DNA from: Spirochaetia bacterium
GTDB taxonomy: Bacteria; Spirochaetota; Spirochaetia; UBA9216
NCBI GenBank assembly: GCA_963675665.1
Contig: OY776510.1
Location: 4,032,001 to 4,096,000 of the forward strand
Length of the DNA stretch: 64,000 nucleotides
Direction: 5' to 3'
Shown: positions 1 to 64,000 of the stretch, one piece after another
How positions within the stretch are numbered: position 1 is the first letter of the stretch
Layout of the letters: every line of letters begins with the position of its first letter
Position numbers and translations under genes: made by a program
Notes under the pieces: generated by a model
Databases searched by the model: none
The model's input: the letters and a program-made list of their open reading frames with translations, nothing else
Told to the model about the DNA's origin: nothing

Positions 1-15
1 CAAACTCTCCATAAT
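1..15 (-). rRNA. rrs: 5' end of 16S rRNA gene (truncated by window edge)
   Basis: Reverse complement of 1-12 is ATGGAGAGTTTG, the universal 16S start (AGAGTTTGATC..). Supported by an upstream boxA and two tandem sigma70 promoters. Only about 12 nt are visible. Confidence 0.75.
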
Positions 16-186
16 ATAGTCTAGCTAACCCTAAGATTAGCCAGTTTTATCCTAACAATTATTGAATCAGCAAGCTGATTCAATTTGAAGTTTCTTTCGA
101 AACTTCAGACGGGTCATACAGTATTCTGCATATCTCAGCAGACTCACTGCAATCACCCAAACACAGGCTCTCTCCATCCCTATTTA

Positions 187-199
187 ATTTAAAAGAACA
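187..199 (-). promoter_or_regulatory. boxA antitermination element of the rRNA leader
   Basis: Minus strand TGTTCTTTTAAAT resembles boxA (TGCTCTTTAACA) and lies between the promoters and the 16S start. Confidence 0.6.
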
Positions 200-290
200 A
201 GATTGAAAAACATAAAAGCTTTTCAACCATGAAGTTTGCCGAAGGCAAACTTCAAATTGAAACCCGGAGGGTTTCAATAAGCGTGCAGTT

Positions 291-319
291 GTTTTACCAA
301 ATACAGCTCTTTGTGTCAA
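291..319 (-). promoter_or_regulatory. rRNA promoter P2 (sigma70)
   Basis: TTGACA(319-314)-17 bp-TAAAAC(296-291), with extended -10 TG. Confidence 0.75.
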
Positions 320-414
320 GCATGTCGTGAAAATAATTTCAAGTATTTTCAGAAGTTGCTTAATCGGTATGCCTTTTGAAGCTGTTCTTGCAAGCTTCTT
401 TAGAAGGCTTGATA

Positions 415-443
415 TGTATACTTATTTGCTTTAAAAAAGTCAA
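415..443 (-). promoter_or_regulatory. rRNA promoter P1 (sigma70)
   Basis: TTGACT(443-438)-17 bp-TATACA(420-415). Confidence 0.6.
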
Positions 444-450
444 CACCTTA

Positions 451-774
451 TCAGGAATTTCTTAATTCTTCTTCCTTGAAGGCTATATTTTTATCAACTT
501 CAACCAGCTCATTTAAAATCTCTTTTACACCGGAGGATGCCTGGGTTAAGGATTTGCGCTCATTAACAAGAAAGGCTTCGTATGCTTTTATACCGAGCTC
601 ATTAATAAGATCCTTCTTGCGGGTATTGAGCCTTCTGATGTCAATCTTTATGATACTTGTTTCTTCTATTTCTGCAGCCGCATCTTTGGCTTTTTTTAAA
701 AATTGCTTAGACGTTTCTATGCCGTAAGCAAGACTATCGTTAAGACCGTCCTGTAACTTTTCATAAATAGACAT
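451..774 (-). CDS. small helical/coiled-coil hypothetical protein
   Basis: ORF 451-792; GGAGGAG RBS precedes the ATG at 774; charged helical composition. Confidence 0.7.
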   Translation of the reverse strand: MSIYEKLQDGLNDSLAYGIETSKQFLKKAKDAAAEIEETSIIKIDIRRLNTRKKDLINELGIKAYEAFLVNERKSLTQASSGVKEILNELVEVDKNIAFKEEELRNS

Positions 775-879
775 ATTCTCCTCCATATGCAATACTATAT
801 AGGATAGACCCGACTTTGCAGTAATTCAAGCAAAATATTAAAATCGGGTTAAAGTTTACAAATGAAGTAGAGCAGGATA

Positions 880-1113
880 ATGACTGAAGATAATGTATCT
901 TATATAAGGTGCAGAAATTGCGGCCGCTATATAGAGAAAAATCAGAGTATTAGTGAAATCTACTGTTCTGAAACCTGTGCCGGGACCTTTACCCGTTGCC
1001 CAAACTGTGGTAAATTTTTCCCGGCTTTGAATAAGGAACGCCACAACGGTTTCTGTTCACTCGAATGTGAAACAGTATATAACGAAGACGGTATCATAAT
1101 TTCAGAAGATTAA
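880..1113 (+). CDS. small double zinc-finger (TRASH/zf-FCS-like) protein
   Basis: Two repeats of CxxC...[YF]CSxxC; AGGA RBS. Confidence 0.7.
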   Translation: MTEDNVSYIRCRNCGRYIEKNQSISEIYCSETCAGTFTRCPNCGKFFPALNKERHNGFCSLECETVYNEDGIIISED

Positions 1114-1155
1114 AAGAAACCCGACAGAAGGTTAAATCACAGAGGAGAAAATACA

Positions 1156-1788
1156 ATGAAACTAATTTTCTTGGGCCCCCCGGGTGCAGGCAAGGGAACT
1201 ATTGCATCAAGAATATGCGCTGAACTGAATATCCCGCATATTTCTACAGGCGATCTGTTCCGTAAAGCAATTAAAAACCAGACTGAACTTGGTAAAAAAG
1301 TTCAGCAGATCATCGAATCCGGCGATCTCGTTCCTGACGCCTTAACCGTTGCCCTGGTAAAAGAAAGATTGAATAATCCTGATGTTGAGAACGGATATAT
1401 TCTCGACGGTTTCCCGAGAACAATTGTACAAGCCGATTCACTTGCAAAATTCAGTGAAGTAGATGCCGTTATAAATTTTACCATTACCGACGACCAGGTT
1501 ATAAACAGACTCTCCGGCAGAAGAATGTGCACAAACTGCGGTGAAGGATACCATATCAGGACCGTAAAACCGCAACAGGAAGGAATATGTGATAAATGCG
1601 GCGGCGAGCTTATCACACGCCCTGACGACACACCTGAGGCAATCAAAAACAGGTTGTCTGTTTATTACGATTCCACAGAACCGCTTATAGACTATTATAA
1701 AAATAAAAATATTCTGAGAGATGTTGACGGTTCAGGATCTGTCGACGCAGTAGTTATTGAAACAAACACTGTAATCTCGACCTTATAA
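1156..1788 (+). CDS. adk: adenylate kinase
   Basis: GPPGAGKGT P-loop, HISTGDLFR, LDGFPRT, Zn-LID CxxC..CxxC. Confidence 0.98.
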   Translation: MKLIFLGPPGAGKGTIASRICAELNIPHISTGDLFRKAIKNQTELGKKVQQIIESGDLVPDALTVALVKERLNNPDVENGYILDGFPRTIVQADSLAKFSEVDAVINFTITDDQVINRLSGRRMCTNCGEGYHIRTVKPQQEGICDKCGGELITRPDDTPEAIKNRLSVYYDSTEPLIDYYKNKNILRDVDGSGSVDAVVIETNTVISTL

Positions 1789-1796
1789 CCTTACAA

Positions 1797-2765
1797 TTAT
1801 TCAGCCGGTGCTGAACCATCAGCATCGGCCTTTTTTTCATCAGGGCCAATGATTTCAAGAACATCGGAATACCACTCTGCACCGGAATTCTCGAGCAATC
1901 TGTCATAATACTCCTGCCCTTTCCAGCCGGTACCTACACTGTTCTGCAAAGCCTCAAAACCGTTATCCAAATCCTCCATGTATTTAAGGAGAATTTCAGC
2001 AATTTTAAAATATACTCTCCCCAGGGTTTCTTCAGGAAAAGACTCATCCTCTGCAGATTCGGCTTTCTGCACCAGCTGCCTGTAATCATCTACAGCTTCC
2101 GTATACATACGTCTTTCTGTAAAAACATCGCCTGAAAGTTCAAGCGCCTCAATATCTTCAGGATTCATTTCCAGTCTTTTTTCAAGCCACAGTGACGCGC
2201 TATCATAATTACCAAGTTCAGCTTCAAGAGAAGCTATTTCAAAGACAGCTTCCTCTTCATCAGGATAGTATTCAAAAAACTTTTTAAACCTTGCAAGAGC
2301 TTCTTCAAGATCCTGATTTTCAGACAGGAGAACCGCCGAATTATAGAGAGAATTCCTGCTTGTCTCAAAATCGAACAGAACTTCTTCATAAATAGCCAGC
2401 GCCGTCGAATCATCTCCCATCAAATGATAAACCCAGGCGCGGGTTTCCAGGATTATTCTGTTGGATGGATCTTCCACAAGCAATTCATCAAGCTGCTCGA
2501 GGCTTTTTTCATATTTTTCAAGAAAAATATAAACCCTGGCAAGATTAAAACCGGCGCTTAGCAGCTCGGAATCAAGCTGCCGGGCTCTTGTATACGCATT
2601 TACAGCGTCCTGATTTCTTCCCAGCTCGGTATATGCATTACCAAGATTATAATAAGCTTCGGCAGCCTCTTCGGAGGTAATACCGGCAGAGGTGCTGCAG
2701 CCGGCAAGAATAATCATTATAATCGCCGGCAGCAACGCTCCCAGGCGTAAACGAAAAATAGACAC
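1797..2765 (-). CDS. TPR-repeat lipoprotein
   Basis: Lipobox LAGC, then TPR motifs (AEAYYNLGNAY...). Confidence 0.85.
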   Translation of the reverse strand: MSIFRLRLGALLPAIIMIILAGCSTSAGITSEEAAEAYYNLGNAYTELGRNQDAVNAYTRARQLDSELLSAGFNLARVYIFLEKYEKSLEQLDELLVEDPSNRIILETRAWVYHLMGDDSTALAIYEEVLFDFETSRNSLYNSAVLLSENQDLEEALARFKKFFEYYPDEEEAVFEIASLEAELGNYDSASLWLEKRLEMNPEDIEALELSGDVFTERRMYTEAVDDYRQLVQKAESAEDESFPEETLGRVYFKIAEILLKYMEDLDNGFEALQNSVGTGWKGQEYYDRLLENSGAEWYSDVLEIIGPDEKKADADGSAPAE

Positions 2766-3827
2766 CTATATACCCAGAACTGTTTCTTCTATCTTCCGAA
2801 CCTGTGATCGGTAAAGCTGTGATATGCCGGCGCCGTAATCAGCAATCAACTGAATAATATTCCTTGGATAGGCTTCTGAATCAGAACCGTTAAGCCTGTC
2901 TCCTGCATCACCCAGACCCGGCATAATATAGGCTTTTTCATTCAGGACAGGATCCATCCAAAGAGTATATACCTTAACATTTTCCAGAGCCCTTACAATC
3001 CTGATCGATCCCTTAAGGGCTGAGATTACATTGAAAAAGCTGATTGATTTGGGCTTAACCCCGTTATCCAGCAGGTATTTGACGATGGTGACAAGGCTTC
3101 CGCCTGTCGCATTCATCGGGTCAGCAAAAATAAGGTCTTTTCCGTCCAGTGCTTCAAGATTAAAATATGACTTTTCAAGATCAAGAATGTACTCCATATC
3201 ACTTTCTTTTTTGGAATCATCCCTGTTAATCTTAAAGAGAGCAAATGGGGTTACATAACGTTTTGACGAGTATTCCTGTATTTCCTTGCTCATTATCATT
3301 GACGGCAACAAAGCGCCTCTGAGCATCACACACATTACAGAATTCTCGATTTTCTCATCAGCATCTGGAATTTTATGTACGGCATAGTTCTGGACCGGAA
3401 CATTGACCGGAGTTTTGGTAATGAGATAATTTTTCTCGGATGAGGCTCCGCCGTATGCCAGATTAAAAAGCATTTCATAAGCGCGCTGAATATAGTACAG
3501 AAATTCATGATGCTCGGTTCGAACATCACGCAGCTTCGCAATCAGCCGTGAAGCTTCTCCGTGGATTTCGCGGGGAGTTTTAAACGAATATACATTTATT
3601 GCAGACATCTCGTCTGTAATTTCCTGCATAAATTCTCCCATCTTATTATAAATAGTAATAAGCTCTTTCTTGCTGCCTTCACTCTTGTCAGTAAAATTCG
3701 ATGAACTGATTATATTAAAATGCGCCATTGCCTGATCGTAATATTCCTGCATCCTTGCCAGATTTCCTTTATCACTGTTTGTCAAATATCCGTCAAGATC
3801 TGTCGCTTTAAGAATTATTTTGCTCAT
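2766..3827 (-). CDS. upp: uracil phosphoribosyltransferase (long form)
   Basis: [18 protein letters not shown] loop, [12 protein letters not shown]. Confidence 0.92.
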
Positions 3828-3955
3828 TCCTGCTCCTTTAAATCATTTTAGATCATTGTATAATAAAAAATGGATTTTTGAAGCAGAATTGTAATGAAAA
3901 ATATATAAAAATACATTATTATTAGTTATATACATTAAACGTTCTTGGAGGAAAA

Positions 3956-4414
3956 ATGAGAAAAAAAATATTACTACTTGTTCTTGTGCTTCTTGTATTT
4001 ACTGTTGCAAGCACATTTGCTACAGGTATAGGGATTCAGGGCGGCCTTGATTTTATGGATACGCCTTATGCTTCGAATCTGGCCCTTTCATTCAAACTGG
4101 ATGAATTTCCCATGATGTTTGGATTGGGCTGGAATTTCGCTGGAGGAGTAGCCATAGGCGCATCTGCAGACTGGTGGGTTTATCATGATGTATTAACAGG
4201 AATTATCAGCCTGTATGCCGGTCCGGGTATTTTCGGCGGATTTTCTACCGGAGGCTCCGGTAGTTTCTGGCTTGGCCCCCGTGTTGCATTCGGTTTTCAA
4301 ATTTTCCCTATTGAACCGCTTGAAATATTCCTCGAGCTTGACCCGTCTTTAGCCTTATTACCAGCTCCTGATTTTGTTTTCCAGGGATCCATTGGAGCCA
4401 GGTTCTGGTTCTAA
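3956..4414 (+). CDS. small outer-membrane beta-barrel (DUF3996/BAPKO_0422-like)
   Basis: Signal peptide, amphipathic Gly/aromatic strands, LEIFLE motif, C-terminal GARFWF. Confidence 0.8.
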   Translation: MRKKILLLVLVLLVFTVASTFATGIGIQGGLDFMDTPYASNLALSFKLDEFPMMFGLGWNFAGGVAIGASADWWVYHDVLTGIISLYAGPGIFGGFSTGGSGSFWLGPRVAFGFQIFPIEPLEIFLELDPSLALLPAPDFVFQGSIGARFWF

Positions 4415-4433
4415 CCAGATATTACAATTTGAT

Positions 4434-4461
4434 AAAACCGCTCTACCGGAGCGGTTTTTTT
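4434..4461 (+). terminator. intrinsic terminator
   Basis: AAAACCGCTC-TACC-GGAGCGGTTTTTTT hairpin with U-tract. Confidence 0.85.
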
Positions 4462-4488
4462 ATAAACGTTGCTTTTCCCGTCCGCACC

Positions 4489-4527
4489 AAAAAAAAGACT
4501 GCTTCGTTTTCGAAACAGTCTTTTTTT
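4489..4527 (-). terminator. intrinsic terminator after the tRNA operon
   Basis: A-tract/GACTG...CAGTC/T-tract hairpin immediately 3' of tRNA-Glu. Confidence 0.75.
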
Positions 4528-4602
<75 letters not shown>

Positions 4603-4785
4603 CTAAGCTTTCACTTCGTGAAAGCTTTCGGAGATTTTGTTCTTTGAACAAAACTCCATATCTTTTTCACTTCGTGAAATTTTTTGAATTATTCTTCTGC
4701 GAAGAATACTTCATATATCAGATAATGGATGTTTAACTCTAAGAGTTAAACTCCAAAATAAAAATCCGACAGGATTTTTATTAAC

Positions 4786-4858
4786 TGAGCCGCACAGGGT
4801 TCGAACCTGTGACCCACGCCTTAAAAGGGCGTTGCTCTACCAGCTGAGCTAGCGGCCC
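4786..4858 (-). tRNA. tRNA-Lys(TTT), CCA not encoded
   Basis: GGGCCGCTAGCTCAGCTGGTAGAGC, anticodon arm ACGCC-CTTTTAA-GGCGT, GGTTCGAACCC. Confidence 0.97.
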
Positions 4859-4874
4859 TGCTTAATGCTCGCTG

Positions 4875-4903
4875 AATATAGCAACTAAGATAAAAAATGT
4901 CAA
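4875..4903 (-). promoter_or_regulatory. proximal sigma70 promoter of tRNA-Lys/Glu
   Basis: TTGACA-17 bp-TATATT just upstream of tRNA-Lys. Confidence 0.8.
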
Positions 4904-5021
4904 CAGAAATCATTTTGTTTTTTTCAAAATAAAGTATCTCGGAAAACTCCAGCATTCAGAGATTCCGTTCCGGACTTACAGGTTGTTTATTTATTTACAG
5001 GAAAGGAAATAAACAAACATC

Positions 5022-5049
5022 AGCATAATGGGTATTGCACTTCTGTCAA
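5022..5049 (-). promoter_or_regulatory. possible distal promoter of the tRNA operon
   Basis: TTGACA-16 bp-TATGCT. Confidence 0.5.
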
Positions 5050-5099
5050 CCCTGATTAAGGGTTATCGGATATGGCCGTCTTTCTTATACGGCTTGCGG

Positions 5100-6278
5100 T
5101 TAAAGCATGAATCCCAGAGTCAGATTGTACACGGGCTTTGTTCCCGGCTGACTGGATTGTTCCGTACCGAACATTGCGGCATTTAGTGTAAATATCTTTA
5201 AATCCAGACCTAATCCGGCGTTAAGCAGGCCATCGGCAAGCCCTACCCTGACATCAAGAATTTCCAGCATGGTAATTTCGAGTCCGGTCTTTATATGCAG
5301 CAGCCAGTGCTCGGCTTCTGTCGGATAAAGTAAAAAATCAAAGATGTCGTCATATGCCGCCATGAAACGAAAATCAGTAATGAACTGCTGTATAAACGGT
5401 ATTGTCGGATTGAGTTCGAACCCGGCGTTAACCTTGAAAGGAACAATTCCGCTTTCCGGATCAGGAGCTGTAGTTTCAGAATCAAGAAAATCATTTATTC
5501 CGCTCAGATACGTATACCTGGCAGTAGGTGTAAAACAATCCTGGAAGCTCAATCCTGCCGACATAAAACCGTCCCAGATGTATAAAATTCCGGCATCCAT
5601 TCCGATTATCGTGCTGAACTCAAAGGGTTCGCTCAGAAATAAATCTGCTCCTATGCTGTCAAGCATTACAGGCAGTTCCAGAAAAGATTTTTCAATTGCA
5701 ACAACACCTTCCACTCCGCCTTTTAGCATAACGCCGATGTCCAGAACATGTTTTTCATCAACTGAGAGAGGGATTCGAAAAGAATATCCGCCCGCAAGCA
5801 GCAACTGCTCTCCAAGATCCATGGAAATTGAAAGAGGACCTTTACCCCGCAGCAGAAAGTCTGTTGTATTAAACAATCCGAAACCGAAGCCGTCTCCAAC
5901 ATACCCGAAGTATATTGGTCCCGTCATTGTAAAACCGGAATATAAACCGGTAAGAATTGCCTGGGTAGACGGAGAGGTCAGCAATGTGGTCATATCCTCT
6001 CCGGCCGACAGGCTGCCGATAATCAGGGATGCAATATCAAAAATTGGCCCGGTCAGCTGAAGGGTGAAATTTGTAAAAACAAGATCTTCCTGTGCAGACT
6101 TAAAAGCTGCAGGATTGGAAAAAATAGTTTCAAGACCTTCGTTATCCGTAGGATAGGGGCCGCCCAAACCTGAATCTACACCGGTAGGAACATAGATATC
6201 TTCAGCATAATAATCTGCAGCAAAACCGATTGCCGCAACAATGAATATCAGAATAACTGTACATATAATTCTCTTCAA
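5100..6278 (-). CDS. putative outer-membrane beta-barrel (FadL/TraF/PorV-like)
   Basis: Signal peptide, GLGG..FSNPA plug-like motif, amphipathic strands. Confidence 0.65.
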   Translation of the reverse strand: MKRIICTVILIFIVAAIGFAADYYAEDIYVPTGVDSGLGGPYPTDNEGLETIFSNPAAFKSAQEDLVFTNFTLQLTGPIFDIASLIIGSLSAGEDMTTLLTSPSTQAILTGLYSGFTMTGPIYFGYVGDGFGFGLFNTTDFLLRGKGPLSISMDLGEQLLLAGGYSFRIPLSVDEKHVLDIGVMLKGGVEGVVAIEKSFLELPVMLDSIGADLFLSEPFEFSTIIGMDAGILYIWDGFMSAGLSFQDCFTPTARYTYLSGINDFLDSETTAPDPESGIVPFKVNAGFELNPTIPFIQQFITDFRFMAAYDDIFDFLLYPTEAEHWLLHIKTGLEITMLEILDVRVGLADGLLNAGLGLDLKIFTLNAAMFGTEQSSQPGTKPVYNLTLGFML

Positions 6279-6307
6279 ACCAAAACTCCATGTAGATATT
6301 TGCTTGA

Positions 6308-6940
6308 CTATTCAGGGATGGTTAAATCGCCGAATATTGTTGAAAGATCAACGCCCCCCTGGTCGGCCCAATACTGAGCCTGCACAAGGTCCGGATCTTC
6401 CGGATCAACAGTCCCCAGCTGATCAACTCCTCCGGCGTCATTAATAACAATAAGAAGCTGTGCTGCAGCGGCATTAGTGTATTGCTCCGGGGTCAGTACC
6501 ACTCCATCCATGTCTTCAGCCGCCTCTATAAGCGCAACGGCATCTTCAAGGTTATCAGTATCAATATCATCAAGCAAACCAGTAGTCAGATCTTCAGTTT
6601 CTCCCGAGGCAAATGCATCAAGCGCGCCGCTTACGGCATCGCCCAAACCGGAGGCCCCTACTGCCAAATCGGCAGCGAGTAAAACCATATCCGGATCTGC
6701 AGTACTGAGATCATCCGGAAGCATAGCTGCAATCTCATTGTAAGCAGCCTCGAGTTCTGCTGCTGTTGCCGTTCCCGAAGTAAGAAGATCTTCAGCATAA
6801 GAGAGCTTCTGATCATTGGTCATTGTAGAGATATCCGCTTCATACCAGAAGTATGCGCTGGTTGTAAAAACCTGCTGGCAGGATGTTAAAACTGCCAATA
6901 ACAGTAACCCTGTACAAAAAAATCTAAATCCGATTTTCAT
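6308..6940 (-). CDS. acidic helical lipoprotein
   Basis: Lipobox LTSC; Asp/Ala-rich; GGGGGA RBS. Confidence 0.8.
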   Translation of the reverse strand: MKIGFRFFCTGLLLLAVLTSCQQVFTTSAYFWYEADISTMTNDQKLSYAEDLLTSGTATAAELEAAYNEIAAMLPDDLSTADPDMVLLAADLAVGASGLGDAVSGALDAFASGETEDLTTGLLDDIDTDNLEDAVALIEAAEDMDGVVLTPEQYTNAAAAQLLIVINDAGGVDQLGTVDPEDPDLVQAQYWADQGGVDLSTIFGDLTIPE

Positions 6941-6985
6941 TCGAATTTCCCCCTATAGCAATTATCGTGAGAATTGCTTAAAAAA

Positions 6986-8338
6986 TCAAATCCATTCCAG
7001 AAATCTGCAGATTATGCCGTTATTTTCAACAGCTTCAATTTTTGCTCTGCAGATAGTTCCATCTTTATTAATTATATCACATACTGTCGATTTTAAATAA
7101 TTTTCACTTGTTCCGTTCCATTTTTCACCGTTTTCGTCTTCTATAAGAACATCAACATCTCGACCAATCCATCCTGATGCATATTTCAGGTAATATTCGC
7201 CTGACAGCCGCCGCAATTCTCCCGTCCGCTGTCCTGATATACGTTCTGGAACCGGGTTTTTCATTTTCTCCGCAAGAGTTCCGGGCCTTGGTGAAAACGG
7301 AAAAACATGCAGATGGGCAAATTCGCATTCTTCAACCAGACTGAGGGTAAGCCCGTAATCCTCATCTGTTTCACCGGGAAAACCTGCAATAACATCCGCG
7401 GCCAGAAACGGATCGTCTTTTACGTTTCTCAGTGTTTTTACTGCATCTATTATCTTTGCACGATTGTTATGCCGCCGCATAAGCGAAAGGATCCTGTCGC
7501 TTCCGGATTGAACCGGTATATGAAAATGCGGGCACACTGCCGGACTGCTTACTGCAAGCGCCATTCTGTCGTCTATTGTTTCCGGTTCAAGAGACGAGAG
7601 TCTTATTCTTGCCGCCGGATGACCTCCGGGACCGTCAGTTCCGGCAATTACAGCAAGTTCGGTCAGAATACGGCTGAAATCATATCCTTGTGAATTATAA
7701 GAAGTTAAATTGACACCCGTCAGCACAATTTCCCGGTATCCTTTATCGAGCAAACCGCTGAACTGCCTTAAAACCTCTTCGGGCGGCAGGCTCACCCCGC
7801 GTCCCCTTGCGATTGTAACCCTGCAGTAAGCACAGCTGTTGTCGCATCCGTCCTGAATTTTCAGGAACGCCCGGGTATGATAATTGAAATCGACAGATTC
7901 ATACCAGAACCTGTCAGGATCCTGCAGCCCCTGGGAGGAGCCCCTCCCGAAGAAACCGCGCACAGCCCCGATTAAGCCGTCCCGGTCATCCTGCAGGTCC
8001 TTTAAAAACACGGGAAGCCTGCTAATCTCATCTTTTCTGTCATGCGGGACAACGACAACATTGCCGCCGAGGGAAACTTCTGCTTCATCAAGCTGAGCAT
8101 AGCAGCCGGTAACAAGAACAACCGAGCCGGGATGTTCGGTTGATAGTTTCCGGATCATCCTGCGGGCTTTCTGTTCAGCTTTCGAGGTTACCGTGCATGT
8201 GTTTATTATATAAAGATCAGCATCGCTGCGTACATCCTCAATAAAAAAACCCCGGCTGTCGAAGGACGATGCCAGGGCTTCACTTTCACATTGATTCAGC
8301 TTGCAGCCTAAGGTATATACAGCCGCTCTGAAATCCAT
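6986..8338 (-). CDS. mtaB: tRNA t6A37 methylthiotransferase
   Basis: TLGCKLNQCES, INTCTVT, radical-SAM KIQDGCDNSCAYC. Confidence 0.93.
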   Translation of the reverse strand: MDFRAAVYTLGCKLNQCESEALASSFDSRGFFIEDVRSDADLYIINTCTVTSKAEQKARRMIRKLSTEHPGSVVLVTGCYAQLDEAEVSLGGNVVVVPHDRKDEISRLPVFLKDLQDDRDGLIGAVRGFFGRGSSQGLQDPDRFWYESVDFNYHTRAFLKIQDGCDNSCAYCRVTIARGRGVSLPPEEVLRQFSGLLDKGYREIVLTGVNLTSYNSQGYDFSRILTELAVIAGTDGPGGHPAARIRLSSLEPETIDDRMALAVSSPAVCPHFHIPVQSGSDRILSLMRRHNNRAKIIDAVKTLRNVKDDPFLAADVIAGFPGETDEDYGLTLSLVEECEFAHLHVFPFSPRPGTLAEKMKNPVPERISGQRTGELRRLSGEYYLKYASGWIGRDVDVLIEDENGEKWNGTSENYLKSTVCDIINKDGTICRAKIEAVENNGIICRFLEWI

Positions 8339-8970
8339 TACCCGGCACCCAGCTTTTTCCTGACCCGGTCACGGCCCCTGACGGCTTCGGTATATGAAGA
8401 ATTAAGCTCTAATGATTTATTATATGCTTCCAGTGAATATTTCCAGTCTTCTGCCATCTCTCGTGCATAGCCCAGTCTTGACCACCACCTTGCTGAATTC
8501 GGAAAATGGTAAACCGCCGTTGTGAATGCGATATCGGCATGATTGTATTCACCGAGCCTGATGTAAATCTCACCCATAAAGTAATATGCAAGTTCGATTC
8601 TGTCGCCGGTCGGGGCAAGTACCGTATATTCTTCAAAATAATCGAGCGCTTCGAGATTTTTCCCAAGATAATAATATGCTTCCGCCGCTATCTCAATTAC
8701 GCGCGTGTCCCGGCGGGATATTTCAAGACCGGAAAGGCTTGAGTCCAACGCTTTCTGATAGTCCTCCAGTTTGATATAACTCCACCCCAGAACTACATAC
8801 GAATCCATATTCCTGGGCATCCGTTCAATTTCGGCCAGACAAATCTCAATAGCTTTATTGAAATCACCCTTTCTGTATTCGACCAGGGCATCTTCACGTT
8901 CCTGCGGGAACACTGTTGCGACTGCTGAAATGCTGAAGAACAGCAGAAAAACAATAATTTTATTCTTCAT
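8338..8970 (-). CDS. exported TPR protein
   Basis: Signal peptide plus about 4-5 TPR motifs. Confidence 0.85.
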   Translation of the reverse strand: MKNKIIVFLLFFSISAVATVFPQEREDALVEYRKGDFNKAIEICLAEIERMPRNMDSYVVLGWSYIKLEDYQKALDSSLSGLEISRRDTRVIEIAAEAYYYLGKNLEALDYFEEYTVLAPTGDRIELAYYFMGEIYIRLGEYNHADIAFTTAVYHFPNSARWWSRLGYAREMAEDWKYSLEAYNKSLELNSSYTEAVRGRDRVRKKLGAG

Positions 8971-9352
8971 TCTTCATTTCCTCATCTTTTGTTACTTCAC
9001 GCGGAGATTTCATGGTGCAGATCCCGTTAAAAGAACAGCCGCTTTCCATGATTATGTCGGGTGCCGTAATGTCTCCGTCAACATGCCCGCACGAAAATAT
9101 CTCGACTCTGTCGTAGGCGAAAATATTACCGTGCACAGTACCCATTACCGAAACAATATTCGCTTCCACCCTTGCATCTACAACCGCGCTTTCGGCGACA
9201 TAAAAATCACCTTCCGCTTTGACGTTTCCCTTTATGTGTCCTTTTATCATAAGAGATTTGTCGAATCCCAGATTCCCGGTAAAATCGATATCCTCGTTAA
9301 GTATTGTATCTATTTCAGCTTCATCTGTTATCTGTATCTGAATATCGCTCAT
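8960..9352 (-). CDS. bactofilin (polymer-forming cytoskeletal protein)
   Basis: Beta-helix repeats (TIL..FTGNL..IKG.IKG..V.G.V.GNI..V.GDI..G..F.G). Confidence 0.9.
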   Translation of the reverse strand: MSDIQIQITDEAEIDTILNEDIDFTGNLGFDKSLMIKGHIKGNVKAEGDFYVAESAVVDARVEANIVSVMGTVHGNIFAYDRVEIFSCGHVDGDITAPDIIMESGCSFNGICTMKSPREVTKDEEMKNEE

Positions 9353-9402
9353 ATCATCTTAATGTACTTAGCCTGCCCTCAGCTGTCAAGCGTAAACTGC
9401 AA

Positions 9403-10119
9403 TCAGAACAGCGACATTGTTTCATCAAGAGCTTTCTTCAGCCGGATACGCATTTCTCCGGTATGCGGATTGAATTTCTGCAGGTCGTGAAACAGCTGAA
9501 CAGGGTCGTTGCAGGTCTGCTCAACTATCTCCTGAAGCTTCCGGTACCCGAGAGTCGCTATGGCGCTGTCTTTCAGATTCAGCTCATTCAGCACCCTTCC
9601 GATAAAGTGGGTTATACCCTGGGTAAATGCGGCTTCAAGATCATGCTCATCCGGAGTCATTTTATGTATTTCCAAACCCATCCGTCTGAATACATCATTC
9701 CAGAGGGGCCCGCAACCGTTAATATCGCGGACTGTGTGAAATACCAGCGGAAGGCCTTTGATTCCGTTGCGGCCCGAATCAGGACCGAACATCGGGTGCG
9801 TTGCAATAATACCGCAGGTTTCCGGAAGATACTTGTTCATCAGCCGCGCCGGCTCGACCTTTACCGAACAGGTGTCGATTACCACAGCGTCCTGCTTAAG
9901 TACGGGCGCAATACGTTGAAGCACTTCTTCTACAGCGCTTATTGCGCAGCAAAGAAAGACTGTATCATAACCGGTCAGCTGCTCTTCACTTTCAATACGC
10001 CCTACTCCTGCAGGTAATTCCCTGCGGCTCCTGCTGTAACCGGCAACATCAAACCGGTCAGCCAGCAGAGATGCCCAAAAGGATCCGAAACGTCCCATAC
10101 CGTATACTGCTATCTTCAT
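9403..10119 (-). CDS. tyrA: prephenate/arogenate dehydrogenase
   Basis: GMGRFG Rossmann motif, DTCSVK, THPMFGP, EHD, TQGITH. Confidence 0.92.
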   Translation of the reverse strand: MKIAVYGMGRFGSFWASLLADRFDVAGYSRSRRELPAGVGRIESEEQLTGYDTVFLCCAISAVEEVLQRIAPVLKQDAVVIDTCSVKVEPARLMNKYLPETCGIIATHPMFGPDSGRNGIKGLPLVFHTVRDINGCGPLWNDVFRRMGLEIHKMTPDEHDLEAAFTQGITHFIGRVLNELNLKDSAIATLGYRKLQEIVEQTCNDPVQLFHDLQKFNPHTGEMRIRLKKALDETMSLF

Positions 10120-10279
10120 GCTGAGATAATAAAAATTATCGCTGAAAAACGCAATATTCCATTACCGGCTTTTTATTAATATAGGGAGTCTCTTATACCC
10201 TAAAACCTGGATTATCAGGCATTCCCTGTTATATTTATGAAAAGCCTCACTTTGCAAAATCATTTTTTTATACTATTAT

Positions 10280-10307
10280 TTGACAAAATAATGTCAGACA
10301 TTATTTT
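10280..10307 (+). promoter_or_regulatory. pta promoter overlapped by a perfect palindromic operator
   Basis: TTGACA 10280-10285; AAAATAATGTC-A-GACATTATTTT 10285-10307. Confidence 0.7.
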
Positions 10308-10337
10308 ACCCAACGATATTTGAGGAGATTCATTATA

Positions 10338-11333
10338 ATGGCTTTCAAAGAATTAATGAAAGAAAAAGCAAAAAAACTTCAAAAGAATCTTGTACTGCCC
10401 GAAGGAACTGAAACCCGGACCATGAAGGCTGCAAGAATTATCATCGATGAAGGACTTGCGGCATCAGTTTCACTTATTGGAAATGCTGATGATATTCAAG
10501 CTGCAGCAGCAGATGCAGGCGTAAACCTGAACGGCGTCACCATTGTTGAACCCAAAAAATCTGAAAACTTCAGTGCTTACGCTGCTGAATATTATGAACT
10601 GAGAAAGAAAAAGGGTATTACGGAAGAAGAAGCCGGAGAAGCTATAACTGATCCGCTGAAATGGGGCTCAATGATGGTCCGCCTCGGCGATGCGGATGCG
10701 ATGGTTGCCGGCGCTGAAAACTCGACCGGAAACGTTCTGAGGGCAGCTTTCACGATTATTAAAACAGCCCCGGGGGTAAAATCAGCCTCAAGCTGCTTTG
10801 TAATGTACATGCCGGATTCAGACTGGGGAGTCAACGGAAACATGATTTTTTCTGATTGTGCGACCATACCCAACCCTACCGCCGAACAGCTTTCCGAAAT
10901 TGCCATCGCGGCATCCGAATCATGTAAAAAATTCCTTGATGCGGAACCCTGCACAGCGATGCTTTCTTTCTCAACAAAAGGTTCAGCCAGCCATGAATAT
11001 GTCGACAAGGTTGTCGAAGCAACAAAACTTGCAAAAGAAAAACGGCCTGATCTTAATATCGACGGAGAACTTCAGCTTGACGCCGCTATTGTTCCTGCAA
11101 TAGGCAACAGCAAAGCCCCCGGTTCAAAGGTAGCAGGAAAGGCAAATGTTCTGGTTTTTCCCGACCTTCAGGCCGGAAATATCGGTTACAAACTTGTGCA
11201 GCGACTTGCCGGAGCAGATGCATACGGACCTTTCCTTCAGGGATTTGCAAAACCGGTCAGCGACCTTTCGCGCGGCTGCAGTGTCGATGACATAGTAACC
11301 ACTGCTGCTGTTACAATGGCACAGTCGGAATAA
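10338..11333 (+). CDS. pta: phosphate acetyltransferase
   Basis: [51 protein letters not shown]; GAGGAG RBS. Confidence 0.97.
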
Positions 11334-11393
11334 AAAAAGACCGCAAAAAACGGTCTTTAACAGTGAAAAAAGCTGCCGGAAGGCAGCTTTTTT
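11333..11393. terminator. two tandem terminator hairpins between convergent pta and the sugar operon
   Basis: AAAGACCG..CGGTCTTT and AAAAAGCTGCC-GGAA-GGCAGCTTTTTT. Confidence 0.8.
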
Positions 11394-12310
11394 TATTCCG
11401 TGTACAATTTGCCTGATATAAGGTAAAGATCTTTCCCGGGAGTTTTTCCTGAAAAGTATTCTGCAATCAGGGTAGTCAGCTCCTGCGCCATTGTATCAAA
11501 ATCCTGCTCGATTGTTCCGACAAATGGACCTTTCTTGCCTATTTCGGCCTTTGCAAAGTCGGTACCGTCTATTCCTACAACCTTAATCTCGGTTCTACCG
11601 GCGGCCTCAAGCGCCTGAACTGTTCCGTAAGCAGGTTCATCCCACCCGGCCCAGATGCCTGCAATAGAACCTTTACTGTTGGCGGTTATCAGGTCTTCGG
11701 CTATCTTCCTTGCATTATCAACCGGTCCGGGCACATCGATATGGAATTTATTAATTACCTTAATGCCGGGATAGCTGTCGAATACTTCCTGGGCACCGAC
11801 GGCCCTTGCGCGCACACCCGGATGCGGGTCATGAGTAAACATTATAACATTACCCTTTCCGCTTATTGTCTCGGCAAGCAGTTCTGCGGTTTTCTTTCCA
11901 AGATCAGCATTATCTGATGTGATATTAAGCACAACCCCGTCAGCCAGTCCGGCATCAAGACCGAAAACCGGGATCCCAGCTTCCTTTGCGGCGGCAAGGC
12001 CCTTGGTCATCTGGGCAGGGTCTCCCATTCCCAGAACAATCGCATCAACCTTCTGGGCGACTGCATCTTCAATTCGTGAGACCAGCATGCCGAAATCACC
12101 GGCAGTATCGGAAACATTTACCTTCCAGCCTTCGGCTGAGGCATCCTTCCTGAACTGCTCGATTACATAAGCTGTGGTTGCATTAGCCATATAGGGGGTG
12201 ACAACCGCTACTGTTTTCGAGTCTGCGGCAGCTTCTGATGTTCCTCCTGCAACTGCCGCCATTGCAGCGATCAGCAACACAAGTACTGAAACAATGATTC
12301 GTTTAATCAT
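11393..12310 (-). CDS. sugar/polyol ABC transporter substrate-binding protein (RbsB-like)
   Basis: Signal peptide AGG..E; KVDAIVL, GIPVFGLD, SDN..G, VVGIDG motifs. Confidence 0.92.
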   Translation of the reverse strand: MIKRIIVSVLVLLIAAMAAVAGGTSEAAADSKTVAVVTPYMANATTAYVIEQFRKDASAEGWKVNVSDTAGDFGMLVSRIEDAVAQKVDAIVLGMGDPAQMTKGLAAAKEAGIPVFGLDAGLADGVVLNITSDNADLGKKTAELLAETISGKGNVIMFTHDPHPGVRARAVGAQEVFDSYPGIKVINKFHIDVPGPVDNARKIAEDLITANSKGSIAGIWAGWDEPAYGTVQALEAAGRTEIKVVGIDGTDFAKAEIGKKGPFVGTIEQDFDTMAQELTTLIAEYFSGKTPGKDLYLISGKLYTE

Positions 12311-12374
12311 TTCTTCCTCCGTTATTTTGATAATATAAAAGACAATTTCAAACCTGACGTGTTATGAAACAGCC

Positions 12375-13880
12375 TTATAAACCCTTAATATCAGAAAAGG
12401 ATTCTTTTAAAACAGGATACAGTTTCCTGAAAACAGGACCGGCTTTTCTGTAGAACTCAGTCATGTCATTATCGGGAAAAACAACCGTTTCATCATTTCT
12501 AAAAGAACCGGGCAGTTCAAAGGAATCAAACCAGCCGCTTGCCTTTCCGGCAATAAGGAGGTTGCCTGTAAGACCTGCTTCTGAAGTTGCGGGCGAGAGT
12601 ATTACGCGGCAGCCGGTAACCGAAGCGATTATTTCTGTCCAGAGACTGTTGGATGCGCCCCCACCTGAAATCCTGATTTCCAGGCGTTCATGACTGCCCT
12701 CTGTAATCGTCCCGAGAATTGAATCAAGCGAATAAGCCACCCCCTCAAGAACAGCCCTGAACATTGCGCCTTTGCCCGTGCCCCTGTTCAGTCCGATAAA
12801 CGCCCCGCGGGCATCAGGGTCTCTGAACGGCGAACGCTCGCCGGACAGGTAAGGCAGGTAAAAAACCCCGTTGCTGCCTGGTTTGACGGCAGAAGCTTCT
12901 TCCGTAAGGGTATGGAAATCAGCTGACGTGCCGGTTGCGCCCGATAATCCGGAGAGTATCCCGGCGGCCCATTCCGTGTTTCCGCCGGCGGTTATCATTG
13001 AACCTATATTTATCACTTTTGAAGGATCCGGATGCTTCAAATTGAATATTCCTGTTGCAGGGTCAACAGTACGGTCACCTGTTGTTGTAATCCAGCCTGA
13101 AGTGCCAAGATAACATGAAAGAACACCGGCAACCCCGGAGCCCGCACCTATAGTCGAAGAGCCTGCGTCGCCGGCCCCGTGTAACACAGTCAGACCGGCC
13201 GGAAGTCCGGTAAGTCCTGAAGCTTCGGCCGAAACTTTTCCTGCCGGTTCATCCGCCCCCTGCAGAACAGGAAACCTTTCTGTGGAAATACCTATAAAAT
13301 CAGCAAGCCCGCTGTTCCATGAGTTTTTATCAAAATCCAGCAGCTGGGTTGTTGATGCATTGGTATAATCCGTTACAAAAGCCCCGGTAAGCTTCCAGCA
13401 GATATAATCATGCGCACCCATCAGAAAAAATGTTTCGTCGTCAGCAAGCTCCGGCCGGTTTTTTCTGAGCCACAGGAATTTTGAAGGAAGCCCCGCTGCA
13501 TCACTCAGGTTTGCCGAAGAGGTTATAATACGTTTTTCACCAAACTCACGGTGCAGAAACTTCAGCTCATCAGCAGCACGTGTATCTGAATACAATATGG
13601 CGTTTCCGATCGGGTGGCCGTCTTTGATGCAGACAAGGTCCTGCATTTGCCCGCTGAGAACAATAAGCTCAAAATCATTACGCTCAGATTGATTCAACAG
13701 CTCTTTTGTTCCTCTGTAGAAAGCGTTCCACCAGTGTTCAGGATCCTGCTCGGCTCTTGTTCCGTCGGTTATAACGGGGTAGTTTTCCGAAGCTGAGGCG
13801 AGAACTTCCCCGCCTTCAGTAATTATAGCCAGCTTTACAGCGGTAGTTCCGATATCGGCCGACAGAATAACACTTTTCAT
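12375..13880 (-). CDS. FGGY-family carbohydrate kinase (xylulokinase-like)
   Basis: DIGTTAVK, AEQDP..WW, SGQMQ, GAGD, LGTSG, LPYLSGERSP, SGGGA. Confidence 0.92.
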   Translation of the reverse strand: MKSVILSADIGTTAVKLAIITEGGEVLASASENYPVITDGTRAEQDPEHWWNAFYRGTKELLNQSERNDFELIVLSGQMQDLVCIKDGHPIGNAILYSDTRAADELKFLHREFGEKRIITSSANLSDAAGLPSKFLWLRKNRPELADDETFFLMGAHDYICWKLTGAFVTDYTNASTTQLLDFDKNSWNSGLADFIGISTERFPVLQGADEPAGKVSAEASGLTGLPAGLTVLHGAGDAGSSTIGAGSGVAGVLSCYLGTSGWITTTGDRTVDPATGIFNLKHPDPSKVINIGSMITAGGNTEWAAGILSGLSGATGTSADFHTLTEEASAVKPGSNGVFYLPYLSGERSPFRDPDARGAFIGLNRGTGKGAMFRAVLEGVAYSLDSILGTITEGSHERLEIRISGGGASNSLWTEIIASVTGCRVILSPATSEAGLTGNLLIAGKASGWFDSFELPGSFRNDETVVFPDNDMTEFYRKAGPVFRKLYPVLKESFSDIKGL

Positions 13881-14665
13881 GCAACCTCCAGGAACTGCCT
13901 GAACCGGGACAGATAACCCGAGATTTTGTTATCTCCGCCGATGACTGCTTTCAGAAAGGATGTGCCGACTATAACGGCGTCAGCGCCGGCCTTCTCTGCT
14001 TCAACCGCATCAGCCGGAGAGTTAATACCGAAACCGACGCCGACGGGAAGGCGTTCGGGCGCTGCCAGCCGCTTTGCCATATCAAGCCGTCTGAGAAACG
14101 ATTCTCCGACGGAGAATTGTCCCCCGGTCGGGCCTTCCGACGACTGAAGATAAAGAAAACCGCTTGTAAGGCCGATTATCTCTTTCATCTCTTTTTCAGA
14201 AAGTCCCGTTACCGCAAAACTGACAACCTCTACTCCTGTTTTCGAAGCCTCAACAAAAAGCTTTCTCCGGTTTTCCATGGTGATATCAGGAACAAGGACC
14301 GCACTGATTCCGCATTCCGCACAGTCGGAAACCAGTTCCCTTATTCCGTACTGAATAAGGGTATGCTCATAAAGCATCGTAATACCGTTAAGCCCGCAGG
14401 CGGTTATAATCTTTCCGGAATCAATGTTGAATGCCGAAATACTTCTGTCCGCTCTGGTCAGTTTTGAAAGTGTGCCTTTAATCAGTTCACCGTCAAGAAA
14501 GGGTGTAGCCGTCGGCATTCCGACCTCAATAAACTTCAGTCCGCCTTCGGCCAGTTGCCGGACTATACGGAGAAATCCGTCGTTGTCCGGAAAAAGCGCC
14601 GGAAGATACCCGATAAGAGGCGCCCTTTTTCGTTTTTCAATAAAATTGAATATTTCGTTTTTCAT
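13877..14665 (-). CDS. divergent stand-alone tryptophan synthase alpha-like TIM barrel
   Basis: IEVGMP (Glu49 equivalent), FLDG (Asp60 equivalent), VLVPD, GFLYL, GPTG, VGFGI, ADAVIVG. Confidence 0.85.
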   Translation of the reverse strand: MKNEIFNFIEKRKRAPLIGYLPALFPDNDGFLRIVRQLAEGGLKFIEVGMPTATPFLDGELIKGTLSKLTRADRSISAFNIDSGKIITACGLNGITMLYEHTLIQYGIRELVSDCAECGISAVLVPDITMENRRKLFVEASKTGVEVVSFAVTGLSEKEMKEIIGLTSGFLYLQSSEGPTGGQFSVGESFLRRLDMAKRLAAPERLPVGVGFGINSPADAVEAEKAGADAVIVGTSFLKAVIGGDNKISGYLSRFRQFLEVA

Positions 14666-15636
14666 CAGCCCTTCTTCTTGGCAAGACTTGAAACAAGGAC
14701 TGCCAGTATTATTATCATGCCGGTAAGGATCGATTGGACATAGGTGTTTATACCCAGAATATTAAGCCCGTTGCCCATCACCCCCATTATAAAAACCCCA
14801 AGCAGGGTCCCCCATACATTGGCCTCGCCTTCCCTGAATGCCGTCATTCCTAGAAAAACTGCTGCCGCTGCATTTAGCATAAACGGCGCGCCGGCCTGGG
14901 GATGCGCTGAATACAGGCGGCTTGTAAGCACAATTCCGCCGAGAGCAGCAAAAAATCCGGATATGCCGAAGGCCGCCATGCGAATCCTTCTTGTATTTAT
15001 TCCGGAAAGAAATGAAGCTTCCTCGTTGCCGCCAATCGCATAAAGCCTGCGCCCGTAAACCGTCTGTTCAACAAGGGTATAAATAATTACAAGTACCAGG
15101 AGCATTATCAAAACGGACACCGGAATAAATCCCAGATTCCCCTGCCCGATAAACCTGAAATTCTCCGGCAGTCCGAAAATTGTCGTCCCCTTCGACAAAA
15201 GAAGAGCGGCGCCCCCGTAGGCAGTCATGGTTGCCAGCGTACCTACAAAGGCCGACAGCCCCCCGTAAGCGATAAGCAGGCCATTCAACAGCCCAGCCGC
15301 TGTTCCGATTCCAAGAGCACAGATTATGCTCACAGCGGTGCCGGCGCCGGCCTGCATCATCATTGCGGCAATTATTCCGACCAGGCTTGATACCGCCCCT
15401 ACCGACAGGTCAAAATCACCCGTAATCATTACCACAGTCACGCCGGAAGCAACTATTGAAAGGGTTGCGACCTGTTCGATAATATTTCTCAGGTTTCTGG
15501 CCGACGGAAAAACATCCGGCCTGATCAGCGTAAAGATGATCATCAGCAGAATGAAACAAAGAAGTGTGCCCCAGGTTCTTATAAGTCTCACCGGGTTCAG
15601 TTTTTCAGTTCGGTATTTATTTTCTGTTAAATCCAT
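14665..15636 (-). CDS. sugar ABC transporter permease (RbsC-like)
   Basis: GDFDLSVG, FVGTL, YGRRLYAIGGNEEASFLSGI EAA motif. Confidence 0.93.
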   Translation of the reverse strand: MDLTENKYRTEKLNPVRLIRTWGTLLCFILLMIIFTLIRPDVFPSARNLRNIIEQVATLSIVASGVTVVMITGDFDLSVGAVSSLVGIIAAMMMQAGAGTAVSIICALGIGTAAGLLNGLLIAYGGLSAFVGTLATMTAYGGAALLLSKGTTIFGLPENFRFIGQGNLGFIPVSVLIMLLVLVIIYTLVEQTVYGRRLYAIGGNEEASFLSGINTRRIRMAAFGISGFFAALGGIVLTSRLYSAHPQAGAPFMLNAAAAVFLGMTAFREGEANVWGTLLGVFIMGVMGNGLNILGINTYVQSILTGMIIILAVLVSSLAKKKG

Positions 15637-15638
15637 TT

Positions 15639-17135
15639 TCAGTTTTTCCTTCCATAGCAAAAATTAAGATACTGCTCCTGATTTATTCCCGAGTTTTTTT
15701 CAACAAAAGTCTGTTTGCCTTCGAAAAGAAAAAGTATTCTGTCGCAAAGACCTAAAATCTCATTAAAATCGGAACTTACAAGCAGTACAGCCGCACCTGC
15801 GTCGGCTATTTTCCTGATTAGTGTATAAATCTCGAAGCGTGCTCCGACATCGACGCCTTTGGACGGCTCATCAAGCAGCAGTAGCCTGGGCGGGTTGAGA
15901 ATCGTTTTAGCAAAAACAACTTTCTGCTGGTTACCCCCCGAGAGAGTTCCGGCATGGTTTCTGTAATCGGCTGTTTTAAGTTTAACATCCTTCCCCACGG
16001 ACTCTGCGGCCTGCCTGAGCTGCTTGTGTCTCAAAAACCCAAGCGAGGCAAGAGAATCAAGATACATAAGGGAAATATTGTCATAGATTGCCCTGTTCAG
16101 AACAAGCCCCTGTTTACGTCTTTCCTCGGGCACAAGTACAACGCCCTGCTTTACCGCCTGTTTGGGAGAGGAAGGCTTGTATTCACTGCCGGAAAGCTGC
16201 ATACTGCCGTTTTCAAGCTTTCTGGCCCCGAAGATAGTCTCAAGCAGCTCAGTCCGGCCGGCCCCGACAAGACCGCCTATCCCCAGGATTTCACCGCTTT
16301 TCACATCGAAATTGATATTATTGATATCGGAATTTCGGCAATTTTCCATTCTGAAGACAGTATTCCCCCGTACAGACTTTTTTTCCGGAAAAACCGACCC
16401 GAGATCACGGCCTATCATCAGTGATATCAGTTTGTCTTTATCGAGTTCCGATGCCGGACTTTCTTTAACAACCTGCCCGTCTCTCATCACCGTTACGCTG
16501 TCACAGATTCTCAGGACATCATCAAGATTGTGCGACACATAGACTATGGTCCGCCCCTGCTGCTTCAGTACGCTTATGACCTCAAACAGCTTCTCCTTCT
16601 CGATATCAGTCAAAGCAGTTGCCGGTTCATCCATAAAATAAATGGAACCGTCTACCGCAAACCCCCTGGCTACTGCAATCATTGCCCTTTCAACAGCCGA
16701 CAGATAGGATACAGGCCTGTTTATCGGGATTTTCATATTCAGCCTGTCAAGGATTTCAACTGTTCTTTTTCTCAGCCCTCTCCAGTTGATGAGCCTGCCG
16801 GGTTTTTCAGGGTAATCATGACCGAGAAATATATTTTCACATGCATTGAAATAATCAATCAGGTTCAGTTCCTGGTGAATAAAACAAAGCCCGGCATCTG
16901 AAGAATCTCTTGCTGTTTTTATATCGATCTTTTTACCGTTAACAAGAATGTCGCCTGAATCAGGTTTAACCACACCTGCAAGAGATTTTATCAAAGTTGA
17001 TTTCCCCGCTCCGTTCTCTCCTACCAGACCGTGTACGGTACCCTTTTCAAAATCGAGATCCACGCCTTTGAGTGCATGGACACCCGCGTAGGATTTACTC
17101 AGACCTTTTACGGTCAGTGCTGAAGTCTGCTTCAT
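15639..17135 (-). CDS. sugar ABC transporter ATPase (RbsA-like, double NBD)
   Basis: GENGAGKST, MDEPAT, LSGGNQQK, LDEPSKGVDVGA. Confidence 0.95.
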   Translation of the reverse strand: MKQTSALTVKGLSKSYAGVHALKGVDLDFEKGTVHGLVGENGAGKSTLIKSLAGVVKPDSGDILVNGKKIDIKTARDSSDAGLCFIHQELNLIDYFNACENIFLGHDYPEKPGRLINWRGLRKRTVEILDRLNMKIPINRPVSYLSAVERAMIAVARGFAVDGSIYFMDEPATALTDIEKEKLFEVISVLKQQGRTIVYVSHNLDDVLRICDSVTVMRDGQVVKESPASELDKDKLISLMIGRDLGSVFPEKKSVRGNTVFRMENCRNSDINNINFDVKSGEILGIGGLVGAGRTELLETIFGARKLENGSMQLSGSEYKPSSPKQAVKQGVVLVPEERRKQGLVLNRAIYDNISLMYLDSLASLGFLRHKQLRQAAESVGKDVKLKTADYRNHAGTLSGGNQQKVVFAKTILNPPRLLLLDEPSKGVDVGARFEIYTLIRKIADAGAAVLLVSSDFNEILGLCDRILFLFEGKQTFVEKNSGINQEQYLNFCYGRKN

Positions 17136-17936
17136 CTACTCAAGGTCCTCCCAGAGTCCGGCATCGGAAAACCTGTCCGTCTCATTGCTTTCATCTTTCC
17201 GCCTGATTATATATTTAAATTTATTGTTCCTGCCGTATCTTGCCGATGCAATAAAAACAGATTGCCCCGGAAGAAATGCTTCATCAAAAATCACAACCCT
17301 GCCGTCAAGACTTAGGCTGATTCTTTGCGACAGGAAAACCGGCTCTCCCGAATTCACTTCAAGCAATCCGGATTCCGGTTCGGCAATAACAGCCGGAATA
17401 ACTATCTCGCGACCTTTTGTAAGCATCAGTCCCGCTTTTTCCGACATAATCTGATACAGTGAAGATTCCCGGCTGTAAGTTTCAATTATCTCTTTATATT
17501 CATCGGGAATATATGATCGCTGAAGTATTACCGGTTTTTCCCCGATTTTTCTTAATCTTGTCAACACTGAAAATTTTTCAACATTGTCTTTAAAAATACG
17601 TTTAACCTTGCTGTTTTTAATGCCGTAATCTTTTTGAATGATTTCCGTACTGATTTTCATGGATTTTGAATCCATCTCATTCTGAAAACCCTGCAGTGAA
17701 ATATTCTCCGAATGCATTCTTTGCGCCGACACAAAAGTCCCCGTACCGTGAACAACCGAGATCAGCCCTTCTTCTTCAAGCACAGACAAAGCCTGTCTTA
17801 TTGTCATTACCGATGTTTTAAAGCTCACAGAGAGCTCTTTCTGACTGGGAAGCAATGTTCCGTTCTGCAGAGCCCCGTCTATAATTCTGTTTTTCAGCAC
17901 CCGGGCAATTTCCAGGTATCTTAACTGTTTAGCCAT
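17136..17936 (-). CDS. GntR/HutC-subfamily regulator with UTRA domain
   Basis: LPSQKELS..FKTSVMTIRQAL..L..EG....HGTGTFV wHTH; C-terminal UTRA (SLYQ..). Confidence 0.92.
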   Translation of the reverse strand: MAKQLRYLEIARVLKNRIIDGALQNGTLLPSQKELSVSFKTSVMTIRQALSVLEEEGLISVVHGTGTFVSAQRMHSENISLQGFQNEMDSKSMKISTEIIQKDYGIKNSKVKRIFKDNVEKFSVLTRLRKIGEKPVILQRSYIPDEYKEIIETYSRESSLYQIMSEKAGLMLTKGREIVIPAVIAEPESGLLEVNSGEPVFLSQRISLSLDGRVVIFDEAFLPGQSVFIASARYGRNNKFKYIIRRKDESNETDRFSDAGLWEDLE

Positions 17937-17954
17937 TCTCTACTCTTATAGTTA

Positions 17955-18004
17955 TATAGACTTCTAGATGTCTGTATTTTAAATATATATTGACAATCTG
18001 TCAA
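17955..18004 (-). promoter_or_regulatory. sigma70 promoter and palindromic operator of the GntR operon
   Basis: TTGACA(18004-17999)-17 bp-TAAAAT(17981-17976); palindrome TATAGACTTCT/AGATGTCTGTA at 17955-17976 over the predicted +1. Confidence 0.7.
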
Positions 18005-18166
18005 TCTTTTTTTTGCTTAGAAACCTGAAACTGAACAGTGCTTCTGCTCATAGAAACATTATGACTGATTTTCCTGCCATATTGCAAGAAGGATTAAGAA
18101 AATTCGTCAATTTATAAGAATACAGATATTTATGTTTTAAACGCCTGACTTTCTGCAGGAGTATCC

Positions 18167-18195
18167 TTGACAATTCATATTTCAAAAGTTATGTT
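18167..18195 (+). promoter_or_regulatory. sigma70 promoter for riboswitch-dapB-dapA
   Basis: TTGACA-17 bp-TATGTT. Confidence 0.7.
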
Positions 18196-18214
18196 TAGTA
18201 CAAATTATTGCACC

Positions 18215-18388
18215 GGTAATAGAGGCGCGGTATTCAATCAGTAGTATGCAGAGGAAGCGGGTTCCGAAGAAGCATTATGAAAGGTGAAACCGCCGAAGGG
18301 TTTTTTCAGCCGCTGGAAGAATTCTGGGATTAAAAGAGAATACTTTTAATACTGTCAGTGTTTTCATAACGCTGGGGCGCTATCTACC
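18215..18388 (+). ncRNA. lysine riboswitch (L-box)
   Basis: Ordered core motifs AGAGGCGC..AGTA..GAAAGG..CGCCGAA..CTGGG..GAATA..ACTGTC..GGGCGCT, directly upstream of dapB. Confidence 0.93.
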
Positions 18389-18453
18389 ATAACCTTTCAG
18401 AGTTGCAGCATCCTGTAGCCTCTTGATTCCGGGCAAAGAATAAGGGGTAAATA

Positions 18454-19212
18454 TTGGTCAGGGTAATTTTAATAGGCTCAAACGGCAGAATGGGACAGGT
18501 ACTCACTTCTCTTATTGATGCAAGAGAAGGGATGGCAGTAACCGCCGGTATTGATCTAAATACAAAATCAGAAAACTATCCGGTTTTTAACAGCCTTCAG
18601 GACTTCAATGGTAAAGCAGATGTAATTATTGATTTCTCACACCCGGATACTATCAGTGGTTATCTACCGGAAGCCGTAAAAAGAAAACTCCCTGTTGTAA
18701 TTGCAACAACCGGTCTTTCAGATAAAATAATTACGATGATCAATGAAGCTTCAGAAAAGATCCCTGTATTCATATCAGCAAATATGTCTCTTGGAATCAA
18801 TCTTCTGCAGCAGCTTATAAGCAAAGCAGCCATGGTACTCGGAAATGAGTTCGAGGTTGAAATAGTTGAAAAACATCATAAAATGAAAAAGGATTCTCCG
18901 AGCGGAACAGCGTTAATGCTGGCTGACTCGATCAATAAAGTTAAAGGAAACAAGTTCAGAAAGGTTTGTGGACGCGAAGGCACTGATTGCCTTCGTCAGT
19001 CTGATGAGATTGGCATCCATGCGGTGCGCGGAGGCACAATAGTGGGGGAACATGATGTATATTTTACCGGTACCGACGAGGTCATTAAAATCGGGCATAT
19101 TGCATATTCCAGAAATGTGTTCGCAACAGGCGCTATAGCCGCCGCTGAGTTTTTATACAAATGCAAACCCGGCATCTATGACATGCAGGATCTTATCAGC
19201 AGCTCGGTCTGA
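18454..19212 (+). CDS. dapB: 4-hydroxy-tetrahydrodipicolinate reductase
   Basis: GSNGRMG, IDFS, ATTG, ANMSLG, EKHHKMKKDSPSGTA, RGG.IVGEH. Confidence 0.96.
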   Translation: MVRVILIGSNGRMGQVLTSLIDAREGMAVTAGIDLNTKSENYPVFNSLQDFNGKADVIIDFSHPDTISGYLPEAVKRKLPVVIATTGLSDKIITMINEASEKIPVFISANMSLGINLLQQLISKAAMVLGNEFEVEIVEKHHKMKKDSPSGTALMLADSINKVKGNKFRKVCGREGTDCLRQSDEIGIHAVRGGTIVGEHDVYFTGTDEVIKIGHIAYSRNVFATGAIAAAEFLYKCKPGIYDMQDLISSSV

Positions 19213-19240
19213 CCAAAACCGACTATTCAGGAGGAAATTA

Positions 19241-20119
19241 ATGAAACTTGAAGGTGTCTTTACAGCACTGGTAACCCCGTTCAATGATGAAGGGGCTGTC
19301 GATGAAAAATGTTTGCGCGATCTTGTGGATTTTCAGATAGCCAAAGGAATTTCAGGCCTTGTTCCGGTTGGGACCACCGGTGAAAGCCCGACTCTCAATC
19401 ACCAGGAACACGACAAGGTTATTGAGACTGTAATTGAACAGACAGATAAACGTGTTCCTGTAATAGCCGGTACAGGCTCCAATTCAACTGCAGAAGCTAT
19501 CAGACTTACCAAACACGCAAAAGAAGCGGGCGCGGATCTTAGTCTTCAGGTTGCCCCTTACTACAACAAACCGTCCCAGGAAGGTTTTTACAGGCATTTC
19601 ATGGCAATAGCTGATGCTATCGACATGCCCATGGTCGTTTACAATATCCCTGGACGAAGCGGCAAAAATATTGAGAACAGCACCATGCTGAAGCTTGCCG
19701 ATCACCCGAATATAGTTGCTGTCAAGGAAGCCAGCGGCAGCATCCCGCAGGTTATGGATCTCTGCCTGAAAAAACCCGATGATTTCACGATTTTGTCCGG
19801 CGACGATAATCTGGGACTGCCTATAATCGCCTGCGGAGGACGGGGAATTATCTCTGTTGCTTCAAACATCATACCTGAAGAAATGGAAGAACTTGTAAGA
19901 AGCGCCAATGCCGGAAATTTTGAAAAAGCCAGGGAAATGCATTATCAGCTTCTGCCCTTCTTCAAGGCTCTTTTCATAGATACAAACCCTGTGCCGGTTA
20001 AATACGGATGCTTTCTGAAAGGAATGATGAAAGAAGTATACAGGCTTCCGCTTTGCGGAATGAGTGATGAATATAAAAAAGATTTCGAAGAAATTATGAA
20101 GAAAACCGGACTTCTTTAG
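19241..20119 (+). CDS. dapA: 4-hydroxy-tetrahydrodipicolinate synthase
   Basis: TALVTPF, GTTGES, PYYNKP, YNIPGR, VKEASG, LSGDD; AGGAGG RBS before ATG 19241. Confidence 0.97.
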   Translation: MKLEGVFTALVTPFNDEGAVDEKCLRDLVDFQIAKGISGLVPVGTTGESPTLNHQEHDKVIETVIEQTDKRVPVIAGTGSNSTAEAIRLTKHAKEAGADLSLQVAPYYNKPSQEGFYRHFMAIADAIDMPMVVYNIPGRSGKNIENSTMLKLADHPNIVAVKEASGSIPQVMDLCLKKPDDFTILSGDDNLGLPIIACGGRGIISVASNIIPEEMEELVRSANAGNFEKAREMHYQLLPFFKALFIDTNPVPVKYGCFLKGMMKEVYRLPLCGMSDEYKKDFEEIMKKTGLL

Positions 20120-20133
20120 TCCTGATAATAAGT

Positions 20134-20169
20134 AAAAGGCCATCCTGTTTTACCGGATGGCCTTTTTTT
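20134..20169. terminator. bidirectional intrinsic terminator
   Basis: AAAAGGCCATCC...GGATGGCCTTTTTTT. Confidence 0.85.
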
Positions 20170-20183
20170 CAAATACTGATAAT

Positions 20184-21362
20184 CTACTGAATACTTTTCA
20201 ATGCGTTTTTCGCCATTCGCATTGTCTGGTTGCTCCAGTTCGAATATTCCACCATCATAAGCACGGCATTTGCATTGGGATTTCCGCTTGCCCCCAGAGC
20301 ATTTATGCATTCCCTGATTGTACGTTCATCCTTGTACTGAATTCCGTCGGCGCGCCTCTGGTTATGGTATTCCAGGTAGCTTGTCAGCACTTCTACCGCA
20401 CTGTCGCTAGAATAAGTGCCGAGCGCCTGCAGACATGTAATCTGTTCATTTACGGCTGTGCTTCTGTTAAGCATTAATCCGAGCCATTCTACAGCAGCCT
20501 CATCGGCAACAGAGAGATCCCGAATCATTTCACAGGCCTTCAGTCTTGACCGGTCCTGAAACTGGCGCTCCGTAGGGGTAGCAGCATTATATAAAAGACC
20601 GACTTCAATTGCGGCAATTGCCGCCTCAGTCATCCTGGTGGCGTCTGCACGGCTGCGCTCCTCCACCCCCAGGGCTGCAAACCTGACTTCAAACGTATTA
20701 TCAGCCCTGATAATGTCAAGGATAAGATCTGTTGGATCTTCTATCATATTAGTTAGCGAACGTTCAGCCTTTTTAATACTTTCACGCGAGTATCTGCCTA
20801 TCGATGCAAAAAAGACCGGTTCAAAGCCGACGGGATGTTTCAACCGTTCAAGGGCGAAAACACAGGCGTCAACAACGGATTCGCGCTGTTCATTGTTCTC
20901 AATCCTGATAATATCCGAGTTTATGTAACGCAGATGCTCAGCTATCTCGGCTGCGTAGTCCCGGGCCCCGGCGGAACCGAGGCTTGTAATCGCTGTTGCC
21001 CTGAGAAACTCATCCTCAGTATCCTGCATAACCTTGAACATTTCCGGCGCGGCATCGACAGCTTTCAGGCTGCCCAGTTCGAATATCATAATTCTGCATA
21101 AATCATCATACAGCTTCTGTTCATTAAAAGTTCTTGATTCGTCCCGTGAATATACAATTTCCTTAAGGGCTTCCGTTATTACCGGCACCATATCGCGATC
21201 ATGCAGATTAACCATATTCTGCATTACGTCTATCCTGGCATCCAGATCGTATGTAGTATTATAAATTCGTGACCATACTGCCGCCGTTTCATTACCGAAT
21301 GCCGGCAATACCGAAAAAACAAGAACTGTTCCGAATGCAATTAATGCAAACTTCTTCTTCAT
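20184..21362 (-). CDS. exported HEAT/ARM-repeat protein
   Basis: Signal peptide; repeated LRATAITSLG / CLQALG / CINALG helices. Confidence 0.8.
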   Translation of the reverse strand: MKKKFALIAFGTVLVFSVLPAFGNETAAVWSRIYNTTYDLDARIDVMQNMVNLHDRDMVPVITEALKEIVYSRDESRTFNEQKLYDDLCRIMIFELGSLKAVDAAPEMFKVMQDTEDEFLRATAITSLGSAGARDYAAEIAEHLRYINSDIIRIENNEQRESVVDACVFALERLKHPVGFEPVFFASIGRYSRESIKKAERSLTNMIEDPTDLILDIIRADNTFEVRFAALGVEERSRADATRMTEAAIAAIEVGLLYNAATPTERQFQDRSRLKACEMIRDLSVADEAAVEWLGLMLNRSTAVNEQITCLQALGTYSSDSAVEVLTSYLEYHNQRRADGIQYKDERTIRECINALGASGNPNANAVLMMVEYSNWSNQTMRMAKNALKSIQ

Positions 21363-21371
21363 CCTGACTCC

Positions 21372-22265
21372 CTATTCCCACACAATAATTTCTTCCGAAA
21401 TATATTCATACTCAGTTTCAGTCCAGTCTTTAAGATCGCCGTTCCCGTCGAAGTATTCAGCCTTTACGGGAGAACCGTACTCATCATTTACATATTTGAC
21501 TGTCCGTGACACTGAACCGTTTGCCCTGAGAGCTTTTTCGACTGCAAGGTTTCCGTCGTTATAAACATACTCAACAGCGTCGACAAGTTTCTCATTCTGA
21601 TAATGGTTTTTTCTGACAGGCATATTACCGGAATAATCAATCCCGAAATACTCAACAAGGTTCGCTCCGGCATCATATATTTCAATTCTGATGTTAAGTC
21701 CGTCTTTATAGATGTATTTTGTATCGGAAAGCACAACGCCGTCGCTGTCTGCAACACTCCAGTTCAATTTATTACCATGCTCATCGTATGAATATTTTGA
21801 CAGGCTCTGCAATTGTCCTTCCGAATTAAATGATTCGCTTTTCTCAACAAAACCCGCCGAATTACAGGTAAGGATTTTCCACGACTGTATTTCGCCTCTT
21901 GCGTTAAATAAACTTCGTTTTGTCACATTATCAGAAATTTTTTCATAGACAACAGATTCAATAATCTCATCAAACGAATCAAACATGTCTTCTCTGGCAG
22001 GATTCATATCATCATTGAAAGTAAAAACCTTGTAATTCTCAATATACCCGTCGTTATAATATTCCGTTTCCTTGACAACATACGGGGTATTAACCAGCTT
22101 CCTGATCTGTACTTTTTCTTCAATCTTGGCTTCTTCTTTTACAGTATGATCAGCTGCTTTTGGCTCCTCGACCTTTTTCTTTTCCAAATCTGCTTCTGAA
22201 GTGGTTACGCATCCTGTAAAAACAAGCATACCTGTCACAATCAAGGCAGTAATAATATTTCTCAT
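21372..22265 (-). CDS. lipoprotein with YD-like beta-hairpin repeats
   Basis: Lipobox FTGC; repeats Y.YD..GN, Y..DG.L. Confidence 0.75.
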   Translation of the reverse strand: MRNIITALIVTGMLVFTGCVTTSEADLEKKKVEEPKAADHTVKEEAKIEEKVQIRKLVNTPYVVKETEYYNDGYIENYKVFTFNDDMNPAREDMFDSFDEIIESVVYEKISDNVTKRSLFNARGEIQSWKILTCNSAGFVEKSESFNSEGQLQSLSKYSYDEHGNKLNWSVADSDGVVLSDTKYIYKDGLNIRIEIYDAGANLVEYFGIDYSGNMPVRKNHYQNEKLVDAVEYVYNDGNLAVEKALRANGSVSRTVKYVNDEYGSPVKAEYFDGNGDLKDWTETEYEYISEEIIVWE

Positions 22266-22349
22266 CTTCTGTTTCTCCTAAACATTTTTATTCAGAGTTT
22301 GATTTAAATTATAAGTATATGTTGTTCATTAGTCAAAACGGTTCAGGGA

Positions 22350-23219
22350 TTATTTTAAAGTTTCGGCTACAAGTCGGCTTAAATATTCTATCTGCTCGAC
22401 TGTCATTTCTTCAGCCCTGATATCCGGAGAAATTCCAGCCTGAACAACAGCTGTCAGCAAGGCATCCTTTCCAAGCCGGGCGCCGATTCGTCCCGAAGCC
22501 AGATTATTTGATATCTTTTTCCGCCTGGCATGAAAAAGATCTTCTATCAGCTGATAAAATACTTCCGGATTCCCGGGATTAAATCTGCCGTGAGGTCTCA
22601 ACTCAACGACTGCTGATTGAACTGCAGGCCTGGGATAGAACGACCCGGGTTTTAAATCACCATGCTGGATAATATCGTATTTGGACTGACATACAAGCGA
22701 GAAACTGGAATACTCTTTTCCACCCGGTTTCGCCGCCATTCTCTGTCCGACTTCTTTTTGAAGAGTAAAAGCCATACCCTTAGGTTGCAGAGACGATTTT
22801 ATTATCTCAGCTATCATTACAGAACCCGTAATATAGGGGAGATTTCCAAGGATATAATCGGGAGATGCAACTTCACCGGTTCCGATTTTTTTCAGGCTTT
22901 TAAGAAAATCCCCTTCGATCAGCTGAAAATTCTCCATGCGGCCGTAAAAGCCTTCGAGGCATTCGATAAATCCATGATCAATTTCAAAAACCGTAACATC
23001 AGCATCAAGTTCAAGCAGATGCCAGGTCAGGGCCCCGAGCCCCGGGCCTATTTCCCATACTCTCCGGCCTTTTTTTATCTGTAAACAGTCGATTATCTTT
23101 TCCCTGCCTCCCCGGTTTACAAGAAAATTCTGCCCGAACCTTTTTTTCATGCTGAAGTTTTTTGATTCTAAAAACTCTTTCAAATCAGCAGGCGAGTCAT
23201 AATTTACCGGATAGTCCAT
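22350..23219 (-). CDS. rsmA: 16S rRNA m6,2A dimethyltransferase
   Basis: KKRFGQNFL, EIGPGLGALT, GNLPY, F..RRK. Confidence 0.96.
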   Translation of the reverse strand: MDYPVNYDSPADLKEFLESKNFSMKKRFGQNFLVNRGGREKIIDCLQIKKGRRVWEIGPGLGALTWHLLELDADVTVFEIDHGFIECLEGFYGRMENFQLIEGDFLKSLKKIGTGEVASPDYILGNLPYITGSVMIAEIIKSSLQPKGMAFTLQKEVGQRMAAKPGGKEYSSFSLVCQSKYDIIQHGDLKPGSFYPRPAVQSAVVELRPHGRFNPGNPEVFYQLIEDLFHARRKKISNNLASGRIGARLGKDALLTAVVQAGISPDIRAEEMTVEQIEYLSRLVAETLK

Positions 23220-24627
23220 CCATTTTTCTCCTGTATATACTGTAGACAACAAGCACCAGAACAACAATAGCACACAGCAGGATTACTTTTCGGCCCTGGG
23301 TCGCTGCTGATACGCACGGAAAGCCGGCGGCTTTCTCAGCCGCGACAATCACAGCCTTATAAAGAAACTGCGCTGCCGTCGAAAAGACTGCCAACCCCGT
23401 TGCCAGATACAGTATACCGATCCATATGAAAACAGTCACTATCGGCGCGATAACAATTCCTGCGGCAATTCCGACAGGATACAATTCTCCGAATACCGTT
23501 AACAGCAGCGGTGTTACAAACAGCTGGGCTCCGATTGAACATGATAATGCCGCACAAAGCACAGAAGGCAACCAGGGGCACAACATTCTGTATATTATCG
23601 GCGAAGCGATAATTATACCGCCTACGGCAAGAAATGAAAGCTGAAACGATACGGTATAAAACGATTCCGGCTGAAAAATTACAAGCGTAATAAATGAAAG
23701 CAAAAGAATATCAAGGGCCCTGAATTTTCTGTAGAAAACAGTTGCCAATCCGCAGTAGAGATACATGACTGCGGCCCTGACAAGCGATACTCCGAAACCG
23801 GTCAAAAACAAATATCCGGATATTACAATACAGCTTATTATGAAGGCCGGTACTTTTCCCGGAAGAGGTTTTAGAAGAAGAAGCAGAATCGCTGACAGTA
23901 TACCAAGATGCATTCCCGACAGCGCAAGAATATGCGAACAGCCTGCCTTGCGGAAAATCCCGGCAGAATGGCCGGAGAGTCCGTCCCTGTTCCCGGTAAA
24001 AAGCGCAGCAAACAAGCCGCCAGCTTCCTCGCCAAGATCTTCACATCGGAAGTTTATACTTTCCAGTATTGAAGCCCTTATTCTGAATGATGCTGAACTC
24101 CAGCCCTTTTTTAAAAGGCTGCCTTCTGACGGGTACGAGATAAAGACCGCCGGGTCTTTTATCAGCGACAAAGATCCTGCTTTTTGAGTTTCATATAGCT
24201 CAGAAGTGTTTCCCGGAATCAACAGAGCCGCTTCAACTTCAAGGATTCTTCCCATGCCGACATTCGGATCCTCATTGAAAAACAGCATAACCTTACCGCC
24301 GGCTGAGGCTTCGCCGCCCCTGTCGTTACAGACGCTGCTCAACTCCATTTCCAGCAGGAAATTACCCGTGGAAAGCTTTCGACTGTCCGAAGCAGCCATG
24401 CCCTTCAAGACGGCGGCATTTCCCGCAGGTATACCGGCCCATGCCGGAGTTGCGTTCAGATTGAAACTTATACTGATTAATAACCCTGCGCCTGCAGCGA
24501 CCAGGAAAGCAGCCGGCAAAAGCCTATGCTTCAATACCGCAGCAAAAGCAGAAAGAGAAAGAATAATCCCGCAGAACAGCGGAACATAAAAGCGTATCCC
24601 GCTATTTAGATTTTCTATAAGCACCAT
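23197..24627 (-). CDS. comEC: ComEC/Rec2 competence membrane protein
   Basis: HILALSGMHL, SLVRAAVM, SFQLSFLA motifs; no C-terminal beta-lactamase domain. Confidence 0.9.
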   Translation of the reverse strand: MVLIENLNSGIRFYVPLFCGIILSLSAFAAVLKHRLLPAAFLVAAGAGLLISISFNLNATPAWAGIPAGNAAVLKGMAASDSRKLSTGNFLLEMELSSVCNDRGGEASAGGKVMLFFNEDPNVGMGRILEVEAALLIPGNTSELYETQKAGSLSLIKDPAVFISYPSEGSLLKKGWSSASFRIRASILESINFRCEDLGEEAGGLFAALFTGNRDGLSGHSAGIFRKAGCSHILALSGMHLGILSAILLLLLKPLPGKVPAFIISCIVISGYLFLTGFGVSLVRAAVMYLYCGLATVFYRKFRALDILLLSFITLVIFQPESFYTVSFQLSFLAVGGIIIASPIIYRMLCPWLPSVLCAALSCSIGAQLFVTPLLLTVFGELYPVGIAAGIVIAPIVTVFIWIGILYLATGLAVFSTAAQFLYKAVIVAAEKAAGFPCVSAATQGRKVILLCAIVVLVLVVYSIYRRKMDGLSGKL

Positions 24628-24697
24628 TCGTATCAGTAAAGAAGAAGAAAGACCATAAATGAAAGGATTACCGGAAATTTTTAAAATAAAACCATTT

Positions 24698-25894
24698 TTA
24701 ATTGTTTTTAAGATTTTTCAGAGCCTCCCTTGCCGCCCTCTGCACGGTACCGGAATAATTCAGATATCCGGTATACAGCAGATAATCGAAAGCAGTATTG
24801 TCCCCGAGTTCTCCGAGGTTTCTGATTACACTCAAAATAATCTGTTCGTTAACAAAATCGCCGTTCTCCGTATAGGAATTGAGAACTTCCAGATACAGCG
24901 TTAGCCTGACGGCAGCATCATGAGTACCCGAATTCCCCAGCGCATCAATTGCTTCTACAAGATTAACCTCACGGCACAATCCCTGTTCAAGCTCAAAAAC
25001 CGTACTGTCGAAATGTTTAACAAGATTATCCGTTACACCCGCCCAGTTTAGCGCCGTAATCTGACGGACAGCCTCATACCTCAGTTCACGCAGAACCGAT
25101 TCTTCCGCCTGGACTTCAGGCTCGGAATACAAACCAATATCAAGGGCTACCAGGGCTATGGCGGCTTTATCATCACGAGACAGATTCTCCTGGCCGTAGG
25201 CTGCCTTTAACGCCGCTATTTTTTCTTCCGGTATGCTGGAACGGATTACCTGAATAATATGATCGGTAAAATAACCGTCTATCTTTCCCAGAGCTTCGGC
25301 GGCGCTGTCATTAACTATCTGTTCGTAACCTATAGTACCTGTAGTAAATACGATAGGAAATGATGTAGGGTCTCCCAGTTTCCCAAGGGTTGCTACAATT
25401 TCGGCTACAAGTTTATTATCCGGTTTTTTACCTGACTTAAATTCGTTATTATAATCGCGCAGCCAGGCATTAATACCGTATATAATCTCCGGTGTGCCCG
25501 TTGCCGTATCTCCGAGGGCGTTCATGATTTCAACCCTGATTTGGGAATCGTCTATAAGGTTGAAGAACTGCCAGAGGTTCTCTGCAGATTCTTTAACGGA
25601 ATTCGTTCCCAAAAGCCTTACTGTAAAATTAATCAGATCCCGCCCGATAGTATCACCCTGAAGCATCCACGAATTACTGATTATAAAATCGAGAGAAAGC
25701 AGATAAAGAGGAGACATGTCTGCATCCTCGTATTCAAGCGAGTCCTGCAGGACACGAACCTTTGTTGCAAGACTTCCCCTGGTAAAATTTTTCCTGAAAG
25801 CTTCAACCACTTCGGGATTATCAGCACTGAAAAGCGGAACTGATAATATGCAGATAAGTATAATGCCGATAATAACAGTTGAAAATTTCCTCAT
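24698..25894 (-). CDS. exported HEAT-repeat protein (paralogue of 20184-21362)
   Basis: Signal peptide; IRVEIMNALG, AAEALG, AIDALG, IRNLGELG repeats. Confidence 0.8.
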   Translation of the reverse strand: MRKFSTVIIGIILICILSVPLFSADNPEVVEAFRKNFTRGSLATKVRVLQDSLEYEDADMSPLYLLSLDFIISNSWMLQGDTIGRDLINFTVRLLGTNSVKESAENLWQFFNLIDDSQIRVEIMNALGDTATGTPEIIYGINAWLRDYNNEFKSGKKPDNKLVAEIVATLGKLGDPTSFPIVFTTGTIGYEQIVNDSAAEALGKIDGYFTDHIIQVIRSSIPEEKIAALKAAYGQENLSRDDKAAIALVALDIGLYSEPEVQAEESVLRELRYEAVRQITALNWAGVTDNLVKHFDSTVFELEQGLCREVNLVEAIDALGNSGTHDAAVRLTLYLEVLNSYTENGDFVNEQIILSVIRNLGELGDNTAFDYLLYTGYLNYSGTVQRAAREALKNLKNN

Positions 25895-25903
25895 TAAATA
25901 TCC

Positions 25904-26938
25904 TTAATAATTCGAAACCCTGCTGCGACCTTTCTTCGGTTCGCGTTCTCCGAATATATTGTAAACATAAGACAGAAGCTGATTGCGGATAACAGGATTC
26001 AGCGGGGCAGCCTGAAGATGCAGAATTGACTGATTTTTCTTCGGATTAAAGTTTACACCCCGCACCGTACCAATCATTCGAATTTTATACGGCGGAAGAT
26101 TATACTGCAGTTTTACGGTAATACCTACCTTGGCTTTTCCTCCGATCATCAGCGCTGCGCCGCCTTCCGAAACATCAATCAAACGGCAGCGGAGCCCTGC
26201 CGTCTTTTCCTCCGAATCATTACTTTCAGTGATGTTTTTCAGTAAATAGAGCTGCGCCGGCCGGTTTACATCAATTCTGACCGACGAACGTTTCTGGCTC
26301 CGCACCAGATTATCGGAATGGGATATATGCAGAATTGCATAATTTTTTTCCGAATAATCCTGAAGGACGGTTGAATCAAAAACATAACCCGCATCATCAC
26401 CTCTCCAGAAAAATACATTAATATCCTGCCCTTTCCAGTCAAACCCTTCAGGGAGAACCGGACCTTCCGGATATGAAATTGCTATGTATTTTCTGAGATT
26501 TTCAACAACACTGGCCATATAGGTTCCCGCACCGGGAAGATTAATCTTGATCTTCTGATGGGTTGCAATTTTTCGGCTGGTTTTAAGACCCAGCTTGTAT
26601 TTGGGAAGATTCAATTCAACCCTGCGTCTGAAATCAAAAAGTTTTCCTATAAAATTTACATTTGTTTCTTCAGCATAGACGCCTTCATTACGAAACTTTG
26701 TTATGGTTCCCCTAATCGAACGATCAAGCTGCTTTATCGACCAGAACAGCGAAGTAGGATTCTCAAGACGGTTTTCAACAGCCACCTTCCGAAGTAGATG
26801 ACATTCGCGCATACTGAACCCGGATTCCCTGCCCTTGGCATAGAACTGGACCCATGGGAAATTACCTCCGCCCATCCTTCTGAGTGCAATTATGAGTACA
26901 AGGAACAGAATAAAAATTATACCAAGAATAATCCACAT
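25904..26938 (-). CDS. membrane-anchored YcgR/PilZ c-di-GMP receptor
   Basis: N-terminal TM helix; intact QKRSSVR (RxxxR) and DVSEGG (DxSxxG). Confidence 0.88.
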   Translation of the reverse strand: MWIILGIIFILFLVLIIALRRMGGGNFPWVQFYAKGRESGFSMRECHLLRKVAVENRLENPTSLFWSIKQLDRSIRGTITKFRNEGVYAEETNVNFIGKLFDFRRRVELNLPKYKLGLKTSRKIATHQKIKINLPGAGTYMASVVENLRKYIAISYPEGPVLPEGFDWKGQDINVFFWRGDDAGYVFDSTVLQDYSEKNYAILHISHSDNLVRSQKRSSVRIDVNRPAQLYLLKNITESNDSEEKTAGLRCRLIDVSEGGAALMIGGKAKVGITVKLQYNLPPYKIRMIGTVRGVNFNPKKNQSILHLQAAPLNPVIRNQLLSYVYNIFGEREPKKGRSRVSNY

Positions 26939-27024
26939 AATATTAGTATCGATCTTTCACCTTATTAACTGTAACTATCTGTTTTTTCTTGCAATTAGCA
27001 AAAATATTAGTAATATTCTACTGT

Positions 27025-27732
27025 GTGAATGATTTTTTTTCCAGTAGAAAGAATAAAAAAATTGATCTTGCAGTTTTAGAGCCGATTCTGCTGTTTTCCG
27101 CCTTTTTTCTTCCGGGCTATATCTCTCAGGGCATTCAGGAAACCGTCCCGGATATGTTCGAAAGCGCTTTTTTTAATTTTTACTACCTTTTCTCAGTAAT
27201 TCCGCAAATTCTACTGACAATGTATATCATTGTTTTAAAACCGGGAAGAAAACTTTCCGATTTTGACATCGGCCCGGCATCAGCGCATGACCTCTGGAAA
27301 GCGTTGCTTACGGTAGCAGGAATATATCTCTGTATTCTGCCTGTAGGATTTGCAGCTGTAACACTTGTTCCGGAACTAGACAATCCCGTTGTATACGGGG
27401 CAGGCTGGAAATTCTCAAACATGAAACTCGTCCCGCTGGTTCTGCTTTCATGCATGGCAACCGGATACTCTGAAGAATTGTTTTTCAGATCTTATCTTTA
27501 CAAAACTCTTCGCCGTGCCGGAACAGGAACGGTTACAGCCGTAATAATAACAACCCTGCTCTTCGGTACCGGGCACATCTACGAAGGCTACTATGCCTTT
27601 GCTGCAACATCGGTCATCGGGGCATTTCTGTCGTTTGTTTTTATAAAAACGAAATCCATTCATACAATCGCAATCGGCCATGGCCTTTATAATTTTTCAG
27701 TACTAATGTTAAGCATGACGGAGGAATTATGA
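27025..27732 (+). CDS. CPBP/Abi (CAAX-type) intramembrane protease
   Basis: EELFFR, F...H, H...N motifs; start codon uncertain (26989 or 27025). Confidence 0.88.
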   Translation: MNDFFSSRKNKKIDLAVLEPILLFSAFFLPGYISQGIQETVPDMFESAFFNFYYLFSVIPQILLTMYIIVLKPGRKLSDFDIGPASAHDLWKALLTVAGIYLCILPVGFAAVTLVPELDNPVVYGAGWKFSNMKLVPLVLLSCMATGYSEELFFRSYLYKTLRRAGTGTVTAVIITTLLFGTGHIYEGYYAFAATSVIGAFLSFVFIKTKSIHTIAIGHGLYNFSVLMLSMTEEL

Positions 27733-29432
27733 ACTTGATAAGAAAATTCTTTGTGTTTATGATACTGCTTTTATTTCTGACACAGTTCCTGCCAGCACAG
27801 CAGGCACCGGATTTTGAAATCAGTGCCGAAATAGTAAACGGTTCAGGCGCCGGATATCTGCTCCGGGTTGAGTATGATTTTCCTGAAGGCTTTCATCAAA
27901 CTTTCCAGGAGAATTTTTTTAAATTCGAGATAACTGCACCGGATTATTTGGAAGCCGGAACAATAATATACCCCGAAGGAAAGCAGGAAGGGGATGTTAT
28001 GAATTATTACGGCAGAACCGTTATCACAGCGGATCTTCTGAACTTTGATCCGACAAATACTTCACCCGTAACAATAAAGGCATTCTGGCAGCTTTGCAAC
28101 GAAGAAGGTATGTGCCTGTTCCCGCAGTCGGCAGAGGTTGAGGCTGACGCATCCTATTCCGTTATGCCCGTGGAACAGGAAAAAGCAGGTTTTACTTCCG
28201 GCATCCTGTTTTTTCTTATTCTATCATTCCTGGGCGGGCTTCTGCTGAATGTTATGCCCTGTGTTCTTCCGGTCCTTTCTATTAAGGCTCTCAGCCTGGT
28301 TAAACAGGGAGGTGAAGATAAAAAGCAGATACTTATATCTTCCCTGCTTTATACTGCAGGTATTCTCGTTTCACTGCTTGCACTGGCGGCAGTGGTCATA
28401 ATCATAAAAGCTTCCGGCGAACAGGTGGGCTGGGGATTCCAGTTTCAAAACCGCGGATTTGTACTTGTTCTTCTTACCATTATCTTTGTTTTTGCACTTT
28501 CCCTTTTTGAGGTCTTTACAATTTCCGCTCCTGTAATGAGAACAGGAAGTTCTCCGATTCGATCAGGAAAAAGCAGCGCCGGTTCGCATTTTTTCAGCGG
28601 GGTTATTGCGGTGCTTCTTGCAACCCCCTGCACCGCTCCGTTTCTGGGCACCGCCGCAGGTTTTGCTTTCTCCCAGACCGCTCCGGTAATAATCGGGGTT
28701 TTTCTCATGGTAGGACTCGGCCTTGCATTTCCTTTCATCCTGATAGGTATTTTCCCGTCTTTTGTATCGAGACTGCCCAAACCCGGAGCCTGGATGAATA
28801 CTTTTCGCGAGATAATGGGTTTTCTGCTTATCGGCACTTCGGTATGGCTTATTGACGTATTGATCTATCAAAGCGAACCGGGATTTCTTACCAGGGTTCT
28901 GGTGTATCTGACCGCCCTTGCCGTTTCAGCCTGGTTGTACGGAAGATTTTCAGCGCCCGGTGCTTCTACAAAGAAACGGCTTGCGGGTTTTGCTGCCGCC
29001 GTTCTGATAGCGGCTTTAAGCGCTTTCCTTCTTTTCGGCGGCGAACAGGGATCCAGACAGGAAATTACAGCCGATACCGCATCAAATTCCCGATATTCAA
29101 CATGGCTTGAATTCAGTCCGGAAACAGTGCTGAAGAATGCGGGAGGCAGCCGGCCTGTTTTTGTCGCCTTCGGCGCAAAATGGTGCATGACCTGCAGGAC
29201 AAATGAAAGCACCGTTATATTCACCGATGAAATCACAGATTTCTTTGAAGAAAGCAATGCGTTGCTGATTCACGGAGACTATACAAATAAAAACCCGGAA
29301 ATCGACAGCTGGATGAAAGACTTCGGCCGTGCAGGTGTTCCGTTTTATACCTGGTATCCGGCCGGTTCAACAGAAGCCGTACTTCTGCCTGAAATTATTA
29401 CCAAAAAAACCATAACCGGACTTTCAGAATAA
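27729..29432 (+). CDS. dsbD: thiol:disulfide interchange protein DsbD
   Basis: N-domain C.....C, MPCVLP, TPCTAP, LPKPGAWM, thioredoxin WCMTC. Confidence 0.92.
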   Translation: MNLIRKFFVFMILLLFLTQFLPAQQAPDFEISAEIVNGSGAGYLLRVEYDFPEGFHQTFQENFFKFEITAPDYLEAGTIIYPEGKQEGDVMNYYGRTVITADLLNFDPTNTSPVTIKAFWQLCNEEGMCLFPQSAEVEADASYSVMPVEQEKAGFTSGILFFLILSFLGGLLLNVMPCVLPVLSIKALSLVKQGGEDKKQILISSLLYTAGILVSLLALAAVVIIIKASGEQVGWGFQFQNRGFVLVLLTIIFVFALSLFEVFTISAPVMRTGSSPIRSGKSSAGSHFFSGVIAVLLATPCTAPFLGTAAGFAFSQTAPVIIGVFLMVGLGLAFPFILIGIFPSFVSRLPKPGAWMNTFREIMGFLLIGTSVWLIDVLIYQSEPGFLTRVLVYLTALAVSAWLYGRFSAPGASTKKRLAGFAAAVLIAALSAFLLFGGEQGSRQEITADTASNSRYSTWLEFSPETVLKNAGGSRPVFVAFGAKWCMTCRTNESTVIFTDEITDFFEESNALLIHGDYTNKNPEIDSWMKDFGRAGVPFYTWYPAGSTEAVLLPEIITKKTITGLSE

Positions 29433-29555
29433 TCATTGTATAAATGATTACTCAATTATCAGCCGATAGCTGATAATTCTACTTATAGAAATAGACAACC
29501 CGGCCTGTATCTGGTATCCTTGTAGTAATTAACTATTATTATCCGGAGGAGCAGA

Positions 29556-31463
29556 TTGAAAAGCAGTAAAGATACTTTGGCGCAGAGATTAAAATTGATT
29601 TGTGCAAAATATGCTGACCTGAATATCTTTTTAATCAAGGATCAGAAGAACAATTTTCAGCCCCTGAAATTCAGGGATTTCTGGAATGAAGTAAAAGTCT
29701 ACAGTTCCGGGTTAAATGCAATAGGCATTAAACGCGGTGATCATATCGGGATAATTTCTGAAAACCGAAAAGAGTGGATAATGACTGATTTCGGCGTCAC
29801 AGGCCTCGGAGCAGTTGACGTGCCGCGCGGCTGCGATTCAACAGCTGATGAAATTCAGTACATTCTTGCGCACGCCGATTGTCCTGTTACATTCGCTGAA
29901 AATTACGCGCAGGCGGAAAAAATCCTCTCTAAAATCGACAGTATCAAACTCCTGAAAAAAATAGTTCTCTTTGATCCGAAGAATATGGACAAGCTCAAGC
30001 CTCCGGCGGATGTTGAACTTCTTTCTTTTGATGATGTGTACAAACTTGGAGAAGAGGCCTTTAAAAAAGAGCCCGACCTCTTTGAAAACGAAATGGAAAA
30101 AGGAAGCTGCGAGGACCTTGCTACAATCATATATACTTCCGGAACTACCGGCAATCCGAAGGGCGTCATGCTTACTCATAAAGCGTTTCTGTTCCAGGTA
30201 GACCGTATTAAACCACATCTTAATCTCTGTCCGGGCGAGATAATGCTTTCGGTACTTCCGATATGGCATTCTTTCGAACGCGCCTGCATGTATATTTCCG
30301 TCTTCCTCGGCCTTGCCACGGCCTTTTCAAAACCGGTCGGAGCAGTCATGATGCCTGATATGGAAAAAGTCAAGCCGCAGTGGCTGACCTCTGTTCCGCG
30401 CATATGGGAAAGCGTCCACGCGGCAGTACTTCGCAGCATCAACAGCGGAAGCGCAACCAAAAAAGGACTTTTCTTCTTTTTTCTCAGCATAAGCGAAATT
30501 CAGACCTATCTTTACGATATGTTTACCGGAACCCTTCCGCAGTTTTCCAAAAGGAACAGGTTCATAGATATCTTTGTCAGCGTAATTCCGCTGGCTGTCC
30601 TTACGCCGTTTAAGAAACTCGGGGATATTCTTGTTTTCAGCAAGCTGAAAAATAAACTCGGCGGCCGTTTCAAAGCCGGGATTTCAGGCGGGGGGGCCCT
30701 GCCCTCTCATATCGACAAGTTCTTCAGGGCGGTAGGAATCTCAGTGCTTGAAGGTTACGGGCTTACTGAAACAGCACCGATTCTTGCAGTACGAATTGAT
30801 TCCAAACCGGTGCCGAATACAGTCGGACCATTGCTGGAAGATATAGATTACAGGATCATAAGTAAAGACGGAGCTATCATGCCTGTAGGTTACAAAGGCG
30901 AACTTCATGTTAAAAGCGAGCAGGTTATGCTCGGTTACTACAAGGAACCTGAACTCACGTCAGCCATTCTTAAAAACGGATGGCTTAATACCGGTGATAT
31001 AGCTGTTTTTACCCATACAGGGGAATTTAAAATACTTGGACGCTCCAAGGAAACAATAGTGCTCAGGGGCGGCGAGAATGTTGAACCGGTGCCTATTGAA
31101 GACAAACTGAACCAGTCGGACTATATCTCACAGGTTATGGTAGTCGGCCAGGACCAAAAGTTTCTCGGTGCCCTTATAGTTCCGGACATCGAAGTAATTG
31201 AAAATCTGGCTATCGAAAAAGGCATTTCCTACCTTGAGAAGGAAGAGCTTTTCAGTAACCCGTTTATCGAAGAACTTATGAACAACGAGATCAAATCGCT
31301 TGTAAACGCAAAAACAGGCTTTAAAGCCTTTGAGCGGATATTCAGGTTCAAGCTCCTTCCAAAAGAATTCGAGGTCGGCGTTGAAATGACACATTCGCTC
31401 AAGTTGAGAAGAAATGTAATTACCAAGATTTATAAAAACGAGATTCGGGATCTCTTTAAATAG
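29556..31463 (+). CDS. fadD: long-chain fatty acid-CoA ligase
   Basis: YTSGTTGNPKG, EGYGLTET, TGD, GRSKETIVL.GGENVEP. Confidence 0.93.
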   Translation: MKSSKDTLAQRLKLICAKYADLNIFLIKDQKNNFQPLKFRDFWNEVKVYSSGLNAIGIKRGDHIGIISENRKEWIMTDFGVTGLGAVDVPRGCDSTADEIQYILAHADCPVTFAENYAQAEKILSKIDSIKLLKKIVLFDPKNMDKLKPPADVELLSFDDVYKLGEEAFKKEPDLFENEMEKGSCEDLATIIYTSGTTGNPKGVMLTHKAFLFQVDRIKPHLNLCPGEIMLSVLPIWHSFERACMYISVFLGLATAFSKPVGAVMMPDMEKVKPQWLTSVPRIWESVHAAVLRSINSGSATKKGLFFFFLSISEIQTYLYDMFTGTLPQFSKRNRFIDIFVSVIPLAVLTPFKKLGDILVFSKLKNKLGGRFKAGISGGGALPSHIDKFFRAVGISVLEGYGLTETAPILAVRIDSKPVPNTVGPLLEDIDYRIISKDGAIMPVGYKGELHVKSEQVMLGYYKEPELTSAILKNGWLNTGDIAVFTHTGEFKILGRSKETIVLRGGENVEPVPIEDKLNQSDYISQVMVVGQDQKFLGALIVPDIEVIENLAIEKGISYLEKEELFSNPFIEELMNNEIKSLVNAKTGFKAFERIFRFKLLPKEFEVGVEMTHSLKLRRNVITKIYKNEIRDLFK

Positions 31464-31478
31464 CAGGAACCTTCTTCC

Positions 31479-31524
31479 AAAAAAAGCTCTGCAGCACACC
31501 CATGTGTTCTGCAGAGCTTTTTTT
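31479..31524. terminator. bidirectional intrinsic terminator
   Basis: AAAAAAGCTCTGCAG...CTGCAGAGCTTTTTT. Confidence 0.85.
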
Positions 31525-31540
31525 ATTACCGCCGGACAGT

Positions 31541-32692
31541 TTAGAATTTATACTGAAACATTATTGTGCTCTGCATTGTTTCTTCCTGCAGGTTTGTTCC
31601 GACAAGCGGAAACCCGAAAATATAGCCGACCTGGGCAAAATCAATAATATTCAGCGCAACCTCAAACCCTGTAGAACAGACGAATTCGCCGTTATCAGAA
31701 TCCCGGTATTCCGTATTAAAATACCTGCCCGCAAAGTAACCCATGTCAAAAAACAGGTTAATCAGTGGATTGGTATTGTCTATAAACTCTATACCATAAA
31801 ATCTGACGTCAAAATTATTAACGGCGGTAAATTCCGTTCCCATTGAATTGCTCTCAAATCCGCGCATCTTTGTACCAAGTGCCGGACTCTCCTGGTAAAA
31901 CTGGGGAATGGCCGAGCCGGTTGTATAGTCAACCTGTACCCTGTCGGCAAGGTAGATGCCGAGAAGTTCAAGCTCGCTGTTTTTCCGCTTTAAATCGAGC
32001 AGGCTGTAATAACCTTCCACAGTAAGATTAACATTTACGAAACTGCTCGTTCCGAGGATTGTGTTCGCCAGCCATGACGGCGCCCATTTTACCGAGCAGT
32101 CGGCCCAAAACCCATCGTAGACATCGCCGATGTCAAGCCTGTCCATCTCCACACCCGCCTGCAGAACGTTCGTAAATGTCCCATTCTTATCCGGGTAGGC
32201 CTGTTCCGATCCGGATAAGAAGATCGAACCTTCACCTCCTCCCCAATTTTCATGAGGGGATGTAAAATGAGCGGCATACTTTGCATAGCCGGCCAGAAAC
32301 GCCTTTTCACGGTTTGGCTCCTGGATAAATCCCTGTTTCAGTTTAAGGGAAAAATCACCCTGCCATTTGCTGTATGAATTATAATCATCAAAGCTCGGAT
32401 CTGAGGTCTCCATTCCTATTCCGCCTTCAGCGTCTATAGGAATTCCGTCGCCCTCAGTCCAGATATCGGAACTGATTAGCGCTCCGCCTCCTATGATATA
32501 GAAATCGGTCCTCTGGTCCTCGATAAACTCCCAACCGGTATAATCTACGCCTGCACGGACATAAACCGGGGCAAACCCGAACAGCAGATCCGAATGAAAC
32601 CTTGCATCTTCAAATGCAAAGCTGAAATCTCCGGCAAATGATGATGTTCCGGCAATGATTGTAATGATTAAAAGAAAAATGATTTTTTTCAT
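31541..32692 (-). CDS. Omp85/BamA-type outer-membrane barrel lacking POTRA domains
   Basis: Signal peptide, MRGF (VRGF lid motif), FFDMG (FxDxG), C-terminal FQYKF. Confidence 0.7.
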   Translation of the reverse strand: MKKIIFLLIITIIAGTSSFAGDFSFAFEDARFHSDLLFGFAPVYVRAGVDYTGWEFIEDQRTDFYIIGGGALISSDIWTEGDGIPIDAEGGIGMETSDPSFDDYNSYSKWQGDFSLKLKQGFIQEPNREKAFLAGYAKYAAHFTSPHENWGGGEGSIFLSGSEQAYPDKNGTFTNVLQAGVEMDRLDIGDVYDGFWADCSVKWAPSWLANTILGTSSFVNVNLTVEGYYSLLDLKRKNSELELLGIYLADRVQVDYTTGSAIPQFYQESPALGTKMRGFESNSMGTEFTAVNNFDVRFYGIEFIDNTNPLINLFFDMGYFAGRYFNTEYRDSDNGEFVCSTGFEVALNIIDFAQVGYIFGFPLVGTNLQEETMQSTIMFQYKF

Positions 32693-32788
32693 CTGTCCTC
32701 CCTGAATTACCGTTTAATTTTAAGGCGGGCGCTATTATTTGTAAATAACATCTTTTTTTTTTCTCCGTTTTATACTAAAACTCTGTTT

Positions 32789-33460
32789 ATGCTTCTCTAC
32801 CAGGATAAAGATATTATTGCAGTAAACAAAAAAATCGGGGAATACGTTCTGCCCGGAATAAAAGGCGAACCGGCCCTGATTGACAGGCTGGAGAAAAGCT
32901 ACGGCAGGTTATTGCCTGTTCACAGAATTGACGTTCCCGTAAGCGGAATTGTACTTTTTGCAAGAACAAAGGCCGCCGCGGCCGACCTGGGCAGACAATT
33001 CAGCGGTCAGGCAGACAAACCTGTTGAAAAGCGTTATCTCTGCGCAGTCGACGCTGCTCCACCGGCCGAAAGCGGCAGGCTTGAGGATTATCTCTATATT
33101 CCTTCCGGTAAAAAACTTAACAAGGTACGGGTGCTGAAAGAACCGGGAAAAAACACAAAAAAAGCTGTTCTTGATTACCGGTTAATATTTCGGACGGAGA
33201 GGTATTACATTCTTGAAATCACGTTGCTGACCGGCCGTAAACATCAGATAAGAGCCCAGCTTGCGGCAGCAGGCTGTCACATAAAGGGAGATATAAAATA
33301 CGGCGCTAAACGAACCAATCCGGACGGAGGCATTCATCTGCATGCTATTTCGTTAAAACTGGCGTCGCCTTCATCCGGAGCTTCCCTGTTTATCCTTGCG
33401 CCGTTGCCTGATGATCCCCTCTGGAACGCACTGCCTCCGAACCTGCTGCCGGGAGAATAA
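32789..33460 (+). CDS. RluA-family pseudouridine synthase
   Basis: AVNK, VHRID (catalytic Asp), TGRKHQIR, GD.KYG, LHA. Confidence 0.93.
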   Translation: MLLYQDKDIIAVNKKIGEYVLPGIKGEPALIDRLEKSYGRLLPVHRIDVPVSGIVLFARTKAAAADLGRQFSGQADKPVEKRYLCAVDAAPPAESGRLEDYLYIPSGKKLNKVRVLKEPGKNTKKAVLDYRLIFRTERYYILEITLLTGRKHQIRAQLAAAGCHIKGDIKYGAKRTNPDGGIHLHAISLKLASPSSGASLFILAPLPDDPLWNALPPNLLPGE

Positions 33461-33467
33461 ACACGCT

Positions 33468-33788
33468 TCAGAAACTGATTCGGAAAAACAGGATCAGAAG
33501 CACAGCCAGAAGAATCAGCAGCAGCGGTATTATCCGTTTATAGAAAAGATCTGAAAACTTTTGTGGTTTTTTCGCAGGCTTTACAGGGGCGGAACCTATT
33601 TCAAAACTGTTACCGTTATTCTCTGCAGCGTAGCCGCATGAGGGGCAGCCGTCCGCAAACAGGTCCGGGCTTCCTGCAAGTCCGCAATTCGGGCATTTTA
33701 CCGATTTAAAATACCGCCCGCAGTGCGGACAACGCAGTTGGTTCCGATCAACCTGTATGCCGCAGTTGTCGCAGAAAAACTTCTGCAT
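33468..33788 (-). CDS. multi zinc-ribbon protein with C-terminal membrane anchor
   Basis: Four CxxC motifs plus a hydrophobic C-terminus. Confidence 0.85.
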   Translation of the reverse strand: MQKFFCDNCGIQVDRNQLRCPHCGRYFKSVKCPNCGLAGSPDLFADGCPSCGYAAENNGNSFEIGSAPVKPAKKPQKFSDLFYKRIIPLLLILLAVLLILFFRISF

Positions 33789-36700
33789 TACTTTTTCATT
33801 ATTCCAAGCAGGGTCAGGTCATCATACTGTTCGTCTTCCTTGAGATGGCTGTAAGTAATAAACTCGTCATCTTCCTTGCCCGGAACAATATGTCCGAAAT
33901 ATCTGTCGAAACCTTCAAAATGCTCTTTCAGATATTCAGCTATGGCTTTGTCGATATTAACCCTGTCGTCCGGTCCTGCTGAAGGATCCGGATAAAGACG
34001 GAACACCCGCTCAACCGATACAGAAGCCATAACTATATCTTCGATATCCCTGTCGCAGTTTGTAAAATCAAAAATCAGTTCTTCATCTTCAAACGGGTTG
34101 TGATATTTATACAGCGAATATTTCTCTCCGGCCATAAGAGCATTAATTAAGGCCTGTATTCTCGGTATTCCGAATTCTTCGTTATCATTTCCAACCGGGT
34201 GAGTATCATGTTCCGTGCCCCTTTCAAGGCCTTTCCAGTTGCATTCAACAACATTGAAATTCTCATCCCGGAATTTTCTCTGGGCTTCTTCAAGTCCGTC
34301 TGTAAACATCAGCAGGCTGTCTCCGGGGTTAAGTTTGTCCTTGACCTGAACAAAACCGGTCCCCATCCTGACCATATCGGAAGCAAAAACTCCCGATGCC
34401 GGAGATTCAGGAAGCTCCTTGATTATCATTTTCTGCTGCCTGCTGTCATACATATGAAGAAGCTTGTCGCCTGCATTACAGATATAAAGCTCACCTGTTT
34501 CAGAATTGATAATGATTATTGTAAATGCAGCAAACCTTCCTTTAAATCCCCGCTCCTCGAGCATGTCATTTATACTGTAAGTCAGTTCAACAATATTAGG
34601 AGGAACGGGCTTTCCGCTTTTTGTTTTTACGCTTTTTCTGTTTCTGAAGAAACTGAGAAAGATTGTTGCAACCTCAACCATGATCAGCGAAGCCGGAACA
34701 CCCTTCCCCGCTACATCGCATTTTATTGCGGCATAATGAACTTCATCAATCTTCCTGAAATCAAAATAGTCTCCGGAAACTCCCTTGGCGCCTTCGTAAT
34801 AACCGAAAAATCCTATTGTCTCAGTGTCTTCTTTTCCGGTAGAAGCTTTTTTACCTGTACTGTCCTTATCAAGAGGGATAAACATCTTCTGGACTTCTTT
34901 TCCGACGGTAAGGTCCTTGTTTGCAACGGCGGCTTTTACCAGGCCGTGTGTCATCTGGTTTACTGTATCAGCAAGCACGGCAAGCTCATCACGTGTTTTA
35001 ACCTTGATTTCATGCTTTGACAGGGCTTCTTTGTCTTCAGTATCACGGATAATCTCAACACCCCGGACAAGAGTATTAATCGGCCGAATGATTATTGATG
35101 AAAGAACGAATGCTACAACAATACCAAGAAGGATTGCTCCGGCAGCTATTGCGGAAATAAGCTTTATAAGCTGATCAGTGGTTTGTTTGATATTAGCCAA
35201 AATACCTTCCGTTGACACTCCCAGCCTTACTATGCCTCTGAAGAATGAACTGTCTCCCTGTGTTCTGAAAACAATCGGTTTATAAAATGTATAATTTGTG
35301 ATATCAGCCGCCAGGTCCTGGGAATTATATACAGGATAACTTGCCGGCCGGTTTCCGATTTGAAACAGGCGATTGTTCAATTCCTTGTCAAGCTCACGAA
35401 GTTCATCCTGAATCTGGTTAATAGCTTCTTCATCTTCTGCATTTCCCGTCTGGATGAAACGCGCAACAAGCGGTTCAACCTGAGTATTTAGTCTCTTTAT
35501 TTCTTCTACAATACCGTCAACTTTCGCAGCGGCTTCTTCATTTATTGAATCTCTTAGAGCATCAGCCAAGCCTGCAATTTCATCGTTCATCAGATAATAT
35601 CCGGCAGCTCCGGCTTCTTCAGGCAGCAGTTCATCATTTGTAGCCCAAACGTAATCATATTTTTCAGGATCATAAGTTTCCGATGCGGTACTGCCTGCAC
35701 TGGTGAGCGTTACAAATACTGCATCTTCCCCAAGAGCAGACATCTGTGCCGGCAGGGTACTGAGCTCGATAATGTTCTCAGCCGGCAGGAAGGTTCTTGC
35801 ACCTGAAGCAAGGCTTTCAAGAAGAACTTCAGCCCGGTCTTCAAGTCCGGAGGCAAGAATTTCTCTCTGGTTTCCGGATGTTATAAATGCGATTGGTATC
35901 GAGATCATTGCAACTATAAGCAGAACCAGAATCGTCATCAACAATGAAAACTTGACCCTCAGCCCCATTCGTATTTTAGACATTTGAGCTATCCTCTCTT
36001 CTTTTTCTTCTATTGTTAACGGACCGCCTTCTATCAGTGCAACAGCCTGCCTCTTCAGCGTCTTTGCCTCGGTTACAAGCAGGGCGGTTCTCCTGACTGT
36101 GAAAACAAACAGGAAAACAAGCAGCATCAGCATCAGACTGAAAAGGATATATTTAAACGGTATCGTAAACCGTTTTTCCGGAATAATCCCGAGTACCGGC
36201 TGTGGAACCGATGAAAAATCTCCGAGCTTGACAGTACCGGAAGATTCCACATCTATACCGCCCTGCGTAAAATACAGTCCGCGGGAAGGATGTATCAGGC
36301 CTATTCTGTAAGTACCGGTGTCTATATTTTCCAGAACAGGTCCTGAAATGTACCGATCATTTTCCACACTGTAAAGATCGTCGTCAATTCCGTAGGTATA
36401 ATCATACGGCTCGGCGGCATCACGATCCAGAATAACCTGCTGAATCAGACCGCCGACGGAAAATCCGCGGCCGGTTATTTCGAGTGTTACTGCTCCCAGA
36501 TCATCAATCTCGCTGTTTATACCCGTAATGTAGGTTACCGGTATGTATTTATTAAGCCTGAACAGAACTGTTTCCGTCTCGCCGGTATTTCCGACCAGGT
36601 CCACAGCCCTGACGCTGAGCGACCATAATCCGTTATCAATGTTCCTGAATGGATATTCGGTATCAGCAGTTTGAACTCTGGCGGCCGGAATTCTGAAACT

Positions 36701-38386
36701 TAGAGTCTCTGTGTTTACTTCACGGTTCCATAACCCGATATACTGCAGGTTATAACTATATCCGGCAACATCAACATCTTCCGGCGGAGTCCATTTTATG
36801 GAAGATGTATTGGACAGCATTGTCTCGTTATCATCAAGTTCCGGTTCGGCAAAAACAACCTTTCCCGGCGGCGTTGTGTCCCTGACCATCTCAATCCTGG
36901 CCGGTTCGGACCAGTTTCCGGCATAGTCCTGTGCAATAACCTGAAAAAACCAGCTGCCGTCTTCTTCTATCTCAACCGTTATCTCCCTGTTTCGATCAAG
37001 CATCTGAAGACGCTCTTCGGGAATTTCTTCCGGATCTGCACTCCAGCTGTAAGAGTACCCCGCAATTCCGGATGAATCATCAGGTGAATTCCAGCGCACG
37101 GTAAAACGGCTTTGCCCGGCCGGCCTTCCTGCAATAAAATCCGCGGCACGCAGTACCGGGGCGCTTACGGTTTTATCAGGCCCAAGCATCATAAGCCTCT
37201 TGCGTCCCCGGAATTCATTTTCCCAGAGGACAAGAAGATCTCCCCCGCTCACAAGCAGATTTCCAAAAATCGACGATCCGTCGGTTATATAATTAAGATC
37301 ATCCTCAGACCAGTACAAACCGTCCCGCCTTGCCATTATATTATGATAATCACCGACTCTGTTATCAAACCAGATAATGTAATCATTGCCGTCGTACCAG
37401 GTCAGCCTCGGAGAGCGGCATTCCGCATTTCCGGAACTTACCTGCTCGGGAATCACAGTCATGGTTCCGTCATAGCCTATTTTACCGTAATATATCTGGG
37501 GGTTGCCGCCTGCAAACCCGCGTTCCCATACAAGACCTATACCCGATGGAGTACTGTGGATATAAGGTCTCTGGTTATCAAACACATACGGGTCTCCGTC
37601 GTAAAGTTCATTGAAATCCTCAAATCCCGAAAGATACAAAGGGGCCGACCAGGTTATTCCGCCGTTGTCGCTGTATTTCAGGTAAAGCTGAAAGGTTGAT
37701 GTGGCGCCTATATTAAAGGCCTGAAAAACAACAAATTCCCGGTCCATCCACGAGGTGTGCGAAGGCAGAAAATTCCCCTTGAGTTCGGATTCGGGCGCAA
37801 GCTGACTGTATCCGGTCCAGCTTGTTCCGTTATCCGACACAGAGTAGTAAATTCCCAGTGAGCCGAACTCATTCTGAACCGATTCCTGAGTAATAAAAAG
37901 AATCAGCCCGCCGTCCGACCGCATTGACAGCCTGGGGCTTACCTTCAGCGGAAAGCGCTCAGACCTCGAAATTTCACGAAAACTTTCAGCCCTGTCGTCC
38001 GACTCGTACATGCTTACCGAATTATCATTATTTGAAACGGCAAGCATTATTTTGCCGCTGTCGTCAACTACAAGTGAGAAAAAATAACTCTGCTTTCCGG
38101 TATATTTATAAGGCCCTGCAAACCTTTTATTGACGGTCCAGTCTTCTCCATTTACCGAAGAAATCGCTGAAAGATAATACTCTCCTCCTGTCTCTGAAGC
38201 TCCGGTTATCTCCTGCCAGACAGTAGCAATCACACCGCCCCCAGCTGCGGTTCTCGAGAAACCGGCGCCGCTTTCAACAAGGGTCTTCTCCTGTTCCCAG
38301 TAAAAATCCTGTGCCTGGACAGAAAAAATACCGGCGATGCATGTAAGTATAATGACGGTTGCAGCTTTCACTGCTTTAAGATTCAT
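33788..38386 (-). CDS. large sensor phosphatase: BNR propeller + Fn3/Ig-like + TM + HAMP + SpoIIE/PP2C
   Basis: S.D.G..W Asp-box repeats, DYAGNWS/DLVGN, HAMP (RPI..L...DEL..L...N.M), GDYFD, DVAGKG, FTDG, DDLT. Confidence 0.88.
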   Translation of the reverse strand: MNLKAVKAATVIILTCIAGIFSVQAQDFYWEQEKTLVESGAGFSRTAAGGGVIATVWQEITGASETGGEYYLSAISSVNGEDWTVNKRFAGPYKYTGKQSYFFSLVVDDSGKIMLAVSNNDNSVSMYESDDRAESFREISRSERFPLKVSPRLSMRSDGGLILFITQESVQNEFGSLGIYYSVSDNGTSWTGYSQLAPESELKGNFLPSHTSWMDREFVVFQAFNIGATSTFQLYLKYSDNGGITWSAPLYLSGFEDFNELYDGDPYVFDNQRPYIHSTPSGIGLVWERGFAGGNPQIYYGKIGYDGTMTVIPEQVSSGNAECRSPRLTWYDGNDYIIWFDNRVGDYHNIMARRDGLYWSEDDLNYITDGSSIFGNLLVSGGDLLVLWENEFRGRKRLMMLGPDKTVSAPVLRAADFIAGRPAGQSRFTVRWNSPDDSSGIAGYSYSWSADPEEIPEERLQMLDRNREITVEIEEDGSWFFQVIAQDYAGNWSEPARIEMVRDTTPPGKVVFAEPELDDNETMLSNTSSIKWTPPEDVDVAGYSYNLQYIGLWNREVNTETLSFRIPAARVQTADTEYPFRNIDNGLWSLSVRAVDLVGNTGETETVLFRLNKYIPVTYITGINSEIDDLGAVTLEITGRGFSVGGLIQQVILDRDAAEPYDYTYGIDDDLYSVENDRYISGPVLENIDTGTYRIGLIHPSRGLYFTQGGIDVESSGTVKLGDFSSVPQPVLGIIPEKRFTIPFKYILFSLMLMLLVFLFVFTVRRTALLVTEAKTLKRQAVALIEGGPLTIEEKEERIAQMSKIRMGLRVKFSLLMTILVLLIVAMISIPIAFITSGNQREILASGLEDRAEVLLESLASGARTFLPAENIIELSTLPAQMSALGEDAVFVTLTSAGSTASETYDPEKYDYVWATNDELLPEEAGAAGYYLMNDEIAGLADALRDSINEEAAAKVDGIVEEIKRLNTQVEPLVARFIQTGNAEDEEAINQIQDELRELDKELNNRLFQIGNRPASYPVYNSQDLAADITNYTFYKPIVFRTQGDSSFFRGIVRLGVSTEGILANIKQTTDQLIKLISAIAAGAILLGIVVAFVLSSIIIRPINTLVRGVEIIRDTEDKEALSKHEIKVKTRDELAVLADTVNQMTHGLVKAAVANKDLTVGKEVQKMFIPLDKDSTGKKASTGKEDTETIGFFGYYEGAKGVSGDYFDFRKIDEVHYAAIKCDVAGKGVPASLIMVEVATIFLSFFRNRKSVKTKSGKPVPPNIVELTYSINDMLEERGFKGRFAAFTIIIINSETGELYICNAGDKLLHMYDSRQQKMIIKELPESPASGVFASDMVRMGTGFVQVKDKLNPGDSLLMFTDGLEEAQRKFRDENFNVVECNWKGLERGTEHDTHPVGNDNEEFGIPRIQALINALMAGEKYSLYKYHNPFEDEELIFDFTNCDRDIEDIVMASVSVERVFRLYPDPSAGPDDRVNIDKAIAEYLKEHFEGFDRYFGHIVPGKEDDEFITYSHLKEDEQYDDLTLLGIMKK

Positions 38387-41300
38387 CGTGTTCTATCAAT
38401 CCTTTCCTTAAGATCTATCAGCTTTGGATTTCGCTGGTTCACCGGGTTCTTCAGCAGATTCTCGACAATAATTCTTGCTTTGAGATAGTTTCCGGCGGTA
38501 TATTCACTGACGGCTTCATTATACAACTGCTGATCAGCGTTTGACATAACCACTACCGCAGTTCCGCCTACATCCGTTGAAATACGATCTTTCAATCTTA
38601 TCGCATCATTATTATCAGGATTCAGGCTTATCGCCTCATCAAGGTAGCTGAGGGCAACGTTAAACTCCGAACGCACATTTCGACTTACAATATCATATGC
38701 AAGACGGTAGAGCTCCGTGCTTCGCTGAAGTTTCTGGGGATCAGGCGGTCTGACTTTGATTCCTGCCGCATACTCCGCCTCGGTTATTGCCGCCTTCAAG
38801 CCCGCGTAATTTGCGTTGATTGCTTCAAGGTCTTTCAAATCTATATATGCCTTCTGCGGATTAGAGCTTATCAGATTACGGGCTTCAATAAAATCTGCCC
38901 TGAATAATTCATTAAAACGTTCCGGATCACGGTACTGGCTTATTCTCAAATTAAGAACTCTTGCTTCCTCGTTAAAAGGGAAAAATTGCTGTACATACAG
39001 AATGCTCTGCTCGGCCCTTGCGAAATAATTGTCGGCTTCATCCGTATTACCCTGATCATACTGGTCCCTGGCGTTCTGAAAATCCTCCCGGGCTTTATTA
39101 ATATACTGACTCATTTCGGCAAATAACGGATCTGTTGAGGCTATAACGCGCCCCGACGTTACCGACAACGCAGTTTTGGTCAGAGTCAGCCAGTATTCAA
39201 CCTCCGGGTTCGGCTCAATATTAGTATCAGCCCAGCGGCTTTGTGCCTTTATAAGCACATTCTGGGCTGCGGGGAAGTTACCGTCGGAATAATCGGCTTT
39301 TCCCTGCGTCAGATATTCACGAACCTGTCTGACTACGAGATTATTTTCAGCGACCTGAATTTCATCATACAGCCGCGGGATTTCATCATCCCGGTAAGCC
39401 CTTAAAAGCGGGTCTTCAAGGTACGACAGTGATTCGTCAAACTTGGCGGCAGCCTGCTCAAGACGTTCTTTCGCAACTGCAAACTGCCCGCTCCTGGTCA
39501 GGCGCTTGGAATCTTCAATCCGCCGTTCGCCCTCCTGCCTGGACTTTTCAGCTGTAAAAATCTGTTCCCGTGCTGCAGCGGCAAGATCGACGGCCTCATC
39601 AAGGAGAAGCCCGCTTCTGTTCAGTAAATCATCGGCATGCGCCATGGCGGCGGCAACATCCGCGCCGTTTCGAACAGCGGGACGCTCATTGCCGATTCTG
39701 ACAATAACATTTTCAATATCGGCCGTCAGGGTTTTTATCCCGGTTTCAACCGCCAGCAGCATTTCAAGCGCCCTGTCCGGATATTTGTACAGGACCTCAA
39801 AGTCGGCCGCTTCTGCCGCCTCATCGGGAACCTCCGTCTGTCCGGGTATTCCGCTGATCATAGCGTCGCTCTCTTCAGCTGCAAGTTTCTCGGCAATATA
39901 ATTCTCTTCAAGCTGCTGTATCTCCAGCTCAAAGATCTGCCCGGTAAGCGCTATCTCGGCAGTCAGCACTTTACCGACAAGATCTCTGTACTCATCAGCA
40001 GGAATGGAAGCCGTGTCTGCGCTTCTTGCCAATTCAGAATCATCTGCATTATCAAGCTCAAGTTCCTTAACGCGGTTTTCCGCTGTTTCGAGCAGTGATT
40101 CGAGAACTTCTCCTTCGGATAATAATTCAGCCTTTATCAGAGCGCCCTGTTCATAAAAATTTCCGTTCTGATCATCGAGAGCGCTTATTCTCCTGTTATA
40201 ATTATCAAAAAGCCGTTGTTTCTCCATAACCGTCAGCATTTCTTCGGCTGTATCATATTCCTGTTGAAGATACAGTAAATCGGAATAAAGCGACTTCTCT
40301 GCATAGCTGAGCAAACCTTCTCTTGCAAATTCAGAATCCGACTCAAGAAAACTCGACCCGAATTCATAAAAGGAAATGCTGTTTTCCGAAATCCGAGATG
40401 CATTTCCAAATGCTGTTTCAGCTGTATTGTAATCGCCATCTTTATACCGGGAGTATGCACCGGTAAAAAGGTCTTCGGAAAGCTGCATACTGTTTTTCGC
40501 AACAAGGTTAAAAAGACTGTTCCAGTAAATTTCAATCGAACCGGTGATTCCCTCAGATTCGTCTACTGTTGTTCTGCCGTTCAACAGCCTGTCCATATAG
40601 ATAAGATAATGAACCTGCTTTTCGTCGCCGGCAGTATTTCTGATTATGTCTTCCTGAACAATAAAATAATCCGCCAAATCCTTCAGCTCTTCCCTGATTT
40701 CACCGGCTTTCTGCATTTCAGGCATAAGTTTATTAATCTCACTGATATATTCATCCGGATTTCCGAGATTAAACATGGTCTGTATAATATCCTGCATTTC
40801 CACAAGCCCGGGATAAAGCTCAATGAATTCCAGAGCCAGTTCATTCATACGATCAGTTCGACTGAATATATCGTTTACAACAATGTTGCCGTAACCCGCG
40901 TCCCTGAAAATGTCGCGGCTTAAATCAAAACCTTCCATGTAGGTTTCCGCAGCGGCAGCGTACTCTTTGTTCATCAGCTGAACCGAAGCCCTTTCCATGA
41001 TATCAACCCATCGGTTGTTGTTAAACACAAATCCGGCCGTTTCTCTTGCCAGAACAAGGGATATTCTTGTTGCTTCATTGGGGTTCGGATCAAGTTCTTC
41101 AAGTTCCTTGATTATCGGATACGCAGCTTCAACATCATCACCGCCGTATGTTTCGATAAGTTCCTCATACCGGTTGTTATAGCGTTCCTTTTCTTCCCTG
41201 ATACGGGCCAGCAGTCCCTGAACATCATCAATACGTTCCGGATTGCTTTTCAGGTATTCGGTCAGGATCCTGAGCGCTGCATTGTATTCCTTATCTTCTA

Positions 41301-41421
41301 TCAGCTGCTCGACTTCAGTAAAATCATCCTCACGCGAACCGGAAGCATACAGATCCGCCGCCGCAAAAGAAAAAATAATGAGAAACAAAAATACTGCGGA
41401 TCTGAATCCGTGTTTTAACAA
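38383..41421 (-). CDS. large exported helical/TPR protein
   Basis: Signal peptide LYASGS.E; TPR-like helices throughout; 4-bp overlap with the next gene. Confidence 0.8.
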   Translation of the reverse strand: MLKHGFRSAVFLFLIIFSFAAADLYASGSREDDFTEVEQLIEDKEYNAALRILTEYLKSNPERIDDVQGLLARIREEKERYNNRYEELIETYGGDDVEAAYPIIKELEELDPNPNEATRISLVLARETAGFVFNNNRWVDIMERASVQLMNKEYAAAAETYMEGFDLSRDIFRDAGYGNIVVNDIFSRTDRMNELALEFIELYPGLVEMQDIIQTMFNLGNPDEYISEINKLMPEMQKAGEIREELKDLADYFIVQEDIIRNTAGDEKQVHYLIYMDRLLNGRTTVDESEGITGSIEIYWNSLFNLVAKNSMQLSEDLFTGAYSRYKDGDYNTAETAFGNASRISENSISFYEFGSSFLESDSEFAREGLLSYAEKSLYSDLLYLQQEYDTAEEMLTVMEKQRLFDNYNRRISALDDQNGNFYEQGALIKAELLSEGEVLESLLETAENRVKELELDNADDSELARSADTASIPADEYRDLVGKVLTAEIALTGQIFELEIQQLEENYIAEKLAAEESDAMISGIPGQTEVPDEAAEAADFEVLYKYPDRALEMLLAVETGIKTLTADIENVIVRIGNERPAVRNGADVAAAMAHADDLLNRSGLLLDEAVDLAAAAREQIFTAEKSRQEGERRIEDSKRLTRSGQFAVAKERLEQAAAKFDESLSYLEDPLLRAYRDDEIPRLYDEIQVAENNLVVRQVREYLTQGKADYSDGNFPAAQNVLIKAQSRWADTNIEPNPEVEYWLTLTKTALSVTSGRVIASTDPLFAEMSQYINKAREDFQNARDQYDQGNTDEADNYFARAEQSILYVQQFFPFNEEARVLNLRISQYRDPERFNELFRADFIEARNLISSNPQKAYIDLKDLEAINANYAGLKAAITEAEYAAGIKVRPPDPQKLQRSTELYRLAYDIVSRNVRSEFNVALSYLDEAISLNPDNNDAIRLKDRISTDVGGTAVVVMSNADQQLYNEAVSEYTAGNYLKARIIVENLLKNPVNQRNPKLIDLKERIDRTR

Positions 41422-41707
41422 CTAGACAGCCTCTATTTTCCGTATTTTGACAATCTGCGTTTAAATATTTATTAAATAACGAATTGCCATACATTCCCCA
41501 ACCTGCTGAAAATCAGCATTAGACGCTTTTTCAGGTATTACACACCTGTTTCTATTCTCGGCCGAATAAAGGCCCCTAATGAGCTGAGATTAATCCTCTC
41601 AAAGCTAATATTATCACAAATAACAGATATTTCCGTTGAGTATTGCCTAACTCGTGCCGTTGATTAAAGCAATGGATATGCAGGCTAAATTGTTGTATAT
41701 TGATTAA

Positions 41708-42937
41708 TTGATGAGACGTATTTTTTTATTTATTACAGTTGTCTTTCTCATTGGTTTTCCCGGATTTTCATCGGATTTTCCCGATTACTACAGTATTATC
41801 ACCGCTGCAGGCGAACTGACTGATGATATTAATACCGGAACAACTGTTTTTCCGCTGCTGAAGATTCCGTCAGGCGGCAAAGCCGAAGCTATGGGTACAG
41901 CCCAGACTGCCGTGGCATCGGATTCGGCTTCTATTTTATATAATCCTGCAGTTTCAGCCGTTATTGACTTAACGGAGCTTGCTTTTTCGCATAACAACTG
42001 GATAGCTGATACAAGTATCGAAAGCGTAATGTTCACAAAACGGTTTGAAGATTTCGGAATAGGCGCCGGTTTGAAGCTGCTGTATCTTCCTTTTACGCAG
42101 TATGACGATTGGGGAGCTGCCGTTGCGGCCGGGTATCCGCTTGAGACGATATTAACATTAAATGCTTCATACAATTTTCTGCGTAATTTTTATTTTCAGG
42201 GACTCTCGGCAGGTTTATCCGTAAAAGCCGGGTTTCGCAGTATCCCTTCGGTTTTCTATGCCGGCCAGTCCTCATTTGCCGTCATGACGGACGCCGGTCT
42301 GTACACCAGGTTTAATTTCCTCAAATTCTATGATTCAAGGGATAAAAACTTTTCAGTCGGAACAGTTATTAAAAACCTGGGAGTAGAAACTCTCGGTGAA
42401 GCACTTCCTGCGGAATTTTCATCAGGAATAGCCTATTCCCCGATTCGTCCGATTAATTTTGCTGTTGATTTTAATCTGCCCTTAAATCTGAGCGGCGCTC
42501 CGGCCGAAGAATGGTACCTTGCCGGAGGTTTTGACGCAACGATGACCGAATTCTTTTCGTTTCAGGGAGGCTTTAACTTTCGGGGAGCAAACCCGAGGAT
42601 TTCTCTCGGCAGCACAATTGATATGGCTCACGTTGCTTTTAATCTGAACTATACCCTTGATTTGACTACATCCACAGACCAACTTGACCGTTTCAGTATC
42701 GAGGCAAAACTCAAGCTTGGCGATGAAGGCCGATACGAGCGTACTGCTATGGTTGATGAACTTTATATTGCCGGGCTGGATGCCTATGCCAACGGAGATC
42801 TTCAGAAAGCTATCGCCTACTGGGAAGCTGCGCTTGAAATCGATAACTCTTTCACCCCGGCGGAAGAATTTATAGCAAGTGCGTCACGTTCAATTCAGCT
42901 TCTTCAAAGAATGGAAGAACTCAATCGTGTTGAATAA
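41708..42937 (+). CDS. UPF0164/PorV/FadL-like outer-membrane barrel with C-terminal TPR
   Basis: FPLLKIPSGGKAEAMGTA, YNPA, HNNWIAD; C-terminal TPR. Confidence 0.85.
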   Translation: MMRRIFLFITVVFLIGFPGFSSDFPDYYSIITAAGELTDDINTGTTVFPLLKIPSGGKAEAMGTAQTAVASDSASILYNPAVSAVIDLTELAFSHNNWIADTSIESVMFTKRFEDFGIGAGLKLLYLPFTQYDDWGAAVAAGYPLETILTLNASYNFLRNFYFQGLSAGLSVKAGFRSIPSVFYAGQSSFAVMTDAGLYTRFNFLKFYDSRDKNFSVGTVIKNLGVETLGEALPAEFSSGIAYSPIRPINFAVDFNLPLNLSGAPAEEWYLAGGFDATMTEFFSFQGGFNFRGANPRISLGSTIDMAHVAFNLNYTLDLTTSTDQLDRFSIEAKLKLGDEGRYERTAMVDELYIAGLDAYANGDLQKAIAYWEAALEIDNSFTPAEEFIASASRSIQLLQRMEELNRVE

Positions 42938-43766
42938 TCTTTGCATATACTGCAAACAGGAACGGGTCAACTTTTTTACTTGACATCCATCGCAGCATTC
43001 TTGACCGCCCAACATCAGATCTTTCTTCTTCGGCTATCTTTTTGAGTAGTTTTTCATGCTTCCTGATATCACTTTCATCAAATAAAAGCATTATGCTTTC
43101 AAGAAGTTCATGGACCTTTTCCTGATCAGAATAATCGAACATAATATTGCTTTCATCACCGATTATATTCATTAAAAGCTGTTCCATATCGGTGGTTGTT
43201 TCACAATGCTGAAGATACTGTTCAACATCCTTTGTAAAACTGTCTTCATTAAAAATTATTGCATCAACCTTTGTCCTCAGCCTGACTTTCAATTCTGTTG
43301 CAGGTTTCGAATCGGCGTTTCGTTTTGCAAGAAAAAAATAAAGACCTACAGCTCCTGCAAGACCTATCAGTATTTCATCTACCATCGGAACAGGGTCCCT
43401 GATTACAAACGACATGATGAAATACAACAGCAGGAAAAGAAGCGTTGAAATCAGAAAACGGGGAAGAAACCGCCGTTCAGCAGCCCATTCCCTAACGGCC
43501 TGTTCAATCATCCTGTACAGCTCATTTCTCAACAGTGTTAAAGATTCAACCCGCGGCTCTTTTCCATAAAATCCTGTTATCTCGTTCTTATCAAGCAGTT
43601 CAATCAGGTTTTTTCTTTTTGAAAAGGGGTAAAGAAATATCGATGTTCCGTTTCCGCGATAAATATGAAAAATTGTAATTTTCTTTTCGTCCATATATGT
43701 TAAAAAATACTCCCGTGCAAATAAACCGTCAAGTTCTATTACTTTCCGGTTATAGTTTTGCCTCAA
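42921..43766 (-). CDS. hypothetical membrane protein
   Basis: Two TM helices around DPVPMVDE; overlaps the upstream ankyrin gene. Confidence 0.75.
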   Translation of the reverse strand: MRQNYNRKVIELDGLFAREYFLTYMDEKKITIFHIYRGNGTSIFLYPFSKRKNLIELLDKNEITGFYGKEPRVESLTLLRNELYRMIEQAVREWAAERRFLPRFLISTLLFLLLYFIMSFVIRDPVPMVDEILIGLAGAVGLYFFLAKRNADSKPATELKVRLRTKVDAIIFNEDSFTKDVEQYLQHCETTTDMEQLLMNIIGDESNIMFDYSDQEKVHELLESIMLLFDESDIRKHEKLLKKIAEEERSDVGRSRMLRWMSSKKVDPFLFAVYAKIIQHD

Positions 43767-44652
43767 TTTTCTGCTGAAGTTCCTTCAGCGAAAAAAGCTT
43801 TGCATAATCTGCCGCAGTCATTCCAAGACTGTCTTTTACCGTAATATCGGCACCCTTGTCAACAAGAAGATCTGCGAGCTTCTCCATACGGGCCCCAATT
43901 GCTACAACAAGCGACGTCTGCCCGTTCCGGTTTTTAAAATTCAGATCGGCACCGGCGTCTATCAACAGCTCGGCAACTTCCGTCTTCATTGCTGTTACGG
44001 CATCCATTATCGGGCTGGTACATCTGTCGCGCGCAATCAGGTTAAGTGAAGCTCCATAACTCATCAGAAGCCGGCATATTTCAAGATCACCGTTACGTAC
44101 TGCCAACGACAGCAGGGGCACGCCTTCATCATTCTCCGTTTCAGTGGAAAACCCCACTTTGAGAAAAGCCTGTACTTCCCTGTACATTCCGTATTCAACC
44201 GCCTCTACCAGCCCCCGGCTGCTGAAACTGAGACTTGATTCCGAGATTAATCTCCTTGCATTATGAAAAACCTTATTGCTTTCAAAAACCTTGCGTTCCC
44301 TCCTGAAATACCCTATAGTTTCGCCTATGCTGCCGACTACCGGCTCCGCTCCCAAAATTTCACTCAGCATCTTCTTTTCCTGTGAGAAAATAAGGACCCG
44401 GCCTTTTTTTGCCAGAACATAACCTGCCGCTACGGTTTCCAGCATGCACAGACCGTCTTCGGATTTATTTCCTGAAAGGCAGTCCGGGAAAAATAAAAAG
44501 AGATCAGCGTTTCTTAACGACTTAACAAGCTGCATTTCGGTACAGTTATCAAAATATAACTTCTCGGATTTCACCTTTTCGAGCTGCATAATTCTTCCGA
44601 CAGTAATAAATATATTCCTGTGTTTTTCTCTGCCGAGCATCAATACCTTCAA
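43750..44652 (-). CDS. ankyrin-repeat protein with N-terminal alpha/beta domain
   Basis: GVPLLSLA, TSPIMDA, GQTSLVVA, GMTAADYA ankyrin repeats. Confidence 0.9.
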   Translation of the reverse strand: MKVLMLGREKHRNIFITVGRIMQLEKVKSEKLYFDNCTEMQLVKSLRNADLFLFFPDCLSGNKSEDGLCMLETVAAGYVLAKKGRVLIFSQEKKMLSEILGAEPVVGSIGETIGYFRRERKVFESNKVFHNARRLISESSLSFSSRGLVEAVEYGMYREVQAFLKVGFSTETENDEGVPLLSLAVRNGDLEICRLLMSYGASLNLIARDRCTSPIMDAVTAMKTEVAELLIDAGADLNFKNRNGQTSLVVAIGARMEKLADLLVDKGADITVKDSLGMTAADYAKLFSLKELQQKIEAKL

Positions 44653-44721
44653 CTTTCACCTCTGATACAATATTCGACGATTTGGGCAAGAATTTCAAGT
44701 AACATAAACTTCTTTCAAAAA

Positions 44722-47700
44722 TCAGCCTACCGTTCGCATCCTGTTAAGACAGATGAGGCTGCTTACGTTTATGTATTCGGCCCCTGATTCAGCCTCTACA
44801 CGGCCGGTTACAAGGAACGCAAAACCCGAAGCTATAACCGGTTCAACATCGGCCCATACCGCCGGGAAAAAAACCGTTTCAAAAATGGACCAGGAATCTT
44901 CGAAACTGACAAAACTCATCGGCTTTTTTGATGATGTAAGCACTTCCTTTTCGGCCGCCAGCGTTCCGGCTATTGAAATTATCCGGCCTTCATATTCTTT
45001 AAGCCTGCGCGAATCAATCATAACGGCTGATCCCCGGCTTGCCGCTGAACAACGGGCAGCAGCCCGCCCGGAGAAAAATTCAACCGGGTGTCTTGAAAAG
45101 AACAGGTCAAGGGTATCAATCTCATCGCCCAGAATTACAGCGGGGCTGTAGCCCTTAAGCGCAGGAACTGCCGGCAGATCAAAATCCGTCCTAAGGCTCT
45201 GTATTCCGGTTTCACGGGCCTTTTCTGTATGATAGAATTTCCAGAACATCTGGGGCCTGTTGAAGCTTCCTGCAACACTGTCGAGACAGCCGCTTTTTAT
45301 CAGCATCCCCACCTGCCGGTATGACGGTCGTATCCGATTGATAAAATCATCAAATGATTTGAAATACCCTTTCCCTGCGCGTTCTTCAAGTATGCTTTCT
45401 ATCAGGGTGCCGGACAGTTCCCTTATCTGGCAAAGACCGGCCCGCATGGCCCTGATGCCGCAGAATGATTCTGAGGAAGGGTTTTCAATGGCGTAAAGAC
45501 CCAGGCTTTTGTTTATATCGGGCTTCAGAACCGGGAAGCCCATTCTCCTGACCATATTCAGATACACCTGCCGTGAATAAAACCCTCCGCCGTTATTAAT
45601 AACCGATACCATGAACTCAAGCGGATAGCGCAGCTTCAGCCAGGCAAGCCTGTATGAAACCAGGGCATATGACGCGCTGTGCGATTTACAGAAAGAATAC
45701 CCGTCGAACGACAATATCCCCTGCCAAAGGACCTCTGCATCTCCGGCGGATGTACCGCACGAGGCCGCCCCCTGCATGAAACGCTCGCGCCAGCGGACAA
45801 GCTTTTCAGCCCTGTTTTTCTTTGACAGTATTTTCCGCAGCTGATCGGCCTCTCCGGGATTAAACCCGGCGGCGGCCATTGCAACCCTCGCGACATCCTC
45901 CTGGTAAACCATAATACCGTAAGTCTCGTCCAGCACGCCTTCAAGACGGGGATTCAGGGGCCTGTATGCGCCTCCTTTCATTCTCCGGATATATTCATTA
46001 ATCCATTTATTGGCGGCCGGTCGTATTATCGAACTTGCCGAAACAACATGTTCAAAATCGGCTGTCCCCATTTTCTTGAGCAGCTGCCGGGTTGCCGGAG
46101 ATTCTATGTAGAAGATACCGGCGGTGTCTCCGGATTCGATATATTTCTGCGTGCGGGGGTCCGAATACGGCTGAAAGCTTTCCCAGTCGAGCTTTTCGCG
46201 GCGCTCCCGGTTCGCCAGAATTATTGTATCGCGCAGCACTGCAAGAGATCTGTTGCCGAGCAGATCAATCTTTACAAGGCCGCAGGCCTCCGCCCCGTCT
46301 TTCTCCCAGGCTATAACCGGGAAACCGGACGCGGAAGGCTGTACGTGCGTATATGCCGTGATCGGCCCAGGGGTAATAACCACACCCCCCGGATGCATTC
46401 CGATGAACCGCGGCCGGCCGTACAGCAGTGCCGCGCTTTCGGCAATCTCCCGGGGGAGAGGTTCGCCCCGGCCTCCGCGCCACTTTTTCATCAGTTCATT
46501 CGCCTGCATGTCGGTCATGCCCATCGCCTTTGCCGCCTCACGGGCCGCGCCGCGGCGCCTGAAAAAGACATGATCGGCAACCATCGCCGAATTTCCCGGA
46601 TATTTTTCAAATACATATTTAAGGGCCTTTTCCCTCTCATCCCAGGGAAAATCCACATCAATATCCGGCGGATCAACCCGGTATTCATTCAGAAAACGTT
46701 CAAAAAAAAGGTTATATGCAAGCGGATCAACGTGCGTTATCCCGAGCAGGTAAGAAACTATGCTTGAAGCAGCGCTGCCGCGGCCGCATGTTCGCGGGGC
46801 CTGTCCGACTATATCCCGGACTACAAGAAAATAGGACGCAAAACCCTTGCTGCAGATAATATTCATCTCGTACTGCAGCCGTTTTTCTATTTCCGCCGCC
46901 TTCACGGCGCCCGGCTGCGCCCCGTAGCGGCGTCTTACCCCGCTGCGGCATAGACGGTACAGCTCGGCGGCTGTTTCATCACTGTTCATTCCCCGGAATT
47001 CGGGAAAAACCCACTGCGTCGGCAGCAGTTCAGCCCCGGCCGCAGCTTCCGCTATTTCAGCAGTACCGGAAACAGCCTCGGGAACAGCCGAAAAGAAATT
47101 CTCCATTGAGGTATCGGCTTCGGTATAAATTCCTCCGCTGCTGCTTGCCGAACAGCGGTCCCGCAGGATTCCGAGCCTTGCTGCGGGAATGCCCGAATCA
47201 ACTGACCGGAGAAGCTGAAGAGTTTTGAAATCGCTGTTGCCCGATAAAACGAATTCCCGCAGCGCGGCTGTTTTTACACCCAGCCTGCCGGAGAATCGAC
47301 GGAGAGCGTCAAACGAATCGCCGTGAAAAAGCCCCGTGTACAGTCCGCTGCCGCCAGTCTCGCGGAGCCGTTCAATGACCCGGGTCCTGCTGCTTACAAT
47401 AATCAGTCCGTCGCGTCCGTTTTCAAGCAGATCGGCAACCGGATCATAGCTTTCCTCGCCCCGATCACCGGCCGACAGTTCCCGGTTAAGCCGCGAAATT
47501 ATAGTGTTAAGGCGCTGGAAACCTGTCCTGTTGATACAGTATGCCGTAAAAAGATATTCCATTTTGCCGGCAGGCGCAGATGAGGTTATAACAACTCCGC
47601 ACAGGGCTTTGAGATCATACTTTTCAGCTGTTTCCAGAAAAGACGGCAGTCCGTAGAAATTATTTATGTCTGCAACACCGACAACCCGTTCGCCTGAAGC

Positions 47701-47802
47701 GAAAGCATTACGGCAAATCTGTTCAAAAGAGAGAACACCCTTCAGAAGGCTGTACCGGGAACGGCAGTGAATAAAATTGTATGTTACCGGGTTCTTTTCC
47801 AT
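44722..47802 (-). CDS. dnaE2: DNA polymerase III alpha, DnaE2-type (error-prone)
   Basis: Degenerate PHP (HCRSRYS), GRGSAA, PPDIDVDF, HPGG, KIDLLG, YSFCKSH, C-terminal OB fold; 1026 aa. Confidence 0.85.
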   Translation of the reverse strand: MEKNPVTYNFIHCRSRYSLLKGVLSFEQICRNAFASGERVVGVADINNFYGLPSFLETAEKYDLKALCGVVITSSAPAGKMEYLFTAYCINRTGFQRLNTIISRLNRELSAGDRGEESYDPVADLLENGRDGLIIVSSRTRVIERLRETGGSGLYTGLFHGDSFDALRRFSGRLGVKTAALREFVLSGNSDFKTLQLLRSVDSGIPAARLGILRDRCSASSSGGIYTEADTSMENFFSAVPEAVSGTAEIAEAAAGAELLPTQWVFPEFRGMNSDETAAELYRLCRSGVRRRYGAQPGAVKAAEIEKRLQYEMNIICSKGFASYFLVVRDIVGQAPRTCGRGSAASSIVSYLLGITHVDPLAYNLFFERFLNEYRVDPPDIDVDFPWDEREKALKYVFEKYPGNSAMVADHVFFRRRGAAREAAKAMGMTDMQANELMKKWRGGRGEPLPREIAESAALLYGRPRFIGMHPGGVVITPGPITAYTHVQPSASGFPVIAWEKDGAEACGLVKIDLLGNRSLAVLRDTIILANRERREKLDWESFQPYSDPRTQKYIESGDTAGIFYIESPATRQLLKKMGTADFEHVVSASSIIRPAANKWINEYIRRMKGGAYRPLNPRLEGVLDETYGIMVYQEDVARVAMAAAGFNPGEADQLRKILSKKNRAEKLVRWRERFMQGAASCGTSAGDAEVLWQGILSFDGYSFCKSHSASYALVSYRLAWLKLRYPLEFMVSVINNGGGFYSRQVYLNMVRRMGFPVLKPDINKSLGLYAIENPSSESFCGIRAMRAGLCQIRELSGTLIESILEERAGKGYFKSFDDFINRIRPSYRQVGMLIKSGCLDSVAGSFNRPQMFWKFYHTEKARETGIQSLRTDFDLPAVPALKGYSPAVILGDEIDTLDLFFSRHPVEFFSGRAAARCSAASRGSAVMIDSRRLKEYEGRIISIAGTLAAEKEVLTSSKKPMSFVSFEDSWSIFETVFFPAVWADVEPVIASGFAFLVTGRVEAESGAEYINVSSLICLNRMRTVG

Positions 47803-47853
47803 AACGCCAAACTACTATACAAATGTTTAGCATTAATAGATCCGGAAGTCAAG

Positions 47854-48135
47854 CTATACGAGATCGATCATTCTTTTGAAAGCAGAATTATTTTTCTGAA
47901 GTTCCTTTGAGCCCCGGGTAATCTTGCAGAGACTCAGACCAAGCTGGGAAGCAATATTTCTTTGACTTGTACCCTGATCAAGCATCTTTACAAGGGCCCA
48001 GCGGCTTGCTACCTCGCTCAGTTCATTTTTTGTTAACAGGCATTCAAGAAAACTGAAAATAAGTTCCGAATCGTCAGTACGGGAAAGCGCCGCACTGAGT
48101 TCTTTCAGGCTGTCGTTAATATCATGTGTGTCCAT
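47854..48135 (-). CDS. TrpR/YerC-family repressor
   Basis: LLT..E......RW....ML..G.SQR.IA..LGLS...ITRGS. Confidence 0.88.
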   Translation of the reverse strand: MDTHDINDSLKELSAALSRTDDSELIFSFLECLLTKNELSEVASRWALVKMLDQGTSQRNIASQLGLSLCKITRGSKELQKNNSAFKRMIDLV

Positions 48136-48242
48136 ATCGTAACTATAACAGTTTTTACCCTCGTTGTGAATAAAAGAAAATTCCAACGTTTTTTCACGGA
48201 CAACTGATTGACTATAGCACCTGAATAATGGAAATTCATTGC

Positions 48243-49106
48243 ATGAATACCGACAGGGCGGCAGCCCGGACATATAATCTGCATACGCATACTTACAGGT
48301 GTAAACATGCCGAAGGAGACGCCCCGGAATATGCCCGGGCGGCAAATGAAGCAGGAGTTGAGCTACTCGGCTTCACGGAGCACCCCCCGCTTATACCGAA
48401 TGATATATGGACCCCGTTCAGGATGGATGAAAAAGATCTCGACAGCTATTTTTCGGCAGTAAGCGAGGCAGCCGAATTATTTCCCGGAATAAAGGTTCTG
48501 ACCGGATTTGAGATGGATCTTTATCCGCGGTTCAAATCGTATTATGAGGATACCTTTCTGTATCGACGCGAGATTGATTTTCTGATAGCGGGAGTGCACT
48601 GGATTCGTTATCACGGAGAATGGATGTGGATTCAGAAAGCTGAAACAGCAGGTCATCTTCGCGAATATGTAAATGAAATTACAGCCCTGATGGAAAGCGG
48701 CTTATTCAAATTTATCACGCATCCCGACAGCTTTGCTTTGGGATATCTGAAATGGGATGAGAATGCCGAGGCATGCGCCGCTGATATTCTTTCGGCGGCG
48801 GAAGAATACCGGGTGCCGCTCGAAATCAACGGTTACGGACTTCGAAAACCGGATATAGACACTCCTGAAGGCCCCCGCAAAGCCTACCCTCATTCAAGAT
48901 TCTGGGAAAAGGCAGCCTCTTACGACATTACAGTTGTATGTAATTCAGACGCGCATAAACCGCACGATGTTATGGGCGGAGTCGACGGGTGCCGCGATAT
49001 CATGAACAAATTCAATCTGCGCCATCATCCTGTGCATCAAGAGATTTCAGAAGCCGTTTCACTGAGTAGAGACCCGAATCAACTGAGCCTTTCGGCAACC
49101 CCATAA
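48243..49106 (+). CDS. PHP-family histidinol-phosphate phosphatase-like protein
   Basis: HTHT..CKHA, GFTEH, GFE, THPD, EIN, SDAH. Confidence 0.88.
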   Translation: MNTDRAAARTYNLHTHTYRCKHAEGDAPEYARAANEAGVELLGFTEHPPLIPNDIWTPFRMDEKDLDSYFSAVSEAAELFPGIKVLTGFEMDLYPRFKSYYEDTFLYRREIDFLIAGVHWIRYHGEWMWIQKAETAGHLREYVNEITALMESGLFKFITHPDSFALGYLKWDENAEACAADILSAAEEYRVPLEINGYGLRKPDIDTPEGPRKAYPHSRFWEKAASYDITVVCNSDAHKPHDVMGGVDGCRDIMNKFNLRHHPVHQEISEAVSLSRDPNQLSLSATP

Positions 49107-49908
49107 TTTCGGCGATCTCTGAATTGGTCGGCGACATCTGTACGCGGTTTTTCCCGCTGTGAGCCCGGCCGATTCGCTTTTTCAGCTCTGCCTGCCGGTT
49201 TATCAGACTGTTCCGTTCGGTACCGTTCACACAGTCGGTATATTCCTGTTGCAGCTGGCACAGTTTTATATAAGCCTTGTTTATCCGTGTTCTGAAAACA
49301 TCAAGCCGCTCACGCCGGAATTCGCCCTGTTCCCGCAGCTTCATAATTGTTTCGTAAAATCTTTCGGAATCACTTCCCGTCAAAACAGACAGGGTTTCAA
49401 TATGCGCGTCATCAAGATAATTGGCATTTTTCAGGGCCAGCATCTTCAACTGTCTTTTCAGTTTTGCGCTTCGGATTTCCCCGGCTCCGTTAATGCCGAG
49501 AAGCCTTTCCGATTCTGCTGTAAGCTTCAGCGGTTCAGATGTCTTTTTATCCGGTTCTGCGGCTGCAGACGATGCTTCGGCATCCATTATACAGTTATAT
49601 CTGACGCATTGATTTATTTTATCGGCACAGCTTTTTTTCCTGTGATATGTTTTTATCTGCCAGGCGAGAGTGTTTCTGAGAAGGCACTGAAACGACAATC
49701 CCTTATACCTGAAATTCTTAATCAGTTTTAACAGCCTTGGATAAAAAAACAGATAGAAATCCACACAGACATCATGTTCCCAGTGAAAGCGTCTTGCCGG
49801 ATAATCCATCACTTCAAGAGAAGCCTCTTTCATAATATCAGAAAAGCCTTTTCCTGTTTTCTGCCATTCCAAAATCAGGTTCGTTATATAATCAGTTTCT
49901 TTTTTCAT
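49012..49908 (-). CDS. atypical sigma-70-family factor-like protein
   Basis: Region-2-like D.Y....PRL.K....F...G..F...L...L.W....YHRK; region-4 HTH TNSEIAEIMGLPKGSVDS. Confidence 0.65.
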   Translation of the reverse strand: MKKETDYITNLILEWQKTGKGFSDIMKEASLEVMDYPARRFHWEHDVCVDFYLFFYPRLLKLIKNFRYKGLSFQCLLRNTLAWQIKTYHRKKSCADKINQCVRYNCIMDAEASSAAAEPDKKTSEPLKLTAESERLLGINGAGEIRSAKLKRQLKMLALKNANYLDDAHIETLSVLTGSDSERFYETIMKLREQGEFRRERLDVFRTRINKAYIKLCQLQQEYTDCVNGTERNSLINRQAELKKRIGRAHSGKNRVQMSPTNSEIAEIMGLPKGSVDSGLYSVKRLLKSLDAQDDGAD

Positions 49909-49919
49909 GAAAATGGAAT

Positions 49920-49936
49920 AGCAAATAGTATGCCGG
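49920..49936 (-). promoter_or_regulatory. sigma-54 (-24/-12) promoter
   Basis: Minus strand CCGGCATACTATTTGCT: GG-N10-GC with TTGCT. Confidence 0.6.
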
Positions 49937-49973
49937 AAATACATACGCCGAAAGGCTGTACTGTTACATTATG

Positions 49974-52487
49974 TTACAAATTCATCATCTCGTTCAACCG
50001 ACGGTAAATACGTCCTATCTGTTTTCCATAACGTTTATCGGTAAGCTCGTCTGCAATTACTTCCAGACTTGAAAGACTTTCTTCTAGCGAAGCTGTAAAA
50101 CTGCTGCCCGAACTGTACCAGTAGCTGCCGTTTCCGTCGGTATGCAGGGTAATAAACCCGATCTTCTTTTTACTCTTCGGCTTTTTAAACAGATACATAA
50201 TCCGGTTTATCCCGTTAAATACGGTTTCTTCATCAAACCCCGAAGATGAATCGTTTACGGCCCCTGTGTAAAAAGCTGCCGGCATCTTTCCGGTTCTGTT
50301 TTTTTCGGGATCAATTACACTGCATATCCTGATAATATTCACCAGTTTTACACCGCTCAGAAATTCCCCGTCGGGTATCAGCACAACTCCCCTGACTTTC
50401 TTTAATCTGGAAAGTTCTCCGTGTTCAATGTTCTTTGCTACTGTTTTGAATTCATCCCACGGAAGCTGAACAATCTTGCGCCCGCCTTTTCCTGTCCTGA
50501 TATCAAACTGCTTGCCCCCGATTCTGATCCGGTTGCGGGACTGCTGTTCACCGGTTTCAGCCTTCCGGCTCCTGGTTTCATCGCGTCCCGTATCAACAAG
50601 CTCATAGTAAAGATCCTCCGAAATAATCTTGATCCATTCCCTTCTGAGCGGCGATACTGAACGGGCGAACATTCTTGAGGTTCGTACAACTTCACCGGCA
50701 ACTATGTATTTGGGACTTTCTCGAAACATTACCGATCCGGGATGTATGGAAATCTGTTCCGCTGTAAGACTCCGGTAAACGCCCCTTCCGGAACGGCAAC
50801 AGACAAACTGCATAAGCCCTGCCGAGACGGCACAGAGATAATCGGGTATTGTCCCTCCGCCGGATACAGGAACGCCTGTTTCCCGGACTATATCTTCAAG
50901 CTGTACCTTGATATTTGCAATTTCCGCCATAATACGATCATCAAGATAATATTTTCTGCAGAATTCTTCCTTGTTGTCTGCCTCAATATAGGAATCATAA
51001 AGTTTCAGGTATGAAACAAAATCTCCGTCGGCATCCCTGAATGAATGATGGGCGGCACGCGCCGCCATTTCCTCACCCTGGGGAAGGGTGTAAGGGGTAT
51101 GCGCCGTCAGAAAAGAAGCTGCCGTAATGGTTTCTTCAATTACGTCCGGATATCGTTTTATTGCTTCGACGATCATCCTTGAATGACGCGGCAGCATCGG
51201 AAATGCAGCCATCATTGTTCCGGTTTCGGTAAGATGATTTTCATCGTCAATTGCACCGAAAAGCCGCAGCGTCTCTACCGCAGCTATAAGGCCTTCCTTT
51301 CCGGGAGGCGAAATAAATTCAAAAGTATTGAAATCGGAGATGCCGAGTTCCGCCATTCTCAAGACAACCTCCGACAGGTCCGTCCTGTAGATTTCTTCAA
51401 TCGTAAAAAGGTCCCGGCTTTTAAAATCATCCTTTGTATACAGCCGGTAGCAGTCGCCGGGTCTTGTTCTTCCCGCACGGCCTTTACGCTGATTGCATGA
51501 AGCCTTGGAAACAGGCTTTTCTACAAGAGAAGACGTGTAGGTCCGCGGGCTGTAGAAATTAATCTTTGCATAGCCTGAATCAATTACCGCGGTTATCCCG
51601 TCGATGGTTATGCTTGTTTCGGCAATATTTGTTGCAACGACGACCTTGGTCTTTCCTTTCGGAGTTTCGATGAAAACCCTTTCCTGCTCTTCACGGCTCA
51701 GTCTGCCGTAAAGCGGAACGAGAAACAGTTTTTTACGAAAGGCTGAATCAGACAACAGTTTAACGCAATCCTTAATCACCTTTTCACCCTGAAGAAAAAC
51801 GAGTATATCGCCGTCCTGTCCCCTGTCGATATGACGCTCAACTATTTCAACAATCTTGATCAGCATGGAGTCTTCGGAATTCTCAAAACGGGGCGGTTCG
51901 TACCTGATATTTACCGGAAACGTTTCGGTTTCAATATGTACAACGGGGCATTTGTTGAAATATTCGGAAAACACTTCGGCATTAATTGTTGCCGAGGAAA
52001 TGATTACTTTCAGGTCGGCTCTTGTTTCAAGAAGCTTTTTAAGCAGTCCCAGGATAAAGTCTATATTAAGGCTCCGTTCATGCGCTTCATCAATCATGAT
52101 TACGCTGTAACGGCTCATGTAGGGATCTGCCTTAAGTTCCTGAAGAAGGATGCCGTCGGTCATTATCTTGATGCGTGTTTCGGGCGACGTAACGTCTTCA
52201 AAACGCATCTTGTAGCCGGTGAATCCTCCGACCTTAACTTTCAGCTGATCGGAAATATAGTCGCATACGGACAGTGTTGCAATCCTGCGGGGCTGCGTAA
52301 CGCCGATTATGCCGGATTGGGAATACCCTGCTTCATGCAGAATGAGCGGAAGCTGAGTTGTTTTTCCCGAGCCTGTAGGGCTTTCAACAACAACAACCTG
52401 GTTTTTTTCAAGGACCTCAAGTATTCTTTCGCGTTCCCGGTATACGGGCAGTTCTTCAGGGTTTATATGTCTTCGTATATTTGTCAA
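49974..52487 (-). CDS. hrpA: DEAH-box ATP-dependent RNA helicase
   Basis: PTGSGKTT, TQPRRIA, DEAHER, SAT, TNIAETSITI, QRKGRAGR. Confidence 0.95.
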   Translation of the reverse strand: MTNIRRHINPEELPVYRERERILEVLEKNQVVVVESPTGSGKTTQLPLILHEAGYSQSGIIGVTQPRRIATLSVCDYISDQLKVKVGGFTGYKMRFEDVTSPETRIKIMTDGILLQELKADPYMSRYSVIMIDEAHERSLNIDFILGLLKKLLETRADLKVIISSATINAEVFSEYFNKCPVVHIETETFPVNIRYEPPRFENSEDSMLIKIVEIVERHIDRGQDGDILVFLQGEKVIKDCVKLLSDSAFRKKLFLVPLYGRLSREEQERVFIETPKGKTKVVVATNIAETSITIDGITAVIDSGYAKINFYSPRTYTSSLVEKPVSKASCNQRKGRAGRTRPGDCYRLYTKDDFKSRDLFTIEEIYRTDLSEVVLRMAELGISDFNTFEFISPPGKEGLIAAVETLRLFGAIDDENHLTETGTMMAAFPMLPRHSRMIVEAIKRYPDVIEETITAASFLTAHTPYTLPQGEEMAARAAHHSFRDADGDFVSYLKLYDSYIEADNKEEFCRKYYLDDRIMAEIANIKVQLEDIVRETGVPVSGGGTIPDYLCAVSAGLMQFVCCRSGRGVYRSLTAEQISIHPGSVMFRESPKYIVAGEVVRTSRMFARSVSPLRREWIKIISEDLYYELVDTGRDETRSRKAETGEQQSRNRIRIGGKQFDIRTGKGGRKIVQLPWDEFKTVAKNIEHGELSRLKKVRGVVLIPDGEFLSGVKLVNIIRICSVIDPEKNRTGKMPAAFYTGAVNDSSSGFDEETVFNGINRIMYLFKKPKSKKKIGFITLHTDGNGSYWYSSGSSFTASLEESLSSLEVIADELTDKRYGKQIGRIYRRLNEMMNL

Positions 52488-53307
52488 TTAATAATCTCGC
52501 TATTGTGCCCGGCCCGGGTATGGACGGGAAATTGCCCGGATTATACCAACCGGCATGTTCAATTTCTCTGCCGTCCGGAACTATTTCTCCGGACTTCCAT
52601 TCCGCGGACAGGCCCAGCATTAATGAATCGGGAAACGGCCAGCTCTGACTGGCTATATACCGGATGTTCCCAATCTCTATTCCGCATTCTTCACGCACTT
52701 CGCGAATTGCGGTCTGCTCTATTGTTTCGCCCATTTCCATAAACCCGGCAAGGACGCTGTACCGGCCTTCGGGAAAACGTCTGTTATGGGCAAGCAGGAT
52801 ATCGTTTCCCTTTTGGATAAGTATGATTATTGCCGGAGATATTTTCGGAAACTGCAGGTTTCCGCACTCGGGGCATTTCTTTGCGCATTCATGCTCATGC
52901 CAGTTATTTTTTGCTCCGCAGTACCCGCAGAATATGCTGTTGCGGTCCCAGTGAAGCAAATGCGATGCATATCCGGCGGCTTCGCAGATAACCTTGTCAA
53001 GTTCCGCAATATATCGGCGTAAAAGTACAAACTGCTGTTCACCGTACCCGTCGCCGGCCATGGTCTCAAAGCCGTCGGTATCAAATCCTGCAGGCAGATT
53101 GAACGCATAGCAGTTTTTGGCCCCTATTGTTCCGAAATATCTGCCTCCGGAATCAGGATCTATTCCGTTTTCATTCAGAAATGAAGAGACTTCATCAATC
53201 ACAGGAACCAGTTCATTTTTTACCAGCATTTCCGTTCCGGAAAAAACAAATGCCAAATCGGTTCCCGTTTGCAACCGTTTTTCAGTATAACCGGATTCAA
53301 ATTTCAT
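52456..53307 (-). CDS. nudC: NAD(H) pyrophosphatase
   Basis: FCGYCG..CPEC Zn site, Nudix box AGF...GE......REVREE, SQSWPFP. Confidence 0.94.
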   Translation of the reverse strand: MKFESGYTEKRLQTGTDLAFVFSGTEMLVKNELVPVIDEVSSFLNENGIDPDSGGRYFGTIGAKNCYAFNLPAGFDTDGFETMAGDGYGEQQFVLLRRYIAELDKVICEAAGYASHLLHWDRNSIFCGYCGAKNNWHEHECAKKCPECGNLQFPKISPAIIILIQKGNDILLAHNRRFPEGRYSVLAGFMEMGETIEQTAIREVREECGIEIGNIRYIASQSWPFPDSLMLGLSAEWKSGEIVPDGREIEHAGWYNPGNFPSIPGPGTIARLLIDKYTKTYKP

Positions 53308-54350
53308 TAAGCCTGAATTACCTCTTTAATAATATCCGCACCGATACTTTCCATTACGGTTTCTCCGATATTCTTTTGAAGGATAAACCGCAACTCCCCG
53401 TTCTTTTTTTTCTTGTCGGAAAAAAGAGCGTCCATAAAAATTGTATGATTAAAATCGCTGAAATCAATATTATAGCCGTATTTCCGCAGAATATTATCAA
53501 CTCTTGAGACATAAGCTTCAGAGGTTATTCCCATAAGGGCTCCTGCCCGCGCCGCACGGCTGATTCCCCACGCAACAGCTTCTCCGTGTGTAAAACTGCC
53601 CAGCCCGGCTGCAGTTTCAAGCGCATGACCGAATGTATGTCCCAGATTAAGATGGGCGCGTATTCCCTGTTCCCTGAAATCCTGCTCTATATATTCCGCT
53701 TTCACCTTCAGGCTTCTAAAAATAAGTTCCTGCATAATTTCGGGGTCACGGCTGCTTATATCTTCCGCATGTTCTTCTATATAACCAAGAAGGTTGTCGC
53801 CCGACAGAAATCCGTGTTTGATTATTTCGGCAAGACCGCTTTTATATTCGCTTCCTGAAAGGGTCTGAAGAAATTCCGTGTAAATAAAAACGTTTTCGGC
53901 CGGATAAAAACTGCCTATCAGATTCTTCCTGTCAAGAAAATCAACGCCGGTTTTTCCGCCGATAGACGCATCAACCATCGAAAGAAGCGTTGTCGGCGCC
54001 AAAGCAAGTCTGCATCCGCGCATATAAACCGACGCGGCAAAGGCAGTCATATCGCAGATAACACCTCCGCCGAGCCCGATAATAACGGCCCCGCGATCAA
54101 GCCCTGTTCTGACTGCAGCTTCAGCTATTGTTTCAATTGAGGAAAGGCTTTTATACCTCTCTCCCGGTCCGAGCACAACAGAATTACTTCCTGCGGAAAC
54201 AAATGCCTGCGCAGCAGCGGATTTTATCATGGTTTCATCTGTTACCAGCAGACTGTTGCCGGGAGCGGGTTCAAACCCGCTGAAATCAGCTCTCCTGCCT
54301 ATTGCTATATGTGTTTTTTTATTCTCAAGTTGAACATCAAAGCTTATCAT
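53307..54350 (-). CDS. aroB: 3-dehydroquinate synthase
   Basis: GE..K, GGGVICD, PTTLL..VDASIGGK, LNLGHTFGHA, HGEAV, DKK. Confidence 0.95.
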   Translation of the reverse strand: MISFDVQLENKKTHIAIGRRADFSGFEPAPGNSLLVTDETMIKSAAAQAFVSAGSNSVVLGPGERYKSLSSIETIAEAAVRTGLDRGAVIIGLGGGVICDMTAFAASVYMRGCRLALAPTTLLSMVDASIGGKTGVDFLDRKNLIGSFYPAENVFIYTEFLQTLSGSEYKSGLAEIIKHGFLSGDNLLGYIEEHAEDISSRDPEIMQELIFRSLKVKAEYIEQDFREQGIRAHLNLGHTFGHALETAAGLGSFTHGEAVAWGISRAARAGALMGITSEAYVSRVDNILRKYGYNIDFSDFNHTIFMDALFSDKKKKNGELRFILQKNIGETVMESIGADIIKEVIQA

Positions 54351-54431
54351 CTCTATTATGATTATACAGAAAAAATCTTCCTGCGGATAGGCTCCGTTGA
54401 CTATGGCCAGACAGACTGTTATTATTCGTTC

Positions 54432-56012
54432 ATGAAAAAGCTTTTAATTATTTCAATAGCATTATTTATGCTTATAGCGCCGGTTTTTGCCGACGAAACG
54501 GAATCAGCTTCGGGCTCTGAACCCGGTTTCGGGCTGCAGTCCAATATCTTTCAGTATGTCCTTACAAACTCCAACAGCATGTTAAGCTCGGCAAACGGAT
54601 TTCCGACTAATTTTGAGGAACTGAATGATTATCCGCTGACTCCCGGCGATATTTTCACCCTGCTTATCAATTATGGGGCAAATACTGAACGAAGCGCTGA
54701 TTATATCACAACATATAATATTCAGCTTCAGCCTGATTACACGCTTATGCTGCCGTTTATAGGAAAAACCAACGTCTCAGGAATGAGCATATCCGATCTC
54801 CAAACCATGATTTCAAGACGGATTTCAGATATGATGCCGGTCCAGTTTGTAACATTCAACCTGACAACACCTGCGAATTTCAATGTTTTTATTTACGGCG
54901 GCGTAAATGTTTCAGGATACATAAATGCCACTCCCGTAACAACAGTCATAGATGCGATAGCAATGTGCAAAGGCTTCAAAGTAAATGCTTCATACCGGGA
55001 TGTCAGAATTATCCGCGGCGAAGAAACCATCGGCGTGGATATTTCCAAATTCTATACCTATGCCGATTTCAACTCTAATCCGCGGCTGATTCCGGGTGAT
55101 AGACTTTATGTTCCGATGGCGGAAAAAATAGTAACCGTTACCGGAATGATAAAATACCCCGGAACATATGAACTTGCCGGCGAGGAAAACCTGGATACAC
55201 TGCTTAAGCTGGCCGGAGAACTTCAGCCCGGAGCATGGAGGGAACGAATAGAGATTGCCAGAATTGATCCGTCCGGAAAAACAACAAAGATCCAGACTGA
55301 ATACAGGAAGGCCGGTTCCTTCGTACTGGAAAACGGCGATTCTATCTCAATTCCGTCAATCTCGGAAAACGCCGAAACGATTACAGTAGAGGGCGCCGTC
55401 TACGGAGCAGTAGTTTCCGGGGCCTCACCTTTTGTAGCTCCTACTGCTTCCGTCAAACTTGAAGTTCCGTTTTATTCCGGCATAAGCCTTCTCAATGTGC
55501 TTGACAAGGTCGGCGGACCTACCCCGTATGCAGTAACCTCGGAAGCCCGGTTAAAACACAATGGAACCGGGGAATTTGTCGAACTTGATATAGATGAGTT
55601 ATGGAAAACAAGAAATCTTGAATATGATATCGAACTGGCCCCGGGAGACCATATTCTGATTCCTGTAGAGAAATCCTTCGTGGGTGTTTTCGGCGCCGTT
55701 AACACCACCGATTCGGATACTTACTCCATACCCCATGTTAACGGGTATACCGTTATGGATTATATAGTAGCGGCGGGAGGCATCAATTATCAGACGGCAA
55801 ATCCCAATAATATAGAGCTGATTGATCGCGAAGGCAACCGCACTGATATCGAACTTACGGATGAAGTTCCGCCGGGTTCCATTATTTATGTAAACCAGAA
55901 CATTCTTCAGTCTGCAGATGATGTTTTCGGCAATATTTTCATAGTTACAGGCTGGGCTACAGTAATAATGACTTTCGTCACAACAATATTAAACTTTGCC
56001 GGTAATTTCTGA
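54432..56012 (+). CDS. SLBB-domain polysaccharide export-like protein
   Basis: Signal peptide, YPLTPGD Poly_export motif, repeated V.G.V..PG.Y / L..GD SLBB units, C-terminal amphipathic helix. Confidence 0.85.
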   Translation: MKKLLIISIALFMLIAPVFADETESASGSEPGFGLQSNIFQYVLTNSNSMLSSANGFPTNFEELNDYPLTPGDIFTLLINYGANTERSADYITTYNIQLQPDYTLMLPFIGKTNVSGMSISDLQTMISRRISDMMPVQFVTFNLTTPANFNVFIYGGVNVSGYINATPVTTVIDAIAMCKGFKVNASYRDVRIIRGEETIGVDISKFYTYADFNSNPRLIPGDRLYVPMAEKIVTVTGMIKYPGTYELAGEENLDTLLKLAGELQPGAWRERIEIARIDPSGKTTKIQTEYRKAGSFVLENGDSISIPSISENAETITVEGAVYGAVVSGASPFVAPTASVKLEVPFYSGISLLNVLDKVGGPTPYAVTSEARLKHNGTGEFVELDIDELWKTRNLEYDIELAPGDHILIPVEKSFVGVFGAVNTTDSDTYSIPHVNGYTVMDYIVAAGGINYQTANPNNIELIDREGNRTDIELTDEVPPGSIIYVNQNILQSADDVFGNIFIVTGWATVIMTFVTTILNFAGNF

Positions 56013-56026
56013 GACTTTTTATTATA

Positions 56027-56070
56027 ACACATGTCAAAGGCTGACAAACCTGGCAGCCTTTGACATGTGT
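56027..56070. terminator. long perfect hairpin between convergent genes
   Basis: 17-bp arms ACACATGTCAAAGGCTG / CAGCCTTTGACATGTGT. Confidence 0.7.
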
Positions 56071-56091
56071 ATCTTTAATTTAATTTAAAAG

Positions 56092-56403
56092 CTAGTTAGA
56101 ATCGTAACCTACACTTGGAAGAAATGTAAAAGACTGTACCATACTCTTTATAAACGGATCATTTATTGAATATATTCTCTTATTTCCCCTGACGTCTGAC
56201 TCAACAATTTCCTTTTCCTTAAGAACAGCAAGATGCTGGGAGATAACCGGTTGGGATTGTTCAAGACACTGCCAGAGTTCGGTAACACATGAATCCTGCT
56301 TTTCTATAAGGCAAAGAATTTTAAGCCTGACAGGATGCCCGCAGACTTTAAGTTTCTCAGCTAAAACTCTAATTTCATTATCATTACATTTGTCATTTCC
56401 CAT
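56092..56403 (-). CDS. ArsR/SmtB-family regulator
   Basis: LK..GHPVRLKIL, CV.EL, SQP.ISQHLAVL. Confidence 0.92.
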   Translation of the reverse strand: MGNDKCNDNEIRVLAEKLKVCGHPVRLKILCLIEKQDSCVTELWQCLEQSQPVISQHLAVLKEKEIVESDVRGNKRIYSINDPFIKSMVQSFTFLPSVGYDSN

Positions 56404-56527
56404 AATGTGTAAGAATACAGTGTTTTGTATAATTCATCAAGTATCACTATATATATATTTCCAAAAGTCTATGGAAAGTGCCCTGCTACTTGAAAAAAAG
56501 CGTCATGGTTAATATTATCTCGTAATC

Positions 56528-57694
56528 ATGCATCGTATTTACCTTGACTGGGCAGCAACTGCCGTACCCGACGCACAAAGCCTTAATGCCGCCCTTGGCC
56601 AGACTATGGCAGACTTCGGAAACCCGTCATCCCCGCACCAGCGCGGCAAGGATGCGTCAGCCGTTTTATCCGGCTGCCGGAAAAAACTGTCCGGATCATT
56701 CAGCTGCAGTCCGAACCAGTTGTTTTTTACAGCGGGAGGCACCGAATCAAACAATATAGTTCTTATGTCCCTGCTTAACAAAAACCGTAAAGGAAATCTG
56801 GTAATTTCGGGCATAGAACATTCATCGGTATACGAACCGGCAATGCTGCTTGAAAAACACGGCTGGGAAGTAAGGATTGTTCCGTCCGGGGCAGACGGAA
56901 TAGTTGATCCGGAAAACTTTTGCAAACGTATGGATTCAAATACTTTCATTGCTTCCATGATGATGGTCAACAACGAAACCGGAGCAATTCAGCCCGTTGA
57001 AGAAATCGGCAACTTTATATCCGCCGGACAGCTCCGTGTTCATTTTCATATAGACGCCGTACAGGCTGCCGGCAAGATACAGTTGAACATGAACAGCCTG
57101 CATGCAGATTCTGTTTCGATCAGCAGTCATAAATTCCGTGGCCCAAGAGGTGCCGGACTGCTTTATCTTAAAAAACCGCTTGTTCCTGTCTATTCGGGCG
57201 GAGGACAGGAAAACGGAATCAGGCACGGAACGGAAAATATGTATGCGGTTCTCGGCACCTCGCTGACCGCGGCAAAGGCTGTTGAAGCTGTTGATGCAAA
57301 TCTCGAACATGCGCTGAGACTGAAAAAAATATTGACAGAACAAATCTCAAAGATAAAAAATGCAATTTTTCTTCCTCACAATAATATCAGCGATCTGCTC
57401 AATCCCGAAAAATTCTCTCCCTATATTCTTTCAGTCGGCATCAGACCCGTACCCGGAGAAATCCTTGTCCGGGTCATGAGCGACAGGGGATTTGATATAG
57501 CCACAGGCTCGGCCTGCGCAACCGGAAAGAAAAAAAAGTCGCGTGTTATGGAAGCAATGGGCGTCAACCCGGAGACAGCTTTTTCAACCGTCAGGATTTC
57601 TACGGGACCGGCAACAACAATCGATGAAATTGAGCAGTTCTGCGATACTTTTAAGCGGGAATCCGCTATACTTATAAAACAGCTCTCACGATAG
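56528..57694 (+). CDS. iscS: cysteine desulfurase
   Basis: YLDWAAT, GNPSS.H, GGTESNN, VNNETG, DAVQ, SSHKF.GP, GSAC. Confidence 0.92.
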   Translation: MHRIYLDWAATAVPDAQSLNAALGQTMADFGNPSSPHQRGKDASAVLSGCRKKLSGSFSCSPNQLFFTAGGTESNNIVLMSLLNKNRKGNLVISGIEHSSVYEPAMLLEKHGWEVRIVPSGADGIVDPENFCKRMDSNTFIASMMMVNNETGAIQPVEEIGNFISAGQLRVHFHIDAVQAAGKIQLNMNSLHADSVSISSHKFRGPRGAGLLYLKKPLVPVYSGGGQENGIRHGTENMYAVLGTSLTAAKAVEAVDANLEHALRLKKILTEQISKIKNAIFLPHNNISDLLNPEKFSPYILSVGIRPVPGEILVRVMSDRGFDIATGSACATGKKKKSRVMEAMGVNPETAFSTVRISTGPATTIDEIEQFCDTFKRESAILIKQLSR

Positions 57695-57714
57695 GGGCTG
57701 CGGGAGCATTTTTT

Positions 57715-58902
57715 TTGAACAGATTATACTTGATTAAAATAGGTGAAATAGCGCTGAAGGGCGGCAACCGCAATTTTTTTGAAAAAAGGTTGAAAAAAAA
57801 TATTAAACTCAGCCTCAGGGGCGTAAATTGTACTGTTTCAGGCGGCCGGGGCCGTTTTTTTATTGAAGCGCCTGTTGAAGACGCCGCTGCAGTTGAATCG
57901 GTTCTTTCGAATACATTCGGAATTAAAGGATACTCGGAAGTTACAAGATTAAAAAAGGACATCAAACTAATCACTGAAGAAGCCGTCAGGCAGGCTGCCT
58001 CAAACATCAAGAACGGGGAAGGTTCCCGTTTCAAGATTAATTCAAGGCGGGCCGACAAGGGCTTCCCGATGAAATCATACGACATATCCTGCGCAGTGGG
58101 CGATGCCGTACTTGAAAATGTACCGGGAACAATAGTAGACGTTAAAAACCCCGACTGGGCTGTAAATATCGAGCTGCGCGAAACCGCATATGTTTACGGG
58201 CGCGTCAGTCGCGGCCCGGGAGGACTTCCCGTAGGTTCCGCCGGAGGCGGCCTTTTGCTTCTTTCGGGAGGAATCGACTCGCCTGTAGCCGGGTGGCTGA
58301 TGGCCAAACGCGGGCTTAAGCTTGACGCTATTTATTTTCACACTTATCCGTACACCTCGGACGAAGCAAAGCAGAAGGTAATTGATCTTGCCGACATTCT
58401 GTCGCACCACACCTGCGGTCTGAACCTGTACATCGTTCCTTTCACGGATGTTCAACTGAAAATTAAGGAAAATGGATTTGAGAAGGCCACTACCCTTCTG
58501 ATGCGTCATGCCATGGTAAGAATTGCTGACCGGATAGCCAAAGGCAGCAACGGTCTTGCTCTTGTAACCGGAGAAGCTCTTTCGCAGGTTGCAAGCCAGA
58601 CGCCTGAAAGCATACGCTATACCGGCAGCGGAACCGATTTGCCGATCTTCAGACCGCTGATCGGAATGGACAAAGAGGAAATAATCCGGATTGCCGAAAA
58701 AATCGGCACATACCGGACCTCAATTCTGCCGTTCGAAGACTGCTGCACGCTCTTTGCGCCCGAGCATCCGATAACACATCCGGATTTTGAACGGCTTACC
58801 GCAGAATTCAAAGAACTGGACATTGAAGATTTGATGAATAAGACGGCGGATGAAACAGAAAAGATTTACCTTAAAGGTTACCGCAATGGGACCAACGATT
58901 AA
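57715..58902 (+). CDS. thiI: tRNA 4-thiouridine synthase
   Basis: GEIALKGGNR, THUMP domain, LLSGGIDSPVA, QVASQT, RPL, EDCC. Confidence 0.95.
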   Translation: MNRLYLIKIGEIALKGGNRNFFEKRLKKNIKLSLRGVNCTVSGGRGRFFIEAPVEDAAAVESVLSNTFGIKGYSEVTRLKKDIKLITEEAVRQAASNIKNGEGSRFKINSRRADKGFPMKSYDISCAVGDAVLENVPGTIVDVKNPDWAVNIELRETAYVYGRVSRGPGGLPVGSAGGGLLLLSGGIDSPVAGWLMAKRGLKLDAIYFHTYPYTSDEAKQKVIDLADILSHHTCGLNLYIVPFTDVQLKIKENGFEKATTLLMRHAMVRIADRIAKGSNGLALVTGEALSQVASQTPESIRYTGSGTDLPIFRPLIGMDKEEIIRIAEKIGTYRTSILPFEDCCTLFAPEHPITHPDFERLTAEFKELDIEDLMNKTADETEKIYLKGYRNGTND

Positions 58903-58926
58903 ACGCGATATATTTATAACCGGAGT

Positions 58927-59202
58927 ATGGAAATGAAATCATTTATTACAGTAATCGGAAACGACACAGTGGGCATTATAGCCTCAATAGCAAATATTCT
59001 TGCACAACGCAACGTAAATATCCTCGATATTAACCAGACGGTTATGCAGGAAATATTTACCATGATAATGATGGTAGACACTTCCGGGCTTAGCTGCCCG
59101 TTTTCGGAATTAGCCGACAAACTTACCGAATACGGGAAAGAGGCGGGACTCTCCGTCCGGATACAGCGTGAAGAAATTTTCAATTCCATGCACAGGATAT
59201 AA
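58927..59202 (+). CDS. ACT-domain protein (UPF0237)
   Basis: ITVIG.D.VGIIA, NILDI.QT, Q.EEIF..MHRI. Confidence 0.9.
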   Translation: MEMKSFITVIGNDTVGIIASIANILAQRNVNILDINQTVMQEIFTMIMMVDTSGLSCPFSELADKLTEYGKEAGLSVRIQREEIFNSMHRI

Positions 59203-59214
59203 GGGAGCAGCCTC

Positions 59215-60573
59215 ATGATCAGACCAAGTGAAATTCTTGAAACGATTGAAATGATCGACCGTGAGAACCTGGATATCAGGACCATTACCATGGGGATATC
59301 ACTGCGCGACTGCGCATCCGAATCAGGTAAAAAATCCAGGCAGAGAATCTACGATAAAATCAACAGGCTCGCGGGAGAACTGGTCAATACCGCCAGGGAT
59401 ATTCAGACTGAATACGGAATTCCCATTATCAACAAGCGTATTTCCGTTACGCCCATTTCAATGGTTGCCGAATCGTCCGATGAGGAAAATTACGCATCGT
59501 TTGCCGAAACGCTTGATCGCGCGGCTGCTGAAACCGGGGTCGACTTTATCGGAGGGTTTTCCGCACTTGTTCATAAAGGATATACGTCGGGAGATATAAA
59601 ACTGATAAGATCCATTCCGGAAGCCCTTTCTTCAACTGCAAAGGTGTGCTCTTCAGTCAATATAGCGACCACACGGGCGGGGCTCAATATGGATGCCGTT
59701 GCCCGGATGGGGAGGATAATCAAGGAAACCGCGGAGCTTACCGCAGATAAGGGCGGCCTCGGATGCGCCAAGCTTGTTGTATTCTCGAATGTCCCTGAAG
59801 ACAATCCTTTTATGGCCGGAGCTTTTCATGGAATCGGCGAACCTGAATCGGTTATCAACGTAGGAATAAGCGGTCCCGGCGTTGTCCAGAGCGCTATAAA
59901 AAGAGTGCCCGGAGAAGACTTCGGCGTTGTTGCCGAGGTTATCAAAAAATCAGCTTTCAAGATTACGCGTATCGGCGAACTGGTAGCAAGGGAAGCCTCA
60001 CGCCGCCTGTCTACTACCTTCGGTATCGTAGATCTGTCGCTTGCCCCCACACCGGCAATGGGAGACAGCGTAGCCCACATACTTGAGGAAATGGGCCTTG
60101 AAAAATGCGGAGCTCCGGGAACAACAGCAGCTCTGGCGCTTCTGAACGATGCAGTTAAAAAGGGCGGCGCCATGGCGTCTTCATACGTCGGGGGCCTCAG
60201 CGGTTCATTTATTCCGGTAAGCGAAGACGCCGGCATGATTGACGCCGTTCGCTGCGGCAGTCTGAGCCTTGAGAAACTTGAGGCAATGACCTGCGTATGC
60301 TCGGTAGGCCTTGATATGATTGTAGTTCCGGGCGATACAAGCGCCGAAACAATTTCCGGTATTATTGCGGATGAGGCTGCAATAGGGATGGTAAACCATA
60401 AAACCACTGCAGTAAGAATTATTCCGGCCCCCGGCATGAAAATCGGTGATACCGTTGAATTCGGGGGACTTCTCGGCAGCGGACCTGTGATGAAAGTAAA
60501 TAATTTCAGCAATAACGAGTTTATTGCCAGAGGCGGCCGCATTCCGGCCCCAATCAACAGCATGAGAAACTGA
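59215..60573 (+). CDS. UPF0210/DUF711 (PFL-like) protein
   Basis: [37 protein letters not shown]; usual partner of the ACT gene. Confidence 0.92.
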
Positions 60574-61550
60574 TGACTGATATTGTTGTTTTTACCGGAG
60601 AGGAAAACGATTTAATCCTGACCATTCTCGATATTATCAGAATGAAAAAACCTGAAGAAGCGGAATATATAACAGGAAGGTATACTTCTCTTCAGGACCT
60701 GGCAAAAACCGTTTCAAGCTATCCGTCTTTTCATAGCACACGGACAATAGGCAATTCAACTTTTTCAATGGAGTCTCTGATTACAATGATCTGCAAAATG
60801 GATTTCGCAGATCAGCTTATGTACGTCCCGACAAAAGTAATTCTCGGCCGCAGTTTTGTTGTGGCGAAAATCAACTTCATACTGATGCTGAAATACGAGG
60901 CGGATTCAATACGAAAACTGAAAAAATATACCTCGCAAATTGAGGAACTTGTAACATTGAATATCTTTGCCCTTATGAGCGAAGAGGTTTACCTCTCGCT
61001 TATTCAGGAGGAGGATATCGACATGGAGATTAAAACACGCGCGGCCGTCAGGCTGATGAATATATGGGAATACCGGCTGAGCCAGTCGGCGGAAGATTAT
61101 GCTCCCATGCTGAGCTCTTTGTGGAAATCGCGAAAACATCTCTCTCCGATATACGGAACAATGATGGGAATGACGGAAATGCTCCAGATGGCAAAAAATA
61201 TTGATCCGGTATGGTTCGATTTTTTAGGCAACTCCGGCAATGACGAGAGCGTATTTCAGGCGCTTGAGGAATTTCTGTTCAATCTTACATATGAAGAACT
61301 TAACAGTGTTCGTGAGATGATGCATGAAAAAAACATCTCCGCCATAAATAAAAAAAACATTGAAAATTTACTTCATATTGATCATTTCTACTCGACGTTC
61401 CAGGGTGCCGATCCCCGTGAAATGCTTCGGTTTTTCAAGCAACGCAAAAAAAACGCAATTTACCGTAATCGGGCCAGGGTTGCCGGTCCCGTAAAAACAA
61501 TTGAGGAACATATTCTTCTGTTCATGCTTAAACGCGAACAGAAAGCATAA
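60573..61550 (+). CDS. conserved hypothetical helical protein
   Basis: 325-aa ORF translationally coupled (TGATG) to the upstream gene. Confidence 0.75.
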   Translation: MTDIVVFTGEENDLILTILDIIRMKKPEEAEYITGRYTSLQDLAKTVSSYPSFHSTRTIGNSTFSMESLITMICKMDFADQLMYVPTKVILGRSFVVAKINFILMLKYEADSIRKLKKYTSQIEELVTLNIFALMSEEVYLSLIQEEDIDMEIKTRAAVRLMNIWEYRLSQSAEDYAPMLSSLWKSRKHLSPIYGTMMGMTEMLQMAKNIDPVWFDFLGNSGNDESVFQALEEFLFNLTYEELNSVREMMHEKNISAINKKNIENLLHIDHFYSTFQGADPREMLRFFKQRKKNAIYRNRARVAGPVKTIEEHILLFMLKREQKA

Positions 61551-61612
61551 CCGGAATACATGCACACTTCCCTTATTGCAGCACTGCCTTTCACTATGCT
61601 ATCCTCTTTTTT

Positions 61613-62077
61613 ATGAGAAGAAACAAGCAGGAAATTACCGATAAAAACGAGATAACTGAAATAATAAACAGGGCGTATACCGCAAGAATAGCAATAAACC
61701 GCGACGGAGCGCCGTACATTGTACCTATGAATTTCGGTTATGCCGACGAGACCTTTTATTTTCACTGTGCCGGCGAGGGCCTGAAAATTAATCTGTTGAA
61801 ATCAGATCCGCGCGTCTGTATTGAAATAGACGAATCGTCTTCTCTCGTAAAAGATTCCGAAGAAAAACCCTGCAGCTGGGGCGTAACATACCGTTCTGTA
61901 ATTGCTTCGGGTGCTGCCGAAATACTAACCGATTTCAATGAGAAAAAAGCAGCTCTGAACATAATCCTTTCCCATTTCACTGACGGGGAAATGCCGCCTA
62001 TGCAGGATTCTGCTGTCAGCGCAGTAACAGTATTCAGGGTAAAAGCTGAACAGCTCAGCGCAAAACGCTCAAACTGA
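61613..62077 (+). CDS. pyridoxamine 5'-phosphate oxidase-like / NimA flavin-binding protein
   Basis: MRR, PYIVPMNF, YFHCA.EG.K, YRSVI..G. Confidence 0.9.
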   Translation: MRRNKQEITDKNEITEIINRAYTARIAINRDGAPYIVPMNFGYADETFYFHCAGEGLKINLLKSDPRVCIEIDESSSLVKDSEEKPCSWGVTYRSVIASGAAEILTDFNEKKAALNIILSHFTDGEMPPMQDSAVSAVTVFRVKAEQLSAKRSN

Positions 62078-62589
62078 TGAACATTGTTCTTGTACACCCC
62101 CAGATTCCCCAGAATACGGGAAATATCGCCCGGACCTGTGCGGCAACGGGCGCCGCTCTTCATCTCGTAAAACCGCTGGGGTTTTCAACTGACGATAAAA
62201 GCCTGAAACGCGCCGGTCTTGACTACTGGGATCTGCTCGATGTCTTTTATCATAACAGCATAGACGACTTTATAGGCAGCGCAGATCAGGCCGGCGCCGC
62301 AGATTCCGGAATGTTTTTTTTTACAACAAAGGCCAAACGCTCATACCATGAAATGCAGTACACCGAGAAAAGCTGGCTTGTTTTCGGCAGCGAAACAACG
62401 GGGCTTCCTGAAGAGCTTCTTGTCGGAAACTCCAGCAATTGCTGCCGAATCCCGATGATAGAAGAATCCCGCTCGCTCAACCTTTCAAATTCAGCGGCGA
62501 TAGCCGTATATGAGGCCCTAAGGCAGACGGGTTTCGGAGGACTCAGTTCTGAAGGAGATCTTCACAGGCTGAACTGGCCTGAAATCTGA
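62077..62589 (+). CDS. trmL: tRNA (cytidine34-2'-O)-methyltransferase
   Basis: PQIPQNTGNIARTCA, RAGLDYW, FGSET.GLP, RSLNLS. Confidence 0.95.
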   Translation: MNIVLVHPQIPQNTGNIARTCAATGAALHLVKPLGFSTDDKSLKRAGLDYWDLLDVFYHNSIDDFIGSADQAGAADSGMFFFTTKAKRSYHEMQYTEKSWLVFGSETTGLPEELLVGNSSNCCRIPMIEESRSLNLSNSAAIAVYEALRQTGFGGLSSEGDLHRLNWPEI

Positions 62590-62644
62590 AAAACAGCGGC
62601 AATCTCTTCTAAGCCGGCGGATGAAACGGGCCGATTATTTTTAT

Positions 62645-63496
62645 ATGCAAATGCGAACAATTCTTTTTTTTACTGTACTTGCAGTCATTCTAACCGGCTG
62701 TTCCACACTCTCTCTGGAAATTTCCCGGGATACTGATGATTTTATGGAAAAATATGAGCAGGTCGGCAAAATTTCCGCTGAAAAAACATGCTGGAACTGG
62801 CTTTTTCTTAAAAGCAAAGAAGAACGCAGCACAGAGCTTAAAGATATTCTTACCGAAAAGGCCCGTAATGAATACGGCGAAGATGCTGTAATCAGCCTTG
62901 AAACAGCTGAAGGGCAATGGAGCCCTGCGTCGTTATTGATGCTGTTCAGCCTGCTGGGCTTTGTTGAGGAGGCTTCCATGGAGGCTGCAGTCTGGAAACC
63001 GGCGCCTGAAGGCGAACCGGAAATCTCCCCGGTTGAATACGGGTTCAGATATGCGGTCATACCCGATGAAAACTATGCAGATGAGACCGGCTTCATGATT
63101 GTCGAGTATAAAACACGGGACCAGCTTGTACAGGAACTTTCGACCCTGTTTGAGAATTCCGATATCGATGAAAATACATATAAAAAGAGACAATCCCGCC
63201 TTCCGGAGACGGGACAGATCTTTGTTACACTCGGGCGGGAAGAAATTACCAACGCTATCTCGCGATGGTTTACTTTCAGCTGCGTTTATAACGACAAAAC
63301 CTTATTCAGAAAAAAAGGTACAGAAGACATCCCGTACGTTTACGGGACCGACAAGTTCTGGTGGAATGATCTTAACTTCAAGGTAAACACCGAATGGGAA
63401 GGCAGACTGCGTTTTACTGTTGAAGACAATTATCGAAACGAAACATATTATTTCAGCATAGTCAGGGAGCGATACATAATCGAACCGGCTGAATAA
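62645..63496 (+). CDS. lipoprotein, unknown function
   Basis: Lipobox LTGC; start codon uncertain (62621, 62645 or 62651). Confidence 0.75.
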   Translation: MQMRTILFFTVLAVILTGCSTLSLEISRDTDDFMEKYEQVGKISAEKTCWNWLFLKSKEERSTELKDILTEKARNEYGEDAVISLETAEGQWSPASLLMLFSLLGFVEEASMEAAVWKPAPEGEPEISPVEYGFRYAVIPDENYADETGFMIVEYKTRDQLVQELSTLFENSDIDENTYKKRQSRLPETGQIFVTLGREEITNAISRWFTFSCVYNDKTLFRKKGTEDIPYVYGTDKFWWNDLNFKVNTEWEGRLRFTVEDNYRNETYYFSIVRERYIIEPAE

Positions 63497-63500
63497 TAAA

Positions 63501-63535
63501 AAAAAGGACTGTTCCACTATCAAAACAGTCCCTTT
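63501..63535 (-). terminator. intrinsic terminator
   Basis: AAAAAGGACTGTT...AACAGTCCCTTT. Confidence 0.75.
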
Positions 63536-63551
63536 ATAGCAAAAACCGTAA

Positions 63552-64000
63552 TCAGCCTGCCAGCCTGATTCCCTCTGCAACCGCTTTCTCGTTAAGCGGA
63601 AGAAGCTTTTTCTTGTCTTCTCCGAAAACCTTCACGAATGCTCCAAGGAGATCCTGCTCATCAAGAAAACCTTTCTGTTTTATATAAGCGCCGAGCATAA
63701 CCATATTGGCTGCCTTTGCATTTCCGCATTCGGATGCAACCTCATTGACGGGATAATAATATGCCTCAACATCTTCCCTTTCTACCTTGCGATCAATAAG
63801 CGAAGAATTAACAAGTATCTTCCCTCCGGGTTTGACCCAGCTTTCAAATTTATCAAGGGATGGGCGGTTCATAACAATAAGCGTATCGGCCTCAGCAACA
63901 ACAGGGCTTCCAATAAGCTCGTCCGATACAATTACATTGCAGTTTGCAGTTCCTCCCCTCATTTCAGGACCATAGGACGGCAGCCAGCTGACGTTCATCC
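63552..64000 (-). CDS. 2-oxoacid:ferredoxin oxidoreductase gamma subunit (5' truncated)
   Basis: SWLPSYGPEMRGGTA, ANMVMLGA; runs off the window. Confidence 0.92.
   Translation of the reverse strand, partial: MNVSWLPSYGPEMRGGTANCNVIVSDELIGSPVVAEADTLIVMNRPSLDKFESWVKPGGKILVNSSLIDRKVEREDVEAYYYPVNEVASECGNAKAANMVMLGAYIKQKGFLDEQDLLGAFVKVFGEDKKKLLPLNEKAVAEGIRLAG

Follow-up and report, generated by a model that had tools for sequence, protein, structure and literature searches.

Why should a gene of the tryptophan synthase alpha-subunit (TrpA) family lie among genes for a sugar-type transporter and a carbohydrate kinase, and what might its product do there? The only role that we know of for TrpA-family proteins is that of lyases of indole-3-glycerol phosphate (IGP) in the biosynthesis of tryptophan and of plant indole and benzoxazinoids, and, as far as we are aware, automatic annotation labels every member of the family 'tryptophan synthase subunit alpha'. 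The locus lies in a 64-kb stretch of DNA that was analysed as a whole (the window; C1:4032001-4096000 of the genome designated G000), for which an earlier note had proposed that a compound such as indole-3-glycerol, another heteroaryl polyol or a C-linked sugar is imported, phosphorylated and then cleaved. No account of a TrpA paralog within a sugar-type operon came up in our search of the open full-text literature, as distinct from subscription-only papers, and the earlier note likewise knew of no described pathway that has these genes.

The operon and its occurrence in other genomes

The ORFs and Pfam domains of the window bear out the gene order that had been read from it: a six-gene run on the minus strand (17936-11393) encodes a GntR/UTRA regulator, a CUT2 ABC ATPase, a permease, the TrpA-like protein (P0001), an FGGY kinase and a solute-binding protein (SBP), and is preceded by a strong promoter-like site and followed by a hairpin resembling a terminator (Table 1). 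The overlaps noted earlier on both sides of the TrpA-like gene are also present, with the permease gene in TGATG, where one base (14665) is held in common, and with the kinase gene in ATGA at 13880-13877.

Table 1. Features of the operon, with positions counted from the first base of the window
Feature	Position	Strand	Basis or remark
Sigma-70-like promoter, TTGACA - 17 nt - TAAAAT	17976..18004	-	11/12 matches; top promoter-like site in a 7.5-kb scan
Putative GntR/HutC-type operator	17943..17975	-	Between the -10 box and the GntR start; read from the sequence
GntR-family regulator with UTRA effector domain (HutC subfamily), 266 aa	17136..17936	-	PF00392, 65 bits; PF07702, 63 bits
CUT2-type ABC ATPase with duplicated ATP-binding domains (RbsA-like), 498 aa	15639..17135	-	Two ABC_tran stretches
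ABC permease (RbsC-like, BPD_transp_2), 331 aa	14665..15660	-	PF02653, 128 bits; start codon uncertain, TTG taken mechanically
TrpA paralog P0001, 262 aa	13877..14665	-	Trp_syntA (PF00290), 125.1 bits
FGGY-family carbohydrate kinase, XylB-like paralog, 501 aa	12375..13880	-	FGGY_N + FGGY_C
Periplasmic solute-binding protein (SBP), 305 aa	11393..12310	-	Peripla_BP_4; N-terminal signal-like hydrophobic stretch
Terminator-like hairpin, 9-bp stem + T-run	11336..11358	-	3' of the SBP gene, the last of the operon

The regulator carries both an N-terminal GntR helix-turn-helix (HTH) domain and a C-terminal UTRA domain (PF00392, PF07702), which places it among the GntR/HutC-subfamily repressors; it reached no NCBIfam equivalog in a search of those models, and its orthologs (33-54% identity) are encoded by the first gene of the operon in other genomes. 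Within the putative operator, a near-palindrome, AGACATCTAGAAGTCT, spans 17973-17958, and TATAAGAG comes after it. The related loci have TTATAGACATCTAGAAGACTATAAGAG, or a motif close to it, ahead of the GntR gene, with the variants TTATAGAGTTCTATAA at L082, a locus of the Chloroflexota, and TTCTAGAATTCTAGAA in the metagenome locus L108, and a TTGACA box occurs upstream of this gene at a similar distance in most of the related loci that were compared. The palindromic site is the one that the GntR/UTRA protein would be predicted to bind.

Within the class, all 17 paralog-bearing genomes (of 401) have the order GntR-ATPase-permease-TrpA-like-FGGY-SBP as far as their contigs reach; the kinase gene adjoins the TrpA-like gene in 15 of the 17, and the other two are truncated by contig ends. 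Since the same order recurs in these genomes and in three loci outside the class (L082 and the metagenome loci L107 and L108), the juxtaposition, whose occurrence in other genomes the earlier note had left to be checked, is not a matter of chance. The carriers span two phyla and include several anaerobic bacterial lineages. Scans of genome and metagenome contigs with generic peptide patterns, which served as a control, recovered almost only canonical TrpA, at no more than 34% identity, together with five unexpected loci. The genes that flank the operon vary from genome to genome. Two nucleoside genes were each seen once: a divergent RihA-like nucleoside hydrolase gene that adjoins the operon in L108, and deoC, which is part of the cluster next to a PTS-linked relative in L106.

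An ortholog of the SBP was found in 15 of the 401 class genomes, every one of them an operon carrier, and no match fell between E 1e-118 and 1e-60. The permease is 50-83% identical to its counterparts in other operons and the SBP 63-81% (50% in G107), compared with only 28-48% for the TrpA-like protein, the fastest-evolving member of the unit. In G392 the TrpA-like and FGGY genes are fused into one ORF of 759 aa, and a second fusion protein, P0205, is 70% identical to it, so that two organisms are known to have the fusion. These observations support the view that the six genes are one conserved, self-contained unit, in which the TrpA-like gene is coupled to the kinase gene, through overlap and two independent fusions, as tightly as gene order can show. 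A complex prediction for the two proteins gave a score of 0.00, in a run for which controls were not folded, and is given no weight for or against the coupling.

The TrpA-like proteins and tryptophan synthase

Membership of P0001 in the TrpA family is clear from its match to PF00290, at 125.1 bits against a cut-off of 27, and from a profile search of the PDB, which retrieved solved TrpA chains at E 1e-30 to 1e-45 (top match 5ey5_A, E 1.2e-45). It might be supposed, then, that the gene specifies a spare tryptophan synthase alpha subunit that is merely located in a sugar operon. Its score with the NCBIfam trpA equivalog model TIGR00262 (116.4 bits) passes the cut-off of 102.35, by which it would be annotated as such, and relatives are named 'tryptophan synthase subunit alpha' in their source annotation. 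We nevertheless regard this explanation as extremely improbable, given a place between permease and kinase that is conserved across two phyla, the kinase fusions in two organisms, and the features of the family and its genomes that follow.

In the tree, the TrpA-like proteins form a small group apart from canonical TrpA (SH-aLRT 89), comprising about 35 clusters at 50% identity and sharing roughly 24-32% identity with the canonical proteins. Residues E47, D58, T180, G211-F212-G213 and G234-T235 of P0001 correspond to E49, D60, T183, G211-F212-G213 and G234-S235 of E. coli TrpA, whose numbering is used below for counts made on 35 library representatives of the family and, separately, on 33 locus sequences. 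The catalytic E49 is present in 35 of 35 and 33 of 33, respectively, and position 60 is acidic throughout (28 D and 7 E; 31 D and 2 E), with F102 seen solely together with E60. Each of Y175, T183, G184, G211-F212-G213 and G234 is found in all 35 representatives, and position 235 is T in 32 and S in three. We take G184, G211-x-G213 and G234-S/T235 to be the phosphate cradle and Thr183 to lie in loop 6. The family thus has in common with canonical TrpA the catalytic Glu49/Asp60 pair, Thr183, Tyr175 and the phosphate-binding glycines; in a published account, Glu49 is described as both proton donor and acceptor, while Asp60 takes the indole N1-H (PMC11574760).

In other respects the two groups differ. 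Canonical TrpA conserves F54, S55 and D56 of loop 2, as well as Q65, P96, N104 and P156, and the TrpA-like family does not: N104 is found in 62 of 66 canonical sequences and is replaced by E, S, A or other residues in the family, and D56 occurs in 63 of the 66 versus 8 of 35 representatives. Asp56 is presumably a TrpB-facing residue. Asn104, together with Phe107, is placed at the alpha/beta interface in the source consulted (PMC8187860). The family also has Phe153, Gln177 and Arg196, a three-residue insertion after position 201 and a deletion around 247-253. The polar residues gained near the active site (Q177 in 28 of 35, Q at 186 and R196 in 31 of 33) mean that its pocket is not the canonical TrpA pocket.

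The same genomes hold canonical trpBA elsewhere (G000 and likewise G004, G015, G031, G052, G221, G392, G125 and G388). The earlier note had named beforehand two findings that would speak against its proposal, one of them that this is the only trpA of the genome and works in a complex with TrpB; with the canonical pair present in G000, the operon copy is not the only one. The other, that no further genome has the juxtaposition, is contradicted by the recurrence described above. No trpB was found in the 64-kb window or in any operon locus fetched, whereas trpB lay beside TrpA in 142 of 160 canonical control loci. In G000, trpB is matched at C1:5100248 and at C1:2904590, and trpC at C1:5102132, all outside the window, which has neither gene; for trpB this agrees with the note. 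For G401, a Chloroflexota MAG, the sole TrpA-family match is the operon copy; the trpC of this MAG, however, is about 1 kb away from a contig end, past which there is a TrpB-like fragment, and trpBA may be hidden by this contig end.

A link to tryptophan could also take the form of salvage, in which indole-3-glycerol leaked by neighbours is converted to IGP and then to indole, from which a stand-alone TrpB or TrpB2 makes tryptophan. Every IGP-lyase residue is retained, G000 has its second trpB away from trpA, G401 has a TrpB2 match (661.8 bits), and by a hand count two trpB matches occur in 8 of the 17 operon genomes versus about 52 of the 384 others. The last comparison is confounded by kinship, however, since a second trpB is a family-level trait that is also found in operon-free genomes of families f1, f6, f30 and f35, and we have discarded it as evidence for a link to the operon. 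In addition, IGP made by the kinase would be usable by the canonical TrpAB already in these genomes, and no trp gene lies within or beside the operon at the loci inspected. We therefore consider salvage improbable.

Candidate reactions and substrates

The reading that we find best, with about an even chance of being correct, is import, terminal phosphorylation and TrpA-type retro-aldol cleavage to glyceraldehyde-3-phosphate (G3P). The operon would then be a repressor-controlled uptake-and-cleavage module for one specific hydroxylated compound, which the dedicated SBP and CUT2 ABC transporter would bring in and the XylB-like FGGY kinase would phosphorylate at a terminal CH2OH. The stand-alone TrpA paralog might hold this phosphate in the usual beta7/beta8 cradle while its Glu49/Asp60 pair promotes the C-C cleavage, from which D-G3P would pass to glycolysis and the remainder would depart as a carbon leaving group with its own enamine- or enol-type electron sink. 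The GntR/UTRA protein would act as a repressor at the conserved palindromic site, and accumulation of an intermediate would relieve the repression. Release of G3P is suggested by residue conservation, and the order of steps and type of reaction are likewise proposed from the make-up of the unit. Weighing against this reading are the fast divergence of the TrpA-like protein relative to the rest of the unit, its altered pocket and the lone TrpA-family match in G401.

The importer and kinase do not name the compound. The best NCBIfam match of the ATPase is RbsA, at 474.6 bits against a cut-off of 745; the permease reaches 214 bits with the RbsC model (cut-off 398) and the SBP 72 bits with RbsB (cut-off 337). 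Among 11 positions that we take to be the ribose contacts of E. coli RbsB, the SBP keeps four (N13, D89, D215 and Q235), and a ribose system was rejected on these grounds. An Lsr (AI-2) system was rejected as well: the LsrA, LsrC, LsrD and LsrK models scored below threshold and far under other sugar models, and no LsrB match was found among the NCBIfam models. The best solved relative of the SBP (4wt7, 104 bits), its nearest paralogs in the same genome (just 31-33% identical) and the unnamed Spirochaetota clusters that alone came from an Atlas search name no ligand. Its conserved loops, which are acidic and rich in Trp and His, and its contact positions do not point to an aromatic ligand. The kinase belongs to the FGGY superfamily and has E. 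coli xylulokinase (2itm) as its best solved relative, and it scores 316.6 bits with the XylB model TIGR01312, under the cut-off of 380.25; a true XylB (553.8 bits) is encoded elsewhere in G000.

With a CUT2 transporter, which is of the monosaccharide type, and a XylB-like kinase, the unit would suit an ordinary sugar or polyol no less than an aryl-glycerol, and proton transfer would be an equally fitting use of the retained Glu/Asp pair. The TrpA-like protein might accordingly be an isomerase or epimerase of a rare ketose, aldose or polyol-derived sugar phosphorylated by the kinase, with Glu47 and Asp58 as proton shuttles in one acid/base step to a pentose-phosphate or glycolytic intermediate. 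Two enzymes are enough only when a single step reaches central metabolism, as an epimerase would; G000 is the genome of a sugar specialist, with 30 FGGY matches and 86 first-look candidate SBP-like genes; the polar gains near the active site are in keeping with such a substrate; and the related phosphate-binding barrels TrpF, HisA and ribulose-phosphate epimerase carry out chemistry of this kind. Against it, hydrophobic or aromatic residues are retained, invariant or nearly so, at positions 22, 100, 102, 127, 153, 175 and 212, which a hydrophilic sugar phosphate does not require, and the alignment of the family reveals no conserved metal-ligand set. We know of no PF00290 member with isomerase or epimerase activity, and none was found in the open full-text literature. 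On balance we hold this alternative to be unlikely, although by no means remote.

Positions 22, 100, 102, 127, 175 and 212 presumably line the indole site of TrpA. Under the preferred cleavage reading, we would tentatively propose, with rather more doubt than confidence, that the family consists of stand-alone (hetero)aryl-glycerol-phosphate lyases, by which fermentative anaerobes of the Spirochaetia and Chloroflexota, after importing and phosphorylating a C-linked aromatic glycerol, split off its three-carbon side chain as G3P without oxygen or cofactors. Indole-, imidazole- or hydroxyphenyl-glycerol would be candidate substrates. Indole-3-glycerol itself is a guess that we think unlikely to prove right, and we would give another C-linked aryl- or heteroaryl-glycerol a similar share. 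The open full-text literature (subscription-only papers lay outside its scope) provided no paper in which indole-glycerol serves as a nutrient or an arylglycerol-phosphate lyase is described, and no natural nutrient source of such compounds. Of the earlier proposal, then, the conserved unit, the TrpA paralog with its catalytic and phosphate-binding residues and the coupling to a kinase stand, and the suggested substrates, like the release of G3P, are unsupported.

Pseudouridine or another C-nucleoside might also be degraded by such a unit, if the TrpA-like protein replaced PsuG and cut the C5-C1' bond of the 5'-phosphate. By chemical reasoning, C5 of uracil resembles C3 of indole in being an enamine-type carbon; the transporter is RbsABC-like, and the RihA-like gene and deoC mentioned above are nucleoside genes, but neither neighbour recurs. 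A canonical PsuG (at least 423 bits) in four of the five operon genomes searched makes this route less likely, and FGGY kinases are not known to us to act on nucleosides; we judge it very improbable.

The link of a distinct and conserved subfamily to an importer and kinase, together with its fusion to the latter in two organisms, points to a step of catabolism or salvage that has yet to be described and indicates that its members are systematically misannotated. As the system is compact (one SBP, one kinase, one lyase) and has a predicted operator, its substrate should be findable by standard ligand screens and coupled assays. If TrpA-type cleavage is correct, the enzyme would be a cofactor-free C-C lyase of new specificity, of interest to engineers of stand-alone TrpA enzymes. 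If it is an aryl-glycerol-phosphate lyase, it would represent the first catabolic use of the tryptophan synthase alpha fold and a new route of C-C cleavage adjoining an aromatic ring.

Comparison with known systems

Canonical TrpA is mostly encoded beside trpB, unlike the members of this family, which are encoded inside a transporter-kinase operon. The plant IGP lyases (maize BX1 and IGL) are TrpA paralogs that are described as working without TrpB and releasing the cleaved product; according to the same source, BX1 arose by a recent duplication in plants and shares 63% identity with maize TrpA (PMC11574760). BX1 (1tjr) is the second-best solved match to the TrpA-like protein (E 3.8e-40), and the residues of the latter would be compatible with IGP cleavage without TrpB. 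BX1, however, serves the biosynthesis of defence compounds, whereas the family considered here is bacterial and linked to an importer and kinase.

The import-phosphorylate-cleave logic proposed for the operon is also that of the FucK/FucA, RhaB/RhaD and Lsr (LsrK, LsrG/LsrF) modules, in which import and phosphorylation by an FGGY kinase are followed by one cleavage to a triose phosphate, the Lsr system having a CUT2 importer in addition to its FGGY kinase LsrK. Their cleavage step is carried out by enzymes of class II or of class I (the Schiff-base type), in contrast to the TrpA-family enzyme of this operon, and the alignment of its family contains no invariant Lys or His fit for a Schiff base or metal site. 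In the PsuK/PsuG pair, phosphorylation by a kinase precedes cleavage of the C-C bond that joins a phosphorylated sugar or polyol to a heteroaromatic ring, the same order that is proposed for this operon, although its proteins belong to unrelated families (a PfkB kinase and the Indigoidine_A fold).

Layout of the operon and of its genome

The operon consists of six minus-strand genes (table below), which would be read from the region's best promoter-like site to a terminator-like hairpin. Both of the gene overlaps that the earlier note had described around the TrpA-like gene are present, as TGATG at 14667-14663 and ATGA at 13880-13877. By NCBIfam models, the transporter is closest to the ribose, xylose and arabinose (CUT2) systems and lies under all equivalog cut-offs, the kinase is closest to XylB (316.6 bits; cut-off 380.25) and the TrpA-like protein is slightly over the trpA cut-off (116.4; cut-off 102.35). 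The operon is flanked by housekeeping genes of the opposite strand, with pta on one side and the lysine riboswitch and dapB-dapA on the other, and its base composition is not unusual. Just past pta there is a short prephenate-dehydrogenase-like ORF (PDH_N, 238 aa; 9403-10119, minus strand), an aromatic amino-acid biosynthesis gene that is near the operon yet separate from it.

Features of the operon, its surroundings and the canonical trp genes of the same genome
Feature	Position	Strand	Basis or remark
GntR+UTRA regulator, first ORF	17936-17136	-	Pfam
Duplicated ABC ATPase, second ORF	17135-15639	-	Pfam
BPD_transp_2 permease, third ORF	15660-14665	-	Pfam
TrpA-like, fourth ORF	14665-13877	-	Pfam Trp_syntA, 125 bits
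FGGY kinase, fifth ORF	13880-12375	-	Pfam FGGY_N+FGGY_C
Solute-binding protein, sixth ORF	12310-11393	-	Pfam Peripla_BP_4
Promoter-like site (TTGACA, 17 nt, TAAAAT)	18004-17976	-	best of the region; ~40 nt upstream of GntR start
Terminator-like hairpin	11358-11336	-	after the last operon gene
Lysine riboswitch RF00168	18212-18390	+	105.9 bits; divergent from the operon, upstream of dapB and dapA
dapB, dapA	18454-20119	+	downstream of the lysine riboswitch
Canonical trpA, same genome	C1:5099463-5100194		PF00290, 202.5 bits
Second trpB, same genome, apart from trpA	C1:2904590-2905732		528.8 bits; outside the window

Between the -10 box and the start codon of the regulator there is a near-palindrome, which in the window reads AGACATCTAGAAGTCT and then TATAAGAG; most relatives have TTATAGACATCTAGAAGACTATAAGAG there. 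It is found again at related loci, in variant forms in the Chloroflexota and metagenome loci, and is a plausible candidate for the operator that an autoregulated repressor of the HutC type would bind.

The genome is a single contig (C1) of 5.15 Mb, and the possibility that the operon copy is its only trpA, raised by the earlier note as a case against its proposal, is contradicted by a canonical trpA whose ORF shares 4 nt with that of a trpB (548.3 bits); trpC lies a short way upstream. In several families of the class it is common for a genome to have two trpB genes. The genome of the window has thirty matches to the XylB/FGGY model at E <=1e-20, three of them over the XylB cut-off, and a first look returned 86 candidates for genes of the binding-protein type; so many loci for sugar kinases and CUT2 uptake are unusual, and suggest a specialist in rare sugars or polyols.

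Recurrence and cohesion of the six-gene unit

When 401 genomes of the same class were searched with a profile of the operon-type TrpA-like proteins (the paralogs), 25 of them gave a match at E <=1e-30. The best 17 of these 25 matches score at least 147.7 bits and are surrounded by operon genes as far as each contig extends, the kinase being directly downstream in 15 and interrupted by contig ends in the remaining 2, so that the juxtaposition, whose absence elsewhere would have spoken against the proposal, is found in other genomes too. Seven of the eight weaker matches (at most 122 bits) are judged to be canonical genes because trpB lies directly alongside them by coordinates. The genes beside the six-gene unit vary between genomes. 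A decayed operon in one genome (L213, on contig G152:C70, ~7700-10100) has residues 82-260 of the TrpA-like protein, the kinase and residues 2-143 of the binding protein, and has no orthologs of the regulator, ATPase or permease.

Orthologs of the binding protein occur in 15 of the 401 class genomes, every one of them an operon carrier, and the search of these genomes gave no match between E 1e-118 and 1e-60; in the genome of the window, the nearest paralog of its binding protein is 31-33% identical. In genome G392 the TrpA-like protein and the kinase form a single ORF of 759 aa, and since a second protein of 759 aa (P0205, from the protein library) has the same architecture and is 70% identical to it, the fusion is best understood as inherited and not as an assembly slip. 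Across loci, identity to the proteins of the window is 63-81% for the binding protein (50% for the diverged copy of genome G107), 50-83% for the permease, 47-66% for the ATPase, 37-51% for the kinase, 33-54% for the regulator and 28-48% for the TrpA-like protein. Within the unit, conservation is thus highest in the binding protein, even between phyla, and lowest in the TrpA-like enzyme, which is unusual: in the usual sugar ABC systems the binding protein is not more conserved than the ATPase, and here the reverse is seen.

Beyond the class, scans of genome and metagenome contigs with generic patterns yielded 160 TrpA loci, of which, as a control, 142 contain trpB; the 18 without it comprise 13 short loci (1.1-7.6 kb), 3 operon loci and 2 that are linked to a PTS. 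The operon is complete in a Chloroflexota MAG (L082) and in metagenome contig L108, and is present from the permease on in metagenome contig L107, which is cut upstream. Only that MAG, among the 66 genomes of its own class, gave a strong match; its sole TrpA-family match is the operon copy, which says little, as trpC there is the last gene before a contig break, past which a TrpB-like fragment follows, and a trpBA pair may be hidden by the break. A RihA-like pyrimidine nucleoside hydrolase is divergent from the operon regulator at one metagenome locus only (L108:4164-5189, minus strand). On metagenome contigs L105 and L106, a TrpA-like relative (8977-9771 in L106), right after which the contig stops, is divergent from a GntR/UTRA regulator that heads mannose-type PTS IIB, IIC, IID and IIA genes, a true deoC (235 bits), a C45-family hydrolase and two aldo-keto reductases; the PTS may substitute there for the ABC importer and kinase. 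Relatives of the binding protein at E <=1e-60 are at least 63% identical in all of the 120 clusters listed (of 497), and the few named among these 120 are from Spirochaetales, Sphaerochaeta, Chloroflexota, Bellilinea and Candidatus Roseilinea.

A probable divergent branch of the TrpA family

When the clade profile was compared with solved chains, its best matches were an ancestral TrpA (5ey5_A, E 1.2e-45) and maize BX1 (E 3.8e-40), and by sequence the TrpA-like protein belongs to the TrpA family. A tree of 99 sequences, built quickly by maximum likelihood in a short search without a mixture model and with long branches flagged, has a branch (SH-aLRT 89) with the Spirochaetia operon copies, L107 and L108, library proteins P0018 and P0019 and a PTS-linked copy on one side and 65 canonical TrpAs, including that of the window's own genome, on the other, a split that is suggestive and not proven; the Chloroflexota copy and one long canonical sequence are basal, without a settled position. 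A family-profile search of a library of 1.84 billion proteins gave 12,451 matches at E <=0.001, and when the best 150 were scored against paralog and canonical HMMs, 35 were assigned to the paralog type by a clear margin (at least 30 bits), the scores leaving a gap from -8 to -51 bits. The family is small. The library matches also include a tandem double TrpA (P0206, 630 aa), a NUDIX-TrpA fusion (P0268, 424 aa) and a PRA-isomerase-TrpA fusion (P0307, 473 aa), all with high canonical PF00290 scores. The operon copy is very unlikely to be a spare biosynthetic TrpA, given that its place in the operon is conserved, that two organisms have it fused to the kinase and that it groups apart from canonical TrpA.

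Residues were numbered by E. coli TrpA, from the K-12 gene, and compared among the 35 library paralogs and 33 locus sequences, which have matching patterns. For Asp56, the glycine-rich phosphate cradle and the indole-pocket residues we presume the roles assigned to them in the tryptophan synthase literature. In the library set, Glu49, Ile64, Tyr175, Thr183, Gly184, Gly211-Phe212-Gly213 and Gly234 are each found in 35 of 35, position 60 is always acidic (28 Asp, 7 Glu) and Phe153 is kept in 34. Phe102 occurs only where position 60 is Glu (5/5 and 2/2), which looks like a coupled change within a working active site. The near-invariant canonical residues Phe54, Ser55, Asp56, Gln65, Pro96, Asn104 and Pro156 are no longer conserved in the paralogs; loop-6 position 186 has a basic residue (Arg or Lys) in 41 of 66 canonical TrpAs and Gln in 20 of 33 paralogs, and 31 of 33 have a new Arg at position 196. 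One source (PMC11574760) describes Glu49 as proton donor and acceptor, Asp60 as acceptor of the indole N1 proton and Arg186 as a phosphate contact in maize TrpA, and another (PMC8187860) places Asn104 and Phe107 at the alpha/beta interface. Judged by its context and by the canonically conserved residues that it has not kept, the TrpA-like protein is most likely not a tryptophan synthase subunit.

A candidate route and its likeness to known systems

The solid finding is a conserved, coherent and unexplained module; its attractive chemistry is what we infer from it. On the most parsimonious account, in which our confidence is evenly balanced, the dedicated importer would take up a compound whose terminal hydroxymethyl group would be phosphorylated by the kinase, and the TrpA paralog, acting alone, would then carry out the retro-aldol cleavage for which its conserved residues appear to be built, with the substrate's own enamine- or enol-type carbon as electron sink and glyceraldehyde-3-phosphate as product. 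No Lys or His is invariant across the TrpA-like family, which makes a Schiff-base or metal aldolase mechanism unlikely. The Glu/Asp pair would be equally capable of proton-transfer chemistry, as needed by an isomerase or epimerase of a rare sugar phosphate, a function that we consider rather doubtful. An aromatic or heteroaromatic glycerol is favoured, since the catalytic set is kept in full, as are hydrophobic or aromatic residues at pocket positions; indole-3-glycerol would be the simplest candidate. Bulkier side chains at position 153, to which the Spirochaetia copies add others at 26, 27 and 187, may together with the new Gln and Arg point to a ring that is smaller or more polar than indole.

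Against this retro-aldol route we count the resemblance of the transporter and kinase to components of common sugar systems. Of 11 ribose contacts of RbsB, only 4 are kept in the binding protein, and its conserved loops, which are acidic and rich in Trp and His, point to no ligand; our literature searches found no natural source of indole-glycerol or similar compounds. Salvage, whereby indole would be supplied to a stand-alone TrpB, strikes us as quite improbable, the seeming enrichment of second trpB copies being confounded by kinship. Pseudouridine degradation is unlikely because a search of 5 operon genomes found PsuG in 4.

The full-text literature searched, subscription-only literature being outside its coverage, contained no description of the operon. 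Its logic is like that of the modules in which an FGGY kinase is paired with an aldolase, and like that of the Lsr system, but the TrpA family is not known to play such a part. With the stand-alone IGP lyases of plants the TrpA-like protein would share its proposed independence of TrpB, whereas it belongs to bacteria, has diverged much further and is coupled with uptake and phosphorylation.

Follow-up and report, generated by a model that had tools for sequence, protein, structure and literature searches.

What does a relative of tryptophan synthase's alpha subunit (TrpA) do between the permease of an ABC importer and a carbohydrate kinase? TrpA is a textbook case of an enzyme with hardly any activity in the absence of TrpB, and the gene considered here stands in a sugar-type uptake locus, within the 64,000-nucleotide stretch of a Spirochaetia contig (OY776510.1) that was analysed and that we call the window.

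The reading frame starts with ATG, and its product matches the Pfam family Trp_syntA with 125.1 bits over residues 9-241 (cut-off 27). It passes the NCBIfam trpA model TIGR00262 narrowly (116.4 bits, cut-off 102.35), whereas the canonical TrpA of the same host scores 191.5 bits. Within its clade, there are also weak Pfam matches of the His_biosynth and ThiG type. The AF2 model of the protein (pLDDT 94.6, pTM 0.92) has TrpA and BX1 as its top structural matches, with TM-scores of 0.86-0.89 at a sequence identity of about 20-26%, and the predicted structure places the protein in the TrpA-fold family. In the sequence comparison with solved TrpAs, 5ey5_A matched with an E-value of 5.8e-29, and the BX1 chains 1tjr_A and 1rd5_A with 9.1e-21 and 1.9e-20, respectively.

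The strongest evidence on the TrpA-like gene is its operon context (Table 1). Its start overlaps the permease stop by 1 nt (TGATG), its own stop overlaps the ATG of the kinase gene (ATGA) and a GGAGG lies 8 nt upstream; judging from these junctions, the gene is translationally coupled in a unit of six genes, in the order regulator, ATPase, permease, TrpA-like protein, FGGY kinase and substrate-binding protein. None of the RbsA-, RbsB- and XylB-like scores in the unit reaches its equivalog cut-off: the ATPase is RbsA-like at 474.6 bits (cut-off 745), and the kinase is xylulokinase-like at 316.6 bits with TIGR01312 (cut-off 380.25). The LsrA, LsrC, LsrD and LsrK models give weak matches, with the kinase scoring 120.3 bits on the LsrK (AI-2 kinase) model, against a cut-off of 528 and against 317 bits for XylB. 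There are no further enzyme genes within the six-gene unit and no LsrF- or LsrG-like gene in the cassettes examined, and membership of an lsr system was rejected on the absence of these two. The nearest solved homologue of the binding protein is 4wt7_A (E-value 8.7e-29), an Agrobacterium vitis protein whose structure is described with allitol in the accessible part of PMC10318746. Promoter-like sites such as the one in the table are about as frequent in the region as expected by chance (11 found, 9.6 expected from shuffles).

Table 1. Six-gene unit of the TrpA-like gene and its flanking signals, in order of transcription (positions in the window).
Feature	Positions	Strand	Remarks
Promoter-like site TTGACA-17-TAAAAT	17976..18004	-	11/12 match, 40 nt upstream of the regulator gene; consensus match only
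GntR/HutC-type regulator with UTRA effector domain, 266 aa	17136..17936	-	Pfam GntR 65.1 bits, UTRA 62.9 bits
Double-domain sugar-type ABC ATPase, 498 aa	15639..17135	-	Pfam ABC_tran, two copies
ABC permease, 331 aa	14665..15660	-	Pfam BPD_transp_2, 127.9 bits
TrpA-like protein, 262 aa	13877..14665	-	Catalytic Glu47/Asp58 and phosphate site kept; loop-2/interface changed
FGGY-family carbohydrate kinase, 501 aa	12375..13880	-	Pfam FGGY_N 165.4 bits, FGGY_C 108.4 bits
Periplasmic sugar/polyol-type substrate-binding protein, 305 aa	11393..12310	-	Pfam Peripla_BP_4, 145.1 bits
Terminator-like hairpin, 9-bp stem then T run	11336..11358	-	After the binding-protein gene; consensus match only

The unit is not peculiar to the window. 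The same gene order is found in four further loci (L008, L009, L010 and L012), in the metagenome loci L087 and L088, and in nine of nine further loci examined; the unit also occurs in Chloroflexota. In the class sample, the paralogue is present in 16 of 401 genomes and is adjoined by an FGGY kinase in 14 of these; in the other two, the contig ends at the TrpA-like gene, and the permease and ATPase are present. No genome of the 16 has trpB next to it. Two Mycobacteriales loci (L046, L047) keep the GntR regulator, the TrpA-like protein and the FGGY kinase with a transporter of another class (NMT1/THI5-like binding protein). The metagenome scan returned mostly ordinary trpB-linked TrpAs, together with the two full cassettes and two non-canonical TrpAs cut at the contig end (L085/L086). 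In Sphaerochaeta/Sphaerochaetaceae (NCBI names), the TrpA-like protein and the kinase are fused into one chain of 689-765 aa (about 759 aa), represented by 11 clusters at 90% identity with 92 member sequences, and one such fusion lies inside the same cassette (L179). The predicted fold of one fusion (P0211), made from a 10-row alignment, reached a pLDDT of 57.7 and a pTM of 0.43, too poor a model to inform on the packing of the domains. The translational coupling and the natural fusion point to the FGGY kinase as the partner of the TrpA-like protein.

Results of the HMMER alignment to solved TrpAs (reference 5ey5_A, whose numbering equals that of Salmonella TrpA in the stretches compared) reproduced the alignment that the first-pass annotation had made by eye. 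The residues it had named as kept are in place, namely E47 (Glu49), D58 (Asp60), Y172 (Tyr175, in GFLYLQ) and T180/G181 (Thr183/Gly184, in EGPTGG), as well as the phosphate-binding motifs G211-F212-G213-I214 and V233-G234-T235-S236. The changes it had listed were also recovered: PTATPFLDGELIK in place of PFSDPLADGPTIQ, with T54 at Asp56 and K63 at Gln65, Y99-E100-H101 in place of Y102-x-N104, and A23-L24-F25-P26 in place of AGDP. They differ in weight. The changes at Asp56, which we take to form a salt bridge to betaK167 in TrpA, and at Asn104 are real departures, since these positions are 100% and 84% conserved among 50 TrpA genes with adjacent trpB. Those at Gln65 and in the "GD" of AGDP are not diagnostic, because neither falls in the columns that are at least 80% conserved in the same 50 sequences and the canonical TrpA of the host itself has AGYP and VIES. 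Further real departures, absent from the original list, are those at F54, S55, A59 and P62. In total, positions F54, S55, D56, A59, P62, N104 and P156 read T, A, T, L, E, H and T in the protein; R162 is also lost and D130 is kept. Asn104 and Asp130, together with Ala103 and Phe107, are named as alpha/beta interface positions in the available text of PMC8187860.

The pocket tells the other half of the story. All 11 IGP-pocket residues of Salmonella TrpA, as listed in section 2.3 of PMC8376405, are present or conservatively replaced in the TrpA-like protein (E47, D58, G211, F212, G213, V233, G234, T235, P126, M97 and Y172), and Y99, T180 and G181 are present like M97 and P126. When 16 TrpA-like proteins from cassette contexts, with pairwise identity down to 26%, were compared with the 50 trpB-linked TrpAs, every cassette copy retained E49, D60, G61, Y102, Y175, T183, G184, G211-F212-G213 and G234. 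F54, A59, N104, P156 and R162 were retained in none, and D56 or D130 in four of the 16, although these seven columns are 84-100% conserved in the trpB-linked set; taken as a whole, the loop-2/interface set (F54, S55, D56, A59, P62, N104, D130, P156) is kept in 0-4 of the 16 copies. Near the active site, the clade has columns of its own, with Gln at Salmonella position 177 (16/16), Leu for Ile127 (16/16) and Leu, Phe or Met for Ala59, so the substrate could differ from IGP. The polar Gln177 adjoins the active-site Tyr. In the protein of the window, Gln174 stands at Salmonella position 177, Leu57 at 59 and Phe150 at 153. Among the invariant columns of the clade, there is no Lys and no metal-binding cluster; this makes an aldolase mechanism of the Schiff-base or metal type unlikely and leaves acid/base chemistry of the TrpA type as the likely one, and a class I or II aldolase was rejected on the same grounds.

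In the trees (88 rows, 41 of them canonical TrpA, no plant sequence included), the 41 canonical rows fall on one side of a branch with an SH-aLRT of 97 under LG+G4 and 95 under LG+C20 PMSF. Forcing the clade of the window together with the TrpAs of the host family costs 67.5 lnL units and is rejected (p-AU 0.002), and the paralogue does not cluster within the spirochaete TrpAs, an outcome that the first-pass annotation had set against its own reading. In these trees, none of the canonical TrpAs, bacterial or archaeal, falls together with the paralogue; as they have no root and the branches of the paralogues are longer, only a position outside the canonical clade is supported, and not an ancient paralogue.

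For its tryptophan, the host can rely on a complete canonical operon (trpE, trpCF, trpB, trpA) at C1:5099460-5105302, about 1.05 Mb from the TrpA-like gene. The latter is thus dispensable for tryptophan synthesis, in indirect support of the first-pass view that it is not the TrpA of the host pathway. A second, unlinked trpB is found at C1:2904590-2905732 and is 48% identical to the operon copy. The proposal that the protein acts without TrpB holds as the most likely one, by indirect argument: the interface and loop-2 residues are lost, the catalytic and pocket residues are kept, and trpB is never adjacent. The 15 other paralogue-bearing genomes all have a TrpB match, 14 of them above the family cut-off, and with TrpB encoded in every such genome no natural case proves the independence.

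To hypothesize, and with a probability of roughly 0.55, the protein would be a TrpB-independent lyase of the TrpA fold, the last enzyme of an uptake-and-cleavage module, which splits the product of the kinase, an IGP-like substrate. The position of the gene in a cassette for uptake and phosphorylation implies catabolism of an imported compound. The ABC system would import a compound with a terminal glycerol-like tail (CHOH-CHOH-CH2OH), the adjacent FGGY kinase would phosphorylate its primary hydroxyl, and the TrpA-like enzyme would then split the phosphorylated product by the retro-aldol chemistry of TrpA, in which the equivalent of Glu49 would serve as acid/base and that of Asp60 would hold the leaving group. 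This would yield D-glyceraldehyde-3-phosphate, which enters glycolysis, and the free leaving group, for which no further dedicated enzyme would be needed; the module would be self-contained, with the TrpA-like enzyme as its second and last. The equilibrium of the TrpA reaction favours IGP, so the catabolic direction that we infer would require removal of the products.

As the indole pocket is almost unchanged, the enzyme would most likely act on (indol-3-yl)glycerol phosphate, or on a (hetero)aryl-glycerol phosphate close to it, and release indole or a similar arene, although the indole-glycerol type is a guess on our part. Indole-3-glycerol is not known as a nutrient of any abundance. Plain sugars or polyols are the usual substrates of XylB-like kinases and ligands of RbsB-type binding proteins, and the presence of such proteins here counts against an indole-type substrate. 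A bolder form of the proposal, possible but held at clearly less than even odds, is that the clade represents a new enzyme family, bacterial (hetero)aryl-glycerol-phosphate lyases which, with the FGGY kinase, would harvest three carbons as glyceraldehyde-3-phosphate from imported aryl-glycerols in two steps. Its carriers would be anaerobic Spirochaetota, Chloroflexota and some Actinomycetota. Candidate substrates would be indole-3-glycerol or, more daringly, the lignin-derived 4-hydroxyphenyl- and guaiacyl-glycerols, which could be cleaved after ipso-protonation, much as tyrosine phenol-lyase parallels tryptophanase, with a free arene (indole or phenol) released.

It seems rather unlikely, although this alternative survives best, that the TrpA fold has here been turned to another chemistry, that of an isomerase, epimerase or other lyase acting on a sugar or polyol phosphate, non-aromatic and made by the kinase, or of an enzyme processing a phosphorylated AI-2-like dione. 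Such variety occurs in the ribulose-phosphate-binding barrel superfamily, and the weak His_biosynth and ThiG-type matches agree with it, as does Gln177 in every copy beside the active-site Tyr. The transporter and kinase resemble ordinary sugar or polyol systems, even if below the equivalog cut-offs, the nearest solved binding protein binds allitol (PMC10318746), and the layout of FGGY kinase, CUT2 ABC importer and GntR regulator recalls lsr-type modules, in keeping with the weak Lsr matches. Against this, the indole-subpocket and acid/base residues of TrpA are all kept over a pairwise identity of about 26%, which is hard to reconcile with an aromatic pocket that is not used, and the conserved Lys or metal site of a classical aldolase or isomerase is missing. 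The AI-2 variant suffers additionally from the lack of LsrF- and LsrG-like genes in the cassettes examined and from a kinase that prefers the XylB model (317 bits) to the AI-2 kinase model (120 bits).

It is quite improbable that the protein is a redundant, ordinary TrpA which pairs with the operon or orphan TrpB for tryptophan synthesis and stands in a sugar operon by accident. The protein does pass the trpA equivalog model, its relatives are named "tryptophan synthase subunit alpha" in the sources, its active site is intact, and a second trpB in the genome and a TrpB in all paralogue-bearing genomes would offer it partners. However, the gene stays next to those for kinase and transporter across phyla, and some lineages have it fused with the kinase gene. 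Residues with a conservation of 84-100% in trpB-linked TrpAs, interface ones included, are lost, and both the tree position and the AU test separate it from the TrpA of the host family. The orphan TrpB was also considered as a companion of the cassette and rejected, as its orthologues occur in seven of 11 family genomes and the cassette in two of 11, and they are not co-distributed. Least probable of all is a role without catalysis, as a regulatory or scaffolding subunit of the kinase and thereby the inverse of Chlamydia TrpA (an impaired enzyme that regulates TrpB), for which coupling, fusion and the precedent of a TrpA retained as allosteric partner (PMC8376405) could be cited, but Chlamydia TrpA has lost the pocket glycines and Phe212 according to the same source, whereas the catalytic and pocket residues here are invariant in 16 of 16 copies, which indicates selection on catalysis.

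The literature searched (outside subscription-only papers and supplements) describes no kinase-linked TrpA paralogue from bacteria, and none of its papers brings together "tryptophan synthase alpha" and "FGGY" or, in a relevant sense, indole-glycerol and FGGY/xylulokinase. As natural forms of TrpA that stand alone, we could find there only the plant enzymes BX1, IGL and INS, and the natural indole routes named in the accessible part of PMC9100643 are only bacterial tryptophanases and plant IGLs. If a TrpB-independent lyase is the right reading, a bacterial TrpA lineage has taken up a sugar-type kinase in place of TrpB, to the point of fusion, in what would be a new catabolic pathway, probably for a new nutrient or signal compound, and enzyme engineers would gain another natural and independent example of activity without TrpB. 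In the aryl-glycerol-phosphate form, TrpA chemistry would serve catabolism for the first time and provide a natural blueprint for TrpB-independent TrpA activity; with indole as the product, bacteria would have a source of this signalling molecule that does not depend on tryptophanase. The same reading would also expose a systematic misannotation, as the sources use "tryptophan synthase subunit alpha" for these proteins and "xylulokinase" for the fusions, which could mislead metabolic reconstructions of tryptophan prototrophy.

Compared with canonical TrpA (Salmonella/E. coli, the ancestral LBCA-TS 5ey5_A, M. tuberculosis 5tcf), the protein has the same predicted (beta-alpha)8 fold (TM 0.86-0.89) and shares catalytic Glu49/Asp60, Tyr175, Thr183, Gly184, Phe212 and the phosphate glycines. 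Unlike it, the gene lies between permease and FGGY kinase with no link to trpB or a trp operon, the protein lacks F54, S55, D56, A59, P62, N104, P156 and R162, and it stands outside the clade of all trpB-linked bacterial and archaeal TrpAs in the trees. Lsr-type modules combine the FGGY kinase LsrK, a CUT2 ABC importer and the cleavage enzymes LsrG/LsrF. These and the FGGY polyol/pentulose operons follow the same logic of an RbsB-type importer, an FGGY kinase, a repressor and an enzyme that splits the phosphorylated product; unlike in lsr, the single downstream enzyme here is a TrpA homologue, and the kinase is nearer to XylB than to LsrK. Archaeal TrpA2 (Merkl 2007, PMC1854888) is a subgroup set apart by indels and interface positions, and as far as the available text goes it occurs in trp operons with TrpB2 as partner; the kinase-linked clade is unrelated to it.

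Plant BX1, IGL and INS are TrpA homologues whose activity requires no TrpB and yields free indole (PMC11574760, PMC9100643), and with identical catalytic residues on the TrpA fold they may serve as a working analogy. The earlier suggestion of a bacterial analogue of BX1/IGL would hold as one of function, and not of descent: BX1 is 63% identical to maize TrpA (ZmTrpA), a recent offshoot of plant TrpA that serves secondary-metabolite biosynthesis from endogenous IGP (accessible text of PMC11574760), while the clade described here is bacterial and a separate lineage, its E-values to BX1 are no better than those to bacterial and ancestral TrpAs, and its gene sits in an uptake and kinase cassette. 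Chlamydia trachomatis TrpA has likewise shifted from the textbook role, with TrpB binding kept and the pocket lost (G211R, F212R, G213D and G234K, as given in PMC8376405), and the TrpA-like protein of the window would be its mirror image, with the pocket kept and the interface residues lost.

By sequence, fold and catalytic residues, the TrpA-like protein encoded in the window belongs to the TrpA family. Its residues 9-241 match Pfam Trp_syntA with 125.1 bits, and it passes the NCBIfam trpA equivalog model narrowly (116.4 bits, cut-off 102.35); on that model the other TrpA of the host reaches 191.5 bits. Against solved structures, phmmer matched 38 distinct sequences, all of them TrpA or BX1 chains but for a TrpA-TrpB fusion construct and a weak match to HisF; the best was the reconstructed ancestral TrpA 5ey5_A (E = 5.8e-29), with BX1 1tjr_A at 9.1e-21 and Salmonella 1a50_A at 5.9e-13. 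The AlphaFold2 model (21-row alignment) is confident, with pLDDT 94.6 and pTM 0.92, and the best Foldseek matches to it are TrpA and BX1 chains (TM 0.86-0.89, 19-26% identity). Three tested features that define a tryptophan-synthase subunit are lacking: trpB linkage, the residues conserved at the interface, and a place within the canonical clade.

Features of the TrpA-like gene region in the window and of the related Mycobacteriales loci
Feature	Location	Strand	Remark
GntR/UTRA regulator	17136-17936	-	
Double ABC ATPase	15639-17135	-	
Permease	14665-15660	-	
TrpA-like gene	13877-14665	-	ATG start, 262 aa
FGGY kinase	12375-13880	-	
Peripla_BP_4 binding protein	11393-12310	-	
Phosphate acetyltransferase gene pta (PTA_PTB)	10320-11333	+	downstream flank of the cassette
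Short prephenate-dehydrogenase-like ORF	9403-10119	-	downstream flank; named by reading its translation
Mycobacteriales MAG loci	L046:59-5822, L047:426-6255		GntR/UTRA, NMT1/THI5-like binding protein, BPD_transp_1 permease, single ABC ATPase, TrpA-like, FGGY kinase

Residues were numbered after 5ey5_A in a HMMER alignment, a numbering that coincides with that of Salmonella TrpA in the stretches compared, and the by-eye alignment of the first-pass annotation was reproduced. The protein keeps the catalytic E47 (Glu49) and D58 (Asp60), Y172 (Tyr175), T180/G181 (Thr183/Gly184), G211-F212-G213 and G234-T235 (Gly234-Ser235); it has PTATPFLDGELIK in place of PFSDPLADGPTIQ, Y99-E100-H101 for Tyr102-x-Asn104, and ALFP for AGDP. 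These changes, which had been read as losses of TrpB-interface motifs, do not weigh equally when set against 50 canonical TrpA ORFs chosen solely because trpB adjoins them. Asp56 (100% conserved) and Asn104 (84%) are real departures, as are Phe54, Ser55, Ala59 and Pro62 (84-98%), because all are so conserved in trpB-linked TrpAs, but Gln65 and the "GD" of AGDP are unconserved even in canonical TrpAs and lose their weight; the host's canonical TrpA has AGYP and VIES. Asp56 forms a salt bridge with Lys167 of the beta subunit. Asn104, together with Ala103, Phe107 and Asp130, is assigned to the alpha/beta interface in PMC8187860.

Sixteen TrpA-like proteins picked by cassette context alone (pairwise identity 26-100%, median 34%) all keep Glu49, Asp60, Gly61, Tyr102, Gly172-Phe173, Tyr175, Thr183, Gly184, Gly211-Phe212-Gly213, Asp229 and Gly234. 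None keeps Phe54, Ala59, Ala71, Asn104, Ile127, Pro156 or Arg162, position 127 being Leu in every one; Ser55, Pro62 and Pro96 are retained in 1/16, and Asp56 and Asp130 in 4/16. Gln at Salmonella position 177 is a clade-specific gain (16/16 versus 0% of canonical TrpAs), and further such gains are Gly21, Pro24, Leu45, Arg193 and Asp219. The invariant columns of the clade contain no Lys and no metal-binding set. The Salmonella TrpA pocket, as listed in PMC8376405, comprises Glu49, Asp60, Leu/Met100, Ala/Pro/Val129, Tyr175, Gly211, Phe212, Gly213, Ser233, Gly234 and Ser235, and all of these listed residues are identical or conservatively replaced in our protein; Chlamydia TrpA, as described there, is its mirror image, with the pocket broken and the TrpB partnership kept.

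Trees were computed from 88 hand-picked rows of about 290 available (47 non-canonical and 41 canonical, of which 28 were locus-derived, with trpB seen adjoining in 25); they are unrooted, come from "quick" searches and include some rows of deviant composition. A single branch, with SH-aLRT 97 (LG+G4) and 95 (LG+C20 PMSF), sets the canonical bacterial and archaeal TrpAs apart, and the window's protein belongs to a clade of 20 rows (99 and 97). The TrpA-like clade is thus outside the canonical one, and unrooted trees give no "older than". The host family's canonical TrpAs form a separate tight clade elsewhere (support 100). Clustering with these spirochaete TrpAs, which the first-pass annotation had named as speaking against a TrpB-independent lyase, is rejected, since forcing the eight-row core clade of the window's protein together with seven host-family TrpAs cost 67.5 log-likelihood units (p-AU 0.002, in a test run after the tree had been seen).

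Six closely packed genes run in the same direction, the TrpA-like gene being the fourth. Its start shares one base with the permease stop (TGATG), and the kinase start overlaps its stop (ATGA), with GGAGG 8 nt upstream. By consensus match only, the region's best promoter-like site (11/12) precedes the regulator gene by 40 nt and its best terminator-like hairpin directly follows the binding-protein gene. The kinase is xylulokinase-like, under the equivalog cut-off (316.6 versus 380.25 bits), and the solved structures closest to it are of kinases for xylulose, gluconate and glycerol; the closest to the binding protein is 4wt7_A (E = 8.7e-29), described in PMC10318746 as an Agrobacterium vitis protein with the open-chain polyol allitol bound.

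A word-indexed protein search gave 57 proteins at E <= 1e-10, with the window's own product at 99% identity, the next 15 at 38-49% (one named as a Spirochaetales MAG protein), then 37%, 28% and ordinary TrpAs. An exhaustive profile search gave 6790 matches at E <= 0.001; about 27 representatives (50% identity) exceeded 180 bits, with a gradual passage to canonical TrpAs, which score about 120-160 bits. Among species-representative genomes, this six-gene set occurs in unchanged order in Spirochaetota (L008, L009, L010) and in Chloroflexota (Bellilinea, L012), and again in metagenome loci L087 and L088. Paralogue-level matches (E <= 1e-45) were found in 16/401 genomes of the host's class (12/156 genera); the kinase directly follows in 14, and the remaining two contigs break off at the TrpA-like gene, which permease and ATPase precede. 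All nine longer regions hold the whole cassette between unrelated flanks, one (L180) with no binding-protein gene detected after the kinase. The paralogue is present in 2/11 genomes of the host's family, where 8/11 have a TrpA match of any kind, and in a 401-genome phylum sample the host alone exceeded 131 bits. From these patchy counts and unrelated flanks, the module is rare, patchy and self-contained.

In L008, of the host's genus, pta follows the cassette too, and the insertion site is therefore common to the genus's two carriers. A DDE transposase gene lies directly upstream of the Bellilinea cassette (L012:3349-4395), consistent with horizontal spread. A Spirochaetaceae MAG carries a decayed copy (L011:8031-10389, also G527 and L170), in which truncation has left 175 aa of the TrpA-like protein, 449 aa of the kinase and 155 aa of the binding protein, and the upstream regulator, ATPase and permease are all absent.

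Fusions tie the enzyme to the kinase. Protein P0063 (759 aa) consists of a TrpA-like part (residues 13-247) followed by FGGY_N and FGGY_C, and 10 more 90%-identity clusters share this architecture (689-765 aa, TrpA part 64-79% identical), with 92 member sequences across all 11; NCBI names them "tryptophan synthase subunit alpha" (Sphaerochaeta/Sphaerochaetaceae MAGs) and JGI "xylulokinase". One fusion (L179) sits within an otherwise identical cassette. The two Mycobacteriales loci retain the GntR, TrpA-like and FGGY genes with an importer of another class, so the constant core is regulator, kinase and TrpA-like enzyme; their TrpA-like proteins have GY(V/I)M at the Tyr175 site and branch apart from the main clade. 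Another divergent group without trpB, in Chloroflexia MAG loci L042, L043, L044, L045, L048 and L050 (match at about 7950-8800 in each), has lost Tyr175 and Thr183 and has Gly61 replaced (YIDT/FVDS); its neighbours are GntR, creatininase-family, DHDPS-family aldolase, gluconolactonase, PTE-family and EIIC-GAT genes, and its function probably differs, perhaps lying in sugar-acid metabolism. The representative search also returned P0141 (541 aa), in which prephenate dehydratase and an ACT domain are joined to TrpA, and P0078 (630 aa), with tandem or duplicated TrpA, both with canonical loop-2 motifs.

The protein is a TrpA fold with its catalytic and phosphate site intact but without the loop-2 and interface residues that TrpB-linked TrpAs conserve, and its gene is inherited and translated with an FGGY kinase, sometimes fused, alongside the genes of a sugar/polyol-type importer and of a GntR/UTRA regulator. 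FGGY kinases phosphorylate the terminal hydroxyl of glycerol, xylulose and related compounds. We propose, with a probability of about 0.55, phosphorylation by the kinase followed by TrpA-type cleavage: the importer would take up a compound bearing a glycerol-like tail, the kinase would phosphorylate its terminal hydroxyl, and the TrpA-like enzyme would perform the TrpA retro-aldol cleavage to glyceraldehyde-3-phosphate and a free leaving group. No enzyme beyond these two is encoded in the cassette, so the cell would have to use the second product as it is or dispense with it. Indole would suit, since it can be consumed by TrpB, for which all carrier genomes have a match.

In TrpA, Asp60 holds the indole N-H. 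Since its equivalent is kept, together with the Phe212, Tyr175 and Leu/Met100 pocket, and since Schiff-base or metal machinery is absent, an indole-like or electron-rich (hetero)aryl leaving group is favoured over a plain sugar fragment. IGP itself is a candidate substrate of lower probability than the general mechanism, and Gln177, Leu59 and Leu127, which are specific to the clade, are compatible with a different one. The rival that the enzyme acts by some other chemistry, on the phosphate of a non-aromatic sugar or polyol, could draw on the polyol-binding relative of the binding protein, but the retained aryl pocket makes it rather unlikely.

That the protein is a redundant, TrpB-dependent TrpA is improbable: it passes the equivalog model, but trpB adjoined the paralogue in 0/16 paralogue-bearing genomes of the 401-genome class sample, and the host tryptophan supply does not need it, the 5.15-Mb genome having trpE, fused trpC-trpF, trpB and canonical trpA (246 aa, with PFSDPSADGPVI) at C1:5099460-5105302 (C1, host genome coordinates). 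A silent regulatory subunit of the kinase, as the fusions might suggest, is very improbable given the catalytic residues kept in 16/16.

The host family's canonical TrpAs (L001:1483-2223, equal to host C1:5099460-5100200, and loci L055-L062) form a long-branched clade (length 0.8, support 100) and are trpB-linked despite odd motifs, namely EW(V/I)Y for GF.Y before Tyr175, IMAGFGI, and VIE(S/L) for.IQ. The host also has a second, unlinked trpB (C1:2904590-2905732, equal to L004:1483-2679, minus strand; 398 aa) between class I/II aminotransferase and Mur-ligase-like genes, with 528.8 bits on TIGR00263 and 48% identity to the operon TrpB. Its orthologues (at least 83% identity) occur in 7/11 family genomes and do not follow the distribution of the cassette; this TrpB may scavenge indole on its own.

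Full-text searching of the main text of non-subscription papers turned up no account of a kinase-linked TrpA paralogue in bacteria, and the abstract of PMC9100643 names bacterial tryptophanases and plant IGLs alone as natural routes to indole. In its proposed mode of working the protein resembles plant BX1/IGL, from which it differs in lineage.
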